Assembly (NCBI GenBank): GCA_963843575.1 | Contig: CAWJKZ010000009.1 | Span: forward strand, 64,001 to 128,000 | DNA length: 64,000 nt | Origin: an uncultured Acidobacteriota bacterium | Lineage (GTDB): Bacteria > Acidobacteriota > UBA6911 | Direction of reading: 5' to 3' | In this document: in pieces, positions 1 through 64,000 of the stretch | How positions within the stretch are numbered: position 1 is the stretch's first letter | How the letters are laid out: each line of letters opens with the position of its first letter | Program-made: the position numbers and the translations under genes | Notes under the pieces: generated by a model | The model's database searches: none | Told to the model about the DNA's origin: nothing | The model's input: the letters and a program-made list of their open reading frames with translations, nothing else

Positions 1-228
1 TATGGAGTTTCGCGACAGAACCCAGTCTAAGTCTAAAGAAGGGCGAGCGGGCAGTTGGTGGAGCAGCTACCGGCCGGATCGGTAACGCCTTGGAGGGATC
101 TAGGTCTTGCCTGCAACCTTTTCCCTGATTGGACCACTCACCTTGCGAAAGGTTTGACTTCTTGCGGATACTGATGCGTCGATGGAACGCGGGGGGCAAC
201 TCACAACCAATTGAATCAGGGGGGAATA

Positions 229-2685
229 ATGACATCACTCCCGAACGACCTCTGCCTCACCTTCCGACTATTGCGTCGGCGTCCTGCTTTTGCCGCGGTA
301 GTTCTGCTCACCCTCGCGGTGAGCATCGGGGCCAATTCCACCATGTTCAGCGTTGTCAATGCCGTGCTTTTGCAGGCTTTGCCCTATCCGGACTCAACTA
401 ACCTGGTGCAGCTCTTTTTTGCACTTCCCAAGGACGATGTGCTGGTCAAATTCCTGGGAACCGAAAGGGTGGATTTCCCCTGGGCGGATTTCGAGGACAT
501 TCGCTCTCAACAGCAGGTTTGCGATGGTCTGGCTGCCTATCGCCCGATGGATACGAACTTCAGGTCGGACCAAGGACCCGAGCGACTCGTGGGGGCAGAT
601 GTAAGCAGCGGGTTCTTTTCCCTTCTCGGAATTAACCCTCTGTTGGGCCGAGGCTTCCAGCAGACAGATTCGATTTCGTCCAATAGCCGGACGGTTGTTC
701 TCAGCCACAGTCTCTGGCAGAGGCATTTCGCAGGAACACCCGAAGTTATTGGAAAGAGTGTCCTGCTGGATGGATCCCCATACACGGTGGCGGGTGTCAT
801 GCCGGCCAGCTTCTCTTCCATTCCGACCAAGGATTGGAGTGTCCGTTCCGGGCTCATCCGGTCTCATCTCGAACCGGAACTTTGGATCCGACATGTGCCG
901 TCACCCGATGATCAGGACCGGAGTTCCATGCAATTCAACGTAATAGCTCGTCTTAAATCCGGAATCACTGCGGAGCGTGCCCAGGCTGATCTCAATGTGA
1001 TCGCCCGCCGACTGGGTCAGCAATATCCGCACTGCACCAAGGACTGGGGGATTGCGGTCGAGCCGCTGCACAAAGCGCTGCGAGGAAGGTATCGCACGCT
1101 GCTTTCGATTTTGCAGGGTGCCGCAGGCCTGGTCCTGCTGATTGCCTCCATCAATCTGGCCAATCTCCTGTTGAGCAGGTCGGCGGGGCGGAAGGCGGAA
1201 CTGGCCATTCGCACGTCTTTGGGCGCCAATCGCGTCCGCATCCTGCGCCAACTCCTTACTGAGAGTCTTGTACTTTCCATGCTGGGAGGGGGAACGGGCC
1301 TTCTACTTACGTATGAGGGCATACAACTGCTCAACAATTTCCTGCCTGCAATCTTCGTCGGAATTCCTCTGATCCGCGTCGATACTCAGGTGTTTGGGTT
1401 TACCCTGCTTATATCTTTGCTTGCAGGAGCCGGATTCGGCTTGGCGCCGGCTATTCAATCTTCGCGGGTCGACCTGAATTCGGAGCTTCGCCAATCGCAG
1501 ATGCGGGCCACGCGTTCCGGCCGAAACAGGCTAAGTCGACTTCTGATCGTGGCCCAGGTCAGTCTGACCCTGTCATTGCTCATCGCCGCCGGATTGCTGG
1601 TCAAGGCCTTTTACCATCTTTGGCACATCAACCCGGGCTGCCGGATAGACAACGTATTGACAATGCGGCTCAATTACACTGTTGAAGGTACTCCGGGTGA
1701 GCAGACATTGCGCAATTACTTTCGACGCGTGCTCGACAGAATGAACGCAATGCCTGGAGTTGAATCCGCCGGCTTGGTGGGGGTGGTACCGACCGCCGGG
1801 AGTCCATATAACTCTTATATCTCGTTGATGGGCCGCCCCGATCTGCAGAACAACCGTGTGCTCGTCAGCTACCAGCCTGCCAGCTCGCAATATTTCCGGA
1901 CAATGGGAATTCCCTTGCGGCAGGGACGGTACTTTACGGACCTGGATGATGAAAACGCGCCCTTGGTTGCTCTTATCGGAGAAACCATGGCTGAGAGATT
2001 TTGGCCGGGCCAGAATCCTGTGGGCAAGCAAGTTCATTTGGATGGCAAGCCCCGGACCGTATTGGGTGTGGTTGGGGATGTGCGTCAGGAAGATCTGTCC
2101 AGGGCTTACCGCTGCAGCATGTATCTACCTTACCCGCAATACCTCACTTCCAGCATGACCGTGGTAGTGAGGACGGCCAATCCTCAGGCTTTGATCGACT
2201 CGGTGAGGAAGTCGATTTATGCCATCGATGCCGGCCACCCGGTTTCTCATGTACGCACCATGGAAACAGTCGTTGCTGACGGCCTGATATCCCTGCGTCT
2301 TATCATGTTCCTGTTGCTGATGATGGCTGGCCTCGCCCTCATTCTGGCTCTGCTTGGGATTTATGGTGTCCTCTCCAACCTGGTGACACAACGAAGACGG
2401 GAGATTGGAGTGCGAATGGCCCTGGGTGCCCGTCGATGGGATGTATTAAAGATGGTACTGCAACAGGGATTATCGCCGGTTTTGCTCGGAATCGGAGCAG
2501 GAATCATGCTTTCGTTAGGTATCACCCGCATTCTTTCCAACCAACTCTATGGTGTAACGCCAACTGATCCTGCAACCTTCGCCCTGGTGAGTATGCTGAT
2601 GATCGCCGCCGCTTCGTTGGCCTGCGTGATTCCTGCGGGCAAAGCTGCTCATGTGGACCCCTTGGTTACTCTGAAGTGTGATTGA
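229..2685 (+). CDS. ABC-type duplicated orphan permease (ADOP; MacB_PCD/FtsX duplicated)
   Basis: N-terminal DL..FRLLRRRPAF..LTLAVSIGANSTMFSVVNAVLL; two FtsX motifs (LIASINLANLLL..RKAELAIRTSLGA and QRRREIGVRMALGA); C-terminal VDPLVTLK. ATG 229 follows a G-rich RBS. Confidence 0.92.
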   Translation: MTSLPNDLCLTFRLLRRRPAFAAVVLLTLAVSIGANSTMFSVVNAVLLQALPYPDSTNLVQLFFALPKDDVLVKFLGTERVDFPWADFEDIRSQQQVCDGLAAYRPMDTNFRSDQGPERLVGADVSSGFFSLLGINPLLGRGFQQTDSISSNSRTVVLSHSLWQRHFAGTPEVIGKSVLLDGSPYTVAGVMPASFSSIPTKDWSVRSGLIRSHLEPELWIRHVPSPDDQDRSSMQFNVIARLKSGITAERAQADLNVIARRLGQQYPHCTKDWGIAVEPLHKALRGRYRTLLSILQGAAGLVLLIASINLANLLLSRSAGRKAELAIRTSLGANRVRILRQLLTESLVLSMLGGGTGLLLTYEGIQLLNNFLPAIFVGIPLIRVDTQVFGFTLLISLLAGAGFGLAPAIQSSRVDLNSELRQSQMRATRSGRNRLSRLLIVAQVSLTLSLLIAAGLLVKAFYHLWHINPGCRIDNVLTMRLNYTVEGTPGEQTLRNYFRRVLDRMNAMPGVESAGLVGVVPTAGSPYNSYISLMGRPDLQNNRVLVSYQPASSQYFRTMGIPLRQGRYFTDLDDENAPLVALIGETMAERFWPGQNPVGKQVHLDGKPRTVLGVVGDVRQEDLSRAYRCSMYLPYPQYLTSSMTVVVRTANPQALIDSVRKSIYAIDAGHPVSHVRTMETVVADGLISLRLIMFLLLMMAGLALILALLGIYGVLSNLVTQRRREIGVRMALGARRWDVLKMVLQQGLSPVLLGIGAGIMLSLGITRILSNQLYGVTPTDPATFALVSMLMIAAASLACVIPAGKAAHVDPLVTLKCD

Positions 2686-2843
2686 ACCTGAATTGTGCGC
2701 CGTATGAGGGATTGGACGGAACCGTGACATGGAAAAACTACCCGGGAGACCAGCCGCCGGCCAAGAGCGGATCCGGGCGATGCAACAACAAGCTCGCCCT
2801 AAACGCCGGGTGCCGTCATCCTGCCACTGGGTGCACTGGAGGT

Positions 2844-2945
2844 ATCGGCCAGGGCGTAGGCCTTGCGCTGCGCCGGTGTCATGTGGGCCAGCTCGATGCA
2901 GGGTTCCGTTTCCATGCCCTGCTTCCTGGCTGCGAGCAGCCTGCC
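2844..2945 (-). pseudogene. Relic of a ParB/Srx-like N-terminal domain (as in phage DNA methyltransferases)
   Basis: GRLLAARKQGMETEPCIELAHMTPAQRKAYALAD matches the GHGRLxAAxxLG..VP.I.L..L...Q.RAY.LADN pattern; no start or continuation. Confidence 0.6.
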
Positions 2946-3330
2946 CTCGAGCGGTCCGGCGCCTCGGCGGCAGATCGCCATCTATCTGCCAATCCGCCGC
3001 GCGCCGAACCCTATCCGCTGGTCGTTGTATTCCACAAACACGCCTATCTTGGCGAAGCGGGAAAGTTGGGTTTGATTCCCACGCCCACGATCCTCGACAA
3101 CCTGATCTCGGAAGTGCTAATTCGGTGTCGCTGCTCCACTTCATGGTGAACTCCTTTCTCCCTAAACAGGGTGAAGGAGTTCATACTATGTCGATGTCGC
3201 ATCGACCGTTGCCCCGGAAAGCCGGCCCGGGCTTACCGTTCAAGACATAGTCGGGAAGGGTAGATCGAACCCAAGGTGCAAAGCACCGGAGTCACAGGAT
3301 TCGCCGACTCCCGGCAGTGCGAGGAGCACT

Positions 3331-5775
3331 ATGCAGCGTAAGGCGCTTCTGGGTTTCCTGCTGCTGGCCGTCAACTCCGGCGTTCTTGCGGCCGCGGCCG
3401 ACCACTACCTGCCCCAAATCGTGAACGGGCGGTCGGGAGGCGTTCTCATGCGGACGACCTTCCTGCTCGTCAACAAGCGCACACTCCCCGTACCCTTGAC
3501 CCTTTCGCTCACGGCCGACGATGGCTTACCACTTGCGCTGACCATGGTGGGCGCGGGAAGCTCCAGCACCTTCCGGCTCACGCTGGGGCCCGCCCAGACG
3601 CGCATTCTGCGGACGGACGGCTCCGGCGGCCTGCGCACGGGCGCGGCCGTCTTGTCGGCGGGCGACGGCGTCGATGTGTCCGTTGTGTTCTCGGTGATCC
3701 CGGAGGGACGCTCAGGATCCGAGACCGGCGTCGGAGCTGCGCCGCCGTTGTCGGCCTTCTATGTGCCGGTCGATGCGGCCGGCAGCTCCTCCGTCGGGGT
3801 GGCTCTGCTGAATCCCGGCGGCCAGGCCTCGGAAGTCAGATTCCGTCTGATCGATCGACAAGGGTCCGAGGCCGGCGTGCAGGAACGGCGGCTGGAAGCC
3901 GGGCATCACATGGCCATCTTTGTGACGGGCGCAGGTCAGCTCTTTCCTGGGTTCTCGGACTTTCAGGGAATCCTGTCAGTGATGAGCACGCAACCGCTCT
4001 CCGCCATCACGCTGAAGCAGTATGCGGACCCGATTTCGTATACATCGTTCCCGGTAATTTCGGCCTCGGCCGCCGCAAATGAGTTCACCTTCGCGCACCT
4101 CGCGATCGGGCGATCCCTGACCGAGCGCTACCGGACCTCATTTCTCGTTTTCAATGCAGGATCCTCCGCCGCCCACGTTTCGCTCGACCTGACCCGCGAC
4201 GATGGGAGCCCGCTCACAGCCAGCCTGCCCGGCGCCGTTGGAGCGGGTGGCCGATTTTGGTTGCCGGAGATTCCCGCTCTTGGCTCCGTCCTTCTCGAAA
4301 CGGGCGATGACGGCCCGGTTCAATCCGGGGCGGCCCGGCTGATATCGGATGCTCCCGTGGGCGCCGCGGCCGTGGTCCGCCTGTCGGATGGTTTCGGCAA
4401 CCGGGCGGCGGAGTCAGGCATTCCCAGCTGTCCGGCACTGAGCCAACTCACCATCCCAGTGGACTCCGGCCCGAACCTCGGGACCGGCGTGGCGTTCTTC
4501 AACGCCGGTCCCGAGGCGGCTCTATTGAGGGTGAGGTTGTTCAACGAACTTGGGCTCGAGCAGACGGCCGTTTCAGCCCTCACCCTGCCGGCCGGTTCAC
4601 ACGTGGCCCGCTATGTCACGGAGCTCTTTCCCGGAGCCATCGGCAGCCGGGGTTCGCTCGCCATCGAGTCGTCCTTCCCCATCGCAGCTGCGGCGTTGCG
4701 CCTGGGTTTGTCGCCGGCGGTCCTCACGACCCTGCCGATCGCTGCCGGCGCCGCCGTGAAGTGGCCCGGCTACTGGCCGACCAACGGATGGCGGACGTCG
4801 CTCCCGGAGGAACAGGGGATCGACTCCCAGATCCTGGTGGCCGGTGGCGAGTATGTGCGCACTCAGTTCCCTATGTGCTACAGCGTCAGCGTGGTCCGGC
4901 ACGGCCGGCTGGTATTCGAGCGCTACTACAACGGGGTTCAACCCGGCGACGCCACTAACATCATGTCCGTCACGAAGAGTGTCCTCTCAGCCCTGACCGG
5001 CATTGCCCTCGAACAGAAGATCCTTCAAGGCGTCGATCAGCCCATCGCCGACTACTACCCGGAATACTTCACTCCTGCGCTCGATCCAGGGAAGCGGGAA
5101 ATTCGCATCAGGCACCTCCTGACCATGACGGCCGGCCTCGAGTGGCAGGAGTGGGGGTCGGTCTTCTACCAGTGGCTCCAATCGAGAGACTTCCTCAGGT
5201 TCGCCATCGAACTCCCTCTGGTCAGCGCCCCAGGCGGGCAGTTCAACTACAACACGGCGCTGACCCACCTCCAGTCGGGGATACTGACCAGGGCGTCGGG
5301 GCTGACCACCCTCGAGTTCGGGAGAAGGAATCTCTTCGACCCTTTGGGCTTCACACGATTCCAATGGATGACAGACCCACAGGGCTACAACATCGGTGGC
5401 GCTGAGCTCTACCTTACGCCGCGGGACATGGCGAAGTTCGGGTATCTGTTCCTTGAGCAGGGCTACTGGGAAGACCGGCAGTTGGTGCCCGCGGCCTGGG
5501 TTCGGGAGTCCACCAGCATCAAAGTTGCCGACCCGAACCAAACCGGGTTTACGGATTACGGTTACCTGTGGTGGCTGGGTTGGATTCAAGGCCAATGGTA
5601 CTTCAGGGCCGCCGGCCACGGGGGCCAATCGATCTTCATCTTCCCGGACCTCGACATGGTTGTGGTCCTCACTGCACGATCCGATGTGACTACGGAGCAG
5701 AATTCCGTCAACTACTCGCGCACATTCACTTACCTGAGGGAGTACGTGCTCAAGGCCGTCGATCCCGAATGGTGA
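3331..5775 (+). CDS. Exported serine hydrolase (beta-lactamase/class C-like domain) with N-terminal tandem beta-sandwich repeats
   Basis: Signal peptide; two ~225-aa repeats; C-terminal SVTK (SxxK), FNYNT, IRHLLTMTAG, YGYLWW and AAGHGGQ; GAGGAG RBS. Confidence 0.88.
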   Translation: MQRKALLGFLLLAVNSGVLAAAADHYLPQIVNGRSGGVLMRTTFLLVNKRTLPVPLTLSLTADDGLPLALTMVGAGSSSTFRLTLGPAQTRILRTDGSGGLRTGAAVLSAGDGVDVSVVFSVIPEGRSGSETGVGAAPPLSAFYVPVDAAGSSSVGVALLNPGGQASEVRFRLIDRQGSEAGVQERRLEAGHHMAIFVTGAGQLFPGFSDFQGILSVMSTQPLSAITLKQYADPISYTSFPVISASAAANEFTFAHLAIGRSLTERYRTSFLVFNAGSSAAHVSLDLTRDDGSPLTASLPGAVGAGGRFWLPEIPALGSVLLETGDDGPVQSGAARLISDAPVGAAAVVRLSDGFGNRAAESGIPSCPALSQLTIPVDSGPNLGTGVAFFNAGPEAALLRVRLFNELGLEQTAVSALTLPAGSHVARYVTELFPGAIGSRGSLAIESSFPIAAAALRLGLSPAVLTTLPIAAGAAVKWPGYWPTNGWRTSLPEEQGIDSQILVAGGEYVRTQFPMCYSVSVVRHGRLVFERYYNGVQPGDATNIMSVTKSVLSALTGIALEQKILQGVDQPIADYYPEYFTPALDPGKREIRIRHLLTMTAGLEWQEWGSVFYQWLQSRDFLRFAIELPLVSAPGGQFNYNTALTHLQSGILTRASGLTTLEFGRRNLFDPLGFTRFQWMTDPQGYNIGGAELYLTPRDMAKFGYLFLEQGYWEDRQLVPAAWVRESTSIKVADPNQTGFTDYGYLWWLGWIQGQWYFRAAGHGGQSIFIFPDLDMVVVLTARSDVTTEQNSVNYSRTFTYLREYVLKAVDPEW

Positions 5776-5995
5776 AAAAGTCGGACGTCCCCAAACTGCT
5801 CCCCGATCAAGCGTCGCGCGCAGCGTTGCCAGCATCCGGGGCATGCCGTTACAACCGTTTACGGCCCGCTGAGAGCTGCCGTTGCCTCATCCAATCCGGA
5901 GGTAGAACTGGATGACTTTTGTAACCCGCATGGATTGGCTAAGATTCATTGAAAGCAGAACGGAATGGCTCCGTGCTGAAATCTTTGTGGTACAA

Positions 5996-6370
5996 ATGAT
6001 GCCTACACAATTCAGATCCCTCGTTCCCCTGATACAAGTTCGAAGCGTGTCGCAGTCGATCGCCTTTTATCAGAAACTCGGTTTCGAGATAGGCAACTCA
6101 TTTTCCCCGGAAGGACAGGAGGAACCCGGTTGGGCCTGGCTGGATGGAGGCCAGGTTCATCTGATGCTCGGGCAGGCCGAAGAACCTGCGGTCCCGTCAC
6201 AACAGGGAGTGCTTTTCTGCCTTTACTGTTCTGACGTGGCGGCCATGCGAACGGTCCTGGTCCAAAAAGGGGTATCCGCCGGTGAAATTACTTTCCCTTT
6301 TTACGCGCCCCATGGTGAGTTTCGCATCGAGGATCCGGACGGTTATGTCTTGATGGTAACCCACACGTAG
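5996..6370 (+). CDS. VOC/glyoxalase-bleomycin resistance family protein
   Basis: SIAFYQKLGF and PFYAPHGEFRIEDPDGYVL motifs; start taken at MMPTQF. Confidence 0.85.
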   Translation: MMPTQFRSLVPLIQVRSVSQSIAFYQKLGFEIGNSFSPEGQEEPGWAWLDGGQVHLMLGQAEEPAVPSQQGVLFCLYCSDVAAMRTVLVQKGVSAGEITFPFYAPHGEFRIEDPDGYVLMVTHT

Positions 6371-6556
6371 CCGGCGGGTTCGCTGAGGTTCGGCGCGAAG
6401 CAAGGGAAGAGATGGAGCGTGCGCACCGATTGATGAAACGGGTCGTGGCCAGCGTACACGGATAACTTGTGCTCGTTTCCCGCCGGGGTCCAGGAGGCGG
6501 GGGGCTCCCGTGATTGTCTAATGCGACACAGAAACGATAGGATCAGGCACGAAATC

Positions 6557-6874
6557 ATGGCTAAAGGGAAACGGAAGCTCACCGCTACAGAGAAAGCCGC
6601 GAAAAAGCTCCGACGCAGGGAGTCTATGACGATCTTCATCCGCGGAAAGCAAAAGCGCGTCAGGCGGCCTCCCACAATCGACGGCCTGGACGTCGATGAA
6701 TTCATTCGAAGGAACGCTGATCCTATATGGCTGCACCAGAGCGAGATGTGGGAATACATGGATTTGCCGGAACAACCAGACGGTGATGATATGGACTCAG
6801 AGCTGGTCTCGCAGAACTCAGTAGACGAAGCGCTCCCCCTCGAAGACGCTGGAGACGATGATATACCGTTCTGA
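6557..6874 (+). CDS. Small hypothetical protein (basic N-terminus, acidic DDDIPF tail)
   Basis: Coherent ORF MAKGKRKL...IFIRGKQKRVRRPPTIDGLDVDEFIRRNADPIWLHQ; start uncertain. Confidence 0.6.
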   Translation: MAKGKRKLTATEKAAKKLRRRESMTIFIRGKQKRVRRPPTIDGLDVDEFIRRNADPIWLHQSEMWEYMDLPEQPDGDDMDSELVSQNSVDEALPLEDAGDDDIPF

Positions 6875-7004
6875 TAAAGGGACATCCCATCCGGTTTCCC
6901 TTCTCCCTGGCTAGACCCACCCTGGAAGATCGCCCTCGTCCCTTCCACGACCAGAATAAGCGATGCCGTGGTAAATTACACGACTCTACAGGAGCCGGGG
7001 CTGA

Positions 7005-8717
7005 ATGGAGGATTTCACGAACATCGAGTTTCACCGCTCTGGGTATGGGATGCTCCCCGACATGCAGGACAAAGATCCCGGCATGCCGATCTGCTTTCCA
7101 AGGAATGCCGGCGGAGAAATACTCACCGGCAAATGCGACTGCCGCCAAAGCAGGAAAGGGCAGGATTGTGCGCATTTTGAGCGGCTGGTTCGGGCTGCGC
7201 GCCAGATAAGGAAACAAAATGGGGGCCGTTCCTGGGGAGACGCCTTCAATGCAAGCTTGTGGTACCGACTCGCAGCCATTTTGAGCGAAGGAGATGCTGT
7301 CCTGTGCCCTGACATTCGTGCCGCCCGCAATCCGCAGGAGCGGACTTGGAGCTTCCTGTCTCCGCGGGAGGCCCTGTTAGCGAAGTCACTGGATGACTCC
7401 GAAGCTTCATTGAGGCTGCTCGAACGGGCCGGAAAGACACCGCGGTCAAATCGCTTCCGGGACCGCGCCGCACTCATACGGCACCTCGCCATCATACTGC
7501 GCGGCGAGGATGAGAAGAGGATGAACGAAGCAGGGGTCCTCACCTATCGCCAGACCACGGAACAGAGCTTCTGGGGAATGCTCGCCTATCACTGCTTCCG
7601 GGAATACGGCGCCGCCTGTACCTTCCACCCTGCAATCGAGCAGGCGACCGGCGATTTTGTTCTCAAGTGCCGCTCCCGCAGCGAGGAACTCTTGCTGGAA
7701 CTTGTTCTGCCGCGCCGGCGGGTACGCAAGGCCCTTGGACTGCTGGCTGCCGAATTTCCTGGACAGGCCGACCTGGCGCTCCATCCTGTCCCGCTCAAAT
7801 CGATATTCCTCGTCTCGCAGAAAACGAAATTGGATCTCGAGGTGCGCCCCATGATCCAGACACTGCAGTCTTCAGGTGAGGCGCGGTTTATCGCCAGCGA
7901 GGACTGTGCAAGATTTCGATATGGCGATCTCGTGTATCTGCGCGAAATGAATATCCTGGCGGAGTTGGAAACGCCAGGCACAGCAAGAAGATTCGTCGCC
8001 CCGACCAGCATGAAACTCAAACGAAGCCAGCTCCCGGCGTAGCTTGACGAACACCGGCGCGACCTGGAAGACGGCCTGCTGGTGCTCGACGAACCGTTGC
8101 GCGAGCTTTCAATTCTGCGGGAACCGACGGCATCGAGATTGTCTCGGAGACGCTCGAACGCAGTTGGTATTGGCTTTCGATCCGCTACGGATTCGGAGAC
8201 GAATCCGTTTCCCTCGCAGACATCCTGCAGGCGAAGCGCGCGGGCCAGGGGTACATCCAGCTCCGTCGCGGTTGGGTGGATGTCAATTCGCAGGCATTCA
8301 GAGCCCTTGACCAGATAGAGAAACACGAGGCACTCGCGATCGAGGGGAGGAAGGTACGCTTCTCGCCCGTCGATCTGCTGCGCCTGATGTCGTCCAATTG
8401 CCAACCTCTCCGAATCAAGGAAGAAGACCAGCGCGCCGAAATCGTGAAGCGGCTGCTCGCACTGAAACCAGCGCTTCCCGGAGGCCGTCTCAGGGGAATG
8501 GTCACTCCGTTGCGCCCGTACCAGATGAAGGGAGTCGACTGGCTTCGCTTTCTGTTCGAAAACAATCTCGGCGGTTTGCTTTGCGACGACATGGGACTCG
8601 GCAAAACCCACCAGACGATGGCGCTGATGATCTCTCTTCGCGAACGCAACCGGATCAAGGATCCGTTCCTGATTGTCTGTCCTACCACCGTCATAAGCCA
8701 CTGGATGAACAAGATTC
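7005..8717 (+). pseudogene. SWIM-like zinc finger/SNF2-family helicase, disrupted
   Basis: CDC..CAH at the N-terminus; LRPYQMKGVDWL, LCDDMGLGKT and LIVCPTTVISHW motifs; in-frame TAG at 8040-8042; frameshift near 8135; cut by the IS at 8718; motif II onward absent. Confidence 0.85.
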
Positions 8718-8774
8718 CAGACCTCCTGACATAGTGTCGCGGACCCGCGTGTTTAGTGGGTATGCGTCAGGGGT

Positions 8775-9381
8775 AGGGGGGGACCCAAACCTGTCCGCTT
8801 TTTGTGACGCCGGTTTTTCGACTCCGGGGGGATCTGGCATGCTCCTGCCATGGCAGGAGCAGAACAGCAACGACGGCTTTTTCCGGATCCTCCTTGCGAC
8901 GACGCGACGATCCTCATAAATGATCGCTGCGTCATTCGGACGGAGCATGACTCTCGGCTTGTGGTCGTGTCGGGTATTCCGCTCGCGCAATACGCTGTAG
9001 GGGATAGAATGGCCGAGGCGCACGCGAAGGTCACCCTCGTAGAAGCAGGATGGGCGGACCAGAACGATGTTGCCCACGCGTTCGGTTGCTCGGCGCGCAC
9101 TGTCCGCCGGCATCAGCGTCGGTTCGGAGCGGGTGGACTCCCGGCGCTCGCCCGCGAGGATGGATATCCAACTGGATGGCGACGAATTGCACGGTCGCGA
9201 GAGCAACTCGTGCTTCGGCTGAAGGCACAGGGCCAGTCGAACCACGAGATTGCACGCCGCCTCGGCGTGACTCCAAAAGCAGTACGGAAGCTGCTGAAAC
9301 GACTTGGCTGGTGTGGGACCGAGCCGGGGCAACCTTCTCTCCCCATCGCGGCAGGGGGGGACCCAAACCTGTCCGCTTTTT
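8775..9381 (+). repeat. 29-bp direct repeat AGGGGGGGACCCAAACCTGTCCGCTTTTT (8775-8803, 9353-9381); core inverted at 11132-11142
   Basis: Exact duplication read from the sequence; AAAAGCGGACA near the right TIR is the reverse complement of the core TGTCCGCTTTT. Confidence 0.85.
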
Positions 9382-11129
9382 CCCCTCGCGGTCGCGATGG
9401 CGCAACTGCGGCGCGTCCACTCAGGGCCCCAATGGTCTCCACTGCCCCAGAGGACGACGAACCGATTCCAGTGTCGTTTGATACCGACCCCTCCGACCGC
9501 CGCATAGACCGAGTCCTGGCGTACTTGGGCCTGCTCGATGACGCAGCTCCGCTCTTCCGTTCCGGTACTCACGTACCGCGCGCCGGCGTATTGCTCGCAG
9601 TGCCCGCTCTGGTCGACAGCGACGCGTTCACGATCGCCCGCAAGATCTACGGCAGTATCGGCCCCGCCTTCTACGGCCTGCGCACCACGTTGCTGGCCTT
9701 GCTGCTCATAGCGCTCCTGCGTATCAAACGGCCCGAAGCGCTTAAGGAACACGTGCCGCAGGATCTCGGACGGGTTCTCGGCCTCGATCGCGCACCCGAA
9801 GTGAAGACCCTGCGGCGCAAGCTCAGCCGTCTCGCTGCCTATGGCCGTGCCGCAGAGTTTGGACGTGCCCTGGCGCAACAGCGCGTGGCAGAGCGCGGGG
9901 CCGCGCTCGGGTTCCTGTACGTCGACGGACACGTCCGCGTCTATCACGGCAAGCGCACCCTGCCGAAGACCCACGTTGCACGTATGCGCCTGTCGATGCC
10001 CGCAACGACGGACTACTGGGTCAACGACACCGTCGGAGACCCACTCTTCGTCGTCACGGCTGAGGCGAACGCCGGCATGGTGAAGATGCTGCCCAAGGTG
10101 CTCGCCGAGGTCCGAGTCCTTGTCGGCGACCGACGCGTGACCGTGGTGTTCGGCCGGGGTGGCTTCAGCCCGAAACTCTTCCTCAAGCTGATCGCCGACG
10201 GCTTCGACATCCTCACGTACCGGAAGGGCCGCTTCCGGCGAGTCGGCCGATCGTGTTTTCGGGTGCACGACTCGGTCATCGACGGACGGAAGGTCTCGTA
10301 CAACCTGGCGGATCAAGAGGTGCGTCTCCTCAAAAGGAAACTCCGGCTGCGGCAGGTTACGCGACTCGCTGAGGACGGCCACCAGACTCCGATCTTGACC
10401 TCCCGGCGCGATCTGTCGACTCTCGAGGTCGCCCACAGGATGTTTGAGAGATGGCGCCAGGAGAACTTTTTCAAGTACTTGCGAGAGGAATATGCGCTCG
10501 ACGCCCTAGCCGACTACCGAGCCGTTCCGGATGACCCTGCGCGGGACGTCCCCAACCCCTATCGGCTGGAGATGACGGCCAAGATCAAAGAGGCTCGCGC
10601 CGTGCTCGAGCGGCTCACTGGCGAATACGGAGCCGAGGCTTTTCTCAATCCCGAGCAATCCCGGCCAACGATGCGCGGCTTCAAGATCGCGCAGAGCAAA
10701 CTCGCTGACCAGATCCGAGAGACGCTCGAACGTACCGCAAGACTCGAGGAATTGCGCGCCGCCATGCCTACCCGGGTCCCCGTCGGCGACCTCGTCAGGG
10801 ACGGCCTCGTCAAGCTCGATCCCGAGCGCAAGTTCCTGACCAACCTCATCAAATTGGTCGCCTATCAAGCGGAGAGCGACCTGGTGCGTCTTGTTGCTCC
10901 GCACTACAAGCGCACGGACCAGGAAGGGAGAACGTTGATCCAGTCGGCCCTCGCCGCGCCGGCGGATCTCGAAGTCACAGCGGAGGATCTCCGAGTCAGG
11001 ATCGTGCCGCTCAGTTCGCCGCACCGGAGTCGCGCCATCGCGTCCCTCTGCGACGAACTCAATCGGCGGTCCACCCGGTTTCCGGGTTCCCGGCTCCGCC
11101 TCAACTATGCTGTGCGCGAGGCACCGTGA
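8850..11129 (+). CDS. Large transposase with N-terminal HTH domains (YVDGHVRVYHG type, IS4-superfamily-like fold)
   Basis: Two HTHs (QNDVAHAFGCSARTVRR; SNHEIARRLGVTPKAVRKLL); FLYVDGH, VVFGRGG (expected D is G) and RWRQENFFK; fills the TIR-bounded interval. Confidence 0.85.
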   Translation: MAGAEQQRRLFPDPPCDDATILINDRCVIRTEHDSRLVVVSGIPLAQYAVGDRMAEAHAKVTLVEAGWADQNDVAHAFGCSARTVRRHQRRFGAGGLPALAREDGYPTGWRRIARSREQLVLRLKAQGQSNHEIARRLGVTPKAVRKLLKRLGWCGTEPGQPSLPIAAGGDPNLSAFSPRGRDGATAARPLRAPMVSTAPEDDEPIPVSFDTDPSDRRIDRVLAYLGLLDDAAPLFRSGTHVPRAGVLLAVPALVDSDAFTIARKIYGSIGPAFYGLRTTLLALLLIALLRIKRPEALKEHVPQDLGRVLGLDRAPEVKTLRRKLSRLAAYGRAAEFGRALAQQRVAERGAALGFLYVDGHVRVYHGKRTLPKTHVARMRLSMPATTDYWVNDTVGDPLFVVTAEANAGMVKMLPKVLAEVRVLVGDRRVTVVFGRGGFSPKLFLKLIADGFDILTYRKGRFRRVGRSCFRVHDSVIDGRKVSYNLADQEVRLLKRKLRLRQVTRLAEDGHQTPILTSRRDLSTLEVAHRMFERWRQENFFKYLREEYALDALADYRAVPDDPARDVPNPYRLEMTAKIKEARAVLERLTGEYGAEAFLNPEQSRPTMRGFKIAQSKLADQIRETLERTARLEELRAAMPTRVPVGDLVRDGLVKLDPERKFLTNLIKLVAYQAESDLVRLVAPHYKRTDQEGRTLIQSALAAPADLEVTAEDLRVRIVPLSSPHRSRAIASLCDELNRRSTRFPGSRLRLNYAVREAP

Positions 11130-11173
11130 CGAAAAGCGGACAATTTCGGAGGCGTCTATGTCAGGAGGTCTGG

Positions 11174-13166
11174 GTGCGCCATGAAGGTGCACCGTTCTAG
11201 CGGGTGGAAGTCCCGCCCGAGGAGTTTGGTCGATACGCCTCGGTAGCTGTCAGGCGCGGAAAAACCCGAAAAAGGGAAGGCGGGCGACCGCCACCGCGAA
11301 GCCCTGAGACAAAGGCCCCGAAAGGAGGTCGAGCAAGCACGCAGGCCGCAACGCGAGTGAAGCCTGAGCAGGCCCCGATAGCTGTGTCGTGGACGCTGAC
11401 CCATCCCAGATACGGGGAAAGCCGTCGAGGAGGTGGGCGAGGGAATCGACCAATGCCCGCCACCTGTCCACCGGGGTATTGGGCGCAGCATGCGTGCACA
11501 GAACGATGCGCAACATGGGAGACCTGGCGGCGCGTGGGATTAAGACCGAACACGCACGGAAGGCAAGGGGCGTGGCGCGCTCCAGGAGTCGGAGGGGCCC
11601 ATTGTACCGAGGAAGCGGGGTAATGCCCGTGGAGGGAAGGGGCCCTGGTTCAGAGTGCTTCGCGAGGAGCGGACGAGCAGGAGATTGGCGATGAGCCTAA
11701 CACCCGAAACAACCAAGCTCGAAGAGCTTCGAGGGAAGCTGTATTCGAAGGCCAAGACCGAGCCGACGTTCCGGTTCTATGCGCTGTACGACAAGGTCTA
11801 TCGGTGGGACGTCCTGACGGAGGCGCTGCGACTCTCGCGAGAGAAGAACGGTGCCCCGGGAGTGGACGGCCAGACGTTCGATCAGATCAGGGAGTACGGC
11901 GAGGAGCGGTGGCTCCAGGAGCTGCAGCAGGAGCTGCAGGAGAAGACCTATCGGCCCCAGCCTGTCCGGAGGGTGCTGATTCCAAAGCCAGGGGGAGGAG
12001 AGCGGCCGCTGGGAATTCCCACCATCAAGGATCGGGTGGCCCAGACGGCGGCGAAGCTCATTCTGGAGCCGATCTTCGAGGCCGACCTGAGCGATACGGC
12101 GTACGGGTACCGTCCCGGGCGCGGTGCCGTTCGGGCGGTGCAGCAGGTCCATCAGGAACTTCGCCGACGCCGCACCAAGGTCGTCGATGCGGATCTCTCG
12201 AAGTACTTCGACACGATTCCCCACGCGGAGCTGATGACCTGCCTCGCGCGGAGGATCGCAGATGCGGCGATGCTCCATCTCATCAAGATGTGGCTAAAGG
12301 TGCCGGTCGAGGAGAGAGACGAGCAAGGACGGCGGCGGTTCAGCGGCGGCAAGCGCTCCAAGTGCGGGACGCCGCAGGGAGGTGTGGTTTCGCCGCTGTT
12401 GGCGAACATCTACATCAACCGGATGCTCAAAGCGTTCGCCAAGAGCGACCTGATGAGACGGTGCGGGGCCAGGATCGTCAACTACGCCGACGACTTCGTG
12501 GTGCTGTGCGAACACAGCGCGGCGGCAGGTCCTGGCGGAGGTGAGGCGTTGGATCGTTGGGATGAAGCTGAAACTCAACGAAGCCAAGACGTGTCTACGC
12601 GACGCATGGAAGGAAAGCTTCCGCTTCTTGGGATACGAGTTCGGACCGTTGGGGTATCGGCCGACGCGAACGCGCTACCTGGGAGCCCGACCGTCGAAGA
12701 AGGCAATGGAGAAGGTCCGACAGCGGGTGAGCGAAATCCTCTGGCGCGGTCGTACGGAGCGCTGGAAGGACATTTGTCAAGAGCTCAACCAGTACCTCAC
12801 GGGCTGGGCGGCTTACTTCGCCTACGACACCGCCTACCCATCGTTCCGCATCGTGGACATTCACGTCGCGGCACGTGCGAGGAACTTCCTGAGAAGGAGG
12901 CACAAGCTGTCCAGCGGGACAGCGCGGTTCGGCTACGTCGAGGTGCATCGTGACCTTGGTGTTGTCGAGATCCGGAGCCTCCTGCGGTCGCATGCCCCGA
13001 ATGAAATCTGTCCGAGAGCTGGATGCGGGAAATCCGCACGTCCAGTTCGATGAGCGGCGTGGAGGAGACGGGCCCACGGAAGGCCTCGGTGAGCGTGTGG
13101 GCGAAAGCTCACCCGCGTAGTCGGCTCCGACCTTCCTTCAGGTACCGCGCCTCCCGCCGACTCTCC
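11174..13166 (+). mobile_element. Group II intron (RT-encoding, no endonuclease domain)
   Basis: 5' end GTGCG at 11174; domain V GAGCTGGATGCGGGAAATCCGCACGTCCAGTTC (13016-13048); domain VI ending CCGACTCTCC; removal restores the IS TSD GATTC exactly. Confidence 0.92.
11691..13053 (+). pseudogene. ltrA: Group II intron reverse transcriptase/maturase, frameshifted near 12520
   Basis: GAPGVDG, RPLGIPTIKDRVAQ, DADLSKYFDTIPH, GTPQGGVVSPLLANIY and NYADDFV. The thumb/X domain (LKLNEAKT, FRFLGYEF, LTGWAAYF) continues in another frame. The frameshift could be a sequencing error. Confidence 0.88.
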
Positions 13167-13224
13167 ATTCAGAACGGCGGCTTCCTGCCGATCGAGAAGA
13201 TCCGGGAGAAGTTCAAGGCGGCGC

Positions 13225-13692
13225 ACGCTTCGACGGGGAAAACGCTGGTGCGGACCAGGCTGTAGCCCATGAACTCGAGAATGGCGGGATCACGGGACCG
13301 CGACACGATCGCCTCGTACAGGCTCCGCGCCTCCGCGCGCGCAAGAATACGCGCCGAAGGCTCGGGGCCGGGACCCTGGAATGTGAACCCGCGCACGACG
13401 GATCCGCCGGGAATCGGGACGATGAGTTCGGCCTCGGTCCGTACCGGTCGGGGTGAAACAGCGAAATGTCCATGGTGGTCGAGGCAGCCCGGTCCCTGAT
13501 CCGGACATCCAGGGCAACCGCCGTGACCTCGGCGGCAGCAGTCCCCCGCACGATCCAGGCGCTGCGTTGAGGCACGATCACCACGGACGCCAAGGCAGGT
13601 TCCCGTGTCTGCGCACGCACGGCTTCGTTGAGCACACCCGACGCGCAGAGCATCAGGAGGGCGATGAGGACCATTCGGCGTAATGTATTCAT
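13225..13692 (-). pseudogene. Exported VIT-domain (VIT/VWA-type) protein, N-terminal part only
   Basis: Signal peptide; ARILARAEARSLYEAIVSRSRDPAILEF..VRTSVFPVEA; frameshift near 13450; 3' truncated. Confidence 0.75.
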
Positions 13693-13748
13693 GCGAGACT
13701 CCTTTCTGCATCCTCTGCCGGAATATACGGCTGAGCGGGGGCGTTCCC

Positions 13749-13767
13749 GTGTAACGCTTGTGTAACG
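13749..13767. promoter_or_regulatory. Tandem GTGTAACG direct repeat with 11-bp period (OmpR/PhoB-type operator candidate)
   Basis: Copies at 13749-13756 and 13760-13767, about 60 bp upstream of the VIT gene start. Confidence 0.4.
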
Positions 13768-13837
13768 AGCGCGGACATCGGTTGAAGCCGCGGAATTGGC
13801 CTTGTGGAGCAGCGTTGCTGTGATTAGGCTGCGAGCA

Positions 13838-13903
13838 ATGGAGGTGCGCGAGGTGCCGGAGCCATCCCCGGGGCCGGGACAGATCCTGCTGCGCGTGCGG
13901 CGC
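13838..13903 (+). pseudogene. N-terminal relic of a zinc-type alcohol dehydrogenase
   Basis: MEVREVPEPSPGPGQILLRVR is a typical MDR N-terminus; ends abruptly. Confidence 0.55.
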
Positions 13904-14962
13904 TCATCAACGACTCACCGGCGCATGGCTGGAAATTCGCCCTCCCGGATGTTGCCGCGCTTTTGCGCGCGGCCCTGGATGCCAGAAGACTTTCCGGCGA
14001 GATCGCTGCGTTCGCATCGGCCCCCGCCCCAGCTCGCCATCCTCTATTCCAGAACCTCGATGCTTCAGATCCCGCCGGAGATGCTCACGTGGCGCACAAC
14101 ACCTTGTCTGCGTGAGCTGGCGAACACCTACGAGGCAAGCCGGTTCCTGGACACGCGTACGACCTTCGTTACCGAGCGGCAGATCCTCCGCGGCGATCCC
14201 GCCCGGTAGAAAGTGCTGCTCGTTCCCGCCGCGTCGCACATCAGGGCCGAGGTGGTGCAGTCGGTCAACGACTTCGTGGAAAACGGCGGCACCGCCCTCC
14301 TGCTTCCTTCCTCGTTCGTCAGCGACGAGTACAACCGTCACGCGCATTTCCTCGAACGCATGGGAGTGCAGGTGCGCCGGATCGAACAGATCAGCGCCGA
14401 CCGGACCGGCGAGATCGAGCACGGGTACGATCAGACATTCCACGAGAGAGTCGTCTACCGCCCGAAGGCCCGGCAGACGCTCAAGGTGCGGGCCGCGGGT
14501 CCTTTCTCGCCGGTCCCGCCGGAACTCGAAGGGGAAGGAACACGCCAGGAGATCTCGATTCCCCCTTCCTTCGAAGTGCTCGCCGAATTTTCCAGCGGAC
14601 AGCCGGCACTGGTTACGGTCCCCCGCGGCCGGGGAAGGCTGTTCTATTCGGCCACCGGTTTCCCGCAACAGAGCCTCGGCCTGTTGGGGGACCGCCTGCT
14701 GGATGCGTCCGGCGTCGCGCGGCCGGTCCGGGTGCGGCGCCAGGATGGCAGACCTCCGGCCAACATCGAGGCTCGTACGGTCAAAACGGCGGGCGCAACG
14801 CTGGTGTGCCTCGTGAATTTCGACTGGCAGCCTGCCGACGTCAGGATTGAGCTGGACGGAAAGATCCGTACGAGATTCTACGATCTGAGAAAGCAGACAC
14901 CTCTGAACGAAGGCACGATCCGTTTGAACGCCGGCGAGACGGCGATACTTCGCCTCGACTGA
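13904..14962 (+). pseudogene. GH42-like beta-galactosidase, trimerisation/C-terminal part
   Basis: LAILYSRTS, FVTERQI, (TAG)KVLLVP, FVENGG and GRGRLFY; in-frame TAG at 14207-14209; catalytic N-terminal domain missing. Confidence 0.7.
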
Positions 14963-15004
14963 CATCCGTTGCAGCATTCCGTCGAATTTGCTAGAGTCGG
15001 CGCG

Positions 15005-16561
15005 ATGGTTAGACTGTTGTCGCTCCTCTTCTGGCTGGTGCTGCCGGCCTTTGGCGCTTCCGGCGCACTGCCTCCCGACCGGTGGATTCCGGCCAGGTGG
15101 GAGGGCGGACCGCTGGAAGTGGCGCGCCGCGCTGCCCTGAAAACCACCACTCCGACTGAAGACGCCGCAAGTCGCGAAGCCCTCGCCGGCTGGTATTCCC
15201 CCTCGACGCTCGAATTGCTCGAAGGCACTCCGATCAACTGTCTGCTCGTGACGTTCAGCGCCGGCGGTGATCCTGAGATCGAGCAGCGGCAGCAATCTCT
15301 TCTGCGCGAGTATGCTTCGGCGGCAAAGACCCGCGGCATTGCCATCGTGGGAATCGTTCATCCCGGGAGGGATGCCTCCTCGATCGCTTCGGCAGCCGCC
15401 CGGGTTCAGGTGGACGGACTCGTTCTGGAGGCGGGCTTCCCGGATGCTTCTTCGTTCGTCCGCCAGCTCAGGGAGGCGTTGCAGGCAGGCGGCAAGCCGG
15501 TTCCCGTCGTCTCGATCGAAAAAGAGCCTTTCGAGGCACGCAGGACAACGGCTGCGGTCGCGGCCGTTACGGGCGTCCGGCCGAGTGCACGCGACCTGGC
15601 CGACATGGGGGTCCGGTCCGGGCCGTCGGCGGAGCCATGGATCGAGTCCAACATCTGGCTGGTGCGCTCGCTGCGCGCCGTCGATCCTTCGAAGCCCGTG
15701 TGGATCCATCAGGAGCCGGACGCGGACTCGCCCGGCGATTACCTGCGTTGCGTCGCGGATGCCGCGATGGCCGGGGGGCGCTGGATTGTTTCGCTCGACG
15801 ACAAGTTACGCGCCGGTCTGTACCGGAAGTCGCCGGAGGCGGTTGCGGCATGGCGCAGCATGAGCGGCTACTTGACCTTTGCCGGGGCTCACCGCGACTG
15901 GGAGGGATTTGCGCCCTACGGCCTGATCGCCGTGATAGTCGATGCGTCCGGGGCGAATCCCGAGTTTGCGGACGAATATCTCAATCTTGTCGCCCGCCGC
16001 CACATCCCCTATCGCATTCTCTTCCGCAGCGCCGTGACGGAAACGGCTCTTTCCGGATTCAAGGTAGTACTCGCCGCCGATGTGTCCCGTCCCACGGATG
16101 CCGAGCGGACCGTGCTTCGGAATTTCGCCGAGCAGGGTGGTGTGCTCATCACCGGCCCATCGTGGGGCGGTGCGCCGAAAGATGAGGAATATGCGGGCGT
16201 CCCCGCAGGCAAAGGCCGCGTCATCGTCTACCGGGATGATCCCCCCGATCCCGAGACCGTGGCCCGGGACATGGTCGATCTGCTGGAACCGGAATCGATG
16301 GGCCTTTCGCTCTTCAACGTTCCTTCGGTGCTGGCGTACGTCAGCAGCTGCGCCGAGGGGCGGCTGGTCCAGCTGCTCAATTATGCGACGATGCCTTTTC
16401 CCGGCAAGATTACGGTCCGCATCAAGGGGATGTTCAAGCGTGCCCGGCTGTTCACGCCGGAAGGCCAGCCCTTCGAGCTCCCCGTGCGGGTGAGGGCGAA
16501 TGACTGGACGGAGTTTGTTGTGCCCGGTCTTGCGGTCTGGGGTGCGGTGCTGCTGGACTAG
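15005..16561 (+). CDS. Exported hypothetical protein with a GATase/trimerisation-like C-terminal region
   Basis: Signal peptide; FKVVL..LRNFAEQGGVLI, GKGRVIVY and LVQLLNY; co-oriented with the downstream genes. Confidence 0.7.
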   Translation: MVRLLSLLFWLVLPAFGASGALPPDRWIPARWEGGPLEVARRAALKTTTPTEDAASREALAGWYSPSTLELLEGTPINCLLVTFSAGGDPEIEQRQQSLLREYASAAKTRGIAIVGIVHPGRDASSIASAAARVQVDGLVLEAGFPDASSFVRQLREALQAGGKPVPVVSIEKEPFEARRTTAAVAAVTGVRPSARDLADMGVRSGPSAEPWIESNIWLVRSLRAVDPSKPVWIHQEPDADSPGDYLRCVADAAMAGGRWIVSLDDKLRAGLYRKSPEAVAAWRSMSGYLTFAGAHRDWEGFAPYGLIAVIVDASGANPEFADEYLNLVARRHIPYRILFRSAVTETALSGFKVVLAADVSRPTDAERTVLRNFAEQGGVLITGPSWGGAPKDEEYAGVPAGKGRVIVYRDDPPDPETVARDMVDLLEPESMGLSLFNVPSVLAYVSSCAEGRLVQLLNYATMPFPGKITVRIKGMFKRARLFTPEGQPFELPVRVRANDWTEFVVPGLAVWGAVLLD

Positions 16562-16586
16562 GCAGAAACTTGCAAGGAGGTTGTTC

Positions 16587-17840
16587 ATGAGATCAGTACG
16601 AGGCGGTATCTCGAGACGTGAGTTCCTGGCGTATTCCAGTGCAGCGGCGGGTATGCTCGCCTCGGGGGGCGCCATTGCATCGCCGAGGATCGTCGCTGCG
16701 CCAACCGCGCCGGTCGCGGTGTCCAGGGTATCCGGTTACGACCAGGACCTCGTCGCCGAGTTCGATCGCATGTTCGACCTGCTGGGCGGAATTGGCCATC
16801 TCGTGCGTGGGAAGACGGTCGGCATAAAACTGAACCTTACGGGGGCTTCTGGCAAAGGAAGACGTACGAACATGAGCGCCGGGCAGTCGACCTGGGTTCA
16901 CCCCAACGTCGTCGGGGCCCTTACAGCGTCGATCGGCAAGCAGGGAGCCAAGAGGATCCGCCTGCTCGAGAGCGTGTCCCGGAAGGGGTTCGGCGCGCTC
17001 GAGGATGCCATGCTGCAGGACGGCTGGGACGTCGAGGCGATCCGCAACGCGGCGCCGAAGGTCGAAATGGAGGACACGAACGGTATCGGGGAAGGCCAGA
17101 AGTATTCCATCCTGCCGGTCAAGTCGAAGCCTTACATCTATCCGGGGTTTGCGTTCAACCACTCCTACGAAGACTGCGATTTCTTCGTCAGCCTGGCCAA
17201 GATGAAGAACCACGAAGAACTGGGTATCACGCTCTCGATGAAGAACTTGTTTGGGATAACTCCCGAGCAGGGGTACGGGATGCTGGATCCGGTTCCAGCG
17301 GGGACCTCCCGATGGACCCGCGAGCGGGTTTTTCATTACGGGCAGGTGCAGCCTCCCGCCGGGGTGCCGCAGGAGATCGACTTCAAATCGAACCGGTACG
17401 AAGGCTGGCGCATGCCCCGTCTCCTGACCGACATTTGCGGCGCCCGTCCGATCGACCTTGCGGTCATCGACGGGATCGAGACGATTGTCGGCGGCGAGAG
17501 CACGGGCATCCCCGGCACCAGGCCGGCGAAACCGAGGCTCCTTGTCGTCGGGTTGAACTGCGTGTGCACCGACACGGTCGCGATGGCCACCATGGGATAC
17601 AACCCGCGGGCGGGGCGTCACGAGGCCCCCTTCGTGCTCATAAAGGCCGGGCACCCTCATCCGGCCGAGCAGGTCATTGCGCCGGGCGAGACGGAACCGT
17701 GGGCCGACAACATCCTGTTAGTGGGCGAGGCGGCCGGGCTTGGCACGGCGGACCTCGGCAAAATCGACGTCCGTGGCGTTCCCATCAAGGATGCCGTGTT
17801 TGATTTCGAAGCCCACAAGAGAGGGCAGGCGCCGGCCTGA
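16587..17840 (+). CDS. Tat-exported DUF362 domain protein
   Basis: SRREFL Tat motif; VRGKTVGIKLNLT, FVSLAKMKNH, ITLSMKNLFG and DLAVIDGI; AAGGAGG RBS. Confidence 0.88.
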   Translation: MRSVRGGISRREFLAYSSAAAGMLASGGAIASPRIVAAPTAPVAVSRVSGYDQDLVAEFDRMFDLLGGIGHLVRGKTVGIKLNLTGASGKGRRTNMSAGQSTWVHPNVVGALTASIGKQGAKRIRLLESVSRKGFGALEDAMLQDGWDVEAIRNAAPKVEMEDTNGIGEGQKYSILPVKSKPYIYPGFAFNHSYEDCDFFVSLAKMKNHEELGITLSMKNLFGITPEQGYGMLDPVPAGTSRWTRERVFHYGQVQPPAGVPQEIDFKSNRYEGWRMPRLLTDICGARPIDLAVIDGIETIVGGESTGIPGTRPAKPRLLVVGLNCVCTDTVAMATMGYNPRAGRHEAPFVLIKAGHPHPAEQVIAPGETEPWADNILLVGEAAGLGTADLGKIDVRGVPIKDAVFDFEAHKRGQAPA

Positions 17841-17848
17841 GGACCGGG

Positions 17849-18805
17849 ATGCGTCACGTGATCGCTCCTGTGATTGCTGTCCTGCTGGGCGTGTGCCTGC
17901 AGGCGGTGCAGGGGGCGGAACCGCGGCGGTACAGCGCGGACGCCATGGGCGGGGCGTTCTCGATCGTTCTCTATGGCCCCAACCCCGCAAGGGCGGACCT
18001 GGCCGCCGCAGCTGCGTTCGCCGAACTGACCCGCATCGAAAGTTTCCTGTCGAACTACCGTCCCGACAGCGAATGGAGCCGCACCAACCGCGAGGCAGCG
18101 TTTCGTCCCGTCAAGGTCTCCGCAGAACTCTTCGAGCTGCTTGTCGTGTGCGGCGATTACACCCGGCGGAGCGAGGGGGCCTTCGACATCTCCGTCGGCC
18201 CTTTGATGCGTGCCTGGGGGTTTCGCGGCGGCGGGATGCAGACTCCTGGACGGGAGCTCTCTCTCGTAGGCTTCGATAAAGTGAAGCTCGACGCTGCGGC
18301 GCAAACGGTACGGTTCCTGCGGCCCGGAATGGAACTGGATCCGGGAGGCATCGGCAAGGGCTATGCGGTCGACCGGATGGTGGCGGCACTCAGAAACTGC
18401 GGTATCGACTGTGCCCTGGTATCTGCCGCAGGAAGCACCATATTCGGGATGGGCTCTCCGCCGGGGAGGGGAGGATGGAATGTTGTGATCGAAAGTCCAA
18501 AGTCGCGCCTGAGGACCGCCGGGGAAGTGCAGCTGAAGGATTCCGCCCTTTCCACTTCAGGGATGCGCGAAAAGTCCGTCCGGGCAGACGGCAAGGTGTA
18601 TGGGCACATTATGGATCCGCGCACCGGACGACCGGCCGCCGGCGCGGTGATGGCCGCAGTTACCGGAAAGACGGCCCTCGAGACGGAGGCGTGGACGAAG
18701 GCCGTCTTCATAAACGGAAGTCGCTGGGCGGCAGCCCGGCTCCCGCAGGGCTGCCGGGCGTTCTTTTGCGACGAATCCGCCGCGTGCGGATGGCTGCCGC
18801 GGTAG
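17849..18805 (+). CDS. apbE: FAD:protein FMN transferase
   Basis: AMG, S.Y.PDSE, GAFDISVGPL, LDPGGIGKGYAVD, ALSTSG and HIMDPRTG. Confidence 0.92.
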   Translation: MRHVIAPVIAVLLGVCLQAVQGAEPRRYSADAMGGAFSIVLYGPNPARADLAAAAAFAELTRIESFLSNYRPDSEWSRTNREAAFRPVKVSAELFELLVVCGDYTRRSEGAFDISVGPLMRAWGFRGGGMQTPGRELSLVGFDKVKLDAAAQTVRFLRPGMELDPGGIGKGYAVDRMVAALRNCGIDCALVSAAGSTIFGMGSPPGRGGWNVVIESPKSRLRTAGEVQLKDSALSTSGMREKSVRADGKVYGHIMDPRTGRPAAGAVMAAVTGKTALETEAWTKAVFINGSRWAAARLPQGCRAFFCDESAACGWLPR

Positions 18806-18811
18806 GCGCCG

Positions 18812-19615
18812 CTAGGCGTGAGCTTTCCCGTTCTTGCGCGCGGCGCTCAGGATTTCGCGCAGCCGCTTCGCCACGATCATGTCCTCGCCGGGCTGAAGCG
18901 TCATCGAGATGATCTGCAGCTTGTTCTTGTCTTCGGCGGGCGCTTTCGGACCTGGTTTCCCTTCATGCACGACCGGGACGAGACTCGGGTTGCTGGATGT
19001 CAGGACTTCGATCCGCGGCTCGCCGTCGCGCAGCCTCTTGTCGCAGTCGGCGACGGTGAGCCCGAACGCTGCTCGTCCCAGTTGACTGTCAGGGTGGGAT
19101 AACGATTCCCATCTTCGGGGATTGTGATTCCAGTTGTTACGCCGGGCACCGATTCGGGCACCTTCGCGATTCGCTCCACCCGCCGCTTCCATTCGCGGTT
19201 GAGCTCTGCGAGGTCGAGCTTCAGCCAGGCTTCGACGGCGGCCAGGCAGCCGATAATTTCTTCCTTCCCGACCTTCATCGGCCGGCAGACCGTGCTTTCG
19301 TACGGACTGCAGTTGGCGAGGGCCGCTTCGATCAGGTTCTTGCGGCCGAGGAGCAGTCCGGAACATTGCGGTCCCATGAGGCCTTTTCCGCCGCTGAACA
19401 TGTACAGGTCGCACCCCATCTTTGCGTACAGCTTCAGGTTTTCGATCGGGGGAATGCCGGCGGCGTCGTCGAACAGCAAAGGTACCTTCGACGCTTTTGC
19501 GATCGCAACCTGCTTCGCAAGCTTGTCGCCGAGGTCGGTGGTGTAGATCATCGCGGTCTTGTCGCCGAGAGCGTTCTGCAGCTCCTGCTCGCTGTAGAGT
19601 GGATAGGCGAAATAA
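18812..19615 (-). pseudogene. SelA/DgaE-like PLP-dependent enzyme, 5' truncated and frameshifted
   Basis: VPLLFDDAA, FSGGKGLMGPQCSGLLLGRKNLI and RPMKVGKEEI; C-terminus in a second frame (CDKRLRDGEPRI...LQPGEDMIVAKRLREIL). Confidence 0.78.
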
Positions 19616-19796
19616 GCTGCCGGTTGAGTGATCACACCATCGAGGGAGCCCGCTCTCCGCGTCACCGCCCTGCTTCCGATATGGCCGCAGTACGTCAACC
19701 TCCCGGACCAGCCGCCCCCGATATCTCGTCTGGGTGTGCGACTTTCTCCCGCAACAGCGGAAGGGGATACTGAATTGTGCACAGGTCCTAATGCCG

Positions 19797-20480
19797 GCGC
19801 GCTCGGCAAGCACCTGGTAGTCTATCGAACCGGATGGCGGCAGACTTTCGAGGTGATCGGTGTTACCTCCACCGTCCGCGTCCGGCGGCTCCGCGACGAG
19901 AACATACCCCTCTTCATCCTTTCCCTAAGGCCCGTACCCGAGTCAGATGTCGCTCGTAATGAAAACACGCGAAACGGTGGAGCTCATGGTGCCGCGGATT
20001 CAGTCTGCACTGGAAGCGGCCCACACCGGCCGTGCGGCCTTCGACATACGTCCCATGAGCAGCTATGTCTCGGATTCCATCGGTGACACCCGATTCATCC
20101 TCCTGGTGCTGGCCGCCTTTGCCGCAGCCTCCATACTTCTCGCGGCAGTGGGGCTCTACGGGACCCTCGCCTATCTCACCACCCAGCGCACTCGCGAGTT
20201 CAGCATCCGCCTGGCCCTGGGCTGTCGCGTCAACGCCATCGTGGCGATCGTCATCCGGGAAAGTGTCGCGCTCGCCGCCACCGGTGCGGCCATAGGGTTG
20301 ATCGGAGTAGCCGCCATCACCGGAGTCATCCGCCAACTGCTCTACGGAGTTCGCCCCCTCGACGTCCCCACGCTGCTTGCCGTCGTGGCCCTGGTCGCCG
20401 TCGTCGCCTTGTCCGCCGCCTGCCTGCCGGCTTGGCGCGCCACTCGCATCGATCCTCAGACGTCATTGCGGAGCAGTAAA
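19797..20480 (+). pseudogene. C-terminal fragment of a second ADOP-type permease
   Basis: ALGK..FEVIGV, LAAVGLYGTLAY..QRTREFSIRLALG and PAWRATRIDP; no N-terminal half; frameshift near 19930. Confidence 0.78.
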
Positions 20481-20860
20481 CTCTCCACGCCCACTCAGAG
20501 CAAGGCGAACTTGTACGTATTCAAGATGTCCATGAACAGCCATTCATTGTTCGGGTCTGTGAATGAACCCATCGAAGACACGTGGAAGGTGCTTGCCGGG
20601 CGCTCGTAGATGGCATACGCAATCCGTACGAAACTCAAGCAGATGGGCCCGCAGTGTGGAACGAATCAGCCCGGGTTCGTTGATGTCTCCATGCCATCGT
20701 GACCAGGAGGCAGAAGGACGCGGCGGGCCGTGATGCCTTGTCCCGTGAGTCCCATAATGAAGATGCCGCCGCCCTTCGCCGTGATAAAAGGTGGAAAGGT
20801 CAATGATAAGCGGCACAGCTCCAACCGCGCCGGCTGCCATGCCCGTCGTGGCTCACATTG

Positions 20861-20907
20861 AATCTTGGACAGTCGCCATGCAGCAAAGATGGCGACTGTC
20901 CAAGATT
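20861..20907. repeat. Perfect 19-bp-arm palindrome (terminator- or REP-like)
   Basis: AATCTTGGACAGTCGCCAT-9nt-ATGGCGACTGTCCAAGATT, 6 bp past the stop of the large minus-strand gene. Confidence 0.8.
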
Positions 20908-20913
20908 TATTGC

Positions 20914-23900
20914 TCACGGGGTTTTCTGGCATATATTGTCGAAACGGACGCGCGTCGTGCTGCCCGTGGCATATAGTCCCAGCTTGTCGATGCTTGGAGC
21001 AACGAGCACGGGCTGGCCGAATGCCACTGCCGGGAGGGTCTGGCGCGCCGTGCCATTGATCAAGAGCACAACACCCGTGCTGGTCCATTCCACCCCAAGG
21101 CTGCTGACGGATCCGTAGTTTGTCGCGTTGAGGATGACGAACGTGGTGCGGTCCACGTCGTAGCCTAGGAATCCCGCCTGCCCGGCCGAGGTCACGGCCA
21201 CCCCCAGGCCGTCTATTTTGATGGTCCCGGTTGCCGTGATCAGGTTGAAGGGTTGTATGTCCGAGTAGGCTTCGAAACCGTAGAACGTACCGTTGAAGTT
21301 GTCGGTCTCGACGTCCATCGTCAGCTTGAAGAAATTCGGCACAGGGAGCGGATGGGTCGCCTCCGCGGTCCGGTTCCCCTGGATGGCGCTCACCTGCAGT
21401 TTCCCGCCCGTGACCTGCCAGGTCGAGGTATCGCTCGACACGGTCCAGCCCAGGGCGGTGCCGCCGTCGAAGTCCTCGCCGTAAAGATTACAGGTCGTTG
21501 TGGGAGGAGACACCGTGCCCGTGAACTCCCGGCCGAGCGGAGGGACAGCAGACAGAGCGCTGAGAGTCGTGGTGCCGAAGACCGCAAACGAGGTGATGGT
21601 CTGATCGGCCGTAAGGGTGAAGTAGCCGCCCACCTGTCCGCCGGAGAGCGGCACGAGCTCCGGTAGAAGCTTTGATAGCCGTCCGCCGGCTGGGAGCGAG
21701 AAACGGGAGGTGCCGGTGAGGGTGCCGTCGGCCTTGTAGATCTTCAGGTCGACGCCGGCCGATGTGGCATTGGGATTGAAGGCGGCGAAGCCCGTGAAAT
21801 AGCCTGCACCGTTCGCCACCTGAGCGAAGGCCGCGAAGTTCGACGGATTCGAGTCCAGCGGCAGTGACGTCCGGAATTCGGCGGTGCCGGTTGGATCACC
21901 GAAACTCACGTCGCCTACGACACCGGCGATCGTGCTGTCGACAATGATGGAGCCCACGACGAGCGAGGCGGAACCGAGTCCGAACATCTGTCCCGCATCG
22001 CGCAGATATTGCTGGCCCGGCCCCAAGGTGATGCTCACTGGGGAAGCAAGAGAACCGCCGCCTTCATTGACCGCGCGAACCGTCAGATTGGTCGTCAGCG
22101 TCGTCGGGTTGACGATGTTGAACCTCGTGTAATACGCGTTGCCTCCGTGCGCGAGCTGCGCGGAATAGAGCTTCGTGGCCGTCGCCGACCCCTCAACCAG
22201 AGTCTGCGCGTTGAGCATGGCGATGGAAGTGCCGGACGTTAGGATCTCCGAAGCGACGACGGGGTGGTCCGCCTTGACGATCAGGTAGCCGAGGAATGGG
22301 CTGGCGAGCGGGCTGAAGAGATCCTGAATGCGGCGGCTGAGTTTCTCCCGGGGCTGCAGGACGACTTCGGTGGATCCGACGGCAGCCGGCGAATTGGTGC
22401 GTAGCTCGAGCGTCATCACGACCGGGAAGTTAGTGGGATTGGCAATTTGGACTTCGGTTGTGGTGGTGGAATCATACTCAATATCCGTGAGGACGACGGA
22501 TGAAGCGTGAGTCCCGGAGACATCGGCGCCGTCCAAGACGGTGTCGCTGCCGAGGAGTTCGAAGCCCACGACGCTGTTCTTGTCCGAGCGCACCTGAACC
22601 CAGCCGGTGTTGGAGCTTTGCACGAAGTTGAAGAACTGCTGGGCGAGCTTGGGAACCTGCTGTCCTGGGGCCAGGGTGGCGGTGGCAGGGTTGGTGACGC
22701 CAGTGCCGGTCTTGGTGGAACCGTCGTCGGAATAGGCGGTGAGGGAAAAAGAGGCAGTTTCCTTGCCGAGATTGAGAAGGCCAATCCCGTTATAGAGCGA
22801 ACCGGTGCTGCGCAGGATCGGAAAGTCGAGACTTTGCCGGCTGAACGGTCCGAGGACGCCGGCGGAAATGTAAGGCCCGAGGCCGTCCACGCGCGCGGTG
22901 GCGGTCTTGTTTGCAGTGTCTACGACGGTGTCGTAACTGGTCAGTTTGCCGGTGGTCGTGTCGTAAGAAACGACCTTCAGTGCGGATTCCCTAAAGTTAG
23001 GATCGTCGGGGAGGTCGTCGGCCGTGTAACTGAGCGTGACATCAAAGGTGGAGGGCTGACTGCCGAACGGGGTGGAACTGGTTCCAGGAACGGGCGGATC
23101 GATTTGCCAGAACGCGTTGATGGCGAGGAAGTCCTTGAACGGATCTGCCAGCGCCCGAACCTCCCCGAACGTGCCGGCCGCTTCGGGCACGGCACCGGGG
23201 GCAGCGCTGCCGGATTTCAGAAGACCGCTGGAAGCGATATCGCCCGCTGTGCGGATGAATTTCACGACTTTGTTAGCGGCGTTCTGAACCGTCTTCACGT
23301 CGAGGCCAAGCGCGCCGGCGACCTGCCCCGCCGTTGAGGAAACGGTTGTGTCAGGCGACTGCAATTTATTGTAGACCACATACTTGCTTTGCACCTCGTG
23401 AAAAAAATCAGTGAAAACCACGGCGATCAGGACCGCATTGTCGGGGATTGTGTACTCAAACGTCCAGGTGAAGACGCCGCGCAACTCCATACTGCCATCA
23501 ACGGAATCCACATCGGCCGACGTGTACAGGCCCGGCTTGAAGAATCCCGAACTTCCGATGGGACTAACCTCCGCGTGCAGCTGGACGCCGGGGCCCATCT
23601 GGTTGTATTCGAGCTCAAAGGAAAAATCCACGGTCTCGCCTTTGATCAGCTTTGCGGTCAACAAGGGCGAATATCCTTTGGGTACAATGTGTAAGCGTTG
23701 GACAGGCAAAGGCTTGCTTTCTGCTTTCACCGGCTCGCTTCCATCCGAAGGGTCCAGAACAGCCGCAAACGACCAGGAGTCGGCGTCCGTGTAGACCATC
23801 TGATCACCCGACAGCCAGATATACTCCTTTTGTTCCGTGCCGCTGCCGACGTCGTGGATAGCCAGCGATGCGACTCGCAGATCCTCTCGCTCGCCGGATT

Positions 23901-25515
23901 TGGCATAGCGCCATTCGTTTAACATAAGTTCAATCTTCCCACTCTTTCCGGCGTGGTCGAAAATGATCTCGATCGCGAGGTCGGGCGGACGTTCGTTGGG
24001 GCTGCTGGTGCGTAGTTTTGATCCCCCGTGTAAGTGAGAAGTGGTCCCATGAAACTCATCGAAGAACGTATCCACACGGCCGGTTTTTTGCTCTCCCCAA
24101 AATACCTTTACGCTTTGGATCCTGGCGCTGGCGTCGCTACGGACAGAGTAGGTAACCACATAGCTTGTCGCCAATATGGTGGTTTCGGCATAGATCATCA
24201 CGGCCTTGAGTTGGAGCTTTGTGGTCCCCTTGACAATCTTGAACGCCGGCACGGTCATTTCCAATTCCCCTGTCCCGTTCGAGCGGCTTACGTTTGCGAA
24301 TGCCGAGGCACCCTGCAGGACATCCTTCTCGTTGAACACGCGCAGGGAGAGCAGGGCACTCGACCTCGAACCCAGCGCGTATTTCACCTTGGCGCTGAAC
24401 CCCTGGGTCGTCTCCTCCTTGAGGACCGTACCTTCCTTCGGCACCTCGTTTGAGAGTATCAGGGAATCGGCGGTGCCGCCTGTTGTGGCCGCCCTGACGG
24501 ATATTTCCTGCGGACTGTTGGAGGCATCCGGCGAGGAGATTGTGATCTTGCCGATGTTGTTTCCGGACGATAAACCCGCCGGATCGACCGTCACGGTCAG
24601 CGTGGCGGAGGCGCCTTGAGCCAGGGAGCCGCTGGCGGGATTCACGATAAGCCAGCCCGAAGCGAGGTCCGCACGACTTGGCGCTGCCGCCCCGCCCGTC
24701 GAAAGCTCGGCCTTCCAGTTAAGAGTTCCTATGCCGCTGTTAGACAGGCGGACAGTCTTTTGTTCCGCCACGTCCCCGACGACGCCGAAGTCGAGCGAGG
24801 TCGGATCCAGCGTGATCACCGGGCCTGTCACAGGCTTGTAAAAGGTCTTGATCTCGATATCGGGGCCTGTGGATTTTCGAAAAGTTACGGGAGCATAGGC
24901 ATCGAGAGCGCTGAACTCGCTCTTGGCGCTGCCATCAATCTCGGCTTCGTTGAATTTAGATAACGAAACCGCCGTCATCTGGCAGCTAGACTCCTTGAAG
25001 TTGGGAATCGAATAATCACCGGGGGCCGCTATTTTTTGGCTGTCCGAATAGCCATAGCATCCGACGAAACCTCCCGCATTCCACATAGAAACCTGGGGAG
25101 CAGGGGAGGATGGGGAGGCCGGGGTATAACTCCACGTCCAGGTGCCCTTGAGTGCCGCCGAAGGAGTGATCGGCGAGTCCAGCACAAGACCTCCAGGGCC
25201 TGCCCTCCCAGTGACAGTATTCGGGAAGTTGAGCACCAGGCTCAGGTTCTTGAGCATTATGTTGGGCGAGCAGGAGAACTGCGTACCGTCCACGGATGTC
25301 GAGCCAGAGGCGGTTTTGATCGTTTGAGTGATGGGCGACTTGATGCCGCAGCCGTCGTAGGACGTGCCGAAATTCCCGATGGTCAGTTCGTGGCGGTCAA
25401 ACTGAAAGACTGCCTGACCATGCGTCGGGATTGCCGATAGAGCAAACCACAGAACCGCCAGGATTCCTGTCGGAGAAAAATTGCGAGTGAGTGGCGATAG
25501 TAGGGTAGTGTTCAT
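20914..25515 (-). CDS. Large exported multidomain protein (BACON/Ig-like domain plus tandem beta-sandwich repeats)
   Basis: Signal peptide; ITLDPTSLDF..LSNSG.GTLNW..WLIVNPASG..LTVTVDPAGL (BACON-like); repeats such as SAQLAHGGNAYYTRFNIVN and FAQVANGAGYFTGFAAFN. Confidence 0.85.
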   Translation of the reverse strand: MNTTLLSPLTRNFSPTGILAVLWFALSAIPTHGQAVFQFDRHELTIGNFGTSYDGCGIKSPITQTIKTASGSTSVDGTQFSCSPNIMLKNLSLVLNFPNTVTGRAGPGGLVLDSPITPSAALKGTWTWSYTPASPSSPAPQVSMWNAGGFVGCYGYSDSQKIAAPGDYSIPNFKESSCQMTAVSLSKFNEAEIDGSAKSEFSALDAYAPVTFRKSTGPDIEIKTFYKPVTGPVITLDPTSLDFGVVGDVAEQKTVRLSNSGIGTLNWKAELSTGGAAAPSRADLASGWLIVNPASGSLAQGASATLTVTVDPAGLSSGNNIGKITISSPDASNSPQEISVRAATTGGTADSLILSNEVPKEGTVLKEETTQGFSAKVKYALGSRSSALLSLRVFNEKDVLQGASAFANVSRSNGTGELEMTVPAFKIVKGTTKLQLKAVMIYAETTILATSYVVTYSVRSDASARIQSVKVFWGEQKTGRVDTFFDEFHGTTSHLHGGSKLRTSSPNERPPDLAIEIIFDHAGKSGKIELMLNEWRYAKSGEREDLRVASLAIHDVGSGTEQKEYIWLSGDQMVYTDADSWSFAAVLDPSDGSEPVKAESKPLPVQRLHIVPKGYSPLLTAKLIKGETVDFSFELEYNQMGPGVQLHAEVSPIGSSGFFKPGLYTSADVDSVDGSMELRGVFTWTFEYTIPDNAVLIAVVFTDFFHEVQSKYVVYNKLQSPDTTVSSTAGQVAGALGLDVKTVQNAANKVVKFIRTAGDIASSGLLKSGSAAPGAVPEAAGTFGEVRALADPFKDFLAINAFWQIDPPVPGTSSTPFGSQPSTFDVTLSYTADDLPDDPNFRESALKVVSYDTTTGKLTSYDTVVDTANKTATARVDGLGPYISAGVLGPFSRQSLDFPILRSTGSLYNGIGLLNLGKETASFSLTAYSDDGSTKTGTGVTNPATATLAPGQQVPKLAQQFFNFVQSSNTGWVQVRSDKNSVVGFELLGSDTVLDGADVSGTHASSVVLTDIEYDSTTTTEVQIANPTNFPVVMTLELRTNSPAAVGSTEVVLQPREKLSRRIQDLFSPLASPFLGYLIVKADHPVVASEILTSGTSIAMLNAQTLVEGSATATKLYSAQLAHGGNAYYTRFNIVNPTTLTTNLTVRAVNEGGGSLASPVSITLGPGQQYLRDAGQMFGLGSASLVVGSIIVDSTIAGVVGDVSFGDPTGTAEFRTSLPLDSNPSNFAAFAQVANGAGYFTGFAAFNPNATSAGVDLKIYKADGTLTGTSRFSLPAGGRLSKLLPELVPLSGGQVGGYFTLTADQTITSFAVFGTTTLSALSAVPPLGREFTGTVSPPTTTCNLYGEDFDGGTALGWTVSSDTSTWQVTGGKLQVSAIQGNRTAEATHPLPVPNFFKLTMDVETDNFNGTFYGFEAYSDIQPFNLITATGTIKIDGLGVAVTSAGQAGFLGYDVDRTTFVILNATNYGSVSSLGVEWTSTGVVLLINGTARQTLPAVAFGQPVLVAPSIDKLGLYATGSTTRVRFDNICQKTP

Positions 25516-25689
25516 GGTTTCCCTCGACACTCCCGATTAGATGCGGGAAATCCGTTGAATTGCGGTCAAAATGAGGTTGTCCGATAAGCGTTCTTAGCAT
25601 TCGTCGAGGCTCTTCATTTGCTTGGTTTCGATCCGGATCCGATTTCCGGCCACACGCCGGCGCAGGCGCCAACCATTTCCAGGTCGGCC

Positions 25690-25820
25690 ACAAACGCACG
25701 GGCAGTACTTTGACGGCAACCTGGCGTTTCAGATTGGTGTCTTCGGCGAAACACCTCGCCCATCCCGCCTGCGCCGAGCTTTTCGATGATTCGGTAACGC
25801 GGGATGGTGTTGCCGATCAT
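25690..25820 (-). pseudogene. N-terminal relic of a Ser/Thr protein kinase
   Basis: MIGNTIPRYRIIEKLGAGGMGEVFR, then a frameshifted LKRQVAVKVLP. Confidence 0.8.
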
Positions 25821-26248
25821 GGAGAGTGTCTCCAACGGCTGCTTGCGCACTGCAATCTGAAGCAATTGAAGGTGGCCCCATTATAAGCGGGTGATGTGGC
25901 CGCGGGTAGCGGAATTGGCAGCACTTGGTCCGGAGCTTGGCCACACACCGGTCAATTGGACAAATTGGGGGCTAATGGGAAAGGTGAAATCTCCCCTGGC
26001 TCCCAAGCAGTCCCTGTTCTGGGAAACCGACAAATAGAGACGGTGACGAAGCGAGGTTCGTGGCGGAACATATACATGACCGTCGGGACGAATACGGTGG
26101 GACGGAGCCCGGCCGTAGCCGAGCACGGAATCTTCTCGGTAGCGAGCGGCGGCGCGTTACTGGACCATATCGTCTTCAGCGGTGATCCACTTCGCATCGG
26201 GCGACAGCTTCCAGTTAACGTTCACAGGCCGGATCGTAGGGCAGCAGA

Positions 26249-26590
26249 ATGAGGGAGCCGTGCGTCACCCCGCAGAGACCATGCTCTTACCCTGGGGGCA
26301 GATGCGAGCGGCACCGCGTACAGGAGCGGACCGAGTACGGGCGTAGGCGCGGATCGGCGGCCGACAGGGGATACGACGGTAGGTGGAGGCGGCTCAGGCA
26401 GCGGGTCCTGAACGAGGAGCCGCTGTCCCGGATCTGCTAGAGGAAGAAGCTAAGGATCAAGGCCGAGGATGTGGACCACATCGTGCCGAATGCGCGGGGC
26501 GGGAGGGACGATCGGGATAACCTGCGGGCTCTCTGCCACTTGTGCCAAAGCAGGAAGACCGCAGAGGAGGATGGGCGATGGGGACGATAG
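26249..26590 (+). pseudogene. Phage-type HNH endonuclease (terminase-associated gp74-like) relic
   Basis: RGSAADRGYDGRWRRLR..EEPLSRIC(TAG)..VDHIVP..GG.DDRDNLRALCHLCQSRKT; in-frame TAG at 26438-26440. Confidence 0.82.
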
Positions 26591-26939
26591 TGTTCCTACT
26601 GCCCGAGGCGGTCGCCATCCTGACATCGAGATAACCCGCATAGCGCGGGCCCGCCAGGTGCTAGGAGCCCACATTGCGGACCCCAGCCCTGCATCCCTGC
26701 AAGCGGAGGAGGAAGGAATGCAGTGACTGTGCGCATTATATGCAAGACCGCACCAAAACAAACTGCGAACTAGTTCTGACCGCAATCGCTGCCTCTCACC
26801 GTGGCAGGTTTTTATCTATACGACGGTCTTCGGGTGGGTCTACCGGAGAGGCTACGTCGTTCCGGCGAGCGGCCGCGACCTCTCCGGAATGCGAAGGTTC
26901 CGGACGGCGTACCTAGATGGGGCAGAAGAACGGGCCTCG

Positions 26940-27045
26940 TTGGTCTGCCATCCGACGGAGAAGCGGAAGTTCTCGATTGCCGAGCTCCGGCGCATTTGCG
27001 GCTTCCCGGACGACTTCGCTCTGACCGGCACCTTCGAACAGCAAC
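26940..27045 (+). pseudogene. C-terminal relic of a C5 DNA cytosine methyltransferase
   Basis: HPTEKRKFSIAELRRICGFPDDFALTGTFEQQ corresponds to motif IX; the rest is missing. Confidence 0.72.
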
Positions 27046-27768
27046 GGCTCTCGGCGAACGACGTCTGCAGGCTCGAGAACATGAACCCGATCCAGGGCGG
27101 CGACCAGTACGAGAACCCCGACATCACGAGCAATGCCGCAGAGTCGGGTCGAGATCGCACGCTATAGCATCGAAATAAATCAGACTACACGACAACTCTA
27201 CATCAGGGCAACTGAAATGACTTGGGTGAGTCCAACTGCCGGTCTCAACCCAACTCTGCAATGAGGGGAGTGTGTGCCCCAAAGCCGCATTCGGGGAGGC
27301 AGTTCCGGTGTAAAACAGGGCTGCATTTCAGGCGCAGACGTCGAAGTCGACATATGACCCCTTATCGGAATCTCAGGGAGGGCATGTACCGGGGAGGGAA
27401 GGCTGCCGGATCAGAAGCCTGACGGGCGAAGAGGCAGCTCATCCTTCCTATCCCTACACGCGCTTGGGGCGGGCGCCCGGTCCGGTTGGAGACCCTTCAG
27501 CTGGGGGTCGGCGCCAACGGACGGCGCCATTCCACAGAGAACGGAGCCCTTGCCGCAATCTGTATGGCTGCGGCGAAGTAAATGGATCTCTGCACCGCAG
27601 GAGCGTGGAACATCATTATCGGCTTCACCGCTGGTGCTGTTGCGAAGGTCCTGATGCTGGTCGATCTGGCGCGCGGAATCGGCGAGATTCCGGATGAAGA
27701 AGAGAGTTACACCCGATTACAGATACTGATGTTATTCTACCAAATCTCGAATGTGGAAGTTTCCCGGA

Positions 27769-29013
27769 ATGCCTACAGCACTGCTCATCCTGTCCGCCCT
27801 CCTGCTCTTGACGCCGTCCGCCGGCGCCACGGATCTCCATCAGGTTGCCTTGAAAGCAGGGGTTTCTCGCATCGACATCACGCCCGAGGTTCTGGTGGCG
27901 CTCGACGGGTACCAGGATCCTGAAAACAGGATTTCCGAGGGGATTCACGATCGTTTGTACGCACGGATCTTTGCGTTCCAGGGCGGGCCCAGAAAGATCG
28001 TTCTGGTCTCATGCGATATTACCTCCTTCATGTTCGCGCAGTACTTTCAGGACATCCTGCAGAATAAGTTCAGTCTGCGGCCGGATGAGCTTTTCCTTTG
28101 CGCCACCCACACCCACAGCGCGCCTCATCTCTCGCTCAACAGGACTTATCCCCATCCGAACAACTTCGCATACACCGCCATTCTGCGCGCCAGGCTCGTC
28201 GAAGGCGTCGCCGTAGCCTTGAAGGCGCTCGCGCCTGCGCGCATTGCATTAGGCCGCGGCCGGTCCTCCGTCGGCGTCAACAGGCGCAAGACGATGCCTG
28301 ACGGCGAAATCCACATGGCGCCGAATCCCGAGGGACCCTCGGATCCGGAGGTCCTGGCACTGGCGATAACAAACCGGGATGGCCGCCCAGTGGGGGCGCT
28401 GTTCAACTACGCGTGCCATTCCAGGTCACTCCGGGGATCCAACAGGCTGATAACCGGCGACGTTTTCGGTTTATCCCAACAGTACGTCGAGAGGGCATTC
28501 CGCGGAAACTTCGTCGCCGGAGCCTTTGCAGGCGCGTCTGGGGATATCGATCCTGAATATGTCGTGGACGGCTTCGGTGGCGGACCCGAAAATTCGCAGG
28601 AGCAACCGGTACGGCTCGGCAACCTGCTGGGGGAAACGGTACTCCGCGCGATCGGACAGGCCACAGCCTTGAATGAAAGCCGCGGGATTCGGTCGGCCAG
28701 CGAGCGTGTGATGCTGCCGGGAAAAACCGCAGGAAACGCGAGACCTGTGCAGGTGATCGCCGCAAGACTCGGCGACGTGGCTTTTCTTGGTCTCGATTGC
28801 GAAGCACTGGTTGAGGTGGGTCTGGCGATCAAAGCTTCATCTCCGTTCCGAAACACGTTTATATTGACGGTTTGCAACGGGTGGTCGGGTTATCTGCCCC
28901 CAGGACAGCGCTACGTGGAGGGTGGCTACGAAGTCAATCGTTCCGGATTCGGCCCGGGTGCGGCGGACGAGCTGGTACAACGCTGCGTCCGGCTTCTCGA
29001 GAGCCTGCGCTGA
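27769..29013 (+). CDS. Exported neutral/alkaline ceramidase-like metallohydrolase
   Basis: LKAGVSRIDITP, GIHDRLYAR, ATHTHSAP, GVNRR, FNYACH, GASGDIDP and GYLP..Y.EGGYE; start uncertain. Confidence 0.85.
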   Translation: MPTALLILSALLLLTPSAGATDLHQVALKAGVSRIDITPEVLVALDGYQDPENRISEGIHDRLYARIFAFQGGPRKIVLVSCDITSFMFAQYFQDILQNKFSLRPDELFLCATHTHSAPHLSLNRTYPHPNNFAYTAILRARLVEGVAVALKALAPARIALGRGRSSVGVNRRKTMPDGEIHMAPNPEGPSDPEVLALAITNRDGRPVGALFNYACHSRSLRGSNRLITGDVFGLSQQYVERAFRGNFVAGAFAGASGDIDPEYVVDGFGGGPENSQEQPVRLGNLLGETVLRAIGQATALNESRGIRSASERVMLPGKTAGNARPVQVIAARLGDVAFLGLDCEALVEVGLAIKASSPFRNTFILTVCNGWSGYLPPGQRYVEGGYEVNRSGFGPGAADELVQRCVRLLESLR

Positions 29014-29053
29014 ATTTTCCGGCCACAACACGTCAGCGGGGATTCCGCGGCCG

Positions 29054-29464
29054 CTAGGGCTTGATCAGCTGCTCTGTACGTTCGTCGTCACGCAATTTCA
29101 GCGATGTCTTCGCCCGATCAGCCTGCAGGATCGTATGTGTCGTGTCCGTTTCGCCGAGCAGCATGAGCCCTGAAGCATGATCGGATGTCGTCAATTTGAC
29201 GCGTGGCTTGCCGTCGGCAGTAATCAGCCCGAAGATGACCGTCTCCGGGTAACCGGTTGTCCCATCTGGCATTTTGTATGTCGCATTCGCCGGCTCAACC
29301 TTAAGCTGCGCACGCAGCCGGCCGTTGCCGTCTACGATTTCGATGCCTTGCCCCCGGAGGATTTTGTCGTCTGCTGCATTCACCGGGCTCAACCGGGTGA
29401 GCTGGAATACGAGTAACCCCAAATTTAAAAGTGTGAGAATCAGCAGCAGACGCTGGATCTTCAT
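29054..29464 (-). CDS. Small exported/membrane-anchored hypothetical protein
   Basis: Hydrophobic N-terminus; ILRGQGIEIVDGNGRLRAQL; GGAG RBS. Confidence 0.75.
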   Translation of the reverse strand: MKIQRLLLILTLLNLGLLVFQLTRLSPVNAADDKILRGQGIEIVDGNGRLRAQLKVEPANATYKMPDGTTGYPETVIFGLITADGKPRVKLTTSDHASGLMLLGETDTTHTILQADRAKTSLKLRDDERTEQLIKP

Positions 29465-29869
29465 AGCGTTTTCTCCCGGGTTGACATCGAGCGGCGAGCC
29501 AATGCCTTTCCGCTAATGATAGACACATCTGTTGGCCTGCCACAATGCCGAACCGGGAAGCCGAATGGATGCAGAATTCCCTTTCGTGGCGTCCCTTCGG
29601 CGCAGGCTGCCGGTTGCCATCTGATTTTCACGGCTGTTGCCGTGGGGATCGATTGCGATCGCCGCCGGGATTCGGGTGAGTCCTTGCCCCGCGGTTCGCA
29701 ATTCAGTGCGGCCTCGAATCCATAGCGTACCTCTCCTCGTCCTGCTCGAAATCGGGTTTCCCCAACCTCATCGCCGGAACTTCGGGGGTGTTCCCAAGAG
29801 ACAGGCAAAGATTCCCGCCTGAACGCGATGAGGTTGACGGAAAGACCGGGTGTAGTTTGGTTTTCGCAG

Positions 29870-30000
29870 CTTCTTCACAGCATATGCCGCCTCGGTATTG
29901 GCGGGATCGAGCAGGAAAGCGCTTTCGTAAGACATGGTAGCCGGCACCGTGTCGCCCGTGCCAGCGTATGCCTTTCCCTGCTCCGTATGCACATCAGGCG
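29870..30000 (-). pseudogene. Degenerate TPR-like fragment
   Basis: YPTSPDVH..GKAYAGTGD...A..SYE.A..LDP.N..A resembles a C-terminal TPR. Confidence 0.4.
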
Positions 30001-30106
30001 AAGTCGGATAGGCTTCGGCATTCAGTTTGTGGTCTCCGACTGCGTCGGCTGCCCGAGCAGTTCCTTCCTGTAGAAAGCTCATGAACGCATGCTGGAGTCC
30101 GATTCG

Positions 30107-31618
30107 TCACTTCACGGCCGTGCCGCGCACGGCGATTGTGCCCATCTGGTACCAGCCATCCGGCCGACGCCCTTCAATCGCCAACCGGACGTGGGGCCTT
30201 CGGGTACGCGGCTCGACGATCGCGATTTCCAGATCGTATTGTCCTTCGGGCATGTCGACTGGAAGGGAGACTGCGCTGTCGTAGATCACATCCCCAGGCA
30301 ACCACCCGCGAATATCGGCATCGGTAACAAGGAGCTCGGTGCGCTGCGCGTTTTTCAGCCGGATGGCGAGCGGCCACTCGTGGTATGCCGGCGCAACTCC
30401 CTTATTCTCCCACCAGGAGCGGAAGACCAGTTTGCCATGAGGCCGGATTTCGGCCGGGCAGGTGAATTTGCGCAGCACGAAACGGTATCCCATTTTCTTG
30501 AGCCATTCGTCGACAAGCGGGCGCCACTCTTCAGGGACGGCGCTGCTCTTGGCATTGAAGGTACTGACGTGCCATTTTAGCGACTGGTCGAAGATGTACT
30601 TGACGATTTCGGAGGTATAACCCTGCTTCTGTTTCCAGCTTCCGAATGTGCCGCAGATCTCGTGGGCGATCGGAGCCTTTTTCCAGGCCTCCGACATCCC
30701 GGAGCGGACGATTTCCTGCGGATAGAGATCGTACATGTGACTCCAGTCGCCCATCTGGGCGCGCCAGAACCCCATGTCGCCGATGCAGTCGCCGCGCCAG
30801 CCGAGGTGACGCATCGACGGGCCCTCGCCGTTGTTCGTCCCGTCGGGCCAGAAAGCGGCAATAGGCGTACCGCGTACCAGCAGGCCCGGCTCGGGCGCGT
30901 CTCCGTTCAGCGGCTGGAAGATCAAGTGGGTTCTCTTGAAATTGTCGAGATACGCGTTGAGCAGGGCGATTCGCGTTCCATCGCTCAATCTGTGGCTGCC
31001 GTCCCCTTCCCCCCAGAAGCCGAGGATGGAGATATCGACCCACTCCAGGTCCGGGTGTCCGTCGTAGCGCTGGCCGAGCGCACGAATCATCCCGCCAAAG
31101 TACTTCACATAATTCGGATTTTCAGGATCGGTGCGCCACTTGTCGCTGGCGAGCTTCGGCTCCGGCCCCATCCGCTTGCGGTACCAGTCCGGGACATCCT
31201 CGTTATCGCCCCCGCCGTAGGGAGCGATCCTCAGGCAAAGCGTCTGACCGCGTTCAGCCGCGGTCTTGAGAGCCTTGTCGAGCATCGCCCAGTTGTATTC
31301 CTCCAGCTGTGGCTCGACATATCGCCAATAGACGCGGAAGTATGCGGTCGTCGTCGCAGGGTGATCGGGATTGGTCAGGTCACCGTCGAACTTCTGATAT
31401 TCGATCGGATGCCCCTCCGTCCATTCGATACCGGGATTCAGATCATCACCGTTGAAGCGCTGGAATGTGTGAAAGCCGATTCCAGGGTTGTTGAGAACAT
31501 CATGGATCTCTTTCGGGCGAACGACCAGGTAGTCGGCGGGGGGCTTGGGGATGCCCTGGCCGATCGCGGGTAAAACGCTCGTGGTTAGCAGAAAAAGCAG
31601 CGACATCAGCTTGCACAT
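30107..31618 (-). CDS. Exported DUF4832-domain glycoside hydrolase-like protein
   Basis: Signal peptide; LNNPGIGF, YFRVYWRYVEP..YNW, RYDGHPDL, GFWGEG, MGYRFVL and WENKGVAPAY. Confidence 0.85.
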   Translation of the reverse strand: MCKLMSLLFLLTTSVLPAIGQGIPKPPADYLVVRPKEIHDVLNNPGIGFHTFQRFNGDDLNPGIEWTEGHPIEYQKFDGDLTNPDHPATTTAYFRVYWRYVEPQLEEYNWAMLDKALKTAAERGQTLCLRIAPYGGGDNEDVPDWYRKRMGPEPKLASDKWRTDPENPNYVKYFGGMIRALGQRYDGHPDLEWVDISILGFWGEGDGSHRLSDGTRIALLNAYLDNFKRTHLIFQPLNGDAPEPGLLVRGTPIAAFWPDGTNNGEGPSMRHLGWRGDCIGDMGFWRAQMGDWSHMYDLYPQEIVRSGMSEAWKKAPIAHEICGTFGSWKQKQGYTSEIVKYIFDQSLKWHVSTFNAKSSAVPEEWRPLVDEWLKKMGYRFVLRKFTCPAEIRPHGKLVFRSWWENKGVAPAYHEWPLAIRLKNAQRTELLVTDADIRGWLPGDVIYDSAVSLPVDMPEGQYDLEIAIVEPRTRRPHVRLAIEGRRPDGWYQMGTIAVRGTAVK

Positions 31619-31684
31619 GCGGGATTCTCCTGATGATGACAGGACCAGCGTAATTCTCCGGGTAGCGGAGGTCAAGATATGTCG

Positions 31685-31897
31685 ATGATCGTCCTTCGCA
31701 AGGGAGCGGTTGCCCCTGGGGACACAATCAGGCAGGCGCAGGCGAACGACGAAGGCCTGACAGTGCTGGATATCGTGAACCTGTACACGTCGTACGCCCC
31801 GTGCCAGGAACTCCTGCGCCGAGCTGCCGCCCTGCCAGCGCTTCGGGACGCCAGGAAACGAAACCTCGGAAAACAGCTACTTCGCACCGGTGGATGA
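31685..31897 (+). pseudogene. C-terminal relic of a MOSC/3-alpha (YiiM-like) protein
   Basis: VLRKGAVAPGDTI..LTVLDIVNLY..ELLRRAAALPAL. Confidence 0.6.
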
Positions 31898-32502
31898 ACC
31901 GTCGAAGAACGCCATTTCCCCCAGCCCGAACTTTACACCTTCCACATCGCGGCATGGCTGCGGCGGTCGATTGGCGCTCCATCAGGGCAAGCCCCTTCTA
32001 GAACGAGTCAAACTGGCAAGCGCTCTGCAGGCAATACCACAACCGAAAGACCGCCTCAACTCAGGGCGGGTGGGGGTAGATGAGAGAGTATCTCCACAGA
32101 CCTGGAAGTTGCGCCTGCAGGCCAGGAGGATCGATATTCCTGAGTTCATGGCGAGAAGGTTCGGACTCCTGATTTTTACCTGTAACTATAGGTAGCGGAT
32201 AGTGCGGCGCGTAGGCGGCTCACTGGATTAACGGTTGTGGGCTTTCGACTCCACGTTAACTTGCGCTTGCGTTCATTCAAACGACTCTATCGAAACGGCT
32301 CCGGACCGGTCTCCTGCTACACCTGCCGGAGCCCCTCCGATAGAGATCTGCCGTCTATGGGGAACCGACCTGTCGCAAGCACCTCGAGATCCCCGTAAGT
32401 GCCGCTGATTCAGCTGCCCACGGCTTCATCAGCCGATTAACATGGCGACAACATCAGGTGCGTCAGGTTCAATTCTGCGAATTGCCAGTGGAGGCATTCT
32501 CT

Positions 32503-32568
32503 ATGATCGACACGACCCTTGCGCACTGCCAAATCCTTGAAAAACTCAGTAACCGCGAAATGACGTAG
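32503..32568 (+). pseudogene. Degenerate N-terminal relic of a Ser/Thr kinase
   Basis: GGAGG RBS then MIDTTLAHCQILEKL.., similar to MIGxTLxHYxILEKLG and to the relic at 25820. Confidence 0.55.
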
Positions 32569-32715
32569 AATCTCTCAACATGTGACAAGGTGAAACGTTT
32601 CTGGAGTGTTGAGCGTATAAATCGGATAAGACCTAAGTCAGATAAAGAGGCCTGCTGAATGGCTCCGTCGCTTGCTTGATAATTCTTTGGAATCTCTCGG
32701 AAAAGGAGCGCTGAA

Positions 32716-34029
32716 ATGAAAAACAGATGCCTAGTTGAATTCATCCTGTTTTTAACAATCGCACCGGGACTTTCCAACGCTGAAACTATCTACAGCAGTT
32801 TCTTGCCTGGAAAGACTTACCAATGCTGTGTTGGACAATTTGTCAGTGGCCCTACTGCTGCCATTGCTGGAAAACTGATTGGGCAAAGAAAAATAGCCGC
32901 AGCTTTCACACCCATTCATAACTATATCCTTGCTCAAATTGAGGTGGCCTTTTATTTCCCCAATGGACCAAACACAAGCCGGTTCAACCTCAGTTTGAGT
33001 CAAGACGCCGGGGGCGTGCCCGGAGCAACAATTGAGTCATGGGGTGGGCTTACCGCTCCTCCACAATATGGCGGAACATCCTCCATCGTGCAAACGGTGG
33101 TCTCGTTGCCAAACGTTCAGCTCTCAACTGGAAGTCAGTACTGGATTGTGGCCTCTCCGGCCGACTCCAATACTTACGTCGTCTGGAATTTGAATGCCTC
33201 GGACAGAACTGGTCCGGGCGGTAGAGTTGCAGAAAACTCTGGCTCCGCCTGGATCGTAGTCGATCTGCCCTTCGACAACCTTGCATTTGAGGTTCAAGGA
33301 TCGCCAGAATATCCTTTCATTGGCTATTTCCCCCAGGTAGCAGCTGGAGGCGGCTACACCACATTATTTACAATAACTAACACGGGCTCAACTACAGCAT
33401 CGGGTAGTCTTCTATTGACTGATCCGCAAGGGAATCCTCTATCCGTAAACGGAGCGTTAGTCGATTCATCAGGAATCGCACAGCCTGCATTGAGTGGACA
33501 TGCCTTTTCTTTTGCGGTTCCCGCTGGAGGAACTATTTTCTTATCTACTGGTCTGGCTGCAGAGGACCCGATAAAAACCGGTTGGGGGCAACTGGAAAGT
33601 ACAGGAGGATTACTAACCGGAGTGGCAACCTATGAGTATCTGGTCGGTTCGACGGTGCAGACAATCGTGGGCGTGTTGCAGTCGCAAACGCTGCAATACG
33701 CAACGATTCCTGTAGATTATGACAGCAGTCAAAGTAAGCAGATCTCCTACGCCATTGCCAACCCAAGCAGCCAAACGATTGCCATTAAATTGGCTCTTGT
33801 GGGACAAGACGGGACGGTCGTTGATGACACCGTCGCCGTAACACTCGGTCCGGGAGAGCAGATTGCACGGTACTTGTGGCAGGAGATGGCTCGCACGAAC
33901 TTCAAAGGTTCTCTGGTCCTCCGGGGTCAGGCGGGCGCGAGCTTTATCGCAGTAGCACTGCTTGATAAGCAGGGCCTCTCTACTGTGGTCCCGCTTATTG
34001 CAGGAAAGGCATCGAGCGTGCCGGATTAA
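32716..34029 (+). CDS. Exported protein: N-terminal choice-of-anchor-R-like domain plus one C-terminal beta-sandwich repeat unit
   Basis: Signal peptide; AAAFTP..DAGGVPG..L..GSQYWIVA; YFPQVAAGGGYTTLFTITN and TIPVD..YAIANP; lower GC than the flanks. Confidence 0.8.
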   Translation: MKNRCLVEFILFLTIAPGLSNAETIYSSFLPGKTYQCCVGQFVSGPTAAIAGKLIGQRKIAAAFTPIHNYILAQIEVAFYFPNGPNTSRFNLSLSQDAGGVPGATIESWGGLTAPPQYGGTSSIVQTVVSLPNVQLSTGSQYWIVASPADSNTYVVWNLNASDRTGPGGRVAENSGSAWIVVDLPFDNLAFEVQGSPEYPFIGYFPQVAAGGGYTTLFTITNTGSTTASGSLLLTDPQGNPLSVNGALVDSSGIAQPALSGHAFSFAVPAGGTIFLSTGLAAEDPIKTGWGQLESTGGLLTGVATYEYLVGSTVQTIVGVLQSQTLQYATIPVDYDSSQSKQISYAIANPSSQTIAIKLALVGQDGTVVDDTVAVTLGPGEQIARYLWQEMARTNFKGSLVLRGQAGASFIAVALLDKQGLSTVVPLIAGKASSVPD

Positions 34030-34369
34030 GTAGGGTGTTTTAGGTAGGGTCGGAAGTATTCGGGATCCGCGCCCGATGCCCGACGCTAGTGCAGACACTC
34101 ACACACTGCCCCGTCCGGTCTGCTAATTCCGGATAGCCCTGTTACGCAATTGTCAATGAGTCCCGTTCTCGCAGGTAAACCTTTCGCCGGCAGACGCGTC
34201 CCAGCCCGGTGTGATTGGGGAACGCAAGGACGTTTCTGACCAACATTTTAATGGCGCCGCCTTCCCCGGCGCGGAGCGCTGCCTCATCTTGCGCTTTCCA
34301 GGAGCGTGCGTGATCACGCTGCGCAATGGGGGACACCCACCTTGGATCCAAAACGCTGCGGCGTTTCAG

Positions 34370-34642
34370 GAATTGGACCTTATGATCTCGGACCTCGCAA
34401 TCACGGAAATCATATCGGCGATATCGTGCCGACGTCGCGAGGGGGCACTTCCGGCATCATCATGTGCACGCCTCCACCAGCGAATCCTGGCGGACGTTGA
34501 GAGCGGGTTCTACATCAAGAATGACCTCGTGCCGGAGGTGCATCGTGAAGCCGAACGTTTGTTGCTGGCTATTGAAAATGTTGCTTTGCGTGCCGCGGAT
34601 GCTCTTCATCTGGCGCTTGCCAGCCTGATCAGCCCACTTTGA
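34370..34642 (+). pseudogene. VapC-like PIN toxin fragment
   Basis: ISDLAITEIISA..RRREG..LRAADALHLALA; N-terminal YxD motif and C-terminal TxD missing. Confidence 0.7.
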
Positions 34643-34685
34643 GGGCTCCGCGACCGGTAAATTCTCCGGCTCTGCCGGAGGATAC

Positions 34686-35087
34686 TTACTGTGCGGTCCT
34701 GGCCAAGCCCCTCGCCAGCCGAATGGCAAACAGCGCGCCCGCGATCACATCAAACGCGAGGCAGAACCCGGGCCACCAGGCGGGCACGCCGGGGTTATCT
34801 ATAAAGACATGGTGAACAAAATCAAACATCCCGTGCCCGGCCAGGGCGGCGGCAACCAGCCTGAGGTTTCTCCTGAATCCGAGTACTGCCACCAGGGAAA
34901 AGCCGCACAATACTGCGATTTCCAGTCCGAGAGTGCGGTTGCCGGCTCCCATCACCGCGAACAAAACATAGTAGGAGGCGACAACGATCAGCACGGTTGG
35001 ATAGAATGCCCGCCCGCGCTCCAATCCGGTCACGGCGGCAAATCCAACAACGGCCAATCCCAGCACTGCACCCACCAGATATTCCAT
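34686..35087 (-). CDS. Small integral membrane protein
   Basis: Four to five hydrophobic segments; HG.FD..H and WWPGFC..FD motifs; GGAG RBS. Confidence 0.8.
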   Translation of the reverse strand: MEYLVGAVLGLAVVGFAAVTGLERGRAFYPTVLIVVASYYVLFAVMGAGNRTLGLEIAVLCGFSLVAVLGFRRNLRLVAAALAGHGMFDFVHHVFIDNPGVPAWWPGFCLAFDVIAGALFAIRLARGLARTAQ

Positions 35088-35589
35088 GTGGTTATCTCCC
35101 GCCCGATCCGCGATGCGATCCAGATTCTACGACGAACGTCCTAAAGGAGATTATACAGTTCCCGGAGCGGGCATCAGGATCAGTCGCCAGATAAACAAGG
35201 TACCTCACGGCCAGAAACGAGCAGGCAGGCGCCCTGCATTTTACTATCCTGTCGCACAGGCCTCAAAAAGGAACCAGACAAGCTGCATCCTATAGGATGC
35301 AACGGAGTAAGATCCTGGCGGGATTTCCGGCAGGCCTGACAGGCACGAAGGAGCGGGCCCTTCTGCGGCGAGGACATCATGAGACGAACAATGGACGCTT
35401 CCCTGGGAGTTGTCGCCATTTTCGCCGGCGGCGCGGCGGCGCTTCCGGATACCCGGCATTCTGGCCGGCGGGACCGTCGCGGGATTCGGTGCCCGGGCCA
35501 GCCGGAAAGCATCGCCTTTGCAGCCTCGATGCGGCCGCCGTCCCAGCGCGCGAAACGGATCTTCCCGGGCTGAGCCCGTTCGAGTCACA

Positions 35590-35757
35590 GCGCACGGCTG
35601 CACGCGTCGCAGGATTTGTTTTTCCGATCTCGTTCATCACTGTGGTTGCGGTTAATTTCGGCATCTTCGCGCGCCTCATCGTCAGCGGCGATCCGACGAA
35701 AACCGCGCAAAACATCCTCGCGAACGAAACACTATTTCGTATCGGCATCGCGGGCTG
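35590..35757 (+). pseudogene. DUF4386-like membrane protein, N-terminal fragment
   Basis: AARVAG..LIVSGDPTKTAQNILANETLFRIGI; no continuation. Confidence 0.65.
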
Positions 35758-36444
35758 CATAGCGATCTCCACGACCCTGGAATTGCGCACCGGAGAGCTC
35801 CCCCCGAAGCCCCCCGCGGATAGGAAGCTTGAGCCGCCTCTAATGGGTCGGCATCTCCTCGGTTTCATCCCTTCGAGCTTCGATTATGTCAACTTATGTC
35901 GATTTGGAGCCCGCTTGGCTTCGTCGAGTGCGGATTTTACAGGCTTCGTCGGAAGGAAGGTTTCGATCGGGTTGCGCGGCGACGCTTTGTTGTTCACTTG
36001 CGGAAATTCCGGGCGTTGCGGCCCGGGCGACCCTCCACGTCGACCTGGATGCTCATCCGTGACCTTGATGTCCTTCAGGAGCCGACCCCTGAATTTTCTT
36101 TTCACGGGTCGGATTTTTGTCCGGCCGCGGATCTTCAGAGCCGGTAAGCCAGGCCCAAAAGAGGCCGGTTCCCGTTCCTCCTGCCCGGGACGCGCAACGC
36201 GATCGAACCCGGCGGCCAAGGCTGCGCGCGGCTGCCTCCGGCTGATTATTGAAACCCCTGGGTATGGAAGCACATCTGAATCTTCCGCTTTGATCTCCAG
36301 TTTGCTCGTCGCCTGGTAGAGGTGTAGACCGCGGAGGCCGGCGTCTGCGAAACCGATGCAATGTATCGCTGTCGCGATCTTGAGGAGCTGTGCTCATTCC
36401 TCGCCTACGGCGTTCCCCATCCGCTCTCGTGATCTGAAGCTCGG

Positions 36445-39135
36445 TTAGAAGTTGATCCGGGCACCTAACTGGATCGTGCGCCCGCCGCCGTACTTATCGA
36501 ATACCCGCCCGAACCGGTCCGGGTCTCCGATATCTGTCTCAGGATCGCTGATCCACGTACGGTTGAAGAGGTTGGTAATATCTGCGCGCAGCTCGAAGTT
36601 CGCGCCCTCGCCGATAAACCGCAGCCGGGTCCGTTTGATCATCGAAAAGGACTCGCCACCGCGCGCGAAGCCTCTGAGATTCGGCTCCCGGCGTACGCCG
36701 TTGCCGAGGCGTGTGGCGACGTTAAACTCCGTAACCGGAACCGCACCCCAGGCGTTGATGTTGAGGTATGGAGTCCCGGCTCCCCGGTCCGGATCCGACG
36801 GCTTCGAGCCGATGATCTGCTGGTCTCTCGACAGCAGCGTGTCGACATAATAGCCGTTGTTGAAGAGCGCTCCGGTATCCGGTCCGGCGCTGTTGCCGAT
36901 GCTGATCGGTGAGCCCGAGCAGTAGTTCTGGATGGCACTTACGGTCCAGCCGCCGAGAACGTAGCTCAGAGGGCCGTTTCGCAGCCAGCGGCCCTCAGGT
37001 CCGAAAGGCAGATCGTAAATCCACGTGATCCGCAGGTCATGCGGGACGTTGAGGCTGGTGATGGAGTAGTCGAGCGCGCGATTATAAATGCTCTGCCCGT
37101 AACCACCGTAGTAGCCGAGAACGTCATCCGTGGTGGCAAGGGCTTTTGAGAAGGTGTAGGCGAGCAGGAAGCTCAACCCATGCGCCGAACGCTTCGTCGC
37201 CGTCACCTGCAGCGAGTGATAGTTCGACCAGCCGCCGTTGCTGCGATGGGAATTCACACCGCGGTACTGGGGGAATTCCCGCAACGACTGGCCGACCGTC
37301 CCGGAGAAGCTGGGGTAGGGCTTCTGGAACTCAGGATGCAGATCGATATGCTCGACCAGGGCGTTGCCGAGTGAAAGATACTTCGGATCAAGCTGATCCC
37401 GGTTGAACTTGTAGCCGTCGTTCAGACGCGTCCCCTTCGTCCCCACGTAGTTTGCTTCCAGCCTCGTGGCCCACGGCAGCTCCATCTGGACGCCGAAGTT
37501 CCAGTTGTGGACTTTCGGCATCTTGCGAGTCTCCGGGGGATAATAGGGTATAGAATTGTCGTTAAGCTGGGTCGGATCGTAGTTCGGCAGCGCCGCCGGG
37601 TATTGGGGATAGGGCGTATCCCAATAGTACGCCGGATCGTCGCCGCGTCCGGGGCGTCCCGTCTTCGAAACAATATTGTTGGTACCATCAAACCCCGCCC
37701 ACCACCCGAAGGCCCAGCCGTCGAGCAGAGGCGGGGCGTAGTTGATGCCGTATCCGCCGCGCAGCACAATGGTGTTGCCTGCGGAGTAGGCAAATCCCAG
37801 CCGCGGCGCAACCTGGCCGTAGTAAATATCCGCCCAGGCCGTTTTGCCGTTGCACTGCGCACAATCGCCCAGGAAGACGAGGGCCCCCGGATAGTTGTCT
37901 GCGCCGGGATTGGGCATCGTGGGATCCAGCCCGGACATCATGTTGTTCGGATTGGTGTACGACGTCGGGATGTCCCAGCGGAGACCCAGACTCAGGGTCA
38001 GGTTGTCGTTGATCTTCCAGTTATCGTGGACGTAGAAGGCGGTTGTTCGGCTCCTGACGGCATAGGTTATACCATGGATATCGACTTCGGAGTTTCGTAC
38101 GGCGCCGAGTATGAAACTCGAGAAAGCAAAACCCGTACTCTGATTGAAGCCAGGCAGAGCCGTCTGGTTGGAATTGAAGGTGTAGGTCCCGGGTGTGTCG
38201 CTGAGTTGGGAATTGATGTAATACCGCCGGTGCTCTATCCCGAACCGGAAGCTGTGCTTGGATTTTATCCAAGTCAGGTCGTTCTGGACGATGTTGCTTC
38301 CGTTGGGTTTCCTATACCCGCTTGTCTGATTCCCCCACCACAGATAACTGCCGCTCAGGGTGTTGTTCTCGCCGCGAAAAACAAGTTCCGGGAAAGTCGC
38401 TCCACCCACATTTTGAAATCCCAGCTCCGACGCCCAGTTTTTTCCGACAAGGAAACTGTTGGAGACGATGTTGTTGCTGATCCTGTTATAGCCGTAGCCC
38501 AAATGGTTCAGCATGGTCGGACTGATCGACCAGTCCTCGGCGACACGGACGATCTGGCCGGGTGTCCTCTGGATCACGTCGCCCGCGGCAGGTGTATTGG
38601 GTATCTTCCCGGGAAGGGAGTAATTGTTGAAGCCGTATCCGTAGCGGTACCGGTCGTTCTCCGTGAAAGAACCGGAGATCTTGTGCTTCTGGCTGATCAC
38701 CTGGTCTATCTTGATGCTGGAGTTCTTGATGTGCAGCTCAGGAACGCCGGTGGAGATGCGCGGTGTGTTCAGCCGCAGCGTCTCCCCCCCAACCAGACCC
38801 AACCTCGGGAAAGTAGGGTCCGGCAGGGCGTATGCCGGATTGAGGATCTTCTTCGTGACCGCGCTGAACCGGTTTGCCGGGATGATGTTGCCCGGGAACG
38901 GGTCCCGGATCCACGTCCCGTCCGCCAGCAGCCTGGTCGATAGCGGATCGTAGATCTGCCCGAACCGGACCTCCCGGCCCAGGGCATCCGTGCCGACGAC
39001 GCTGCCGGATCTCGCGTCCTCCGTGAATTTTGGATCGAAGAGCCGGGAGAAATCCCCCTGCTTCATCTGAGCCGTAGGCGAGCTCTGGTAGCTCGAACCG
39101 GGAACGTAGTCCGCCTGCTTGTTCTGTAGGATCGT
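36445..39135 (-). pseudogene. Oar-like TonB-dependent outer-membrane receptor, 5' truncated
   Basis: QIYDP..RDPFPGNIIP, YVHDNWKI..LTLSLGLRWD, APRLGFAY, SNYHSLQ and RTIQLGARINF; signal peptide, carboxypeptidase-regulatory and plug regions absent; abuts the coaX stop. Confidence 0.85.
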
Positions 39136-39159
39136 TTGTGGCGGAACAGTGCGGAACAA

Positions 39160-39927
39160 CTACGGGCGGTTCAGGTCGTAAATGATTCTCAAGCCGTCGA
39201 GGGTGAGCCAGGGGGCGACGATTCGGAAGATCGTGGTCTCGCGGGCGATGATCTCCGCCAAGCTACCCGTGGCGACAACCTTCATCGTCGGCCCAAGCTC
39301 AGCGCGGAAGCGGGCGACCATACCCTCAACAAGGCCTACATAACCGAAGAGGAGACCCGACTGCAGCGAGTGGACGGTGTTCCTCCCGATCACCGACGGA
39401 GGCCGCTGCAGGTCGACTCGAGGCAGCTTCGCAGCCCTCTGGAACAGTGCATCCGCCGCGATCCCGATCCCAGGCGCGATAGCGCCACCGAGGTAATCCC
39501 CTTCCGCGGAGATCGCATCGAATGCAGTAGCCGTGCCGAAGTCCACGACGCACGCGGGTACGCCATAGAGGGCACGGACGGCTGCCGCATCGGCCACGCG
39601 GTCGGCGCCAACCTGCCTGGGATCTTCGTACTTGAGCCGCACTCCGGTTTTGACGCCGGCATCCAGTATGAGCGGATCACGCCCGAAGTAGTCGTGGCAG
39701 ACCCGTTCGAATGTTCCGGTCAATGGCGGCACGACGGACGCTATCACCGCACCCTCCACGTCCGCTGGGATTCGCCCCTGGTGCCGGAAGAGTTGGGTGA
39801 TCGTGATTCCGTATTCGTCGGGCATGCGCTCATGGTCTGTCGCCAGCCTCCAGCGCGGACCCAACGTGTCACCGTCGTACAGTCCCAGGGTAATGTTCGT
39901 GTTCCCGATATCGATTGCGAGCAGCAT
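39160..39927 (-). CDS. coaX: Type III pantothenate kinase
   Basis: MLLAIDIGNTN, IASVVP, VGADR, VVDFGTAT and YLGGAIAPG. Confidence 0.95.
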   Translation of the reverse strand: MLLAIDIGNTNITLGLYDGDTLGPRWRLATDHERMPDEYGITITQLFRHQGRIPADVEGAVIASVVPPLTGTFERVCHDYFGRDPLILDAGVKTGVRLKYEDPRQVGADRVADAAAVRALYGVPACVVDFGTATAFDAISAEGDYLGGAIAPGIGIAADALFQRAAKLPRVDLQRPPSVIGRNTVHSLQSGLLFGYVGLVEGMVARFRAELGPTMKVVATGSLAEIIARETTIFRIVAPWLTLDGLRIIYDLNRP

Positions 39928-39980
39928 ACGCCTCCGAGCGCCGAAAACGGCTCGCGACAGCCATGGGCCGCCGCGGGAAT

Positions 39981-40811
39981 TCACAGCAATAGGTTGTCTA
40001 TTAGCCTCGTCCTCCCAATCGTCACCGCAAGAGACAGCAGGACACGATCCTGTACCTGGCTGAGTTCGACCAGAGCCTCCGGATCCGCTGCCGAGACATA
40101 GTCCTCGTGAACGAGCGGTTCAGCGGCGATCAGTGCGCGCATAGCAGTGCGGAGCACCTCCGCATCGCGCTCGCCTGCCTCGTATCTTGCGCGCGCTGCG
40201 CTCAAGGCACGGTACAGGACAGTCGCAGCCCGCCGTTCCGCAGTCGTGAGATACGTGTTGCGGCTGCTCATCGCAAGCCCATCGGGCTCCCGGACCGTCG
40301 CACAAACAACGATTTCAGCGGGAAAATTCAGGTCCTCTACGATGCGCCGAATTACAGTCACCTGCTGCGCATCTTTCTGGCCAAAATAGGCCCGATCGGG
40401 AGCAAACACGTTGAGCAGCTTAGCCACCACGGTGGAGACTCCTCGAAAGTGACCAGGCCTGCACGTCCCTTCCAGCGGGATTGAAAGCTGTTCGACAGAC
40501 ACAGAGGTCTGGAATCCAGGCGGGTAGACCGTCTCCGGCGATGGAGTCCAGACAAGGTCCGCTCCCGCCTGCTCGAGCAGGTCGAGATCTCGTTCGAGGT
40601 CCCGCGGGTAAGTCGCCAGGTCCTCGCCGGGCCCGAATTGGGTCGGGTTGACGAAAATGCTGACGCCCACATGATCGCACTCAGCTCTCGCGCGAGCGAC
40701 GAGCGAAAGGTGACCGCGGTGCAGGGCGCCCATTGTAGGAACCAGTCCGAAGGTTCCGGCGAGAGACTTGCGCAGAGTCCGCAACTCGTTCAGTTCTGAC
40801 GTCACTTTCAT
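39981..40811 (-). CDS. panC: Pantoate--beta-alanine ligase
   Basis: VPTMGALHRGH, SIFVNPTQF, RPGHF, FGQKDAQQ, REPDGLAMSSRN and RLIDN. Confidence 0.96.
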   Translation of the reverse strand: MKVTSELNELRTLRKSLAGTFGLVPTMGALHRGHLSLVARARAECDHVGVSIFVNPTQFGPGEDLATYPRDLERDLDLLEQAGADLVWTPSPETVYPPGFQTSVSVEQLSIPLEGTCRPGHFRGVSTVVAKLLNVFAPDRAYFGQKDAQQVTVIRRIVEDLNFPAEIVVCATVREPDGLAMSSRNTYLTTAERRAATVLYRALSAARARYEAGERDAEVLRTAMRALIAAEPLVHEDYVSAADPEALVELSQVQDRVLLSLAVTIGRTRLIDNLLL

Positions 40812-40822
40812 GGATAGGTCGG

Positions 40823-41704
40823 TCACTCTCCGGAGAGCACGACAGCGGCCCGGACAAGCCGCCACAAGGTTTCATTTACGGGGGTTGGGATCTTCAACCT
40901 CTGGCCCTCCCGAACCACGGCTCCGTTAATCGCATCGCATTCGGTTGGCGCGCCCCGGAGAACATCCTGTAGCATGGAAGACAGGTTCCCTGCGGTTCGC
41001 CTCGCGACCTCGCGCGTGTGCCCGGCGGGATCGTCAAAGGGCAGCGCGATCCCCTTCGCGCGCGCTACTGCCGCGCACTCAGCAGCGGCTCGCCCCATGA
41101 GTGCGTCGGCATCGGGGCGAGCAAGCAATTCGCCGTTGGGAACGCGAAGCAGGGCGGTCAGTGCATTAATTCCGCAGTTCGCCACGAGCTTCCCCCAGAT
41201 GAGCCCTTCGACGTCCTGGTCGCTGCAGCGGTGCGCATCGAAACCGGCTCGCCGAAGCAGATCGATAGCCCATTCAGGGGCTGCGGCATGTGTCGGGCCA
41301 TCACCTCCAGGCCGGATATGCCCTGGACCGACGAGTGAGGCTCCGGCAGCAGTAATCCCAGCGTGCGCCGCCGACCCCAGAACCTCACGATTGCCCAAGC
41401 CGTTCTGGAGAGTGAGCGCAATACCTTCCGGGGAGAGCAGCCGACCCAGATGAGGGGCGACTGCCTGATTCTGCCAGGTCTTTACGAGTACGAGGACAAG
41501 TTCCGCGGGCTCAATCGGTTCCCCAAGCCGCGCCGCGTTCACGCGCAAGGGTGCAGCGGAAGCCCCTGCCATTCGAACGCCCCGCGCCCGGATCGTGTCG
41601 ATCGCGTCCGCCCATGTCCCTACCATCGTCACGCTGGCGACAGGCGCGAGCCGCGCCCCGAACAGACAAGCCATCGCCCCGGTACCACAGATAATCACGC
41701 GCAT
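40823..41704 (-). CDS. panE: 2-dehydropantoate 2-reductase
   Basis: GTGAMA Rossmann motif; LQNGLGN, WGKLVANCGIN, SSMLQD and TECDAING. Confidence 0.93.
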   Translation of the reverse strand: MRVIICGTGAMACLFGARLAPVASVTMVGTWADAIDTIRARGVRMAGASAAPLRVNAARLGEPIEPAELVLVLVKTWQNQAVAPHLGRLLSPEGIALTLQNGLGNREVLGSAAHAGITAAGASLVGPGHIRPGGDGPTHAAAPEWAIDLLRRAGFDAHRCSDQDVEGLIWGKLVANCGINALTALLRVPNGELLARPDADALMGRAAAECAAVARAKGIALPFDDPAGHTREVARRTAGNLSSMLQDVLRGAPTECDAINGAVVREGQRLKIPTPVNETLWRLVRAAVVLSGE

Positions 41705-41743
41705 CGGACCCTTCTGCTTGGTTCTAGGTTCAGGATCGTCTCG

Positions 41744-42640
41744 TTACCTCACTCGTCGAAGTCTTCCTTTCGACGCCCGCAGTTGTTTGAGCAATGCAGC
41801 GAAATCATCATCCTCCATGGTGGGCGAATGTTCCCGAGCGGGAAAGCGGCGGACTGCGACGTCTCCTATGTAGCCTTTAAACGCTTCGGTCATTCGGGAG
41901 TGCAGGTCTTCGTACTTCCGGACAAATCGCGGCGTGAAACGGTCAAACAGTCCCAGGAGGTCATGGGTAACCAGCACCTGTCCATCGCAGGCGCCACCCG
42001 CCCCGATCCCGATCACCGGGATTTCGACACGGTCGCGGACGAGTTGGGCGACACGGTCGGGCACAGCCTCGAGCACCAGCGCGTAGCAGCCTGCCTGCTG
42101 CAGGATGTCCGCGTCTTCCACGAGGCGAAGGGCGGCACTGGTCGATCGGGCCTGAATCTTCCAGCCTCCGAGCCGGCGAACGCTCTGAGGAGTCAGCCCG
42201 AGGTGCCCCATGACCGGAATGCCTGCAGAGCAGATCGCCTCGATGGCAGCAGCGCGCTCCCGCCCCCCTTCCAGCTTGACAGCGTCCATTCCGGCCTCCT
42301 GAAGAAAACGGCCGGCGTTGTGGACCGCTTCAGAATCCGAGCACTGGTACGACATGAAAGGCATGTCGCCGACGAGGTGGGCCCTCACTGCGCCGCGGGC
42401 GACGGCCTTACAGTGGTGCAGCATGTCTTCCATGGTCACCGGAAGGGTTGTCTCATATCCGAGTACGACCATCCCGAGCGAATCGCCCACGAGGATCGCG
42501 TCGATCCCTGCGCGGTCCAACGCAAGAGCTGTCGGATAGTCGTATGCCGTGAGCATGGTGATCGGCTCGCAACGCTCCTTCTTTGACTGCAGGTATTGAA
42601 TCGTGACTTTGGTCGCGGCGGGTGTGCGAAGTGCGGACAT
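41744..42640 (-). CDS. panB: 3-methyl-2-oxobutanoate hydroxymethyltransferase
   Basis: MLTAYDY, LVGDSLGM, DMPFMSY, AVKLEGG, HLGLTPQS and GIGAG..CDGQVLV. Confidence 0.97.
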   Translation of the reverse strand: MSALRTPAATKVTIQYLQSKKERCEPITMLTAYDYPTALALDRAGIDAILVGDSLGMVVLGYETTLPVTMEDMLHHCKAVARGAVRAHLVGDMPFMSYQCSDSEAVHNAGRFLQEAGMDAVKLEGGRERAAAIEAICSAGIPVMGHLGLTPQSVRRLGGWKIQARSTSAALRLVEDADILQQAGCYALVLEAVPDRVAQLVRDRVEIPVIGIGAGGACDGQVLVTHDLLGLFDRFTPRFVRKYEDLHSRMTEAFKGYIGDVAVRRFPAREHSPTMEDDDFAALLKQLRASKGRLRRVR

Positions 42641-42697
42641 GGGCTATCTTCTCCTCGGAGTAAGATGCCGCTGAAGAGCAGACACCGATTAATGAAA

Positions 42698-42730
42698 ACC
42701 GTCCCGGTCCGGAAAAGGGATCCAGGCGGC
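42698..42730 (-). ncRNA. pan RNA motif-like leader hairpin
   Basis: In the panB 5' UTR: CCG-CC-UGG-A-UCC loop GGA-CCG-GG-A-CGG, a stem with a bulged A on each strand; a second hairpin lies near 42664-42686. Confidence 0.65.
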
Positions 42731-42737
42731 CGAAAGG

Positions 42738-42766
42738 ATTATCCACCGCCGGCGCACCGAGGTCAA
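42738..42766 (-). promoter_or_regulatory. sigma70-type promoter of the pan operon
   Basis: TTGACC-17 bp-GATAAT directly upstream of the leader hairpin. Confidence 0.65.
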
Positions 42767-42838
42767 CCGGTCACTAAAAGGCTCGTTTCATTGATGATTT
42801 CGCCCCACTCCTCGGTGGAACGTACCATAAAACGATCT

Positions 42839-43282
42839 CTAAAGCAGTTCCGCACAAAACAGAGACTCCTCGGACCCCGCCCTCGAGCTGTCTGTTGACT
42901 GGCTATTTACTGCGAAAGCCCGGTTGATGGTCGAGAGGAAGAGCCGAACGGATACTATGTGCTTATCGCCGCCATGGTCGACCTTTTCAAGAACCATTTC
43001 GCCCGTCTTGGAAGGTGCGTTTTTCGCATGTTTGCCCAGCTCGACAAAGATCAGATGGCCGCTCCCCTCTGCGGATTGCCACAGTTCCTGGAGTCTCCGA
43101 TGCAGCAACCGGTTGGCGCCGTTTTTGACAAACACGATCTCCCGGATCAAATTCCACACTCGAACCTGATGAGGAGAGAGCCGATCGGTGCGGATAGCCG
43201 CCAGAGTTTCGGGAATTTCGGGAGTCACCGTCAGCAACGAAACCGCGAAAATCATCCTCGATAAGATCGATCGGTGTGCCAT
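42839..43282 (-). CDS. Hypothetical exported protein, probably 3' truncated
   Basis: AAGG RBS and hydrophobic N-terminus; no recognisable family. Confidence 0.45.
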   Translation of the reverse strand: MAHRSILSRMIFAVSLLTVTPEIPETLAAIRTDRLSPHQVRVWNLIREIVFVKNGANRLLHRRLQELWQSAEGSGHLIFVELGKHAKNAPSKTGEMVLEKVDHGGDKHIVSVRLFLSTINRAFAVNSQSTDSSRAGSEESLFCAELL

Positions 43283-43516
43283 GGGGCCTTTCCTTCCGCG
43301 GCCTTGTCCTGCCGCGTTCGGCCCCTAATGCGCAGATCGTTCGGAAAGGGGAACATGTCGTCGATCTTCAATAGCTCGCACCGCCGTGGTAAGGCCCAGG
43401 GACATGGAGAGCCGAGCGGGTAGGGTGATCATTCCCTGCGGGGAGGAGAGTCGGAAGATGGGTGTATAATTGCGGACAATTCGGGATCAGCTTCTCACCA
43501 ACTTGGGATTGCCGAG

Positions 43517-44088
43517 ATGCCATCCCCGCACGAAGTCACTCATCTGCTCCAGGCCTGGTGCGGCGGCGACCAGGCGGCCCTGGATAAGCTCGTCCCTCTG
43601 GTTTATGACGAACTGCACAGGCTGGCCCACATCTACATGGTGCGCGAGCGGCCGGGCCACACGCTGCAGACCAGTGCCCTGGTCAATGAGGCCTATCTCC
43701 GGCTCATCGATGCCAACCAGGTTCAGTGGCAGGACCGCACCCACTTTTTTGCCATCTCGGCCAATGTGATGCGCCGCATCCTGGTGCAATTTGCGCGCTC
43801 GCGCGGTTCCCGGAAGCGGGGCGGCGGCGCCGGGCAAGTGGACCTCGACGAAGCGCTCATTCCGTCGCCGGAACGCGATGCCGACCTGATGGCGCTGGAC
43901 GACGCGCTGACTGCGCTGGCCGCGATCGATCCGCGGGAAGGGAGGGTGGTGGAGCTGCGTTTTTTCGGCGGAATGAGCGTGGACGAGACCGCGGAGGTCC
44001 TGCACTCTCGGGCATGATGGTGAAGCGGGATTGGAATCATGCGAAGGCGTGGTTGCTGCAGGAGTTGAAACGAGGGGCGCGCGGATGA
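43517..44088 (+). pseudogene. ECF sigma factor (kinase-associated TIGR02999-like), frameshifted near 44005
   Basis: EVTHLLQAW..ALDKLVPLVYDELHRLA, HTLQTSALVNEAYLRL and VVELRFFGG; VKRDWNHAKAWL in another frame; TGA overlaps the kinase ATG. Confidence 0.88.
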
Positions 44089-46333
44089 GTATCGATCGGT
44101 GGCAGCGGGTCAAGGAGATCTACAACTCGGCCCTGGATCTCGAGCCGGGAGGGCGCGAGGCCTACCTGCGAGAGGCCTGCGGGGGAGACCAGTCCCTGCG
44201 GCAAGAGGTCGAGGCTCTGCTGGCCAACCTGCCGGAGGCCGAGGGATTCATGAAGGATCCCGCAATGGAAGTGGCGGCCCGAGGTCTGGCGAAAGACCAG
44301 GAAAACGCGCTGGCGGGAGAGCTGGCGGGCCGCACCGTTTCGCATTACCGCATCATCGAAAAGATCGGCCAGGGGGGCATGGGAGAGGTATTCCTTGCCG
44401 AGGACACCTCCCTGCATCGCAAAGTCGCGCTGAAATTCCTGCCGCCGGAAATGCAGCGGGATCCCGTCGCCCGAAAGCGCTTCCTGCGGGAAGCCCATTC
44501 GGCCGCTGCGCTGGACAATCCCTACATCTGCAGCATCCATGAAGCCGGCGCGTTCGAAGGCAAGGACTTCATTGTAATGGAGTACGTGGACGGTCAAACA
44601 CTGATGGACAAGCTCCGTCGCCATCTGCCGCTGAAGCAGGTCCTGCAGATCGCCACAGAGGTTGCGGAGGCGCTGGAGGCGGCGCACGGGAAGGGGATCA
44701 TCCACCGGGACCTGAAGCCCGCGAACATCATGCTGGCGCAGACAGGTCATGCCAAGGTGATGGACTTCGGGCTGGCCAAGCAGTTGATTCCGCCCGGAGG
44801 AATCGGCAGCCAGGAAGAGTCGGTGACGGCGCTGACCCGAAGCGGGATGACGCTGGGGACTTTGGCCTACATGTCGCCGGAACAGTTACGGGGGGCGACC
44901 GTCGACGCCCGGTCGGACATTTTCTCGTTTGGCGTCGTTCTCTACGAGATGCTGGCCGGTGTTCATCCCTTCAAGAAGGAGACGGGGATGGACACAGCTG
45001 GCGCGATCCTCAACTCGGCGCCTCAGCCTGTTGGAGAGCTTCGCGCGGATACTCCCGCTCTGATCCAGCACATTGTGAGGAAGATGCTCGCCAAAGATCC
45101 GCAGGATCGGTATTCATCGATGCACGATGTAAAGACCGACCTGAAGGAGTTGATGGAGGAGTCGAATCGGCCGGCACCGGGGTTACGTCGAGGGCTTAAA
45201 CCTATGTGCTGGATTGCCGCAAGCGCATTGGTAGTCGTCGGCGTGGGAATCTGGACGTTTTTCATGTTCGCTCCTCGCGAGATGGCATTACCGCCACCGA
45301 GAATCGTGCCTGTAACAACGTCCGGTGGCGCAAATGCTGACCCGTCACTTTCACCGGATGGAAACTGGATCGCGTTTGTCTGGATGGGTGAAAAGCAGGA
45401 CAACTTGGACATCTACGTCAAAGAGTTGAATGGTCCCGGCTTCAATCGATTGACGACCGACCCGGCAGATGACTGGTGCCCCGCATGGTCTCCCGATGGC
45501 CTCCAGATCGCTTTCCTGCGATCCTCGGGGGATCGATGGATCCTGTACCTCATCAGCCCGTTGGGCGGTGGAGAAAGGAAATTGGCTGAGGTAGGCGGCG
45601 GAAAACTCAGCTGGTCGCCAGACGGAAAGAACATCGCGTTTAACGACAGGAAATCGCCGAAAGATCCGCCGAGTATCTGGTTGCTGTCGGTGGAAACGCT
45701 GGAAAAGAAGCAGATGACCGCCCCAGATGTAAGTTACTACGGCGACCATGGGCCGGCCTTTTCACCCAACGGTCGCTACCTTGCATTCGTCAGGTATATT
45801 GAGAGTTCAAGATCCGCGCTTTATGTCATGGATCTTCCCCGTGGAGAGCCAAGGCTTGTGACGGACTATAACTCTCCTGCGGGGCCATGCTGGACTGCCG
45901 ACAGCCGCGAGATTGTCTTCGCCACTGATCCTGTAACAGGAGAAACGCATTATGAAAGCCCGCCGCGTGATATCGGCATTTATACATTGAAGGCCGGCTG
46001 TCTGGCGACAGCCCAGGGGCTCTGCCCCTGGCCCCGGGATTTTGTGAGGCATGACTCTGGTGTCCGATAGATAAATGAGGCCTCTGACGATTGTTAGTCG
46101 CCAGAGGCCCGATGCACCATCGGCGCACCGTCGGCCTGACTATCCCTTGCCGGGTTGCGTCCCCGCAGAGCCCGACGCCGTTTCGTCAGGCGGGCCCAGT
46201 CTAGCACGTAGGAGATTGCAGTTTTGAAGATTTGGTCGCGAGCATAGAAGACATCATGAAAAGAAGACGCTCCAACAGCGGTAAGATTGGGATCGGTTCA
46301 AGACACCACTCAAAACCGCCAAAGGAGCGTCTG

Positions 46334-47386
46334 ATGAAAAAGTATATCGGCATGGATGTCCACAAAGCAACAACGGTGATAGCGGTTATCGGTGAGTCGG
46401 GCAAAAGGATTACTGACGGCGTGGTGGAAACATCCCCAGAGGCAATCCTGGATTTCATCAACGGGCAGCGCGGGGCGCTGCATGTCACTCTGGAGGAGTG
46501 CGCACAGGCGGCCTGGCTTTATGACATGCTCCGACCTTACGTCGCAGACGTGTTGGTCTGCGATCCACGCAAGATCGCCAAGGCAAGTAACAAGGCAGAC
46601 AAGTCCGATGCTGCGCGGCTGGCGGAGTTGCTTCGCACGAATGCGCTGACGCGAGTCTACCATGGCGAACAGAGCACTCTGGGATTGAAGGAACTCGCGC
46701 AGGGGTACGCCTGTTTAATCGAGGACAGGACCAGGGTCAAAAATCGCCTGAAGGCTTTGTTCCGGGCCCGCGGGATACCTTGTGAAGGCGCCGGAGTCTA
46801 CGGTCTTGAGGAACGGGAGGAGTGGCTGGCGAAACTGGACTCGGCAGCCGTGCGTGTCCGAGCTGGACGACTCTGCAATCAACTTGACTGCGCCGACTGG
46901 CTGTCGATAGAAGCGGAGCAGGAACTGACAGCTGAGGCACGGAAACATCCCGCTACAAAGATACTTCGCAGCATACCTGGAATCGGGTATGTGCGCGCCG
47001 CTGTAATCATCGGCGTCGCTGGTACTCCGCACCGATTTCGAACCAAGAGACAGTTCTGGAGTTACTGCGGGCTGGGTGTACGAACCGAGGCCAGTTCGGA
47101 ATACAAGATGCTCGCCGGGAAGGTCGTTCGATCCAACAGGCGGCCGCTTGTCCGCGGCTTGAATCAAAACTACAGCCGGGCGCTGAAGTCTGTGTTCAAG
47201 AGCGCGGCCAGGACTGTTGCCTCAGGACCGTGGCGGTCATATTTCGAGGCCATGATCGAAAACGGCACCCCTGAATCACTGGCATACCTGACTTTGGCGA
47301 GGAAGATTGCGTCGGTCACGCTGGCACTCTGGAAAAGAGGAGAACGCTATAGCCAAAAGAAACTGAAGATACCGCACGCGGCATGA
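46334..47386 (+). CDS. IS110 DEDD recombinase/transposase
   Basis: YIGMDVHK, TLEE and NKADKSDA (DEDD); LRSIPGIG, RF.TKRQFWSYCGL and LARK; AAGGAG RBS. Confidence 0.95.
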   Translation: MKKYIGMDVHKATTVIAVIGESGKRITDGVVETSPEAILDFINGQRGALHVTLEECAQAAWLYDMLRPYVADVLVCDPRKIAKASNKADKSDAARLAELLRTNALTRVYHGEQSTLGLKELAQGYACLIEDRTRVKNRLKALFRARGIPCEGAGVYGLEEREEWLAKLDSAAVRVRAGRLCNQLDCADWLSIEAEQELTAEARKHPATKILRSIPGIGYVRAAVIIGVAGTPHRFRTKRQFWSYCGLGVRTEASSEYKMLAGKVVRSNRRPLVRGLNQNYSRALKSVFKSAARTVASGPWRSYFEAMIENGTPESLAYLTLARKIASVTLALWKRGERYSQKKLKIPHAA

Positions 47387-47700
47387 AGCGTCTCGAGGAC
47401 CGACTGAGCAGGTCGGCAATGGTATTCAAATTGAAACCCGAACGAGACGCGAGGTCGAGGGTGAGTCTCAAGAACGCCGTTAGGCCCGGAGATGGAGTCT
47501 CCTTGAAACCATAGGCCCCCTCGCATGACCAAATAAAGCAATAGGCTTCCAAGTCTCAGATAGGACCATGGTCGGCAACACGGCCGCTGTGCTTTGAAAG
47601 TCTCGAACGGATTTGAATTCCGCTGCCCCTTGAACAGCCGGCTTCGTATGCATAGTGCATGCGTTATTCCGGAAATGATCGCAGGATCAGCAGGGCAGCA
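47387..47700 (+). ncRNA. Putative bridge/seek RNA in the 3' non-coding end (copy 1)
   Basis: Target-loop strands CGAGACG (47443-47449) and AACGCCGT (47473-47480); donor-loop strands ATAGGAC (47560-47566) and GTGC (47589-47592); each pair flanks an inner hairpin. RNA ends are unknown. Confidence 0.75.
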
Positions 47701-47771
47701 CTGAACGAGCGTTGGCTGGATGTCGTGGACCGAAAAAACGCGCCCTGTTCCTGGGGCGGAAGAGTTTGTCC

Positions 47772-47794
47772 TTGACATCCGCTTTCATAGGACG
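47772..47794 (+). promoter_or_regulatory. Outward -35 (TTGACA) completing a promoter on circularisation
   Basis: The circle junction reads TTGACA-17 bp-CATTAT, with the -10 contributed by the left end (45948-45953). Confidence 0.7.
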
Positions 47795-49087
47795 GCGTTG
47801 TGGCGGATCTTCGTGGACGGCGGAGAGCCTCGCAGAGTCCCGGCACGTGGCGAGCGGGTTCATCAGCCCACGGTCAGCCGGAATCGTCTGGCGTACCGAA
47901 GCCTAACCTATAACTCGGATATTTGGAGAATGGAGCTGACCGGGCAGGGGGCGATGAAACCGCCATCGAAGCCTTTATTCTCCTGGTCGTCAGGTGAGAT
48001 AGACCAGCGTATTTCGCCGGACGGAAGCAGGATTGCCTTCGCGTCCGACAGTTCAGGAAGCTTGGAGATCTGGGTTTGCCATGCCGACGGCACAAAGCCG
48101 ATGAAGCGCACCGAAATGAAAGCCGGAAGCACCGGCAGTCCAAACTGGTCTCCCGACGGCAAGAACATCGCTTTCGATTCCACCAAATCGGGGAATGGCG
48201 ATATTTATGTGGTCAGCGCGGAAGGAGGGCCGGTACGCCGCATCACAACTGATCCAACGGAAGAGGTGGTCCCCCGCTGGTCACGGGACGGTCGCTGGAT
48301 CTACTTCGGCTCGAACAGGAGCGGGACCTGGCAGATCTGGAAGATGCCGTCCGATGGAGGCAAGGCGATTCAGATCACCAAGGACGGAGGCATGGTGGCC
48401 CGCGAATCAGCCGATGGGCAGCTCGTGTACTACCATGGTTACTATAATCTTCAGAAAAAAGGTGTGTGGCGAGTGCCGGTATCGGACGGCCAGGAGACGC
48501 TCGTACTGGACAAAGAGATTGACCCCCATAATTGGGATTTGACAGACCGGGGCATCTACTTCATTGATGGCAGTGGCACCGTCAGCCTATGGCGACCATA
48601 TGCTTCTACGATTTTGCGACCCGGTCCATAAGGACTCTGACTCCTGTCCATGGTGCTCCAGGATTTGTGGGTAGATGAGGGTTTGAGCGTCTCGCCCGAC
48701 GGTAAGTGGCTTCTCTACTCCGGTGGGATCTTCACTTCCGACATCATGATGATCGACAACTTCCGCTGACAGAAGTTATCCACCCATCGCGATCCGTCAA
48801 ATCAGCATGCAGCAGAAGGACGAAACACACTCGATCGGTCTTTGCGCCCAAGGCCTCCGATCGGCTGCCCATCTCGGGTCCTCAGGTTTCTTGGATCGTT
48901 GCTGTCCCGAAGTCCTGTTCACGGAGATCATGCCCGCCAGCCTGAGGCCCCCACCGGGGTCCCGGTCATCTCCGCGAACGCCGTCTCACGTTCTTAACGA
49001 CCGGCGACGACGCGTCAGACTATTTTCCGTCTATGGCTTTGCCACAGGCCGAAAGCAAGCTTTCCTCAATCGCTTTTCCGCTCGATG

Positions 49088-49132
49088 CTAGGCACTTGCC
49101 TAGTTGTCACCGTCGGTCGCCTTCGTTATGGT
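49088..49132 (+). promoter_or_regulatory. CTAGG-N6-CCTAG palindrome abutting a TTGTCA-17-TATGGT promoter-like sequence
   Basis: Read directly; the same palindrome recurs at 50588-50603. Confidence 0.45.
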
Positions 49133-49279
49133 GCCATTAGAACCGATACGGGCCGCCGGTGATGTTTGTCTTGCTCGCGCGTCACATCACCGAAAGCCTG
49201 CTCTCCATTGCTGAGAAGGGACGTTTTCTGGCGGCTCCAGTTTCGGCGATGAGTTCAGACAGCGCACCTAAACCATCTG

Positions 49280-50533
49280 GTGGAGGGCGCGGTGGCGCAT
49301 CGATTCAACGGGAGAGGGATGTCTCGCAGCCATCGGCACCAAAGGGAATGGTTTGCCACTACGCTCCGGAGCATCGGCGACGGCGTTATCGCCACGGACC
49401 GTGAGGGGCGGGTGACGTTCATGAACACGGTTGCGGAATCGCTGACCGGGTGGAGCGAGGCCGAGGGGGCCGGTCGGCCTCTAGCCGAGGTTTTTTCGAT
49501 CGTCCGCGCGGCCACGCGCGAGCCGGTTAGTGGCCTTGCAGAGCGTGTCCTGAGGGAAGGCGCCATCGTCGTGTTCCCCGAGCCCTCGCTCCTTTTGGCT
49601 CGCGACGGAACCGAGCGGCCGGTCGACGACTCGGCAGCCCCGATACGCGGCGAGAACGGGGAGACCATCGGCGTCGTGCTGGTCTTCCGCGACGTATCCG
49701 TAAGAGCGATCGCAGAGGCCGAGCGTGCCCAGTTCCTTGCCCGGGAGAGCGCCGCACTGCGCGAGGCCGAAACTGCCCGACTCGCCAAGGACACGTATCT
49801 CGCCACGATGGCGCACGACCTGCGCACTCCGCTCAACGCGATCCTCGGCTGGTCGAGCCTGCTACGCACCCGGAATCTCGATGGCCCGAAAATGGCCCGC
49901 GCTCTCGAGGTCATCGAACACAATGCGCAGGCTCAGGTGCAACTCATCAATGATCTTCTCGACACCTCCCGCATGGCACTCGGCAAGCTGCGGCTCGAGG
50001 TGCACTCGGTCGATCTGTCGCGCATCATCGAGGATGCAGCAGATGCGCTGCGCCCGGCTGCGGACGATAAGGGCTTGAGCCTGGATCTCGATCTCCAACC
50101 CGCGGACCGTCCTGTTGCCGGCAATACCAGCCGGCTCCGGCAGGTGTTCTGGAACCTGCTTTCGAATGCGATCCGTTTTACCCCGGGAGGCGGCCGGGTA
50201 CAGGTAGCCCTCAGATACACCAGTTCCGAAGCGCTCATCTCAATCGCGGACACGGGTGAGGGAATCCGCGACGATTTCAAACCGCACATTTTCAAACGGT
50301 TCAGCCAGGACGAACGCACGACCACGCCGGAACACCACGGTCTGGGCCTCGGGCTGGCAATTGTAAGCGAAATCGTGAAGCTGCACGGCGGCACAGTCTG
50401 GGCCGAGAGTCGCGGTGCAGGACAGGGTGCGACCTTCAAACTCACCCTGCCGCTCGCTGCGGAGATTCATCGCGGAGAATCCGGAGTCGGAGATGTCCCC
50501 GCCCGCAACGAGGTCGGGTGTGCGGGTCCATGA
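49280..50533 (+). CDS. PAS-domain sensor histidine kinase (start uncertain, possibly truncated)
   Basis: TLRSIGDGVIATD..FMN.VAE.LTGW (PAS); HDLRTPLNAI, QVFWNLLSNA, IADTGEGI and GLGLGLAIV. Confidence 0.85.
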   Translation: MEGAVAHRFNGRGMSRSHRHQREWFATTLRSIGDGVIATDREGRVTFMNTVAESLTGWSEAEGAGRPLAEVFSIVRAATREPVSGLAERVLREGAIVVFPEPSLLLARDGTERPVDDSAAPIRGENGETIGVVLVFRDVSVRAIAEAERAQFLARESAALREAETARLAKDTYLATMAHDLRTPLNAILGWSSLLRTRNLDGPKMARALEVIEHNAQAQVQLINDLLDTSRMALGKLRLEVHSVDLSRIIEDAADALRPAADDKGLSLDLDLQPADRPVAGNTSRLRQVFWNLLSNAIRFTPGGGRVQVALRYTSSEALISIADTGEGIRDDFKPHIFKRFSQDERTTTPEHHGLGLGLAIVSEIVKLHGGTVWAESRGAGQGATFKLTLPLAAEIHRGESGVGDVPARNEVGCAGP

Positions 50534-50583
50534 TCGCTTCAAACGGCCGCATCAGTCTGACCGGCCTCGGGTTCTTCCCCTCC

Positions 50584-50607
50584 AAAGCTAGGCTGTTTCC
50601 TAGCTTT
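50584..50607. promoter_or_regulatory. Palindrome AAAGCTAGG-N6-CCTAGCTTT upstream of the Crp/Fnr gene
   Basis: Perfect 9-bp arms; core shared with 49088-49103. Confidence 0.5.
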
Positions 50608-50934
50608 ACAAACGACCGCTTCCTGCTACGTTAGCATTGGTTGATCCTGCGCCGGCCGCATTGCACAACGAATTGGCGAACCTGCAAAGGCACTCGCGGG
50701 ACACCGACAACCGCGTCAACGGGCGCCCCCCAATCGTTTACACGGAAGCAGGTTGTTACAGCGTCAAGGAGTGCGTCTCAACTTGACGCGGCAACGAGAG
50801 GAGGAATTATGCTGGCAAGCCAGCTAGGTATGATTCCCCTGAAAAACAACGCGAAGCAGCATCCTGCAGCCGCCAGCATGGCAAGGATCAAGCGCGCGGA
50901 AACCAGCAATCTCGATGTTGAGGAACAGCCAGAG

Positions 50935-51600
50935 ATGGAGGCGGTTTTGGATGTGAAGACCGAGCGTGTTGACTGGGAAAGCATTCTCACAGGGATCTTC
51001 CGTGGGAAGACCGTGATCGAATGTGGCATGGACCGTAACGTCTTCCGGCAGGGCCAACCTGCCGATTCATTGTTCTATATCAGGCGGGGCAAGGTGAAGC
51101 TCACGGTTATATCCCAGCAGGGCAAGGAAGCTATTGTTGCCATCGTGGGATCCGGGGAGTTCTTCGGCGAGGGATGCCTCGCAGGTCAACCATTGCGTAC
51201 GGCAACGGCTGTGGCGATGACGGATTGCACTCTCGATAAGATCGAGAGGTCGCTGATGGTGCGTATGCTTCACGAGAAGCACGACATTTCGGAATTGTTC
51301 GTCAAGCATCTGCTTTCACGCAACATCCGCTACGAAGCGGATCTCGTCGATCAGCTGTTCAATTCGAGCGAGAAGCGTCTGGCCCGGATTCTGCTGCTGC
51401 TGGCTCATTTCGGCAAGGAGAGCAGAGCCGAGACCGTACTACCCATGGTAAATCAGGATACGTTGGCGCAGATGGTCGGCACGACCCGTTCGCGGGTCAG
51501 TCATTTCATGAACAAGTTCAGGAAGCTTGGCTTCATCGACTACGATGGCGCCGGATTGACGGTCCATAGCGGCCTTCTCAACGTAGTCCTGCACGACTAG
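50935..51600 (+). CDS. Crp/Fnr-family transcriptional regulator
   Basis: FRQGQPADSLFYI..GKVKL, EFFGEGCLAGQPLR, SEKRLARILL and QDTLAQMVGTTRSRVS; start uncertain. Confidence 0.9.
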   Translation: MEAVLDVKTERVDWESILTGIFRGKTVIECGMDRNVFRQGQPADSLFYIRRGKVKLTVISQQGKEAIVAIVGSGEFFGEGCLAGQPLRTATAVAMTDCTLDKIERSLMVRMLHEKHDISELFVKHLLSRNIRYEADLVDQLFNSSEKRLARILLLLAHFGKESRAETVLPMVNQDTLAQMVGTTRSRVSHFMNKFRKLGFIDYDGAGLTVHSGLLNVVLHD

Positions 51601-51672
51601 CGGCCTTTGGTGTGAGTTGTATTCGGTCAGATGATCAATGCCGGGAAGCGTGGGATATTCAGGGATTGGCGT

Positions 51673-51810
51673 GATGTGCCACCAAGTCGTGCTCGCCGAT
51701 GATTACCCTTCATTTCGGCAATGCGTCAGGGAGATCCTAGCCGAAACAGAGGATCTTGAAGTAGTCGCGGAAGCCGACGATGGTCAAGCTCTGCTCGACC
51801 TGCTGTGTGA
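51673..51810 (+). pseudogene. NarL-type receiver domain, N-terminal relic
   Basis: VVLADDYPSFRQ.VREIL..DLEVVAEADDG. Confidence 0.7.
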
Positions 51811-51814
51811 TGGT

Positions 51815-51947
51815 TCCACCGCTGAACCCGTTCTACGACATGCCGTATAACCCGGACGGCGAGAACTGGGTTGACCCGGGCCTGGGCGGCTTCCTCAAGT
51901 CTGCCGGCTACCTGGAGCTAGATTGGGGGCCCGCGTGGGGCAAGCAC
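51815..51947 (+). pseudogene. Internal relic resembling a cytochrome c peroxidase
   Basis: P.NPFYDMP.NPDG..WVDPGLGGFLK..GKH; resemblance recalled, not searched. Confidence 0.45.
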
Positions 51948-52174
51948 AGGCGATTGCGGAAGCACCGTCCGCGTCAAGATATGTCGCTATAGCTGTTTGC
52001 GGCTCGGCCGAATATCTTTCCTCACGGAGTGTTCAAAAGTGAACAGACAGCGTTCTTGACCGTTGCTTATTATATTGGGGAGGAAGCAAAAGGACTGTCG
52101 TCTGGGCCAATATTGCAGCTTCAGCCCTAATGTACTAACGGTTCCTAGAATGCCAAAGAGAGAGGAGTCGAGGT

Positions 52175-52543
52175 ATGGATAGAGAGGCCAAGTACGGTGT
52201 CGTTTCGGCATCCAAGATCATCGGCGAGGCGGTGATCAATCGCCAGAATGAAAATCTGGGCAAAATCCATGAGCTGGTAATCGACGCCGAGGATGGGCGT
52301 ATGGCCTACGCGGTTCTCTCCTTCGGCGGCTTCATGGGTATGGGGAACAAGCTGTTCGCCATGCCTTGGAAGGCATTCGAGTTCGCCAAGACTGAGAACA
52401 AGCTCGTTCTGAACGTGGACAAGGAGAAGCTGAAGAACGCTCCTGGGTTTGACGAGGCCGCCAAGTGGCCAGATTTCGCGGACAGGACTTGGGGAAGCAG
52501 CATTTACAAATATTACGGCTACGAGCCCTACTGGAAGCCGTAG
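52175..52543 (+). CDS. PRC-barrel domain protein
   Basis: SASKIIGEAVIN..ENLGKI.ELVID..YAVLSFGGFMG..KLFAMPW..LKNAPGF. Confidence 0.92.
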   Translation: MDREAKYGVVSASKIIGEAVINRQNENLGKIHELVIDAEDGRMAYAVLSFGGFMGMGNKLFAMPWKAFEFAKTENKLVLNVDKEKLKNAPGFDEAAKWPDFADRTWGSSIYKYYGYEPYWKP

Positions 52544-52939
52544 GATAAACGATTCGGGCGCTCGCTGATTTCGATGGCCTGGATCGGCGAGCGCGCTGCC
52601 GCGCGTGAGAGCCGTCGCTCAACGGGCGCGACCGGATCTCCATAGCAAAGCCCGACGGCACAGCACGGGAGAGCCTGCTGGCTGTGATGAACCGCCGGGA
52701 CGAGATCACGGCCAGGCTGGCAGATGCCGACCCGGCAGTCAAGGAGAAGCTCGGGGCACTGTACACGGAGTTCTTTCGACTGGCCTAGCCAGCCGGCTGC
52801 GCACCGCCGCAGGCCGGAAGAAAAAGACAGATTACGATCCACATCAGGCTGCTCACAATGGCTCCCGCCGCGGCTTGGCTCCCCCCTTGAAGAGCAAAAA
52901 CAGGCAATTCCCTTCTCAAGTGAAGGAGAGGTATAAGCG

Positions 52940-53803
52940 ATGAATAGATTTCGAATGACCATCCTATCTTGTCTGGTCGGCATTATCGCCTCAGCGCCAG
53001 CGCTGTGCCAGTCGACCACCCGGTCTGATCTCCAGGTGGAGGAGAGCACGACCTCCGGAACAATCGTTTCCTCGACCCGGAACACGCTGGTGGTGAAGGC
53101 CGATAGCGGCCGGTACGTTCTCTTCGTCTTTGATCGCGACACGACGCGGCCGCGGGTGCTGCCTGCGGGAACTCGAGTCAATGTTACATCCACTCCTGGT
53201 GACGAGCCGGGAGTGAGGGTGGCGAGCACTATTACCACCCCGGAGGCGACTCCGGCCGCCACCGCCCCCTCCACGGCACCGGCCACTCCCCGGCGCGGGA
53301 CCAGAATCCCAGCGGACGACCAATCTATTCCACCTGAGGTGCGGCGGCTCGAACGCCAGATCGAGCGCCAAACCAGGAAGTACAACGTGGGAGTTCGCGC
53401 AGGCGCCACACTCGACCCGGAACTTGTCTTTGTTGGAGTCCACACCAGGTTGGGCCCGATTTTCCACCCGGATGTTTTCTTCCGGCCAAACGCCGAAATC
53501 GGCTTCGGCGAGGTCACGACGCAGATTGGTCTGAACCTCGAGGCGGTATACCGACTGCCCCTGAATGTGCGGTCGGGGCGCTGGTCCGCCTACGTCGGCG
53601 CGGGGCCGGGCTTCTCTTTCAGCCACAGGGGATTCTCCGAAGCCGAGAGCGGGGGAAGAGACATCGATTTCGGCGACTTCGACTGGCACACGGGCCTCAA
53701 CGTGCTCACAGGCATAGAATATCGTGGCGGGATGTTTATCGAATTCAAGACCACCGCCTATGCTACACCCCATTTCCGGATGATGATCGGCTACAGCTTC
53801 TGA
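52940..53803 (+). CDS. Exported protein with C-terminal outer-membrane beta-barrel
   Basis: Signal peptide, OB-like N-domain, Pro/Thr linker, amphipathic strands and terminal GYSF. Confidence 0.8.
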   Translation: MNRFRMTILSCLVGIIASAPALCQSTTRSDLQVEESTTSGTIVSSTRNTLVVKADSGRYVLFVFDRDTTRPRVLPAGTRVNVTSTPGDEPGVRVASTITTPEATPAATAPSTAPATPRRGTRIPADDQSIPPEVRRLERQIERQTRKYNVGVRAGATLDPELVFVGVHTRLGPIFHPDVFFRPNAEIGFGEVTTQIGLNLEAVYRLPLNVRSGRWSAYVGAGPGFSFSHRGFSEAESGGRDIDFGDFDWHTGLNVLTGIEYRGGMFIEFKTTAYATPHFRMMIGYSF

Positions 53804-54265
53804 AAGCGACCGGCCTCGGGGGCGAGGTCCGTTCTGCCGCCGTGTGGGCTTCCCATTTCCGGGTTTTCGCTCTTCTCCCGTTCGGCGCAGAAGCCGCCTC
53901 CGAGTGGCCCCGGGTCTTTTGGTTCGGCCCCTTCGCCACGCCATCTCAATGTCGCCTGACGGGCGGCCCCTTCTCTGTTCTCAAGCCGACTACCAGATCG
54001 GTGACTTGATGATTGTGAATGATGTGCGATAGGCGGGCCGGGAGCTGGAGGATGCCGGGTGTCCTTTCCATTTGCCATTTCTGGCGCATCCCAACAGATA
54101 CATCCCAATGAAATGTGATTTTCCAGCAATAGCAAATTGCGCATACACCTTGCCTGCGGAAAGTGGATCAAGGTTACACGGCAAGTGGCTGGTCCTCACC
54201 CAATTTCCAAGTCCCGATGTGGGAAATGATTAGTATTGGCAGACGAGAAGTTCGGAGTGGGGGAT

Positions 54266-54778
54266 TTACCGCGCGGCAGGATACTTGACGACGACGGGAG
54301 AACGGAGCTGCCCGGGCCGCGGCCAGGTGTCGTAGCGCGCCCCGTTCCAATACGCCGTGTCCGTGGTCGTGAGCTCCCGGACGAGGTCGGTCGTGCGGAG
54401 GGCGCCGTACGCGGCGACTAGCAAAAGGATCGCCGCGGCCGCCCCGAGCCGCAGTCCGGGCGACGCGGGCCGCCGGGCGGCCAGCAGGCTCGTGACTGTG
54501 AGGAAGCCGATGGCCGCCGAGGCCAGCATAAAGAACCGGCCGGAATAGAATTCCCAATTGTGGCCCTGGAACGATCCTATGAAGCTATACGCCAGGATCA
54601 ACAGCCAGGGGTAGAGCAGCAGCGCGTAGGCGCAGGACAGGCGCTGCCGCAGATGCGGGTTGAGCAACGCCAGCGCGCTGAAGACCACCACCAGGATGTG
54701 GCCCGGCAGCGCGGGGTGGCGGGCGAATCCCCATGCATCGGCCGCGCCGAGGCGCGTGATGTAGTCGGCGGCGTTCAC
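54266..54778 (-). pseudogene. Fragment of a polytopic membrane protein (GC-rich)
   Basis: Several TM segments; begins at the IS1634 remnant junction without a clear start. Confidence 0.5.
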
Positions 54779-54786
54779 GAATCTGT

Positions 54787-55876
54787 TACGAGGTGATGGA
54801 TGGAAACACCAGCGATCGAACCACGCTGCGGCAGTATCTCAATAAGATTGAAAACCAGTACGGCAAAGCACGCCGCGTGTGGATCATGGACCGTGGCATT
54901 CCCACGGAGGAAGTGCTCTCCGAGATGCGGCAATCGGATACCCCGATCCACTATCTGGTGGGAACACCGAAAGGACGGCTGAACAAACTCGAAGCACAGC
55001 TGCTGCCACTGCCTTGGGAAAAGGTGCGCGACAGCCTGAGCGTCAAACTGCTCAAGCAAGAGCAGGAATTGTATGTGCTGGCGTGCAGTACGAGCCGGCA
55101 GGCGAAAGAGTGGGCCATGCGCCGCCGGCGACTGAAGCAATACTGGAATCGGCTTCGTGAACTTAGCGGCCAGAAGTTAGATCGTGACCGACTGTTGATG
55201 AAAATCGGAGCGGCCAAAAAGGAAGCCGGCCATGCCGCTCGGTTGGTGGAACTATCCCTGCCTTTTCCACACCAAGCGGTCACACCGGAAACGTTTCGCT
55301 TCAGCTTGTGCAAAGACAAGCTCCGTAAGGTTCGCAAACAGGAAGGACAATACCTGCTGCGCTCGAATTTGACTGGCGAAGATCCGGCCACGTTATGGAG
55401 GTACTACATACAACTGGTCGAGGTTGAACAAGCGTTCAAGACCCTCAAAATGGATCTTTCCCTACGGCCCATCCACCACCAGAAAGACGAGAGGATTGAA
55501 GCGCATATTTTCGTGGCCTTCCTGTCGTACTGTCTTCAGGTAACTCTGCAGCAGCGATTGAAAGCCCTTGCTCCTGGTCTCACTGTGCGGTCGGTTCTGG
55601 AAAAGTTTGCCTCCATACAATTGGTAGATGTCCACCTGCCCACGACGGACGGCCGAGAGCTGCGGTTACCCAGATATACCGAGCCGGATAAAGAGCACCT
55701 TCTGTTGCTTTCCAGACTGGATCTGACGCTGCCTCCGCAGCCGCGGCCAGAACTCCTGGACAAAAAACCTACGATGACCAAGTTGAAGATGAACGTGTAG
55801 TGAAGACTTTCGGGGATGCTTTCTAATGGAATCAATAACTTACGGGCAGCCTACCCCCTCAGTTGTCAAAGTCGGG
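54787..55876 (+). mobile_element. IS1634-family element, 5' truncated (transposase remnant ends 55800)
   Basis: YEVMDGNT.D, WIMDRGIPT, YLVGTPK, YIQLVEVEQAFKTLK.DL.LRPIHH and IEAHIFVAFLSY; probable right end ...GTCAAAGTCGGG. Confidence 0.85.
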
Positions 55877-56075
55877 CTAGTAATGTAAATACCAACAAGG
55901 GCCTTCGAAGTCCCGTTCGAGGAGATGACTGCCACTGGCTGTCGCTCACCTTGCCCAGCGAGGGGTGATTGACGCGAACGCCGTCCTATGAAAGCGGATG
56001 TCAAGGACAAACTCTTCCGCCCCAGGAACAGGGCGCGTTTTTTCGGTCCACGACATCCAGCCAACGCTCATTCAG

Positions 56076-56388
56076 TGCTGCCCTGCTGATCCTGCGACAC
56101 TTCCGGAATAACGCATGCACTATGCATACGAAGCCGGCTGTTCAAGGGGCAGCGGAATTCAAATCCGTTCGAGACTTTCAAAGCACAGCGGCCGTGTTGC
56201 CGACCATGGTCCTATCTGAGACTTGGAAGCCTATTGCTTTATTTGGTCATGCGAGGGGGCCTATGGTTTCAAGGAGACTCCATCTCCGGGCCTAACGGCG
56301 TTCTTGAGACTCACCCTCGACCTCGCGTCTCGTTCGGGTTTCAATTTGAATACCATTGCCGACCTGCTCAGTCGGTCCTCGAGACGCT
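56076..56388 (-). ncRNA. Putative bridge/seek RNA (copy 2)
   Basis: Same guide segments at 56326-56332, 56295-56302 and 56209-56215. Confidence 0.72.
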
Positions 56389-57441
56389 TCATGCCGCGTG
56401 CGGTATCTTCAGTTTCTTTTGGCTATAGCGTTCTCCTCTTTTCCAGAGTGCCAGCGTGACCGACGCAATCTTCCTCGCCAAAGTCAGGTATGCCAGTGAT
56501 TCAGGGGTGCCGTTTTCGATCATGGCCTCGAAATATGACCGCCACGGTCCTGAGGCAACAGTCCTGGCCGCGCTCTTGAACACAGACTTCAGCGCCCGGC
56601 TGTAGTTTTGATTCAAGCCGCGGACAAGCGGCCGCCTGTTGGATCGAACGACCTTCCCGGCGAGCATCTTGTATTCCGAACTGGCCTCGGTTCGTACACC
56701 CAGCCCGCAGTAACTCCAGAACTGTCTCTTGGTTCGAAATCGGTGCGGAGTACCAGCGACGCCGATGATTACAGCGGCGCGCACATACCCGATTCCAGGT
56801 ATGCTGCGAAGTATCTTTGTAGCGGGATGTTTCCGTGCCTCAGCTGTCAGTTCCTGCTCCGCTTCTATCGACAGCCAGTCGGCGCAGTCAAGTTGATTGC
56901 AGAGTCGTCCAGCTCGGACACGCACGGCTGCCGAGTCCAGTTTCGCCAGCCACTCCTCCCGTTCCTCAAGACCGTAGACTCCGGCGCCTTCACAAGGTAT
57001 CCCGCGGGCCCGGAACAAAGCCTTCAGGCGATTTTTGACCCTGGTCCTGTCCTCGATTAAACAGGCGTACCCCTGCGCGAGTTCCTTCAATCCCAGAGTG
57101 CTCTGTTCGCCATGGTAGACTCGCGTCAGCGCATTCGTGCGAAGCAACTCCGCCAGCCGCGCAGCATCGGACTTGTCTGCCTTGTTACTTGCCTTGGCGA
57201 TCTTGCGTGGATCGCAGACCAACACGTCTGCGACGTAAGGTCGGAGCATGTCATAAAGCCAGGCCGCCTGTGCGCACTCCTCCAGAGTGACATGCAGCGC
57301 CCCGCGCTGCCCGTTGATGAAATCCAGGATTGCCTCTGGGGATGTTTCCACCACGCCGTCAGTAATCCTTTTGCCCGACTCACCGATAACCGCTATCACC
57401 GTTGTTGCTTTGTGGACATCCATGCCGATATACTTTTTCAT
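56389..57441 (-). CDS. IS110 DEDD recombinase/transposase
   Basis: Same protein as 46334-47386. Confidence 0.95.
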   Translation of the reverse strand: MKKYIGMDVHKATTVIAVIGESGKRITDGVVETSPEAILDFINGQRGALHVTLEECAQAAWLYDMLRPYVADVLVCDPRKIAKASNKADKSDAARLAELLRTNALTRVYHGEQSTLGLKELAQGYACLIEDRTRVKNRLKALFRARGIPCEGAGVYGLEEREEWLAKLDSAAVRVRAGRLCNQLDCADWLSIEAEQELTAEARKHPATKILRSIPGIGYVRAAVIIGVAGTPHRFRTKRQFWSYCGLGVRTEASSEYKMLAGKVVRSNRRPLVRGLNQNYSRALKSVFKSAARTVASGPWRSYFEAMIENGTPESLAYLTLARKIASVTLALWKRGERYSQKKLKIPHAA

Positions 57442-57922
57442 CAGACGCTCCTTTGGCGGTTTTGAGTGGTGTCTTGAACCGATCCCAATCTTACCGCTGT
57501 TGGAGCGTCTTCTTTTCATGATGTCTTCTATGCTCGCGACCAAATCTTCAAAACTGCAATCTCCTACGTGCTAGACTGGGCCCGCCTGACGAAACGGCGT
57601 CGGGCTCTGCGGGGACGCAACCCGGCAAGGGATAGTCAGGCCGACGGTGCGCCGATGGTGCATCGGGCCTCTGGCGACTAACAATCGTCAGAGGCCTCAT
57701 TTATCTATCGGACACCAGAGTCATGCCTCACAAAATCCCGGGGCCAGGGGCAGAGCCCCTGGGCTGTCGCCAGACAGCCGGCCTTCAATGTATAAATGCC
57801 GATATCACGCGGCGGGCTTTCATAATGCGTTTCGGAGTCTCTTGTCATGAATTAAGCTGTAAGTAGTTGTTCCCGCTGAGGTAAAATGACATTATCAAGA
57901 GTGGTTCGAGGCGGAGATACAC

Positions 57923-58411
57923 GTGCGGTCGGGCAAGGTGATCCATTACATCGTCGCGGTTGTTGCGGGTATGATCTCCTTTGTTCTCGGTCATGCGCTG
58001 CTGCAGGAATTCGTAACCCGCAATCTTCCCGACGATTCTGTCTTGCAGTTGGCGACGAGGTTTATTCTCAACTTCTCCGCAGCGGGATTCATGAGCGGTG
58101 CCGTTTATGCCGCCACCTTCAAGGGCGCTTACCTTCCGATAGCGACCATTCCCGCGACCCTGGTCGGTGGTTTCTTTCTCGGAGTCGCAATAGTCCGCGG
58201 AGAGATCGGCTATGGGCTCGAGCACAGTCTGAGTGCATGGCAGTTTTGCGATCCCAGTCGTTTTGGGGATCACCTCCAGCTACATCAGTGCAAAGATCAT
58301 GCGCCGCTTGTTAGTACGACACTCGCATTGACACGCTTCAAGAGGTCCCGGTTCCACGAGACACTGCCGCTGAATCGCGCCGCCTCCCGCAACCGGGGTA
58401 ATGGACGATAA
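57923..58411 (+). CDS. Hypothetical membrane protein
   Basis: Three to four hydrophobic segments in the N-terminal part; C-terminus doubtful. Confidence 0.45.
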   Translation: MRSGKVIHYIVAVVAGMISFVLGHALLQEFVTRNLPDDSVLQLATRFILNFSAAGFMSGAVYAATFKGAYLPIATIPATLVGGFFLGVAIVRGEIGYGLEHSLSAWQFCDPSRFGDHLQLHQCKDHAPLVSTTLALTRFKRSRFHETLPLNRAASRNRGNGR

Positions 58412-58486
58412 GGCCGTTTCGAGGGACCAGAACGATGCCACTGATTTAAGTTGCTGATACTCAGGTATCTAGAGTAAAGATTGCTT

Positions 58487-59059
58487 ATGCCCGTCCGGCG
58501 CAAGATCGTTTCACTCCTCGCCTGTTCCATCTTGGCTGTTTTCATTTTGGCCGGTCTGCTCCTCGAATCAAAACGAGACGACTTTCGTCGCCAAGACGGC
58601 TTTGCCCCAATGGTCGATGGCTTGTATATAGAGCCATGCCGTAGTTGTCCTGTTGCCGCTAGTAATGACAATGTTGAAGCACGCGTTTCTGCTAGTGGCA
58701 TGGGCAATTCGGCATGGTTTAACGCGAAGATCAAGAACAATAGGTATGAGAGCATTTGGCTGATTCCGAGTCTGGTCCGCTTCTTGATCGAGCCTAGCTC
58801 CTCAGCAAATAAGATCTACATCCTTCCAGTCGACCAGAACGGAAACGAGGGCGGGCTCGCAAGAACTGAGCAGGAAATTCTCCCCGGATCTCAGCGCGAG
58901 TTCAATATCAACGCACGTTGGGCCTCGCATGTACTCCAAAGGAGAACCTTCACCGAGCTTCGCCTTGCTTTCAGAGACGCTCGAAGCAAAGAGATGGCGA
59001 TCAACCTGCATTTCGCCCTCGCACCGGTCGATACGTACGGAGTGCCCCGTTTGGAATAA
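58487..59059 (+). CDS. Hypothetical membrane-anchored protein
   Basis: N-terminal hydrophobic anchor and a coherent ORF; no family recognised. Confidence 0.55.
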   Translation: MPVRRKIVSLLACSILAVFILAGLLLESKRDDFRRQDGFAPMVDGLYIEPCRSCPVAASNDNVEARVSASGMGNSAWFNAKIKNNRYESIWLIPSLVRFLIEPSSSANKIYILPVDQNGNEGGLARTEQEILPGSQREFNINARWASHVLQRRTFTELRLAFRDARSKEMAINLHFALAPVDTYGVPRLE

Positions 59060-59219
59060 AACCGAATCGCCTCGCGACCCCAGGCTGGGGGGATCTTCAC
59101 TGACCAGGCCGAGTTGCCATTATTACCGGGAACGTCGTTTCGGGACCGTGGGCAAGGGGTATTGATTCGGTCAAGTTCCCTCCCAGTAGGATCGTCTCGG
59201 CGTGTCCTCGATACAGTGG

Positions 59220-59933
59220 TCAACGGACACTCGGCCCAACTTCGCTCGGCGAAAGGACAAGATCCAATTTCTTCTCTGCACCGGTACGACCCACAATCGG
59301 GTTAGGGGTATAGCCCGGTTTCGATGCGTACACGATGTAGCTACCTGCGCGGGGGAGAGTCATTTCATAACGGCCGACACTGTCCGTTCGGCATTGTGTC
59401 GCAAGCCGATGGTCCCTGAGATCAACGGCAATGACGGTCGCCCCAGCAACCAGTTCCCCAGCGGAGGATCGCACTATGCCGTCCCACGTTATAGGAGGAA
59501 ATATCCCGTCGCCCTGCGGCGGAACGAGCCAGAAGTCTGTGACGTGTGTCGTTCCGGGCAATAACATCAAGCCCCAGTATTCGCTTCGGAGCCAGCCAGG
59601 GGCCTCGCAGGTAACTAAATATTCGCCAGACCGCAATCTGGGAATCGTGTAGTTCCCATTTGGATCTGACACTGCAGATAAGACCTTGTCGGCGCGATAT
59701 CTTTCGGGCGTTAAGGCTACGCCGCGATCCCCAGTGATTTTATAGACCGAAATGGTTGCTCCAGAAAGGGGAGGAAGGGCGGCACTGACCGGACCGGCAC
59801 GGACGGTCCCCGTGATGGTTGCAGTGTCTTTATCGTCCGCAGAAGTCGCCTGCGCAGCCCGTTCGACACCGGCGGGAAAGGTCAACAAATGGAGAGCCAG
59901 GCAGGATGTTACATAGAGCGTGAACTCTCGCAT
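59220..59933 (-). CDS. Exported protein with tandem carboxypeptidase regulatory-like domains
   Basis: ATITGTV..LSGATI..SDPNGNYTI..L..G.Y.V..EAPG and GIVRSSAGELVAGATV..TDSVGRY..G.Y.VYASKPGY. Confidence 0.75.
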   Translation of the reverse strand: MREFTLYVTSCLALHLLTFPAGVERAAQATSADDKDTATITGTVRAGPVSAALPPLSGATISVYKITGDRGVALTPERYRADKVLSAVSDPNGNYTIPRLRSGEYLVTCEAPGWLRSEYWGLMLLPGTTHVTDFWLVPPQGDGIFPPITWDGIVRSSAGELVAGATVIAVDLRDHRLATQCRTDSVGRYEMTLPRAGSYIVYASKPGYTPNPIVGRTGAEKKLDLVLSPSEVGPSVR

Positions 59934-60292
59934 AGAGCGCCCCTTTGAATGATTGAGGCGAAACCCAAGATCATTTATTCGTTCGCATCCTAAGTAATCC
60001 TCGATCGAATCTTGGTACTTGTACAGCAAAATCGCGTGGCGAACCTAAGTTACTGAGGAGTTATGACTTGACTTACTTCGCCGTAGTTATCCCCCCGAAG
60101 TCCCGTTCGAGGAGATCTGCCGTACACAGAGGTTTGACCGACTGCGGCATCCTTCGAGCCCGGATGATGACGGTCCGGAACCAGCCGATGTCAGTTTCCC
60201 AGATCTGCCGCTTATCGTTCCGCAATGTCGCGTCGAGGACTAAACCCCGAAGTTTCGGCGAATGATCGCTGCCGGTTGTGCGCCTTGGAGGA

Positions 60293-61754
60293 TTAGAAAG
60301 GTCGACGGTAAGCATCCACAATGGCCATCAGCCCCGAGATGCGCACCTGCCCATCCGGCATGTCTCGTACGTACTTGAGCGCACGTTCAAAATCATCAAT
60401 CGCCAGTTCCGAGATGAGTGCGCGCTCAAGCATGTCTCCTGCGGAACGTCCCCCTCTGGGTGCTCGCCCAACCTGCTTCCCCTGTCCAGATTCTGCATCT
60501 CTGATCTCGGCAACGAGAGCAAAACCCTCCTTGTAGAGTTGCGGGTCAACTTCCCCGTCACAGCGTCTGCTGGTACGCAGCAATTGAGCGAATACCTGCA
60601 TTCTTGCGGCCATCGGCTCGACACGCGCAACAAGCTTACGCGCCTGTTCTAGCGCCATGGCCGACAGATCGGGGTATTCCAAAGCCGCAGAGTAAGCCAA
60701 GTTTAACAGGTCACACACCTTCGCTGGCGACGGGCTCATGCCGGACAGCTTTCCGCGAATGAAATTATCGTCCTTTCCGCGTAACTGCGCGTAGAGCAAC
60801 TGGTCGCCGTAAGCTGAATCGGGGCCATAATGAGTCGTTGTCTCTAATACCCCCTGCTGTCCATAGCTCAGTTCGACAGGTCCCTCTGCCAGAACCCTGT
60901 CGACGCCGCCCACCGGTTCCAGCTTGGACTTGAGATTCGGCATTGAGTCTAAAACCCTCGTCACCAACGTGGGCCTCTGCTGAATATCCTTCAACATGTT
61001 GAGTGCCACGGCCTCGGAGTTGTCGAGGAATACAACCTGATCGCCGATCTTTACTGAGGGGGAGCCACCTGCGGGTATACTCGCCAGTGAACCAACAAGC
61101 AGGCTGAATGCGTCCGGAAACCGTTCGGGCGTGACACGTGACAGCGTTTGCGTCAGAAACATCAAATCCATCGGCGCTATCTGGGTGGCGTCGCAAGAGG
61201 AAAGATCCCAAAAGGTTTGCTCCATCAACGCGACCGCATCTTCCTTGCGGCCTGCACGCATCATCGAGTCTGCAAGACTTGCCCTCAGGCCAAAATCAAT
61301 GGGTTCCGTGTCATTGGAGTTCGGCCAGAGCTTGAGTGCCGCGTCAGGATCTCTTGCGCCGATCAGGCGTGCGGCATCGCGCCTGAACTGGCTCTCCATT
61401 TCGGACTTACACTTACGGGCAGCTTCTCCCAGAGATTGTGAGGGTTCCGGCCACTTTATTGCGGTCTTGTAAGGCGTCGTCAGAGTCCAGTTGACAGAGA
61501 GCTACTAAGAGTTGCCCCGCGGACGTCGTCGCATCCGTATACTCCCGTGGTTCTCGGGCGTCCAGCGCGGCGATCCTGAGGACGGACACGAGTTCTTTGA
61601 TGGAGCTTTTCGCTCTGGTGCGGTGCAACATGACCCAGGTGTTGCCCAGTTGTCGAAAGGAGGTGGACTGAAGCGGCCGGATACGCTTCGCCAAGTCCGT
61701 CGCCTCCTGTAATGCCTGTCGCGCATTCTTCAGCCGTTCGACTGATATCCGCAT
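60293..61754 (-). pseudogene. Helical-repeat hypothetical protein split by a frameshift near 61465
   Basis: Two adjacent co-oriented helical ORFs (61413-61754, 60293-61399) with an open bridging frame. Confidence 0.5.
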
Positions 61755-61819
61755 CCGGTAGGCTGTTCGTTTAAGATCCTTCGACTCGGAATTAAGGAAA
61801 AACTGAGGGAGATATTGAG

Positions 61820-62125
61820 GTGAAGGGAGAAAAAGTAGAAGTTGTTAAGGGTAGCGGGAATGTTTTCCGAGCCCTCGGGTACGAGAATGCAGACGTCGAA
61901 CAATTCAAGGCGGTTCTCGCAGCCGAAATCATAAAGGCGCTCGACCGGGAAGGACTGAGCGTACGTGCCGCTCACCACCGCACCGGGACTGCCGCCGCCG
62001 ACTTCTCGCGCATCCGCAATGCAGACCTCGCGCGGTTCACCGTCGACCGTCTTATGTCAATCATCAACCGGCTCGGCTCGCGCATCGAAGTGAAGATTAA
62101 GGTACGTGCGGGCAGAGCCGCTTGA
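61820..62125 (+). CDS. XRE/HTH_37 antitoxin-like regulator
   Basis: GSGNVFRALG..KAVLAAEI..LSVRAA..TG.AAADFSRIR..FTVDRL. Confidence 0.85.
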   Translation: MKGEKVEVVKGSGNVFRALGYENADVEQFKAVLAAEIIKALDREGLSVRAAHHRTGTAAADFSRIRNADLARFTVDRLMSIINRLGSRIEVKIKVRAGRAA

Positions 62126-62240
62126 GGGAGTTGGTCGTTCGCCAAGACCACGGCCGATCGCCATCTACCGTAGGGTCGGAATATTCAGCCGAGCGGAAAC
62201 GGCATTGCCCGTGCCTCGTTCCGTGTAAGCGCCCGAGAAG

Positions 62241-62306
62241 GGAAGGGTGGTAGATGTCCCCGAGGTCGGCGGACTTCACCACCGATACGAGAGACGCGCA
62301 CCGTAA
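62241..62306 (+). pseudogene. C-terminal relic of an integrase-core (rve) transposase
   Basis: GRVVDVPEVGGLHHRYERRA-P-stop is the characteristic GGLHHxY terminus. Confidence 0.65.
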
Positions 62307-62532
62307 CTCCGCTGTGCAGCCCCCTGAAGGTCGCTCATCCTGCAACGCCCCACGCTGCATTTTTCAACTCCCTCAGGCACTGCTGCCCGGCAAGCACCTG
62401 GTCGCAGGACGCGTTTTGGAGGACTCGTCGCCCTGCGGACGCCCGCCGGGCCATGGCAAGTAGAGGTCCTCCACACGAAAGGGGAAACCCTGGCACCGAA
62501 GGATTTTCCTGCGGGCCACCGCGCCAGTTCGC

Positions 62533-63990
62533 TCAGGGCTGCCTCGCCATGGAGCGGCGGCCGGGAGCTGGGTAGTTCTTCGCCACATCATCGAGAACAA
62601 GTACCCAGTCGTGACCTATCCCTCGCGTCGGCGGTTGAAAGCGCGCCTTTCCCGTGTTCGGGAAAACGCCGATTTCGGTTGCAGAGCCATCGCGAGGATT
62701 GAACCACCAACCCCTCAGACTGGCGCCCGAAATCCCCCCCATGTTCAAATCGATCACATTTCCCCCGGTCGAATACACAAACAGGTAGTCGGAGCCTTTA
62801 GTTGCCTGTAACCGGTCGTTAAAAGTCAATGGATCGGCCGCAAGCATGGTTTGGTCGGGAACGCGCATCAACATGGGTCTGGATTCGACCAACCGCCGCA
62901 GGTATTTCATCTGCAACGTACCGGGCCGGTTCAGCGCCTCCTTCCAGTGAGCCGCCGCGATACCGGCATAGGGTTCCACGCTCGGGGACAACAGCAGCAT
63001 CACGCTGAGCTCGCCATAAATGTGTCCGAACGCCCCGGCGAAAACGGCCCAGTAAGCGCGCTTCCGCACGTCGAAGTCTGTTGCCTCGCGATGTCCATTC
63101 CGAATGTGGTTCGGGAGGTTTTCGTACCACGGTTCAGCGTCCAGTACGGGCTTGACCGGCTTTCTATCGTAATCTGCGCTGATCGGTTCGTAAGCAGGGA
63201 CGTCGCTTTGACCCGTCTGGTGCATGTTGAAATCCAGCCAAGGATCATCATGGAACCAGGTAGAAGAGGTTGCACGGCCCGGAGGATGGAAGCTCATAAG
63301 CAGTTTCGTGTAGTCCTCGCTTCCCGAGACTCCGATCGCTGTTCCCCTGGCCATCTTCCGATGAATGCCAAGATGATCCGGGCTATGGTCGGGGCGAATA
63401 TCGCCTCCCATTATCCAAATGATATTGTCGAAGCGGCCGAAGCGTTCGCCCCAGTGACGTGCCACAGACTCACAGTTTTCCGCTGTGACTCGCCCGTCTT
63501 TGCGTCCGCCTTTCAGATGCCATGCTGAGTAAATGGGATTCAGGGCGACATACATTCCCCGGACCGCGGCCTCCTGGAGAAAGAACTCCACATGATCCCA
63601 GAAGTCGTACTCTTCGGGGTTGTCCGGGTTGTTCCCCTTCGTGACGAGCGGCCTGGTGAAGTCGTTGTTCACGTACGGCATGTCACCATATGCATTCGGG
63701 CCTTCCCCTCCCCTTTCCGAAATACCGGAGAGAAAGATCAGGTTGAATTCGTTCGCGAGACGATTGTCCAGGTAATGGATGATTTCCTCCCGATTGAGCA
63801 GATGAACGAAAGTCCACACCGTGTCTCCCAGCAGGAACACAGGCGATCCGTCTGAAGCACGGACCACGTACCGTCCGTTATCGGAGACCTTCAGATTCGT
63901 TGCCGAGGGAGTTTGTTGCGCATCCGAGGGCAGCACAAGACAGGCCAGGGTTGCGGCAAAGACCAGGACGACTATGCTCTTCTTTCGCAT
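62533..63990 (-). CDS. Exported DUF4038/GH140 apiosidase-like protein with putative collagen-binding C-terminal domain
   Basis: Signal peptide; LKVSDNGRY..FLLGDTVW, NIIWIMGGD, WLDFNMHQTG, KPVLDAEPWYE, WWFNPRDG and DWVLVL. Confidence 0.9.
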   Translation of the reverse strand: MRKKSIVVLVFAATLACLVLPSDAQQTPSATNLKVSDNGRYVVRASDGSPVFLLGDTVWTFVHLLNREEIIHYLDNRLANEFNLIFLSGISERGGEGPNAYGDMPYVNNDFTRPLVTKGNNPDNPEEYDFWDHVEFFLQEAAVRGMYVALNPIYSAWHLKGGRKDGRVTAENCESVARHWGERFGRFDNIIWIMGGDIRPDHSPDHLGIHRKMARGTAIGVSGSEDYTKLLMSFHPPGRATSSTWFHDDPWLDFNMHQTGQSDVPAYEPISADYDRKPVKPVLDAEPWYENLPNHIRNGHREATDFDVRKRAYWAVFAGAFGHIYGELSVMLLLSPSVEPYAGIAAAHWKEALNRPGTLQMKYLRRLVESRPMLMRVPDQTMLAADPLTFNDRLQATKGSDYLFVYSTGGNVIDLNMGGISGASLRGWWFNPRDGSATEIGVFPNTGKARFQPPTRGIGHDWVLVLDDVAKNYPAPGRRSMARQP

Positions 63991-64000
63991 TGTGTTTCCT

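Follow-up and report, generated by a model that had tools for sequence, protein, structure and literature searches.

Bacterial group II introns are well known to lodge within mobile DNA (PMC7306698), and the nearest precedent for the case described here is RmInt2 of Sinorhizobium meliloti GR4. As described in PMC4615759, RmInt2 targets the inverted repeats of ISRm17, is mobile in experiment, and has been shown to retrohome with a lagging-strand bias; the principle of an intron exploiting the ends of an insertion sequence (IS) is already published with this pair. Other introns dwell within ISs: RmInt1 is found in ISRm2011-2, and Sr.md.I1 occupies a transposase gene of the IS66 type (PMC4615759; PMC1802570). 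The intron presented here, from a 64,000-nucleotide stretch of acidobacterial DNA (hereafter the window, meaning the whole stretch that was analysed; all positions refer to it), fits this picture, and what is new is its lineage, which is not class D, the IS family that it adjoins, and its position flush with the IS end. We place the probability that the homing site of this intron, which lacks an endonuclease (En) domain, is the outer IS terminus at roughly 0.7.

The IS and the genes flanking the composite of IS and intron, which are two unrelated truncated genes, are laid out as follows:

8276-8716, forward strand: left flank, N-terminal piece of an SNF2-family gene truncated by the IS (PF00176, profile 1-70 of 290)
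8717-11173, forward strand: IS of 2457 bp whose ends and transposase frame are both intact
8717-8734, forward strand: left terminal inverted repeat (TIR), whose minus strand carries the same intron site (...GGTCTGG/AATC, the slash here and below marking the insertion point), unoccupied
8850-11129, forward strand: transposase ORF of 759 aa (PF21804, Transposase_29, plus N-terminal HTH domains)
11156-11173, forward strand: right TIR, identical with the last 18 nt of the intron's 5' exon; IBS1, GTCTGG, is 11168-11173
13169-13711, reverse strand: right flank, ORF of 180 aa with a VIT domain (PF08487, E 1.7e-7), ending at the intron boundary

The element shows the features of an IS: 18-bp TIRs pairing without a mismatch, a transposase matching PF21804 (E 1.2e-81, profile 6-559 of 562), and a target-site duplication, seen as AAT in other copies. 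Its ends are confirmed by two copies at 70% identity in the same genome and by further copies in a sister genome (G001), which have the same terminal bases; a tblastn search of plasmids with the transposase returned one weak match (29% identity over 21% of the query). All five flanks read across the two genomes present the target site GAWTC, i.e., GA(A/T)TC, and AAT is duplicated within GAATC at the C14 copy and at the L196 copy of G001. The window IS has ATT on either side, yet its two flanks are not one gene, and the match would be weak evidence of a target-site duplication, because every IS copy sits in GAWTC and agreement has a 1-in-2 chance. The SNF2 fragment is the single PF00176 match in the whole 6.68-Mb assembly, in which the remainder of that gene was searched for and not found. 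All TIR ends of the IS family have in common CTATGTCAGGAGGTCTGG/A; as had been proposed from the sequence alone, the left end of the window IS holds the same site on the minus strand, CTATGTCAGGAGGTCTGG/AATC, and is empty, such that the same 18 nt plus A stand at both IS ends on opposite strands. The inverted repeat is perfect by complementarity, and the TIR therefore extends to 11173, with the intron flush with it. The sequence-only reading had the intron begin one base outside the TIR, within a 5-bp target-site duplication GATTC, and the two partitions are equally possible.

The intron itself comprises the following features:

11174-13166, forward strand: En-less, IIB-like group II intron of 1993 nt that has a long domain VI (RF02003 and RF00029)
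11381-11386, forward strand: probable EBS2 position of the family, from a segment pairing score and weak mutual-information peaks
11400-11416, forward strand: EBS1 hairpin, with stem CCC (11400-11402) and GGG (11414-11416) and EBS1 CCAGAU at 11406-11411
11479, forward strand: EBS3 (U), pairing with the first 3'-exon base, A13167
11691-13053, forward strand: RT/maturase (IEP) with a +1 frameshift between 12510 and 12528; RT domain to 12509, X domain in the following frame from 12526
13014-13166, forward strand: domains V and VI (RF00029), with a bulged A at 13160, seven nt from the end, and the 3' end CC
13167-13170, forward strand: first 3'-exon bases, ATTC, which are the right-hand copy of the target site of the IS, GA(A/T)TC; IBS3 is A13167

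Its boundaries were drawn from about 100 relatives together with Logan contigs. The 5' end, GUGCG at 11174, fits the group II GUGYG and bears out the start first proposed; domain I matches Rfam RF02003 at 11198-11356 (84.4 bits, cut-off 49), and domains V and VI match RF00029 at 13014-13166 (43 bits, cut-off 40), with the AGC triad present and domain VI spanning about 13055-13166. The 3' end was set at 13166, with the 3' exon ATTCAG and the family 3' consensus CUCGACUCUAC directly preceding the boundary; the pairing of U11479 with A13167 lends further support, as does a 1581-nt contig from another run (X6), which tracks the intron to 13167 and then diverges. A minimum-free-energy (MFE) fold of the domain I region (intron nt 1-487), the structural check first suggested, proved uninformative, being no better than shuffles (z-score -1.59), and was discarded; our claims on intron structure are based on covariation instead.

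The window copy bears marks of decay. The IEP, whose start was placed at ATG 11691 on the basis of the sequence and the M-S-L starts of relatives, has RVT_1 and GIIM as its only domains; its ORF stops within domain V, and a D/En (HNH) region is absent. These two domains are split over two frames in the window copy, with TIGR04416 matching both pieces, such that the RT/maturase ORF is not intact; the intact IEP of one relative (L117) aligns by tblastn in frame +2 up to intron nt 1336 and in frame +3 from 1353. Contigs of X1, X4 and X6 have one base fewer at 12527/12528, which makes the frameshift private to the window copy. Further, the intron terminates in CC rather than the group II AY: among 64 relatives in which a single D6 3' motif stands out clearly, 60 terminate in AC, CC is seen a single time, in the window copy, and a 93%-identical fragment in another genome (G004) ends in AC. 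We read the CC end as a probable mutation of this copy (penultimate base A>C), not a family trait. Judged from the frameshifted RT, this A>C change and the weak EBS2 pairing described below, the window copy is a decaying relic, probably no longer mobile by itself.

The hexamer CCAGAU (11406-11411) forms six of six pairs with GTCTGG, the last six bases of the IS, and is the true EBS1: in 86 of 87 relatives, these positions of the loop match five or more of the six exon bases (6/6 in 65, 5/6 in 21 and 2/6 in one). On average 5.71 of the six positions pair; with shuffled exons the average falls to 2.60 (sd 0.12), and no shuffled mean exceeds 2.95. The CCC/GGG closure of the loop, which had been proposed along with the hexamer, likewise holds up: the stem is 97% paired over 75 sequences with 21 compensatory cells, a result equalled by none of 500 shuffles. 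The sequence-only reading had suggested looking for covariation of EBS1 with the TIR; covariation with the 5' exon is found position by position, exon bases -1 to -6 mapping to 11406-11411 with mutual information of 1.04-1.75 and pairing of 79-100%. Among 69 relatives, the EBS3 column forms a Watson-Crick pair with +1 in 97%, compared with 65% for the runner-up column of the alignment. In the window, U11479 pairs with the A that is always found directly after the IS, a consequence of insertion into GAWTC. The intron thus pairs with its own exons through both EBS1-IBS1 and EBS3-IBS3, as group II introns do.

EBS2 is a different matter. The CCUGA earlier put forward for this role, at 11303 or 11363, had to be abandoned, as both candidates lie within conserved structure: the Rfam model places the first inside a helix, and the second is within the motif UGAGCAGGCC, which is unchanged in relatives whatever the exon. 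A scan for exact or near-exact complements to exon positions -17 to -7 gave no peak. The position that covaries lies nearby, with weak mutual-information peaks for exon -11 to -13 at 11382-11385 and a segment-versus-exon pairing score of 10.98 (shuffled 10.04, sd 0.26). At this probable EBS2 position the window copy forms 3 bp only, CUG (11382-11384) with CAG at -12 to -10.

The alternative that survives best is a one-off ectopic retrotransposition, in which the intron's habitual site lies elsewhere and the IS end resembles that site by chance. The poor EBS2 pairing is compatible with it, as is the occupancy of the host genome: the 27-contig assembly (88% complete) has one full intron copy, and four of the five identical IS ends in it are empty (the left end in the window, both ends of the C14 copy and the right end of C10), as are the three IS ends read in G001. 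Moreover, the relatives with the closest IEPs (78%, 78% and 73% identity) are inserted at other sequences; none of the 106 relatives having at least 17 nt of 5' exon shows the window target at five or fewer mismatches in 16, and the TIR-intron junction, sought in 401 genomes sampled from the phylum, was found in one, the window's own. Against this stand the full EBS1 match, the EBS3 match and the recurrence of the junction, in that contigs of two unrelated metagenome runs, which belong to other studies, carry the same 17-18 nt of 5' exon followed by an intron 96-99% identical. A 235-nt X6 contig (depth 20) matches 11156-11378 with three differences, and the match of a 267-nt X2 contig begins at 11157; these contigs are short, reaching just 12 and 41 nt beyond the repeat, where their letters differ from those of the window and, we infer, belong to the IS interior. 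In G004, the 3' intron fragment is followed by AGTC, i.e., A-N-T-C again (the IS had no matches in this 110-contig assembly, which is no proof of absence). On balance, we consider the chance event unlikely.

Far less probable, and already disfavoured, is the reverse order of events, in which the IS moved into a GAWTC just upstream of a resident intron, making the adjacency uninformative on targeting. While the strict GAWTC preference of the IS and its unrelated truncated flanks, i.e., a rearrangement nearby, would be consistent with this, the six-of-six EBS1 match would then be chance (shuffled pairs average 2.6/6), the original 5' exon of the intron would have been destroyed by the IS insertion, and the same junction recurs in other runs. 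A chimeric join of two repeats during assembly is comparably improbable. In its favour, the genome is an 88% complete, 27-contig MAG, both elements are repeats, and misassembly could account for the frameshift; against it, the junction is spanned by independent Logan contigs of X6 and X2, and a random join would not make EBS1 and EBS3 complementary to precisely the exons found here.

Homing to the outer IS terminus therefore remains our preferred reading, and the relatives, many of which come from Bryobacterales and Solibacteraceae MAGs, place it in a wider setting. The suggestion that their 5' exons too might be IS ends holds for some: in L042, the only relative seen with both IS ends filled, one and the same intron (64/64 nt) sits flush against either end of a 1043-bp IS1595-type element, and in L099 (next to a DDE_Tnp_1 IS), L090 and L141 the intron directly abuts an inverted-repeat end. 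In a scan that placed each 3' end at the final regex match, such that at least the rows of L045, L077, L078, L100, L120 and L143 are unreliable, and that left out L042 for its short flanks, 10 of 43 introns had an inverted-repeat partner of the target at 15/16 or better, against 13 at most in shuffled controls. Examples of elements with an intron at the terminus are a PF21804-type IS, an IS1595-type IS (both ends filled), a DDE_Tnp_1 IS and a MITE-like element of ~0.5 kb. Five of 107 members of the RT clade insert in a G-Y-D-A-G-K-K/I-K-G motif of transposase genes, which we take to be IS5-type.

Two further groups of 5' exons were considered. Group c, with the 5' exon ATGTC...TGGCA and its ATGTC in the register of the window, was rejected as the same IS family; the 15/20 'TIR' of its member L064 scored 13/16 on the scan and encloses a beta-lactamase-family gene. 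Group a shares a 17-nt motif (17 of 107 introns) with no conserved sequence upstream of it, and among ten downstream ORFs tested only that of L047 is an IS1380-type transposase (PF13701), the others being ordinary genes; derivation of this motif from an IS terminus is only a lead. We propose, very tentatively and with more doubt than confidence, that several lineages of this En-less class-F-like clade have come to specialise in insertion exactly at the outer end of transposable elements; in a bolder form of this proposal, the 3'-OH that the transposase exposes at the IS end (this end being the 5' exon) would join the integration chemistry. The flush pattern occurs in five lineages and, if adaptive, would mean that nested mobile elements can coexist without mutual damage.

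Under the terminus-homing model for the window intron, its RNA would derive from read-through of the transposase gene, whose end lies 44 nt before the intron in the same orientation. The RNP would reverse-splice into empty IS ends, and cDNA synthesis would be primed at replication forks, as in the En-less RmInt1 and RmInt2. A complete intron site is recreated at both ends of each new IS copy because EBS1 reads the last six IS bases and EBS3 reads the A derived from GA(A/T)TC. The IS retains both repeats and the transposase, because the intron sits outside its last base. On the far more tentative clade-wide proposal, the IS would supply IBS1 through its terminal bases and IBS3 through its target-site preference; it would remain transposition-competent and seed new intron sites, and introns of this kind would be non-destructive hyperparasites of ISs. 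The original idea of IS ends as landing pads that leave the IS unbroken is in keeping with the EBS1 and EBS3 fit, the recurring junctions and L042; it squares less well with the wrong EBS2, the defective copy and the four empty sites of five. The mapped EBS1, EBS3 and probable EBS2 positions should help to annotate and retarget introns of this poorly studied clade.

In comparison with known systems, the window intron resembles RmInt2 in being En-less, in that all natural copies of the latter lie in an IS inverted repeat, and in having two sites per IS on opposite strands; RmInt2 is of ORF class D and uses a different IS family (PMC4615759). The class D C-terminal motif LX3AX3PXLF[V/A]HW, as given in PMC4615759, is absent, judged by eye rather than with a profile, from the window IEP and from L036, L116, L117 and L118. 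Compared by wording, RmInt2 is termed 'within' the inverted repeat, with a minimal target of -16 to +7 (PMC4615759), whereas the whole 5' exon of the window intron is the IS terminus and its 3' exon is the flank or target-site duplication. RmInt1 and Sr.md.I1 are, as described, likewise En-less and IS-dwelling, with EBS1, EBS2, EBS3 and IEP contacts and replication-fork priming; these class D introns lie inside the IS coding region, in contrast to the terminal position seen here (PMC4615759; PMC1802570). The five of 107 clade members inside transposase genes resemble them in this respect. By its described features the window intron may be class-F-like: So.us.I2, Ge.ur.I1 and Pe.th.I2 of class F/'g' share with it the lack of D/En, a IIB-like RNA, EBS1 and EBS2 in domain I and a long structured D6 (PMC3552965; PMC3753933), and the host group of So.us.I2 is the same Bryobacterales/Solibacteraceae from which many relatives come. 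Class C (IIC) introns at terminators and attC also adjoin inverted-repeat motifs outside genes, but according to PMC4424553 they read a stem-loop and do without EBS2, unlike the 6-7-nt EBS1 and the EBS3 with sequence covariation found here. The window intron would thus be a second natural case, in another intron lineage and with another IS family, of a retroelement parasitising a DNA transposon through its terminal repeat, with the twist that flush insertion leaves the IS whole while the GAWTC preference of the IS itself provides the IBS3.

The region carries two nested mobile elements, an insertion sequence (IS) and a group II intron, arranged as follows:

8276-8716, truncated SNF2 gene in the left flank (positions 1-70 of the 290-position profile)
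8717-11173, IS of 2457 bp, ending in a perfect 18-bp inverted repeat
8717-8734 and, as the complement, 11156-11173, the IS inverted repeat, CCAGACCTCCTGACATAG
8850-11129, IS transposase of 759 aa (nearly full-length PF21804 match, E 1.2e-81)
11174, 5' end of the group II intron (GUGCG), directly after the final IS base
11198-11356, intron domain I (Rfam RF02003, 84.4 bits)
13014-13166, intron domains V-VI (RF00029, 43 bits; cut-off 40)
13169-13711, VIT-domain ORF fragment of 180 aa in the right flank, on the strand opposite to the SNF2 fragment
contig 17 of the same genome, 1265-1747, minus strand, second, distant group II intron remnant near the contig start (70-83% identity over short stretches)

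The intron ORF comprises an RT and a maturase (GIIM) domain and no more, and the intron thus lacks an endonuclease domain. The remainder of the SNF2 gene was not found in this genome's assembly, suggesting a deletion or rearrangement associated with the IS.

The same genome contains another two IS copies (70% identity), one on contig C14 and one, left-truncated, on contig C10, and there are others in the sister genome G001; the terminal 18 nt are common to all. Each of the five IS flanks read (window 8713-8717 with 13166-13170; C14:753188-755649; C10:637063-639286; and the additional copies L196 and L197) has the form G-AAT/ATT-C, and the IS target is therefore GA(A/T)TC, which we take to be the HinfI/CcrM-type motif GANTC. 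AAT is duplicated at C14 and at L196 of G001. The ATT 'duplication' in the window is weak evidence of undisturbed insertion, because a chance match is expected 1 time in 2, and because the flanks are an SNF2 gene cut short on the left and, on the opposite strand, the VIT-domain ORF on the right. The sequence fits both a 3-bp target duplication (IS ends CC...GG) and a 5-bp one (IS ends C...G), so the intron may validly be placed either 'flush' with the IS or, as in the sequence-only reading, 'one base outside' the repeat. Whichever length applies, the base following the IS is always A, so that every copy has a full intron site, with IBS1 in the repeat and A as IBS3, at each of its ends.

The exon pairing behind this site was assessed on relatives retrieved by searches with the RT (80 loci in species-representative genomes, 80 in metagenomes; 53-78% amino-acid identity), among which the 5' ends of 110 introns were located. 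The proposal that CCAGAU (11406-11411) is EBS1 is borne out by position-wise pairing with the exon and by covariation: across 87 distinct hairpin-exon combinations, pairing between the six corresponding loop positions and exon -1 to -6 is 6/6 in 65, 5/6 in 21 and 2/6 in one, averaging 5.71 versus 2.60 (sd 0.12) for exons reassigned at random among introns and 2.2-2.4 in shifted registers. Mutual information links exon -1 to -7 with 11406 to 11412, one by one. In the helix that closes this loop, CCC (11400-11402) pairs with GGG (11414-11416) and most relatives add a fourth pair; over 75 sequences it is 97% paired, with 21 compensatory cells, a figure matched by 0 of 500 shuffles. The window itself forms all six EBS1-IBS1 pairs, one being G-U. 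The alignment column of U11479 is Watson-Crick complementary to position +1 of the 3' exon in 97% of 69 relatives (runner-up column, 65%); U11479 pairs with A13167, and these two bases are EBS3 and IBS3.

The suggested EBS2, CCUGA, did not hold, as both of its copies lie in conserved structure: that at 11363 is within UGAGCAGGCC, unchanged in relatives whose exons differ widely, and that at 11303 forms part of a helix in the Rfam model. Some of the relatives show covariation of exon -10 to -16 with the 6 nt following GGCCYCGAAA (about 11381-11386 in the window); the pairing score is 10.98, compared with 10.04 (sd 0.26) when partners are shuffled, and the mutual-information peaks there are weak. 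Pairing here is limited in the window to CUG/CAG, and a close variant from metagenome run X6 has two bases changed without gaining pairs.

At the 3' end the family is almost invariant (...CUCGACUCUAC|, with AC in 60 of the 64 introns having one clear motif). The window junction reads ...CCGACUCUCC|AUUCAG; by comparison with the family motif, the intron therefore ends at 13166, with C rather than A as the penultimate base. A 1581-nt X6 contig tracks the intron as far as 13167 and diverges beyond, and a 5'-truncated fragment in G004, a genome of a related genus (93% identity), terminates ...CUCUAC, followed by AGTC. The window's intron-encoded protein (IEP) is read in frame +2 up to 12509, then in frame +3 starting at 12526; contigs of runs X1, X4 and X6 have one base fewer at 12527/12528, and the extra base is therefore private to the window copy or its assembly. 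Taken together, the frameshift, a 3' end in CC and weak EBS2 pairing make the window copy look like a relic, in agreement with PMC4424553, which describes most copies of bacterial introns as inactivated.

Whether IS ends are a habitual homing site received a mixed answer. The genome has one full intron copy, and identical IS ends stand without an intron four times in it and three times in G001. The window's target recurs in 0 of 106 relatives, the three most similar IEPs (78, 78 and 73% identity) come from introns with different 5' exons, and the junction pattern occurs in one of 401 phylum genomes sampled, the window's own. The IS-intron junction does appear in Logan contigs of two runs, each belonging to a different study. 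That of X6 (235 nt, depth 20) corresponds to window 11156-11378 with 3 differences, its 12 upstream letters differing; that of X2 (267 nt) matches from 11157, and 41 upstream letters do not fit. Similarity thus begins at the inner edge of the 18-bp repeat, as would be expected if the same intron (about 96-99% identical) adjoined the ends of diverged IS copies, the upstream letters of these short contigs being putative IS interior.

Some relatives do sit at inverted-repeat ends of other elements. In L042, from an alphaproteobacterial MAG, a 1043-bp element (65-1107 of L042:1-3130; terminal repeats 19/20, IS1595-type transposase) carries the same intron flush with both ends, each copy oriented outward; the contig end truncates the left copy, which is identical over the 64/64 nt present. 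L099 (DDE_Tnp_1 transposase), L090 and L141 (an element of roughly 0.5 kb with no recognised ORF) are likewise flush with an inverted-repeat end. Tandem AAAGACGCAAAGGGGTCAGGT units, repeated intron target sites, occupy the left end of the L099 element (L099:3216-3300). Introns at L076 (3755-4491) and L090 (1565-4491) are located at inverted repeats on either side of Y1 (IS200-like) transposase genes, possibly REP/RAYT-type units; a second RT gene lies on the opposite strand of the L090 element. The L119 intron is within a long inverted duplication. An inverted partner of the target was found at ≥15/16 in 10 of 43 introns scanned, some with wrong 3' ends (at least L045, L077, L078, L100, L120 and L143); one-shuffle controls never exceeded 13.

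Other relatives use other targets. Five of 107 introns (L061, L068, L071, L075, L079) interrupt, in sense orientation, a motif conserved in transposases (...G-Y-D-A-G-K-K | I-K-G...), and the two exon halves are in frame with each other. A 5' exon motif of 17 nt (CTAGCCCGCATTTCTCA or a variant of it) precedes 17 of the 107, from several phyla and with unrelated upstream sequence:

L036, L038, L041, L044, L045, L047, L050, L053, L070
L078, L126, L137, L139, L140, L152, L153, L189

L044 and L045 have an inverted copy of this motif about 166 nt downstream, and an IS1380-type transposase gene (PF13701) follows the L047 intron; nine other downstream ORFs tested are ordinary genes. The rest of the 107 occupy many diverse sites. 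In L080 (about 3353-3610), L059 and L055, domain-I-like sequence begins past domain V and the first domain VI bases, and these look like nested introns (twintrons).

The feature described from sequence is thus real and, EBS2 aside, accurate. A clade specialised on IS termini and leaving the IS functional is, on balance, doubtful (probability about 0.3). Bacterial group II introns often 'hide' in mobile elements and transposase genes, according to PMC7306698, and RmInt2 of S. meliloti GR4 is reported exclusively from 'within the inverted repeats' of ISRm17 (PMC4615759). The sequence-only interpretation, largely right, is therefore not new in principle, its principle being already published there; our limited literature search found no paper on insertion flush with an IS terminus, which is no proof of absence. 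Compared with RmInt2, the window IEP lacks, as judged by eye, the class D C-terminal motif, and its long domain VI and the hosts of its relatives may point toward the class F assemblage (PMC3552965, PMC3753933). The IS family also differs from ISRm17, and insertion is at the IS terminus rather than within the repeat, as described for RmInt2; IBS3 comes from the target preference of the IS.

Follow-up and report, generated by a model that had tools for sequence, protein, structure and literature searches.

The two inverted repeats in the 64,000-nt window (the whole stretch of DNA analysed here) are best explained as copies of a 1847-bp insertion sequence of the IS1111 subgroup with an RNA-guided cycle, a reading to which we assign a probability of about 0.88. 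Features of the subgroup are 9-bp subterminal repeats, a guide RNA predicted 3' of the transposase gene, and a candidate junction promoter. RNA-guided elements of this kind have been described since 2024 (Siddiquee et al. 2024, PMC11187229; Durrant et al. 2024, PMC11208160). The present element is an addition to this class, with a clear natural series of retargeted forms.

Copies, ends and target site

The window contains two inverted, near-identical copies of an IS110-family element, copy A at 45947-47793 (+) and copy B at 55983-57828 (-). The inverted arms are 100% identical over 1736 nt (45942-47677/56098-57833) and 99% identical over 121 nt (47679-47799/55977-56097); one SNP and a 1-nt indel at 47678 distinguish the copies. 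The body of copy A (GCATTATG...CATAGG, 1845 bp, 45947-47791, +) lies within a Ser/Thr kinase-PD40 gene and corresponds to 1847 bp of inserted DNA when one copy of the core is counted; that of copy B measures 1844 bp (55985-57828, -). In copy A, the left core dinucleotide AC (45945-45946, +) forms the last bases of the left target GAAAC, and the right junction (47792-47799, +) consists of core AC followed by the right target GGCGTT, which is host DNA. The core copies of copy B are at 57829-30 and 55983-84 (-). Insertion is site-specific without target-site duplication, only AC being present at both junctions. The AC core, also proposed in an earlier preliminary description of the locus, is deduced from two observations, the stretch of target that the guides share and the junctions of a diverged relative in the same genome, F (left ACG, right ACC).

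The subterminal inverted repeats, TATGAAAGC at 45951-45959 (+) and its partner GCTTTCATA at 47781-47789, are 9 bp long, within the 7-17 bp of IS1111 elements, and are set in from the core by 4 nt and 2 nt, respectively. Both ends are long, with 387 nt on the left and a non-coding 405 nt on the right (47387-47791). Judged by sequence only, joining of the ends would place a candidate -35 hexamer TTGACA (47772-47777, +) 17 nt from a candidate -10 CATTAT (45948-45953), as the preliminary description had noted; we checked both positions and found the same arrangement in the relative G1.

Each window copy sits in GAAAC|GGCGTT, CATTATG being preceded by GAAACG and CATAGG followed by ACGGCGTT. The proposal of two independent insertions with shared flanks GAAACG and GCGTT, the latter of host origin, is borne out. 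Removal of 1847 bp from copy A restores the frame GAA ACG GCG TTG of the Pkinase+PD40 gene, and the rebuilt site is gapless at the junction when compared with three paralogs (81-85% identity) and one ortholog (72%). The insertion of copy A has knocked out one of four paralogous host kinase genes. The empty site of the element is GAAACGGCGTT; the site orthologous to that of copy B reads GAAACGGCGA in a same-genus genome.

The genome itself has seven matches to the element: three copies of ~100% identity (A, B and C), two 85% copies, and one 71-76% relative split in two (F). Left flanks are GAAAC for A and B, GGAAC for C, and GATAC and AATAC for the 85% type, so that the left guide is mismatched at two of the five sites (GGAAC, AATAC). 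The right flank ACGGCGTT is common to all five copies, in two element types, and this constancy beside varying left flanks would suit a reading in which ACGGCGTT belongs to the element, the protein alone picks the site and the RNA matches are coincidental. Such a reading is extremely unlikely. If GCGTT is removed with the element the kinase frame is broken, whereas the gene is colinear with four homologs if it is kept, and one paralog (C22:49680) carries the intact, empty GAGAAACGGCGTTGTGG as an uninterrupted 11-mer. Other RNA segments adjoin other right flanks in F, G059, G019, L009 and L047, and the permutation test given below reached the observed matches in 0 of 20,000 trials. The flanks of F are CTTAC on the left and ACCGCTTAC on the right. 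Further copies retain the target, as expected from the preliminary description: metagenome contigs contain three further ends with other left flanks, each terminating in GAAAC, and one right end flanked by ACGGCGTT-C.

The transposase

The transposase gene (46334-47386, +; 56389-57441, -, in copy B) encodes 350 aa with the Pfam domains DEDD_Tnp_IS110 (PF01548, N-terminal DEDD/RuvC-like, E 1.3e-16) and Transposase_20 (PF02371, C-terminal, E 1.1e-11). It scores 146.4 bits against NCBIfam NF033542, 'IS110 family RNA-guided transposase', with a cut-off of 140. An upstream in-frame ATG is present at 46256. The earlier label 'IS110' is correct at the family level; the finer type is IS1111. Residues D8, E54/E55, D89 and D92 are conserved in at least 95% of 49 transposase sequences; at position 254, 42 of these have S and the other 7 have T. 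The motif of the G..P....S(t)G type reads GLGVRTEASS here, with SS in place of SG. By analogy, the conserved acidic residues and S254 are probably the catalytic residues.

A conserved scaffold of the predicted guide RNA

The region downstream of the transposase gene is predicted to form a structured RNA. An 8-bp helix, P0, pairs GCGTCTCG (47388-95) with CGAGACGC (47443-50) at 47388-47450 (+) and is equalled in 2 of 200 shuffles. Helices of other sequence occupy this position in relatives, with 14 of 48 rows having a stem reached by at most 20 of 200 shuffles. The target-binding module (~80 nt, 47453-47530, +) is an internal loop closed by helices P1 (CGAGGG/CCCTCG, 47456-61/47518-23) and P1b (GTCT/AGGC, 47465-68/47513-16), with an inner hairpin at 47488-47502. 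The donor-binding module (47527-47595, +) contains P3' (GACC/GGTC, 47527-30/47570-73), P3 (AAAGCA/TGCTTT, 47535-40/47590-95), which covaries in relatives, and P4 (AGGC/GTCT, 47543-46/47553-56). P3' and P3 cross and could form jointly only as a pseudoknot.

Among 33 sequences, 92.4% of the scaffold cells are paired and 13 of 26 pairs are changed on both sides. This pairing was reached in 0 of 500 shuffles, and sliding the partner strand leaves 32-49% paired. The fold of 47384-47625 is thermodynamically ordinary (z = -0.51), and no Rfam covariance model matched, the best E values of 3.5-8.8 being far below gathering scores.

Three guide segments covary with target and donor DNA

The right-target guide (G)AACGCCGT (47472-47480, +) is complementary to the top strand of ACGGCGTT(C). 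The left-target guide GAAAC (47505-47509, +) repeats the left flank and core in the same orientation and therefore pairs with the bottom strand. The left-donor guide ATAGGAC (47560-47566, +) likewise runs in the sense of the right end, CATAGG followed by core AC. The respective segments of copy B are at 56295-56303, 56266-70 and 56209-15 (-). The right-target guide is 5' of the left-target guide, and the two overlap on AC; the top-strand match thus precedes the bottom-strand match and both overlap in the target, which is the IS1111 arrangement. The preliminary description had correctly recognised AACGCCGT at 47473-47480 as the right-target guide, TAGGAC at 47561-47566 as a donor segment, and the greater length of the right-target guide.

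All three segments covary with their DNA. Three diverged versions within one genome, in which RNA and sites changed together, allow the guide positions to be assigned with confidence. At equivalent scaffold positions, the left guides of these types are GAAAC, GATAC and CTTAC, and the right guides AACGCCGT, AACGCCGT and GTAAGCGGT, each matching its own flank. The series thus includes one substitution, GAAAC to GATAC, that affects the left guide and leaves the right guide as it was; in F both guides are replaced. It continues in sister genomes, where the RNA reads GGTTAAC against the flank CGGTTAAC in G043, GAAGTCCCGT against ACGGGACTTC in G059, and TTCTGGGCGT against ACGTTCAGAA, with two G·T pairs, in G019. 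Distant lineages (38-50% protein identity) have the guide-DNA match at equivalent positions, and the same guide rule is followed in more than ten other lineages. The left guide has 5 nt in the window element and 7-9 nt in relatives, and the right side fits poorly in one relative (G049, L103).

Summed over 12 lineages, cognate matches are 77 for the left-target, 84 for the right-target and 84 for the left-donor guide, with non-cognate means per pair of 2.86, 3.33 and 3.98. The left-donor guide matches at 7 of 7 nt in all 12 lineages, with six distinct sequences. For each guide, 0 of 20,000 permutations reached the observed sum, in a test whose lineages are mutually related, whose ends were taken from copy comparisons and whose guide windows were set by anchors of our own choice.

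The preliminary description had arranged the RNA differently: it placed CGAGACG (47443-49) as left guide 5' of AACGCCGT, let TCAGA/TTTGA close a second loop and gave the role of right-donor guide to GTGC (47589-92). This order has some appeal: the left guide of IS621 is described on the 5' side (PMC11208160), GAGACG is like GAAACG apart from a single G·T pair, and, if one wobble is allowed, GCAT of the left end is a possible partner for GUGC. Covariation across the aligned sequences already contradicts it, and we consider it highly improbable. CGAGACG is identical in all seven aligned elements (A, B, C, D, E, L008 and F) despite left flanks of GAAAC, GGAAC, GATAC, AATAC and CTTAC, and pairs with GCGTCTCG, hence is a stem strand, the 3' strand of P0. 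The segment that does covary with the left target is GAAAC. The TGC of GTGC lies in the covarying helix AAAGCA/TGCTTT (101-107/185-190, three pairs changed on both sides), the TCAGA/TTTGA closure is not borne out, and the L041 left end GCAA faces CUGC in the RNA, with no covariation. By imposing the IS621 order (left guide 5', right guide 3'), the description took one stem strand and one helix segment for guides, missed the true left guide and misdrew both loop-closing helices. Its account of a recently mobile element whose 3' non-coding segments match the target and its own end stands, two of the four guide segments do not, and 'reprogrammable' holds as far as natural covariation goes.

Proposed cycle and mobility

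We propose that the element is excised as a circle, whose joined ends, TTGACA-17 nt-CATTAT, would form a promoter. Transcription from it would cross the long left end and continue through the DEDD recombinase gene into the 3' non-coding region. This region would fold into a seekRNA/bridge RNA of roughly 150 nt (47451 to ~47600) and be bound by the protein. In the internal loop of the first module, the two target pairings would overlap on the core AC, the likely site of strand exchange. The recombinase, presumably a tetramer as in IS621, would swap strands at AC, and the circle would enter GAA-AC-GGCGTT with no target duplication. The copies may still be active.

It is also conceivable that these are genuine IS1111-type elements that are no longer mobile, the copies being old or segmental duplicates and the RNA a relic. 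Five perfect GAAACGGCGTT sites (2.7 expected) are unoccupied, and the contigs of four metagenome runs showed neither a circle junction nor an empty-site joint. An IS5-family insertion within the guide RNA interrupts relative F. We nevertheless regard loss of mobility as improbable. The three copies differ at no more than ~3 positions in 1847 bp, and their flanks are unrelated beyond the 11-bp target, so they are separate insertions rather than segmental duplicates. Identical ORFs in copies A and B specify one protein with every conserved catalytic residue (assigned by analogy), and the element is present at other sites in metagenome contigs. Seven GATACGGCGTT sites are also unoccupied. Since perfect target sites are left empty, the 11 bp are neither sufficient nor saturating.

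Discussion

RNA-guided recombinases are under development as genome-writing tools, and experiments have so far focused on elements like IS621 and on a small number of IS1111 members from enterobacteria. The locus adds a distant, compact IS1111-type clade, with a 350-aa enzyme and a predicted ~150-nt RNA, and supplies a covariation-supported scaffold for IS1111-type RNA.

It also poses a concrete question, how the right donor half is read. No complementary segment was found at a consistent place in the 10 lineages searched for a right-donor guide. The expected side is a conserved strand (GAAnGAAGC-like) within a helix that crosses another covarying helix, and there is a tendency for the nucleotide 3' of the left-donor guide to be identical to the one that begins the right target, reminiscent of a one-base 'handshake'. 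One reading, which we consider possible but less likely than not, is that the guide RNA is programmable at three places only (the right-target, left-target and left-donor guides), with such a handshake, and that the left end (GCATTATG…) would be bound by the protein via its subterminal repeat, or be recognised only following strand exchange. This may concern the Acidobacteriota/Myxococcota clade of IS1111-type elements. If true, the logic of donor recognition would be unlike that of IS621.

The core of IS621 is CT, while that of the window element is AC. The recombinases are homologous at the family level (E 2e-5); structures of the IS621 system include 8wt6. As in the published description of IS621 (PMC11208160), the window element has a two-module RNA with the core dinucleotide within the guide pairings, left guides that pair with the bottom strand and a right guide that pairs with the top strand, and a circle-junction promoter, predicted here. 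Unlike in that description, its RNA lies in the right end instead of the left, the order of guides in the target loop is reversed, the donor module is multi-helical or pseudoknotted instead of a simple internal loop, and no right-donor guide was found in the 10 lineages searched.

The IS1111-type elements reported with a seekRNA include ISEc11, ISPa11, ISKpn4 and ISPst6 (Siddiquee et al. 2024, PMC11187229). In their description, the segment complementary to the top strand is 5' of that for the bottom strand and the matches overlap, and the RNAs are short (82-96 nt) or long (148-172 nt). The window element resembles them, as described there, in its DEDD transposase (~340-350 aa), subterminal inverted repeats, guide RNA predicted in the non-coding sequence that follows tnp, guide order and target overlap, and its module sizes fit the published RNAs. 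It differs in that its RNA is a prediction from DNA, and in a long, conserved left end (387 nt) unlike most of these elements; the same source gives two long non-coding regions for 26 of more than 350 IS (PMC11187229). None of the plasmid-borne named relatives found, ISAtu7 and IS1328 among them, exceeds 30% identity to the transposase, and the host, in contrast to those of the seekRNA IS1111 elements, is an uncultured soil/sediment bacterium whose nearest relatives are Acidobacteriota assemblies. In ISEc11, Prosseda et al. in 2006 reportedly described Pjunc, a promoter assembled from the joined IS ends; the candidate promoter in the window is recognised only from TTGACA-17-CATTAT. As described for ISEc11 and ISXne4 (PMC11187229), the RNA stems are kept while the target-matching segments are swapped together with the insertion sites; unlike in that pair, the retargeting series of the window element is found within one genome.

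Copies of the element and their target site

The inverted repeats of the window (45942-47799 and 55977-57833) show 100% identity along 1736 nt and 99% along a further 121 nt. They contain copies A (45947-47793, + strand) and B (55983-57828, - strand) of an IS1111-type element, which differ by one inserted base at 47678 and one SNP. In both, …GAAAC meets GCATTATG… at the left junction and …CATAGG meets ACGGCGTT… at the right. Copy A interrupts a gene with Pkinase and PD40 domains on its two parts. Excising the 1847 bp restores the reading frame, the rebuilt site is colinear across the junction with three paralogs from the same genome (81–85% identity) and an ortholog from another genus (72%), and uninterrupted GAGAAACGGCGTTGTGG is present in the paralog on contig C22. 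The GGCGTT on the right is therefore host DNA, as proposed in the preliminary description, whose observation of the two insertions was largely correct. The site orthologous to that of copy B in a genome of the same genus reads GAAACGGCGA across the junction; similarity ends further downstream, so that this site gives partial support.

The interrupted gene (44031-46070 and 47720-48631) is one of four paralogous Ser/Thr-kinase and PD40 beta-propeller genes, the others being at C14:477587, C24:415148 and C22:49186 (79–90% DNA identity near the site). Only the window gene is hit, though the C22 paralog has the identical 11-bp target.

The element's own genome (6.68 Mb in 27 contigs, 88% complete) contains a third, nearly identical copy (copy C), whose left flank is GGAAC and whose right flank is ACGGCGTT. 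A relative of 85% identity is present in two copies (D and E); their left flanks are AATAC and GATAC, and both have ACGGCGTT as right flank. A single copy of a more distant relative (F, 71–76% identity) lies between CTTAC and ACCGCTTAC. The junctions of F read AC-G on the left and AC-C on the right, so that the common core is AC and the G is part of the element. The three near-identical copies at unrelated sites indicate recent activity.

Five perfect GAAACGGCGTT sites are unoccupied in this genome (C10:478012, C14:234084, C22:49680, C25:12306 and C27:10658), as are seven GATACGGCGTT sites, the target of the 85% type. Composition predicts 2.7 sites in each case, and the observed counts are close to chance. 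The right flank of copy B (55950-55982) resembles that of copy E (locus L005) despite the different element types (…ACGGCGTTCGCGTCAATCAC/T…), and the sites at C25:12306 and C27:10658 likewise run on into GCGTTCGC. This suggests that the four sites may share a repeated host sequence bearing the target.

Contigs of four metagenome runs, uninformative for the parts that they leave uncovered, place the element at one more right flank, ACGGCGTT-C, and at three more left flanks, each of which ends in GAAAC. No circle junction or empty-site joint was found among these contigs.

Transposase and element ends

The transposase ORF encodes 350 residues (46334-47386, + strand, in copy A; 56389-57441, - strand, in copy B), and the two proteins are identical. 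The protein matches the Pfam families DEDD_Tnp_IS110 and Transposase_20, scores above the cut-off of the NCBIfam model 'IS110 family RNA-guided transposase' (146.4 bits against 140), and is distantly related to the solved recombinases ISCro4 (E 8e-7) and IS621 (E 2e-5). At least 95% of 49 distinct aligned relatives retain D8, E54/E55, D89 and D92, and all 49 have Ser or Thr at position 254. The literature searched yielded no structure of the IS1111 type.

Inverted repeats of 9 bp (TATGAAAGC and GCTTTCATA) lie subterminally in the element, whose right non-coding end measures 405 nt. Joining of the ends in a circle is predicted to yield TTGACA-17 nt-CATTAT; a distant relative, lineage G1, has a like arrangement with CATAAT as the -10 box. 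Subterminal repeats, a right non-coding end and a junction promoter are given as IS1111 subgroup features in two published accounts (PMC11187229; PMC11208160). We conclude that the element is very probably a genuine RNA-guided insertion sequence, an additional representative of the IS1111 kind already described.

The left non-coding end (45947-46333 in copy A) spans 387 nt versus approximately 90–100 nt in most relatives; it is also long in loci L004 and L008. Its sequence is strongly conserved across four elements (A, D, L008, F). Blocks within it are near-invariant even in F, and their conservation exceeds that of the coding region. RNAalifold predicts extensive pairing here from three sequences only, with little covariation. 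A predicted 9-bp helix between AGACGCTCC (46265-73) and GGAGCGTCT (46324-32) would mask the ribosome-binding site before the ATG at 46334.

Within the left end, ACGCCGTTTC (46175-84) matches 10 of the 11 target bases as their reverse complement. We considered it as a guide and rejected it, because its changes do not follow the target: F, with another target, keeps the block as C(C/G)GTTTC, and the 85% type, with the identical right target, has ACTCCGTTTC or ACTCGGTTTC. The match is most likely a chance one inside a conserved hairpin. Terminator-like hairpins are found inside both ends, at 47741-47758 (-), 46016-46035 (+) and 46078-46110 (-). The first is directed from the right flank into the element and has a covarying stem, CGCCC/GGGCG in A and CTCCC/GGGAG in F. 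These hairpins may insulate the element against outside transcription.

Target guides vary with the flanks

In an alignment of seven close elements, the RNA scaffold is near-invariant and two short segments vary in step with the flanks. The first, at 47472-80, is the exact reverse complement of the right flank plus core. It reads (G)AACGCCGT in A, B, C, L008, D and E and GTAAGCGGT in F; the right-target guide had been placed at 47473-80, and its change with the flank bears this out. The second, at 47505-09, matches the left flank plus core and reads GAAAC in A, B, C and L008, GATAC in D and E, and CTTAC in F. The left-target guide had previously been assigned to CGAGACG (47443-49), which is identical in all seven elements and pairs, as a stem partner, with GCGTCTCG immediately 3' of the stop codon. 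The segments that covary with the flanks thus set the guide order as right 5', left 3'.

One metagenome contig carries a relative with the same scaffold and a different left guide. In a relative from run X4, whose contig ends at the equivalent of 47507, …CCCTAAC replaces …TTGAAAC. A contig of run X2, over 47444-47611, has A>T changes at 47474 and 47507, the latter giving the left guide GATAC. The scaffold is kept in both.

The 3' non-coding region of F is broken by an IS5-family element of 1324 bp, inserted with duplication of CTAG, which presumably disables F. The insert (own genome, C10 ~639697-641046; locus L007, 1781-3130) lies inside the guide RNA directly after the left-target guide, has its transposase on the - strand of L007 (NF033581, 296 bits) and ends in terminal inverted repeats CAGGATGCTGAAA.

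Guides and element ends covary across lineages

A scan of species-representative genomes yielded 126 relatives among 154 candidate stretches, of which 80 were kept. They derive from Acidobacteriota, Sorangium and other Myxococcota, Gemmatimonadota and other groups, with protein identities of 37–89%, and their 3' regions have one common scaffold. Element ends were set by multi-copy comparison, or by the subterminal repeat plus TTGACA. At L014, L018, L026 and L057, a second partial copy of the right end follows the right end (…TTTATAGAAC ATCCCCCTTTATAGAAC…). It looks as if these elements either inserted beside a leftover right-end fragment or underwent a duplication of the end.

In G1 (13 copies), the left guide ATGGGGCAC corresponds to the flank …ATGGGGCAC, and the left-donor segment ATAGAAC to the right end …TATAGAAC. 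The Sorangium locus L047 has the left guide CGGATAG for …GGATAG, the right guide GCTTGTCCT for AGGACAAGC, and the left-donor guide ATAGAAG for …ATAGAAG. In L071 (ATGGAAG), G3 (ACAGAAG) and G6 (ATGCGAG), the left-donor guide equals the element's own right end. Over 12 lineages, the summed cognate matches are 77 for the left-target, 84 for the right-target and 84 for the left-donor guide, versus non-cognate means per pair of 2.9, 3.3 and 4.0. These sums were reached in 0 of 20,000 permutations, in a test limited to the 12 lineages with definable ends, all other loci being omitted; the lineages are related, the ends were read by the analyst, and the guide windows were placed by our own anchors. 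The earlier proposal of TAGGAC as left-donor segment (guide at 47560-66 in copy A) is borne out, as this guide covaries with the right end across the 12 lineages.

Three closer relatives, from sister genomes, give further clear pairs. G043 has the left guide GGTTAAC at the flank CGGTTAAC; G059 has the right guide GAAGTCCCGT at ACGGGACTTC and the left guide CUCGAAU at CTCGAAC; the right guide TTCTGGGCGT of G019 fits ACGTTCAGAA with two G·T pairs. The G019 element (L105) had no recognizable left end in the sequence retrieved. In G049 (L103), the right junction fits the element's own RNA poorly; this locus is outside the permutation test, which predates sight of it.

A covarying RNA scaffold

Anchors located 50 distinct RNA modules, 33 of which form alignment A1. 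The other 17 were excluded as near-duplicate, mis-anchored or over-long (L008, L025, L027, L031, L034, L044, L046, L048, L057, L058, L060, L062, L065, L071, L078, L080 and L082). RNAalifold and explicit pair counts over the 33 modules back five helices. P1 joins 47456-61 to 47518-23. P1b joins 47465-68 to 47513-16; in the clade of the window element, a double change has replaced A-U by C-G in this helix. P4 joins 47543-46 to 47553-56. The long-range helix P3' is formed by GACC (47527-30) and GGTC (47570-73), with 16 and 7 cells changed on both sides, and P3 by AAAGCA (47535-40) and TGCTTT (47590-95). In total, paired cells make up 92.4%, 13 of 26 pairs are changed on both sides, and none of 500 shuffles is as good; sliding the partners lowers pairing to 32–49%. 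P3' and P3 cross each other, which would correspond either to a pseudoknot or to two alternative states. An alternative helix, 2-5/93-96, is weaker than P3' (82.6% paired, no pair changed on both sides, versus 92.9% and two pairs). A further helix, P0 (47388-95 with 47443-50), stood out from shuffles in only 14 of 48 rows across lineages, and its universality is unsupported.

The GTGC previously proposed as right-donor guide overlaps the 3' strand of P3, and the loop-closing helix TCAGA/TTTGA finds no support in relatives. Thus, from the RNA reading of the preliminary description, the right-target guide and left-donor segment are retained, while the left-target guide, right-donor guide and loop closures are not.

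The first module spans approximately 80 nt and the two modules jointly approximately 150 nt. A terminator-like hairpin with a U-rich tail at 47569-47595, recognized by pattern match only, could mark the RNA 3' end. An Rfam scan of the element returned chance-level hits only, and the single-sequence fold (z = -0.51) is uninformative alone.

The right donor half

For the left end of the element, GCATTATG…, a whole-element scan of 10 lineages for matches of 6 nt or longer, in complementary or same-sense orientation, found no consistently placed right-donor guide. ATGCGT and CATAGTGC (~47652-63, copy A) were rejected: they sit where conservation is lowest, F lacks them, and D and E carry altered forms. 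The 3' strand of P3 was likewise rejected as guide for AAAGC of the left repeat, since the two do not covary in G1 or Sorangium. Lineages with differing left ends share a conserved 5' side of the donor module.

The base after the left-donor guide (A1 column 150, window 47567) equals the first right-target base in 10 of 17 lineages by script and 11 of 17 by eye; the script misplaced at least three rows (A and L102 at the left-target guide, G3 at the left-donor guide). The match fails in the window element (C versus G). In only one lineage of the 17 is the base at this column the same as the one that begins the element's left end. A one-base 'handshake' between donor guide and right target is possible, as a lead only, since the lineages are related.

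Comparison with known systems

For a distant IS1111 clade, the analysis contributes a scaffold backed by covariation, along with a series of naturally retargeted elements. The one-module and two-module spans, predicted from sequence, agree in size with the published short and long seekRNAs. The guide order likewise agrees with that published for IS1111 seekRNAs, right guide 5' and left guide 3' (PMC11187229). IS621 has the opposite order, with the left guide on the 5' side of the loop (PMC11208160).

Follow-up and report, generated by a model that had tools for sequence, protein, structure and literature searches.

A probable small-RNA cassette in the left end of an IS1111-type element, shared with other insertion sequence families

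The long left end of an IS1111-type element of an uncultured Acidobacteriota bacterium carries a structured non-coding module with a loop complementary to the insertion target, which was initially interpreted, from the sequence alone, as a possible second guide. Comparison with related sequences leads us to consider it reasonably likely that the module is instead a portable, insulated small-RNA cassette, acquired by a single subclade of IS1111-type elements. The same cassette is present in at least four other IS lineages: ISL3, IS21, rve/IS481-like and another IS110-family group. We infer that the cassette functions through an RNA of about 120 nt from the minus strand.

The host element and its two long ends

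The window, i.e. the whole stretch of DNA analysed here (64,000 nt), contains two near-identical copies of the element (Table 1), and six copies are present in the genome, with the same ends and different flanks. Copy 1 splits a gene with Pkinase and PD40 domains, whose flanks rejoin in frame. Both ends are long, as had been noticed at the outset: the left end comprises 386 nt (45948-46333) and the right end 406 nt (47387-47792). The accompanying statement that known elements usually have one long end is roughly correct, but 26 of the more than 350 IS110-family entries in ISfinder have two longer NCRs, according to PMC11187229.

Table 1. Features of the element, its guides and the left-end cassette
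Feature	Position	Strand	Basis or detail
IS1111-type IS110-family element, copy 1	45948-47792	+	Pfam DEDD_Tnp_IS110 and Transposase_20
Core CG at each junction of copy 1	45946-45947, 47793-47794		
Subterminal inverted repeats, copy 1	45950-45959; 47781-47789		TTATGAAAGC; GCTTTCATA
Transposase gene, 350 aa	46334-47386	+	ATG at 46334
Second IS copy, near-identical to copy 1	55984-57827	-	
Cassette of second IS copy: predicted sRNA	~57584-57706	+	
TTGACA, -35 of candidate circle-junction promoter	47772-47777	+	Read from sequence
seekRNA/bridge-RNA target-binding loop	47456-47523	+	Closed by CGAGGG/CCCTCG
Top-strand guide	47473-47481	+	AACGCCGTT
Bottom-strand guide	47505-47509	+	GAAAC
Left end: terminus, hairpin 45996-46013, plus-strand terminator-like site, sRNA cassette, spacer, SD-sequestering hairpin	45948-46333	+	
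Terminator-like hairpin	46016-46045	+	GGGGCTCTGCCCCTGGCCCC then GGGATTTTGT; consensus scan
Conserved left arm	46036-46070	+	GGGATTTTGTGAGGCATGACTCTGGTGTCCGATAG
SD-sequestering hairpin of transposase gene	46265-46332	+	AGACGCTCC (46265-46273) pairs with GGAGCGTCT (46324-46332)
-10-like hexamer of predicted sRNA, TAGACT	46198-46203	-	Phased TAnnnT across copies
Predicted sRNA, 123 nt	46191-46069	-	Covariation, wobble bias, MFE, terminator polarity
sRNA P1	46191-46185 with 46140-46134	-	
sRNA 5' loop	46184-46177	-	GAAACGGC
10-mer equal to target top strand: sRNA 5' loop and first two P2 bases	46175-46184	-	GAAACGGCGT
sRNA P2	46176-46171 with 46154-46149	-	
sRNA P3, closing the tetraloop	46167-46164 with 46159-46156	-	
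sRNA GGGA tetraloop	46163-46160	-	
sRNA 3' loop	46148-46141	-	AAGGGAUA
sRNA P4	46129-46122 with 46118-46111	-	
sRNA terminator hairpin H1	46110-46078	-	
sRNA U-rich tail	46077-46069	-	

The module occupies approximately positions 46006-46203. At its outer side, the terminator-like hairpin faces transcription coming in from the left end; the same unit follows the istB stop codon in L124, and its mirror image lies at the right end of the rve-type elements L128, L185 and L149. The 3' part of the left arm pairs with 46116-46127 around hairpin H1. This helix A covaries (13-31 double changes per pair), yet the left arm lies past the predicted 3' end of the sRNA, which indicates that a longer or plus-strand RNA, or the DNA, also folds. 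An inverted second arm is present on the far side of the cassette in about 12 of 80 metagenome loci, with the arms approximately 235 nt apart. The proposal that GGGCTCTGC (46017-46025) can pair with GCAGAGCCC (46165-46173) was borne out as complementarity, and this pairing is part of the plus-strand MFE structure; across the family the apical sequence does not vary, and the left hairpin is absent from many members.

Next to the transposase gene, the SD-sequestering hairpin has 9/9 pairs in the window IS. All 10 clade members in which an SD-ATG can be recognised form 7-9 of these 9 pairs, and L013 and L182 show compensatory changes. In the circularised IS, TTGACA of the right end would be separated by 17 nt (47778-47794) from CATTAT of the left end (45948-45953), which creates a candidate junction promoter reading through the left end. 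The concept of junction promoters is described in PMC12288879.

The target match of the left-end loop

The idea of a second guide arose from ACGCCGTTTC (46175-46184), which we confirmed to be the exact reverse complement of GAAACGGCGT. The 10-mer GAAACGGCGT occurs just twice in the 64-kb window, at 46175-46184 (minus strand) and 57591-57600 (plus strand), each time within an IS copy. Since its expected number is 0.19 per window in shuffled sequences, and approximately 0.001 per 386 nt, chance alone is an unlikely explanation.

The target guides of the window IS are those of the right-end loop. Of the two, the top-strand guide agrees with the right flank ACGGCGTT and GAAAC with the left flank GAAACG; T precedes B, as PMC11187229 describes for IS1111-type seekRNAs. 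Type 2 copies have a GATAC guide for the flank GATACG, and the guides of L136, L178 and L182 likewise track their flanks. Covariation of the T and B guides with the right and left flanks, respectively, is seen in six elements (the window element, L011, L031, L136, L178 and L182).

The left-end loop behaves differently. On the minus strand the 5' loop, which lay outside the fixed search pattern, reads GAAACGGAG in 46 of 80 copies across IS families, and the same loop was found in ISL3, IS21 and rve-type elements. Elements with differing flanks carry the left-end loop TCCGTTTC, TCTGTTTC or TCCCTTTC. Relatives such as L136 (target AAGACAC / CATCCCTAAG) and L178 (CACATCG / GGACTTC) keep the loop TCCCTTTC or TCTGTTTC, whereas their right-end guides change to match the flanks. 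A loop that stays the same in elements with different targets had been named beforehand as the observation that would speak against a guide, and this is what was found: the loop is near-invariant across targets and IS families, and the guide reading is therefore not supported. The family consensus at the 10-mer is GAAACGGAGU. The window variant, present in 3 of 80 copies, agrees with it at 9 of 10 positions and differs by one substitution, C at 46177 (minus strand) against the consensus A. The target match is thus mostly conserved sequence and not a programmable guide.

It is improbable, in our opinion, that the match marks a lineage-specific decoy or self-target, with the sRNA loop pairing with the right-end top-strand guide (predicted pairing of AACGGCGU with ACGCCGUU, 8 bp) or the DNA at 46175-46184 serving as a near-cognate insertion site. 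Besides the rarity of an exact 10-mer in a stretch this long, such a role is suggested by the position of the substitution, which falls exactly where the match is completed and is shared by three identical genomic copies, and by the loop of a close relative with the same target, L031, which matches at 9/10 positions. However, the same substitution occurs in L168 and L190, beside ISL3 transposase genes that have no such guide. In the type 2 copies L011 and L012, whose target is nearly the same, the loops match at only 8/10 and 6/10. As for an insertion site, the DNA fits only 10 of the 12 bases read by the guides (GAAACGGCGTCG vs GAAACGGCGTTC), and a nested insertion is present in the left end of none of the six genomic IS copies.

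Two further interpretations were rejected. A donor-binding loop would have to match the circle junction (...CATAGGA-CG-CATTATG...); by eye, neither loop strand does so on either strand. A 50-aa plus-strand ORF (46075-46227) crosses the module, and in 7 of 81 copies (L134, L135, L153, L154, L166, L177 and L195) TAG stands in frame at the third codon of TATCCCTTG; moreover, covariation of the stems would scramble the peptide.

Covariation supports a common fold

The complementary segments GCCTGAC (46134-46140) and GTCAGGC (46185-46191) are both present as described. The internal loop that they close, originally given as 10x10, is 8x8, with an inner stem two pairs longer; in the window copy, one of the extra pairs is a C.A mismatch on the plus strand and a G.U wobble on the minus strand. 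The additional stem placed at 46079-46109 is real and extends over 46078-46110.

Four helices are backed by covariation among 80 copies, with 92.9% of 1982 alignment cells paired. The covariation score was 0.364. Shuffles scored 0.168, none of 500 reaching the observed value, and sliding the partners gave no more than 0.069. Fifteen of the 25 pairs have changed on both sides, and 184 double-change cells were counted vs 45.5 in shuffles. The module thus has a conserved secondary structure with compensatory changes, as is typical of a structured RNA family. Alignment A2 left out eight of the 80 loci, which have no full 180-nt span (L118, L121, L127, L151, L161, L163, L173 and L191), as well as L024, L027 and L112, which failed the span or pattern test; left out of alignment A3 were L125 and L137, which both have an internal duplication of 11 nt, the truncated L140, and L177, whose sequence is that of L153.

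The MFE structure of the 123-nt window stretch coincides with the consensus fold (-66.6 kcal/mol, z -5.36), and cassette copies from one ISL3 and one IS21 context fold alone into the same architecture as the window copy. The single-sequence MFE structure of a 211-nt minus-strand stretch contains another local hairpin at the 5' end.

Strand, promoter and terminator signals

Several signals indicate that the minus strand is most likely the folded one. Wobble (G.U) pairs occupy 196 cells on the minus strand vs 44 on the plus strand, and the tetraloop reads GGGA (a GNRA loop) on the former and UCCC on the latter. On the minus strand, 61 of 84 copies have a hairpin of 8 bp or more with four or more T residues in the 8 nt behind it, compared with 0 of 84 on the plus strand, and the H1 site of the window was recovered by the terminator scan; judged by these signals, the module would have the intrinsic terminator of an independent sRNA gene. 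The U-tail of the window copy is weak (CAUUUAUCU). A TAnnnT box is found at one phase in 68 of 88 copies, as 31 different hexamers, and in 45 of 51 transposase-bearing loci the sRNA and the transposase gene lie on opposite strands, although, the copies being related, such counts are not independent events. TTG precedes the box by 16-18 nt in 36 of those 68 copies, and the predicted sRNA start, near 46191, lies about 7 nt after it. A sigma-70 scan of 45850-46450 returned no promoter, and the -35 of the window copy is weak. Taken together, the wobble pairs, GNRA tetraloop, phased TAnnnT box and hairpin with U-run predict a minus-strand sRNA of about 123 nt. The sequence-only reading had also proposed a regulatory RNA; this part survives as a probable self-contained sRNA gene, albeit on the opposite strand. 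The promoter, terminator and G.U signals make a further suggestion, a structured ssDNA element, less likely.

A good fold is also obtained for the plus strand (z -5.31), on which the same helices would be 85.2% paired. The module might be a cis element of the transposase mRNA leader (or of the 3' UTR in other IS families), for instance an attenuator or stability element, without any separate sRNA. In agreement with this, the conserved unit includes the plus-strand terminator-like site and helix A of the left arm, and the SD hairpin shows that the leader is structured for control. Against a cis element stand the wobble bias towards the minus strand, the UCCC tetraloop of the plus strand and the lack of a plus-strand T-run after H1 (0 of 84 copies). 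The phased TAnnnT box has no plus-strand explanation, and the module lies 5' of some transposase genes and 3' of others. We regard a purely plus-strand role as rather unlikely.

Spread of the cassette among IS families

The core of the module was found in at least 120 metagenome stretches, a sample which, having been drawn with an exact 25-base pattern, is biased to conserved members and in which the positions of that pattern (3' loop AGGGAUA and apical hairpin) could not vary. As to an occurrence in other IS families, a question raised together with the guide reading, the answer is yes. A transposase gene is present in 51 of the 80 analysed loci, namely ISL3 (16), rve-type (12), IS21 (11), other IS110-family (7) and window type (5), with family labels obtained by Pfam for 10 representative neighbour proteins and by tblastn to those representatives for the rest. 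As ISL3, IS21 and rve-type genes account for 39 of these 51 loci, the module is not restricted to DEDD recombinases. It sits within the terminal repeats of ISL3, rve-type and IS21 elements, and solo copies exist without a transposase gene. By nhmmer, the module is absent from 78 of 80 relatives of the transposase at approximately 50% identity; in nine of ten relatives inspected, the left end measures about 95 nt and its terminus is unchanged. This absence shows the module to be an acquisition.

Module sequences cluster by IS family, switching several times (16 label changes vs a mean of 36 in shuffles). This grouping bears on the possibility, to which we assign a small chance, that the module is a nested MITE with inverted arms of about 35 bp, inserted into several IS and conserved through transposase binding and recent spread instead of RNA function. 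The loci with both arms inverted, the solo copies, and L119, L125, L156 and L158, in which ISL3-type inverted repeats surround the cassette alone, would fit such an element. The grouping by IS family does not, and neither does the pattern of change, for the inner stems covary freely while the loops are fixed, which would not be expected of a protein-bound inverted repeat. Furthermore, no target-site duplications were noticed, the arm boundaries vary, and most copies are one-armed. An MITE is in any case compatible with sRNA cargo and is no true alternative to it.

Within the phylum of the window, the exact pattern is present in at least 2 of 401 sampled genomes, and blastn of the same genomes, with two candidates scored per genome, gave at least 3 of 401. 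No match was obtained by blastn in PLSDB plasmids, and no exact pattern match in IMG/VR viral contigs. A search of positions 45700-48000 of the window against Rfam 15 (4227 families) yielded nothing better than E = 3.7, the three matches scoring 12.8-18.3 bits against gathering scores of 56.8-80; eight loci with complete units gave nothing at E <= 1. None of the article texts searched contains the 18-nt core, be it as DNA, as RNA or as the reverse complement, and a search for ISL3, IS21 or IS110 together with structured or antisense RNA retrieved only unrelated genome papers. The available part of a 2026 preprint on noncoding space mentions only IS110 bridge RNAs.

Proposed function and relation to known systems

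We propose that the small-RNA cassette encodes an RNA that would consist, in order, of P1, the 8x8 internal loop, P2, a GGGA-capped hairpin, P4 and an intrinsic terminator (H1 and U-run). It would be transcribed against RNA entering the left end, either from the interrupted host gene or from the circle junction promoter. Together with the plus-strand hairpin at 46016-46045, it may limit transposase expression from incoming transcripts, by antisense pairing or by promoter collision, and the SD hairpin would act in addition at the level of translation. The constancy of the loops and the tetraloop suggests a further role in trans, in which the sRNA would bind a conserved partner.

An antisense mechanism suits cassettes located 5' of the transposase gene; it is a poorer fit where the cassette lies 3' of this gene, behind a plus-strand terminator (IS21).

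The module resembles a seekRNA or bridge RNA (Siddiquee 2024, PMC11187229; Durrant 2024) in its location in a long non-coding end of an IS110-family element, in its succession of stem, internal loop and stem, and in the match of one loop strand to the target. It differs in that its loop does not covary with the target, it probably lies on the opposite strand, and it is also found beside DDE transposases, which are not known to use a guide RNA. A different parallel is offered by IS10 RNA-OUT, where an antisense RNA encoded by the IS, together with structures that sequester the RBS, keeps transposase synthesis low, also from read-through transcripts; the element described here likewise combines a predicted antisense RNA with an RBS-sequestering structure. 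Whereas RNA-OUT is IS-specific and overlaps the start codon, the cassette sRNA would lie about 140 nt upstream of the ATG, and its fold is common to several IS families.

Asr9 and Asr10 of ISPpu9 and ISPpu10, as presented in PMC12288879, are opposite-strand sRNAs upstream of the transposase gene of IS110-family elements with long structured leaders, as is predicted for the cassette. Each is confined to its own IS and has been demonstrated experimentally, in contrast to the module, which has one fold across unrelated IS families and its own terminator, and is known from sequence alone. The modular Ssr9/MITEPpu9 system, outlined in PMC12288879, is similar in that the sRNA gene occurs within IS copies and also alone or in miniature units, possibly as a selfish sRNA. 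According to the description there, a few Pseudomonas putida strains have Ssr9 downstream of one IS (ISPpu9), by whose transposase it is moved, whereas the cassette accompanies at least five IS lineages in many environments.

For the biology of bridge RNAs and seekRNAs, our results carry a caution: a textbook-like loop inside an IS110-family end, matching the target perfectly over 10 nt, is no guide, which becomes evident only when relatives are compared. They also indicate how an IS1111-type element may come to have a second long end, which here holds acquired cargo. One conserved fold, retained in ISL3, IS21, rve-type and IS110-family elements alike, would constitute a new candidate RNA family, and points to a need common to unlike transposition chemistries, such as transcription insulation, copy-number control or a shared host factor. 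There is, finally, an outside chance that an undescribed sRNA family of about 120 nt, with an invariant 8x8 internal loop and its own promoter and terminator, is shared cargo of unrelated IS families acting in trans on a conserved partner, and that in this IS one substitution has turned the loop into a perfect RNA mimic of the target that pairs with the seekRNA guide and throttles transposition (a natural anti-guide). Should this target mimicry prove functional, it would represent a natural RNA inhibitor of an RNA-guided recombinase, which could be useful for controlling bridge-type editors.

Target recognition by the element

The module forms part of the left end (LE) of an IS110-family insertion sequence, whose ORF encodes the DEDD_Tnp_IS110 and Transposase_20 domains (Pfam). 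Its ends, which we set by aligning the copies of this genome together with their flanks, carry the subterminal inverted repeats typical of the IS1111 group. The genome contains six copies: three are identical (two of these inside the window), two (type 2) are 84% identical in the LE and 87% in the protein, and the sixth is 70% identical in the protein. Copy 1 interrupts a gene for a protein kinase with WD40-like beta-propeller repeats (Pkinase+PD40), whose halves are in frame once the element and one ACG copy are removed. Copy 2 (~55984) and the type-2 copy L011 have the right flank GCGTTCGCGTCAATCA in common while their left flanks differ, which suggests that both inserted into members of some repeat family.

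Features of the element and of related copies (positions in the window; ^ marks a junction)
Feature	Position	Strand	Sequence and remarks
Left junction			...GAAACG^CATTATGAAAGC; copy and flank alignment
Right junction			...GCTTTCATAGGA^CG^GCGTT; copy and flank alignment
Interrupted Pkinase+PD40 gene	44031-45947 and 47795-48631
Terminator-like hairpin	46016-46045	+	with GGGATTTT; IS-end side of cassette
Predicted sRNA	46191 to 46069	-	123 nt
Shine-Dalgarno hairpin	46265-46273 with 46324-46332		AGACGCTCC with GGAGCGTCT; 9-bp stem directly before transposase ATG
Transposase ORF	46334-47386
RE guide loop	47456-47523		stem CGAGGG/CCCTCG enclosing AACGCCGTT
Candidate junction promoter	47772-47777 and 45948-45953		TTGACA and CATTAT, 17 nt apart once ends joined; would read across entire LE; predicted from sequence
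Type-2 copies			RE guide GATAC; flank GATACG
L136 (metagenome relative)			RE guides CCTAAGGGATGG and AAGACAC; flanks CCATCCCTAAG and AAGACACG
L178 (metagenome relative)			RE guide GAAGTCCCG; flank CGGGACTTC
L182 (metagenome relative)			RE guide GATCACG; flank GATCACG

Both ends are long, as the sequence-only reading had noted (LE 386 nt, right end [RE] 406 nt as measured here); two long non-coding ends are uncommon yet on record, the accessible part of PMC11187229 counting 26 cases among more than 350 entries in ISfinder. The segment enclosed by the RE stem is the complement of the right flank, ACGGCGTT, and a GAAAC further 3' is identical with the left flank. Across relatives both guide segments vary in step with the flanks, and the top-strand match precedes the bottom-strand one, as in IS1111-type seekRNAs (PMC11187229, accessible part). 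Since the RE guides track the flanks, target choice is explained without the LE. In the third variant of this genome (L013), another IS, with a DUF772 transposase domain, has broken the RE directly 3' of the top-strand guide, which probably leaves this copy without a seekRNA.

The sequence-only reading had proposed the LE module, with its target-complementary loop, as a second guide or regulatory RNA, a decoy or self-target, or a structured ssDNA element. All the sequences it named are present where it placed them, and the match is not trivial, because the two LE copies hold the window's only occurrences of the 10-mer GAAACGGCGT, for which 0.19 would be expected per 64 kb. The internal loop it described also exists, at a size of 8x8 and not 10x10 (GAAACGGC over AAGGGAUA in the minus-strand consensus frame). 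Among the variants of this genome, stem pairing is preserved by compensatory changes (e.g. CGGG/CCCG to CAGG/CCTG), and the target-matching strand diverges (ACGCCG to ACTCCG, ACTCGG or GCTCCG) with the target constant at ACGGCGTT.

The 10-mer consists of the 5' loop of the predicted sRNA and two P2 bases. Among the matches listed, this loop, which the exact search pattern left free, reads GAAACGGAG in 46 of the 80 copies and has the window's form, GAAACGGCG, in three, the remaining two adjoining ISL3 genes; judged by these sequences, it is a conserved motif of the module. As the loop follows the family consensus across copies, the target of this lineage happens to agree with that consensus in nine of its ten bases, the tenth being supplied by a single substitution in the loop. 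This substitution may itself have been selected for, as it would permit 8 bp of pairing with the RE guide, but the type-2 copies have nearly the same target and poorer loop matches, and none of the genome's six copies shows a nested insertion in its LE.

Structure and strand of the module

Across 84 aligned copies the helices covary. On the strand read initially, helix cells hold 60 A.C and C.A mismatches against 38 G.U pairs, which points to the complementary strand. When 80 copies are aligned on the minus strand (P1, loop, P2, P3, loop, P1' plus P4), 92.9% of 1982 cells are paired, and 184 cells show both-side changes, where shuffles give 45.5. Covariation scores 0.364, compared with 0.168 for shuffles, none of 500 of which reaches it, and no more than 0.069 once the partners are slid. 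G.U cells number 196, against the 44 that the plus strand would have. The minus-strand apical loop is GGGA, a GNRA tetraloop, and a run of at least four T in 8 nt follows hairpin H1 in 61 of the 84 copies when read on the minus strand, against 0 of 84 on the plus strand. TAnnnT, comprising 31 different hexamers, is found at one fixed phase in 68 of 88 copies, 5-6 nt from a reference point just upstream of P1, with TTG 16-18 nt upstream of it in 36 of the 68. As sequence signals, tetraloop, T-run and TAnnnT share minus-strand polarity. Folded in isolation, the predicted sRNA, which these signals delimit, reproduces the consensus exactly; the fold accounts for 34% of the ensemble, at -66.6 kcal/mol (z -5.36). 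One ISL3-context and one IS21-context copy behave likewise.

Distribution among insertion sequences

In 12 of 50 further genomes from this family, a DNA search matched LE positions ~59-247; the related transposase gene is present at just 3 of the 16 loci retrieved. The module is absent from 78 of 80 transposase relatives at ~50% identity, and nine of ten inspected relatives have an LE of ~95 nt starting with the same terminus; the module was therefore acquired by one subclade. Many of the short-LE relatives (L033-L084) are inserted immediately 3' of a GC-rich hairpin ending ...GGGGCACG, which suggests that they use REP-like targets.

Of 401 genomes sampled from the phylum, 2 contain the exact core pattern, which also matched at least 120 metagenome stretches. 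Among the matches listed, 51 of 80 metagenome loci contain a transposase gene: ISL3 (16), rve-type (12), IS21 (IstA/IstB, 11), another IS110-family group (7) and the window type (5), labelled by Pfam for 10 representatives and by tblastn assignment for the rest. The question of whether other IS families carry the module, raised from the sequence, is thus answered positively. The module lies within the terminal repeats of these elements: in ISL3 on either the IRL or the IRR side of tnp; in rve-type elements between tnp and IRR (TGTG...CACA repeats at -1514 and +192); and in IS21 between istB and the terminal repeats. No match was obtained among PLSDB plasmids or IMG/VR viral contigs. On a poorly resolved 81-column tree, module sequences group by IS family: the labels change 16 times, where the minimum possible is 4 and shuffling gives a mean of 36. 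This suggests inheritance within IS lineages with few transfers between them.

The loci L119, L125, L156 and L158 are miniature derivatives that retained the sRNA cassette: ISL3-type inverted repeats ~430-480 bp apart surround it alone, without a transposase gene. The modules of L125 and L137, with an 11-nt internal duplication (GAGCCTGAGTC) in loop and stem, are probably damaged copies. Three rve-type loci (L129, L142, L181) have, ~+60 to +130 from the module, a tandem CCGTTTC / GAAACGG hairpin and then a T-run, the heptamer being that of the module's conserved loop.

Proposed role and relation to known RNAs

From its predicted signals the cassette looks insulated, by its own putative minus-strand terminator and by the plus-strand terminator-like hairpin, which recurs 3' of istB in IS21 and as a mirror image at the rve-type right end. 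Transcription could run into the LE out of the interrupted host gene or, on the excised circle, from the candidate junction promoter (a concept described in the accessible part of PMC12288879), and the predicted sRNA would be antisense to such transcripts. Its strand is opposite to the adjoining transposase gene in 45 of the 51 loci among the matches listed. Ten clade members retain the separate hairpin that sequesters the Shine-Dalgarno sequence, L013 and L182 through compensatory changes. Given the insulated cassette, the antisense orientation and this hairpin, our preferred reading is that the sRNA limits transposase expression when transcripts run into the element, and that its invariant loops would engage a second partner in trans. 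Such a role does not readily account for the 3' contexts or for the left arm, which covaries and lies beyond the end of the sRNA.

The nearest described RNAs come from IS110-family elements of Pseudomonas putida: Asr9 and Asr10, which are antisense sRNAs, and Ssr9/MITEPpu9, an sRNA that hitchhikes; in the accessible part of PMC12288879 each is tied to one IS, whereas the present module is common to several IS families. Second RNAs in IS110 transposition are products of the bridge-RNA locus, as far as the accessible parts of bioRxiv 10.1101/2025.10.25.684509 and PMC13626964 describe them. The module matched no Rfam family, and its core sequence was found in no published text, supplementary files lying outside this search. 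IS-borne sRNAs are already known as a kind; what we rate as new is a single fold that, from sequence comparison, appears conserved across IS families.
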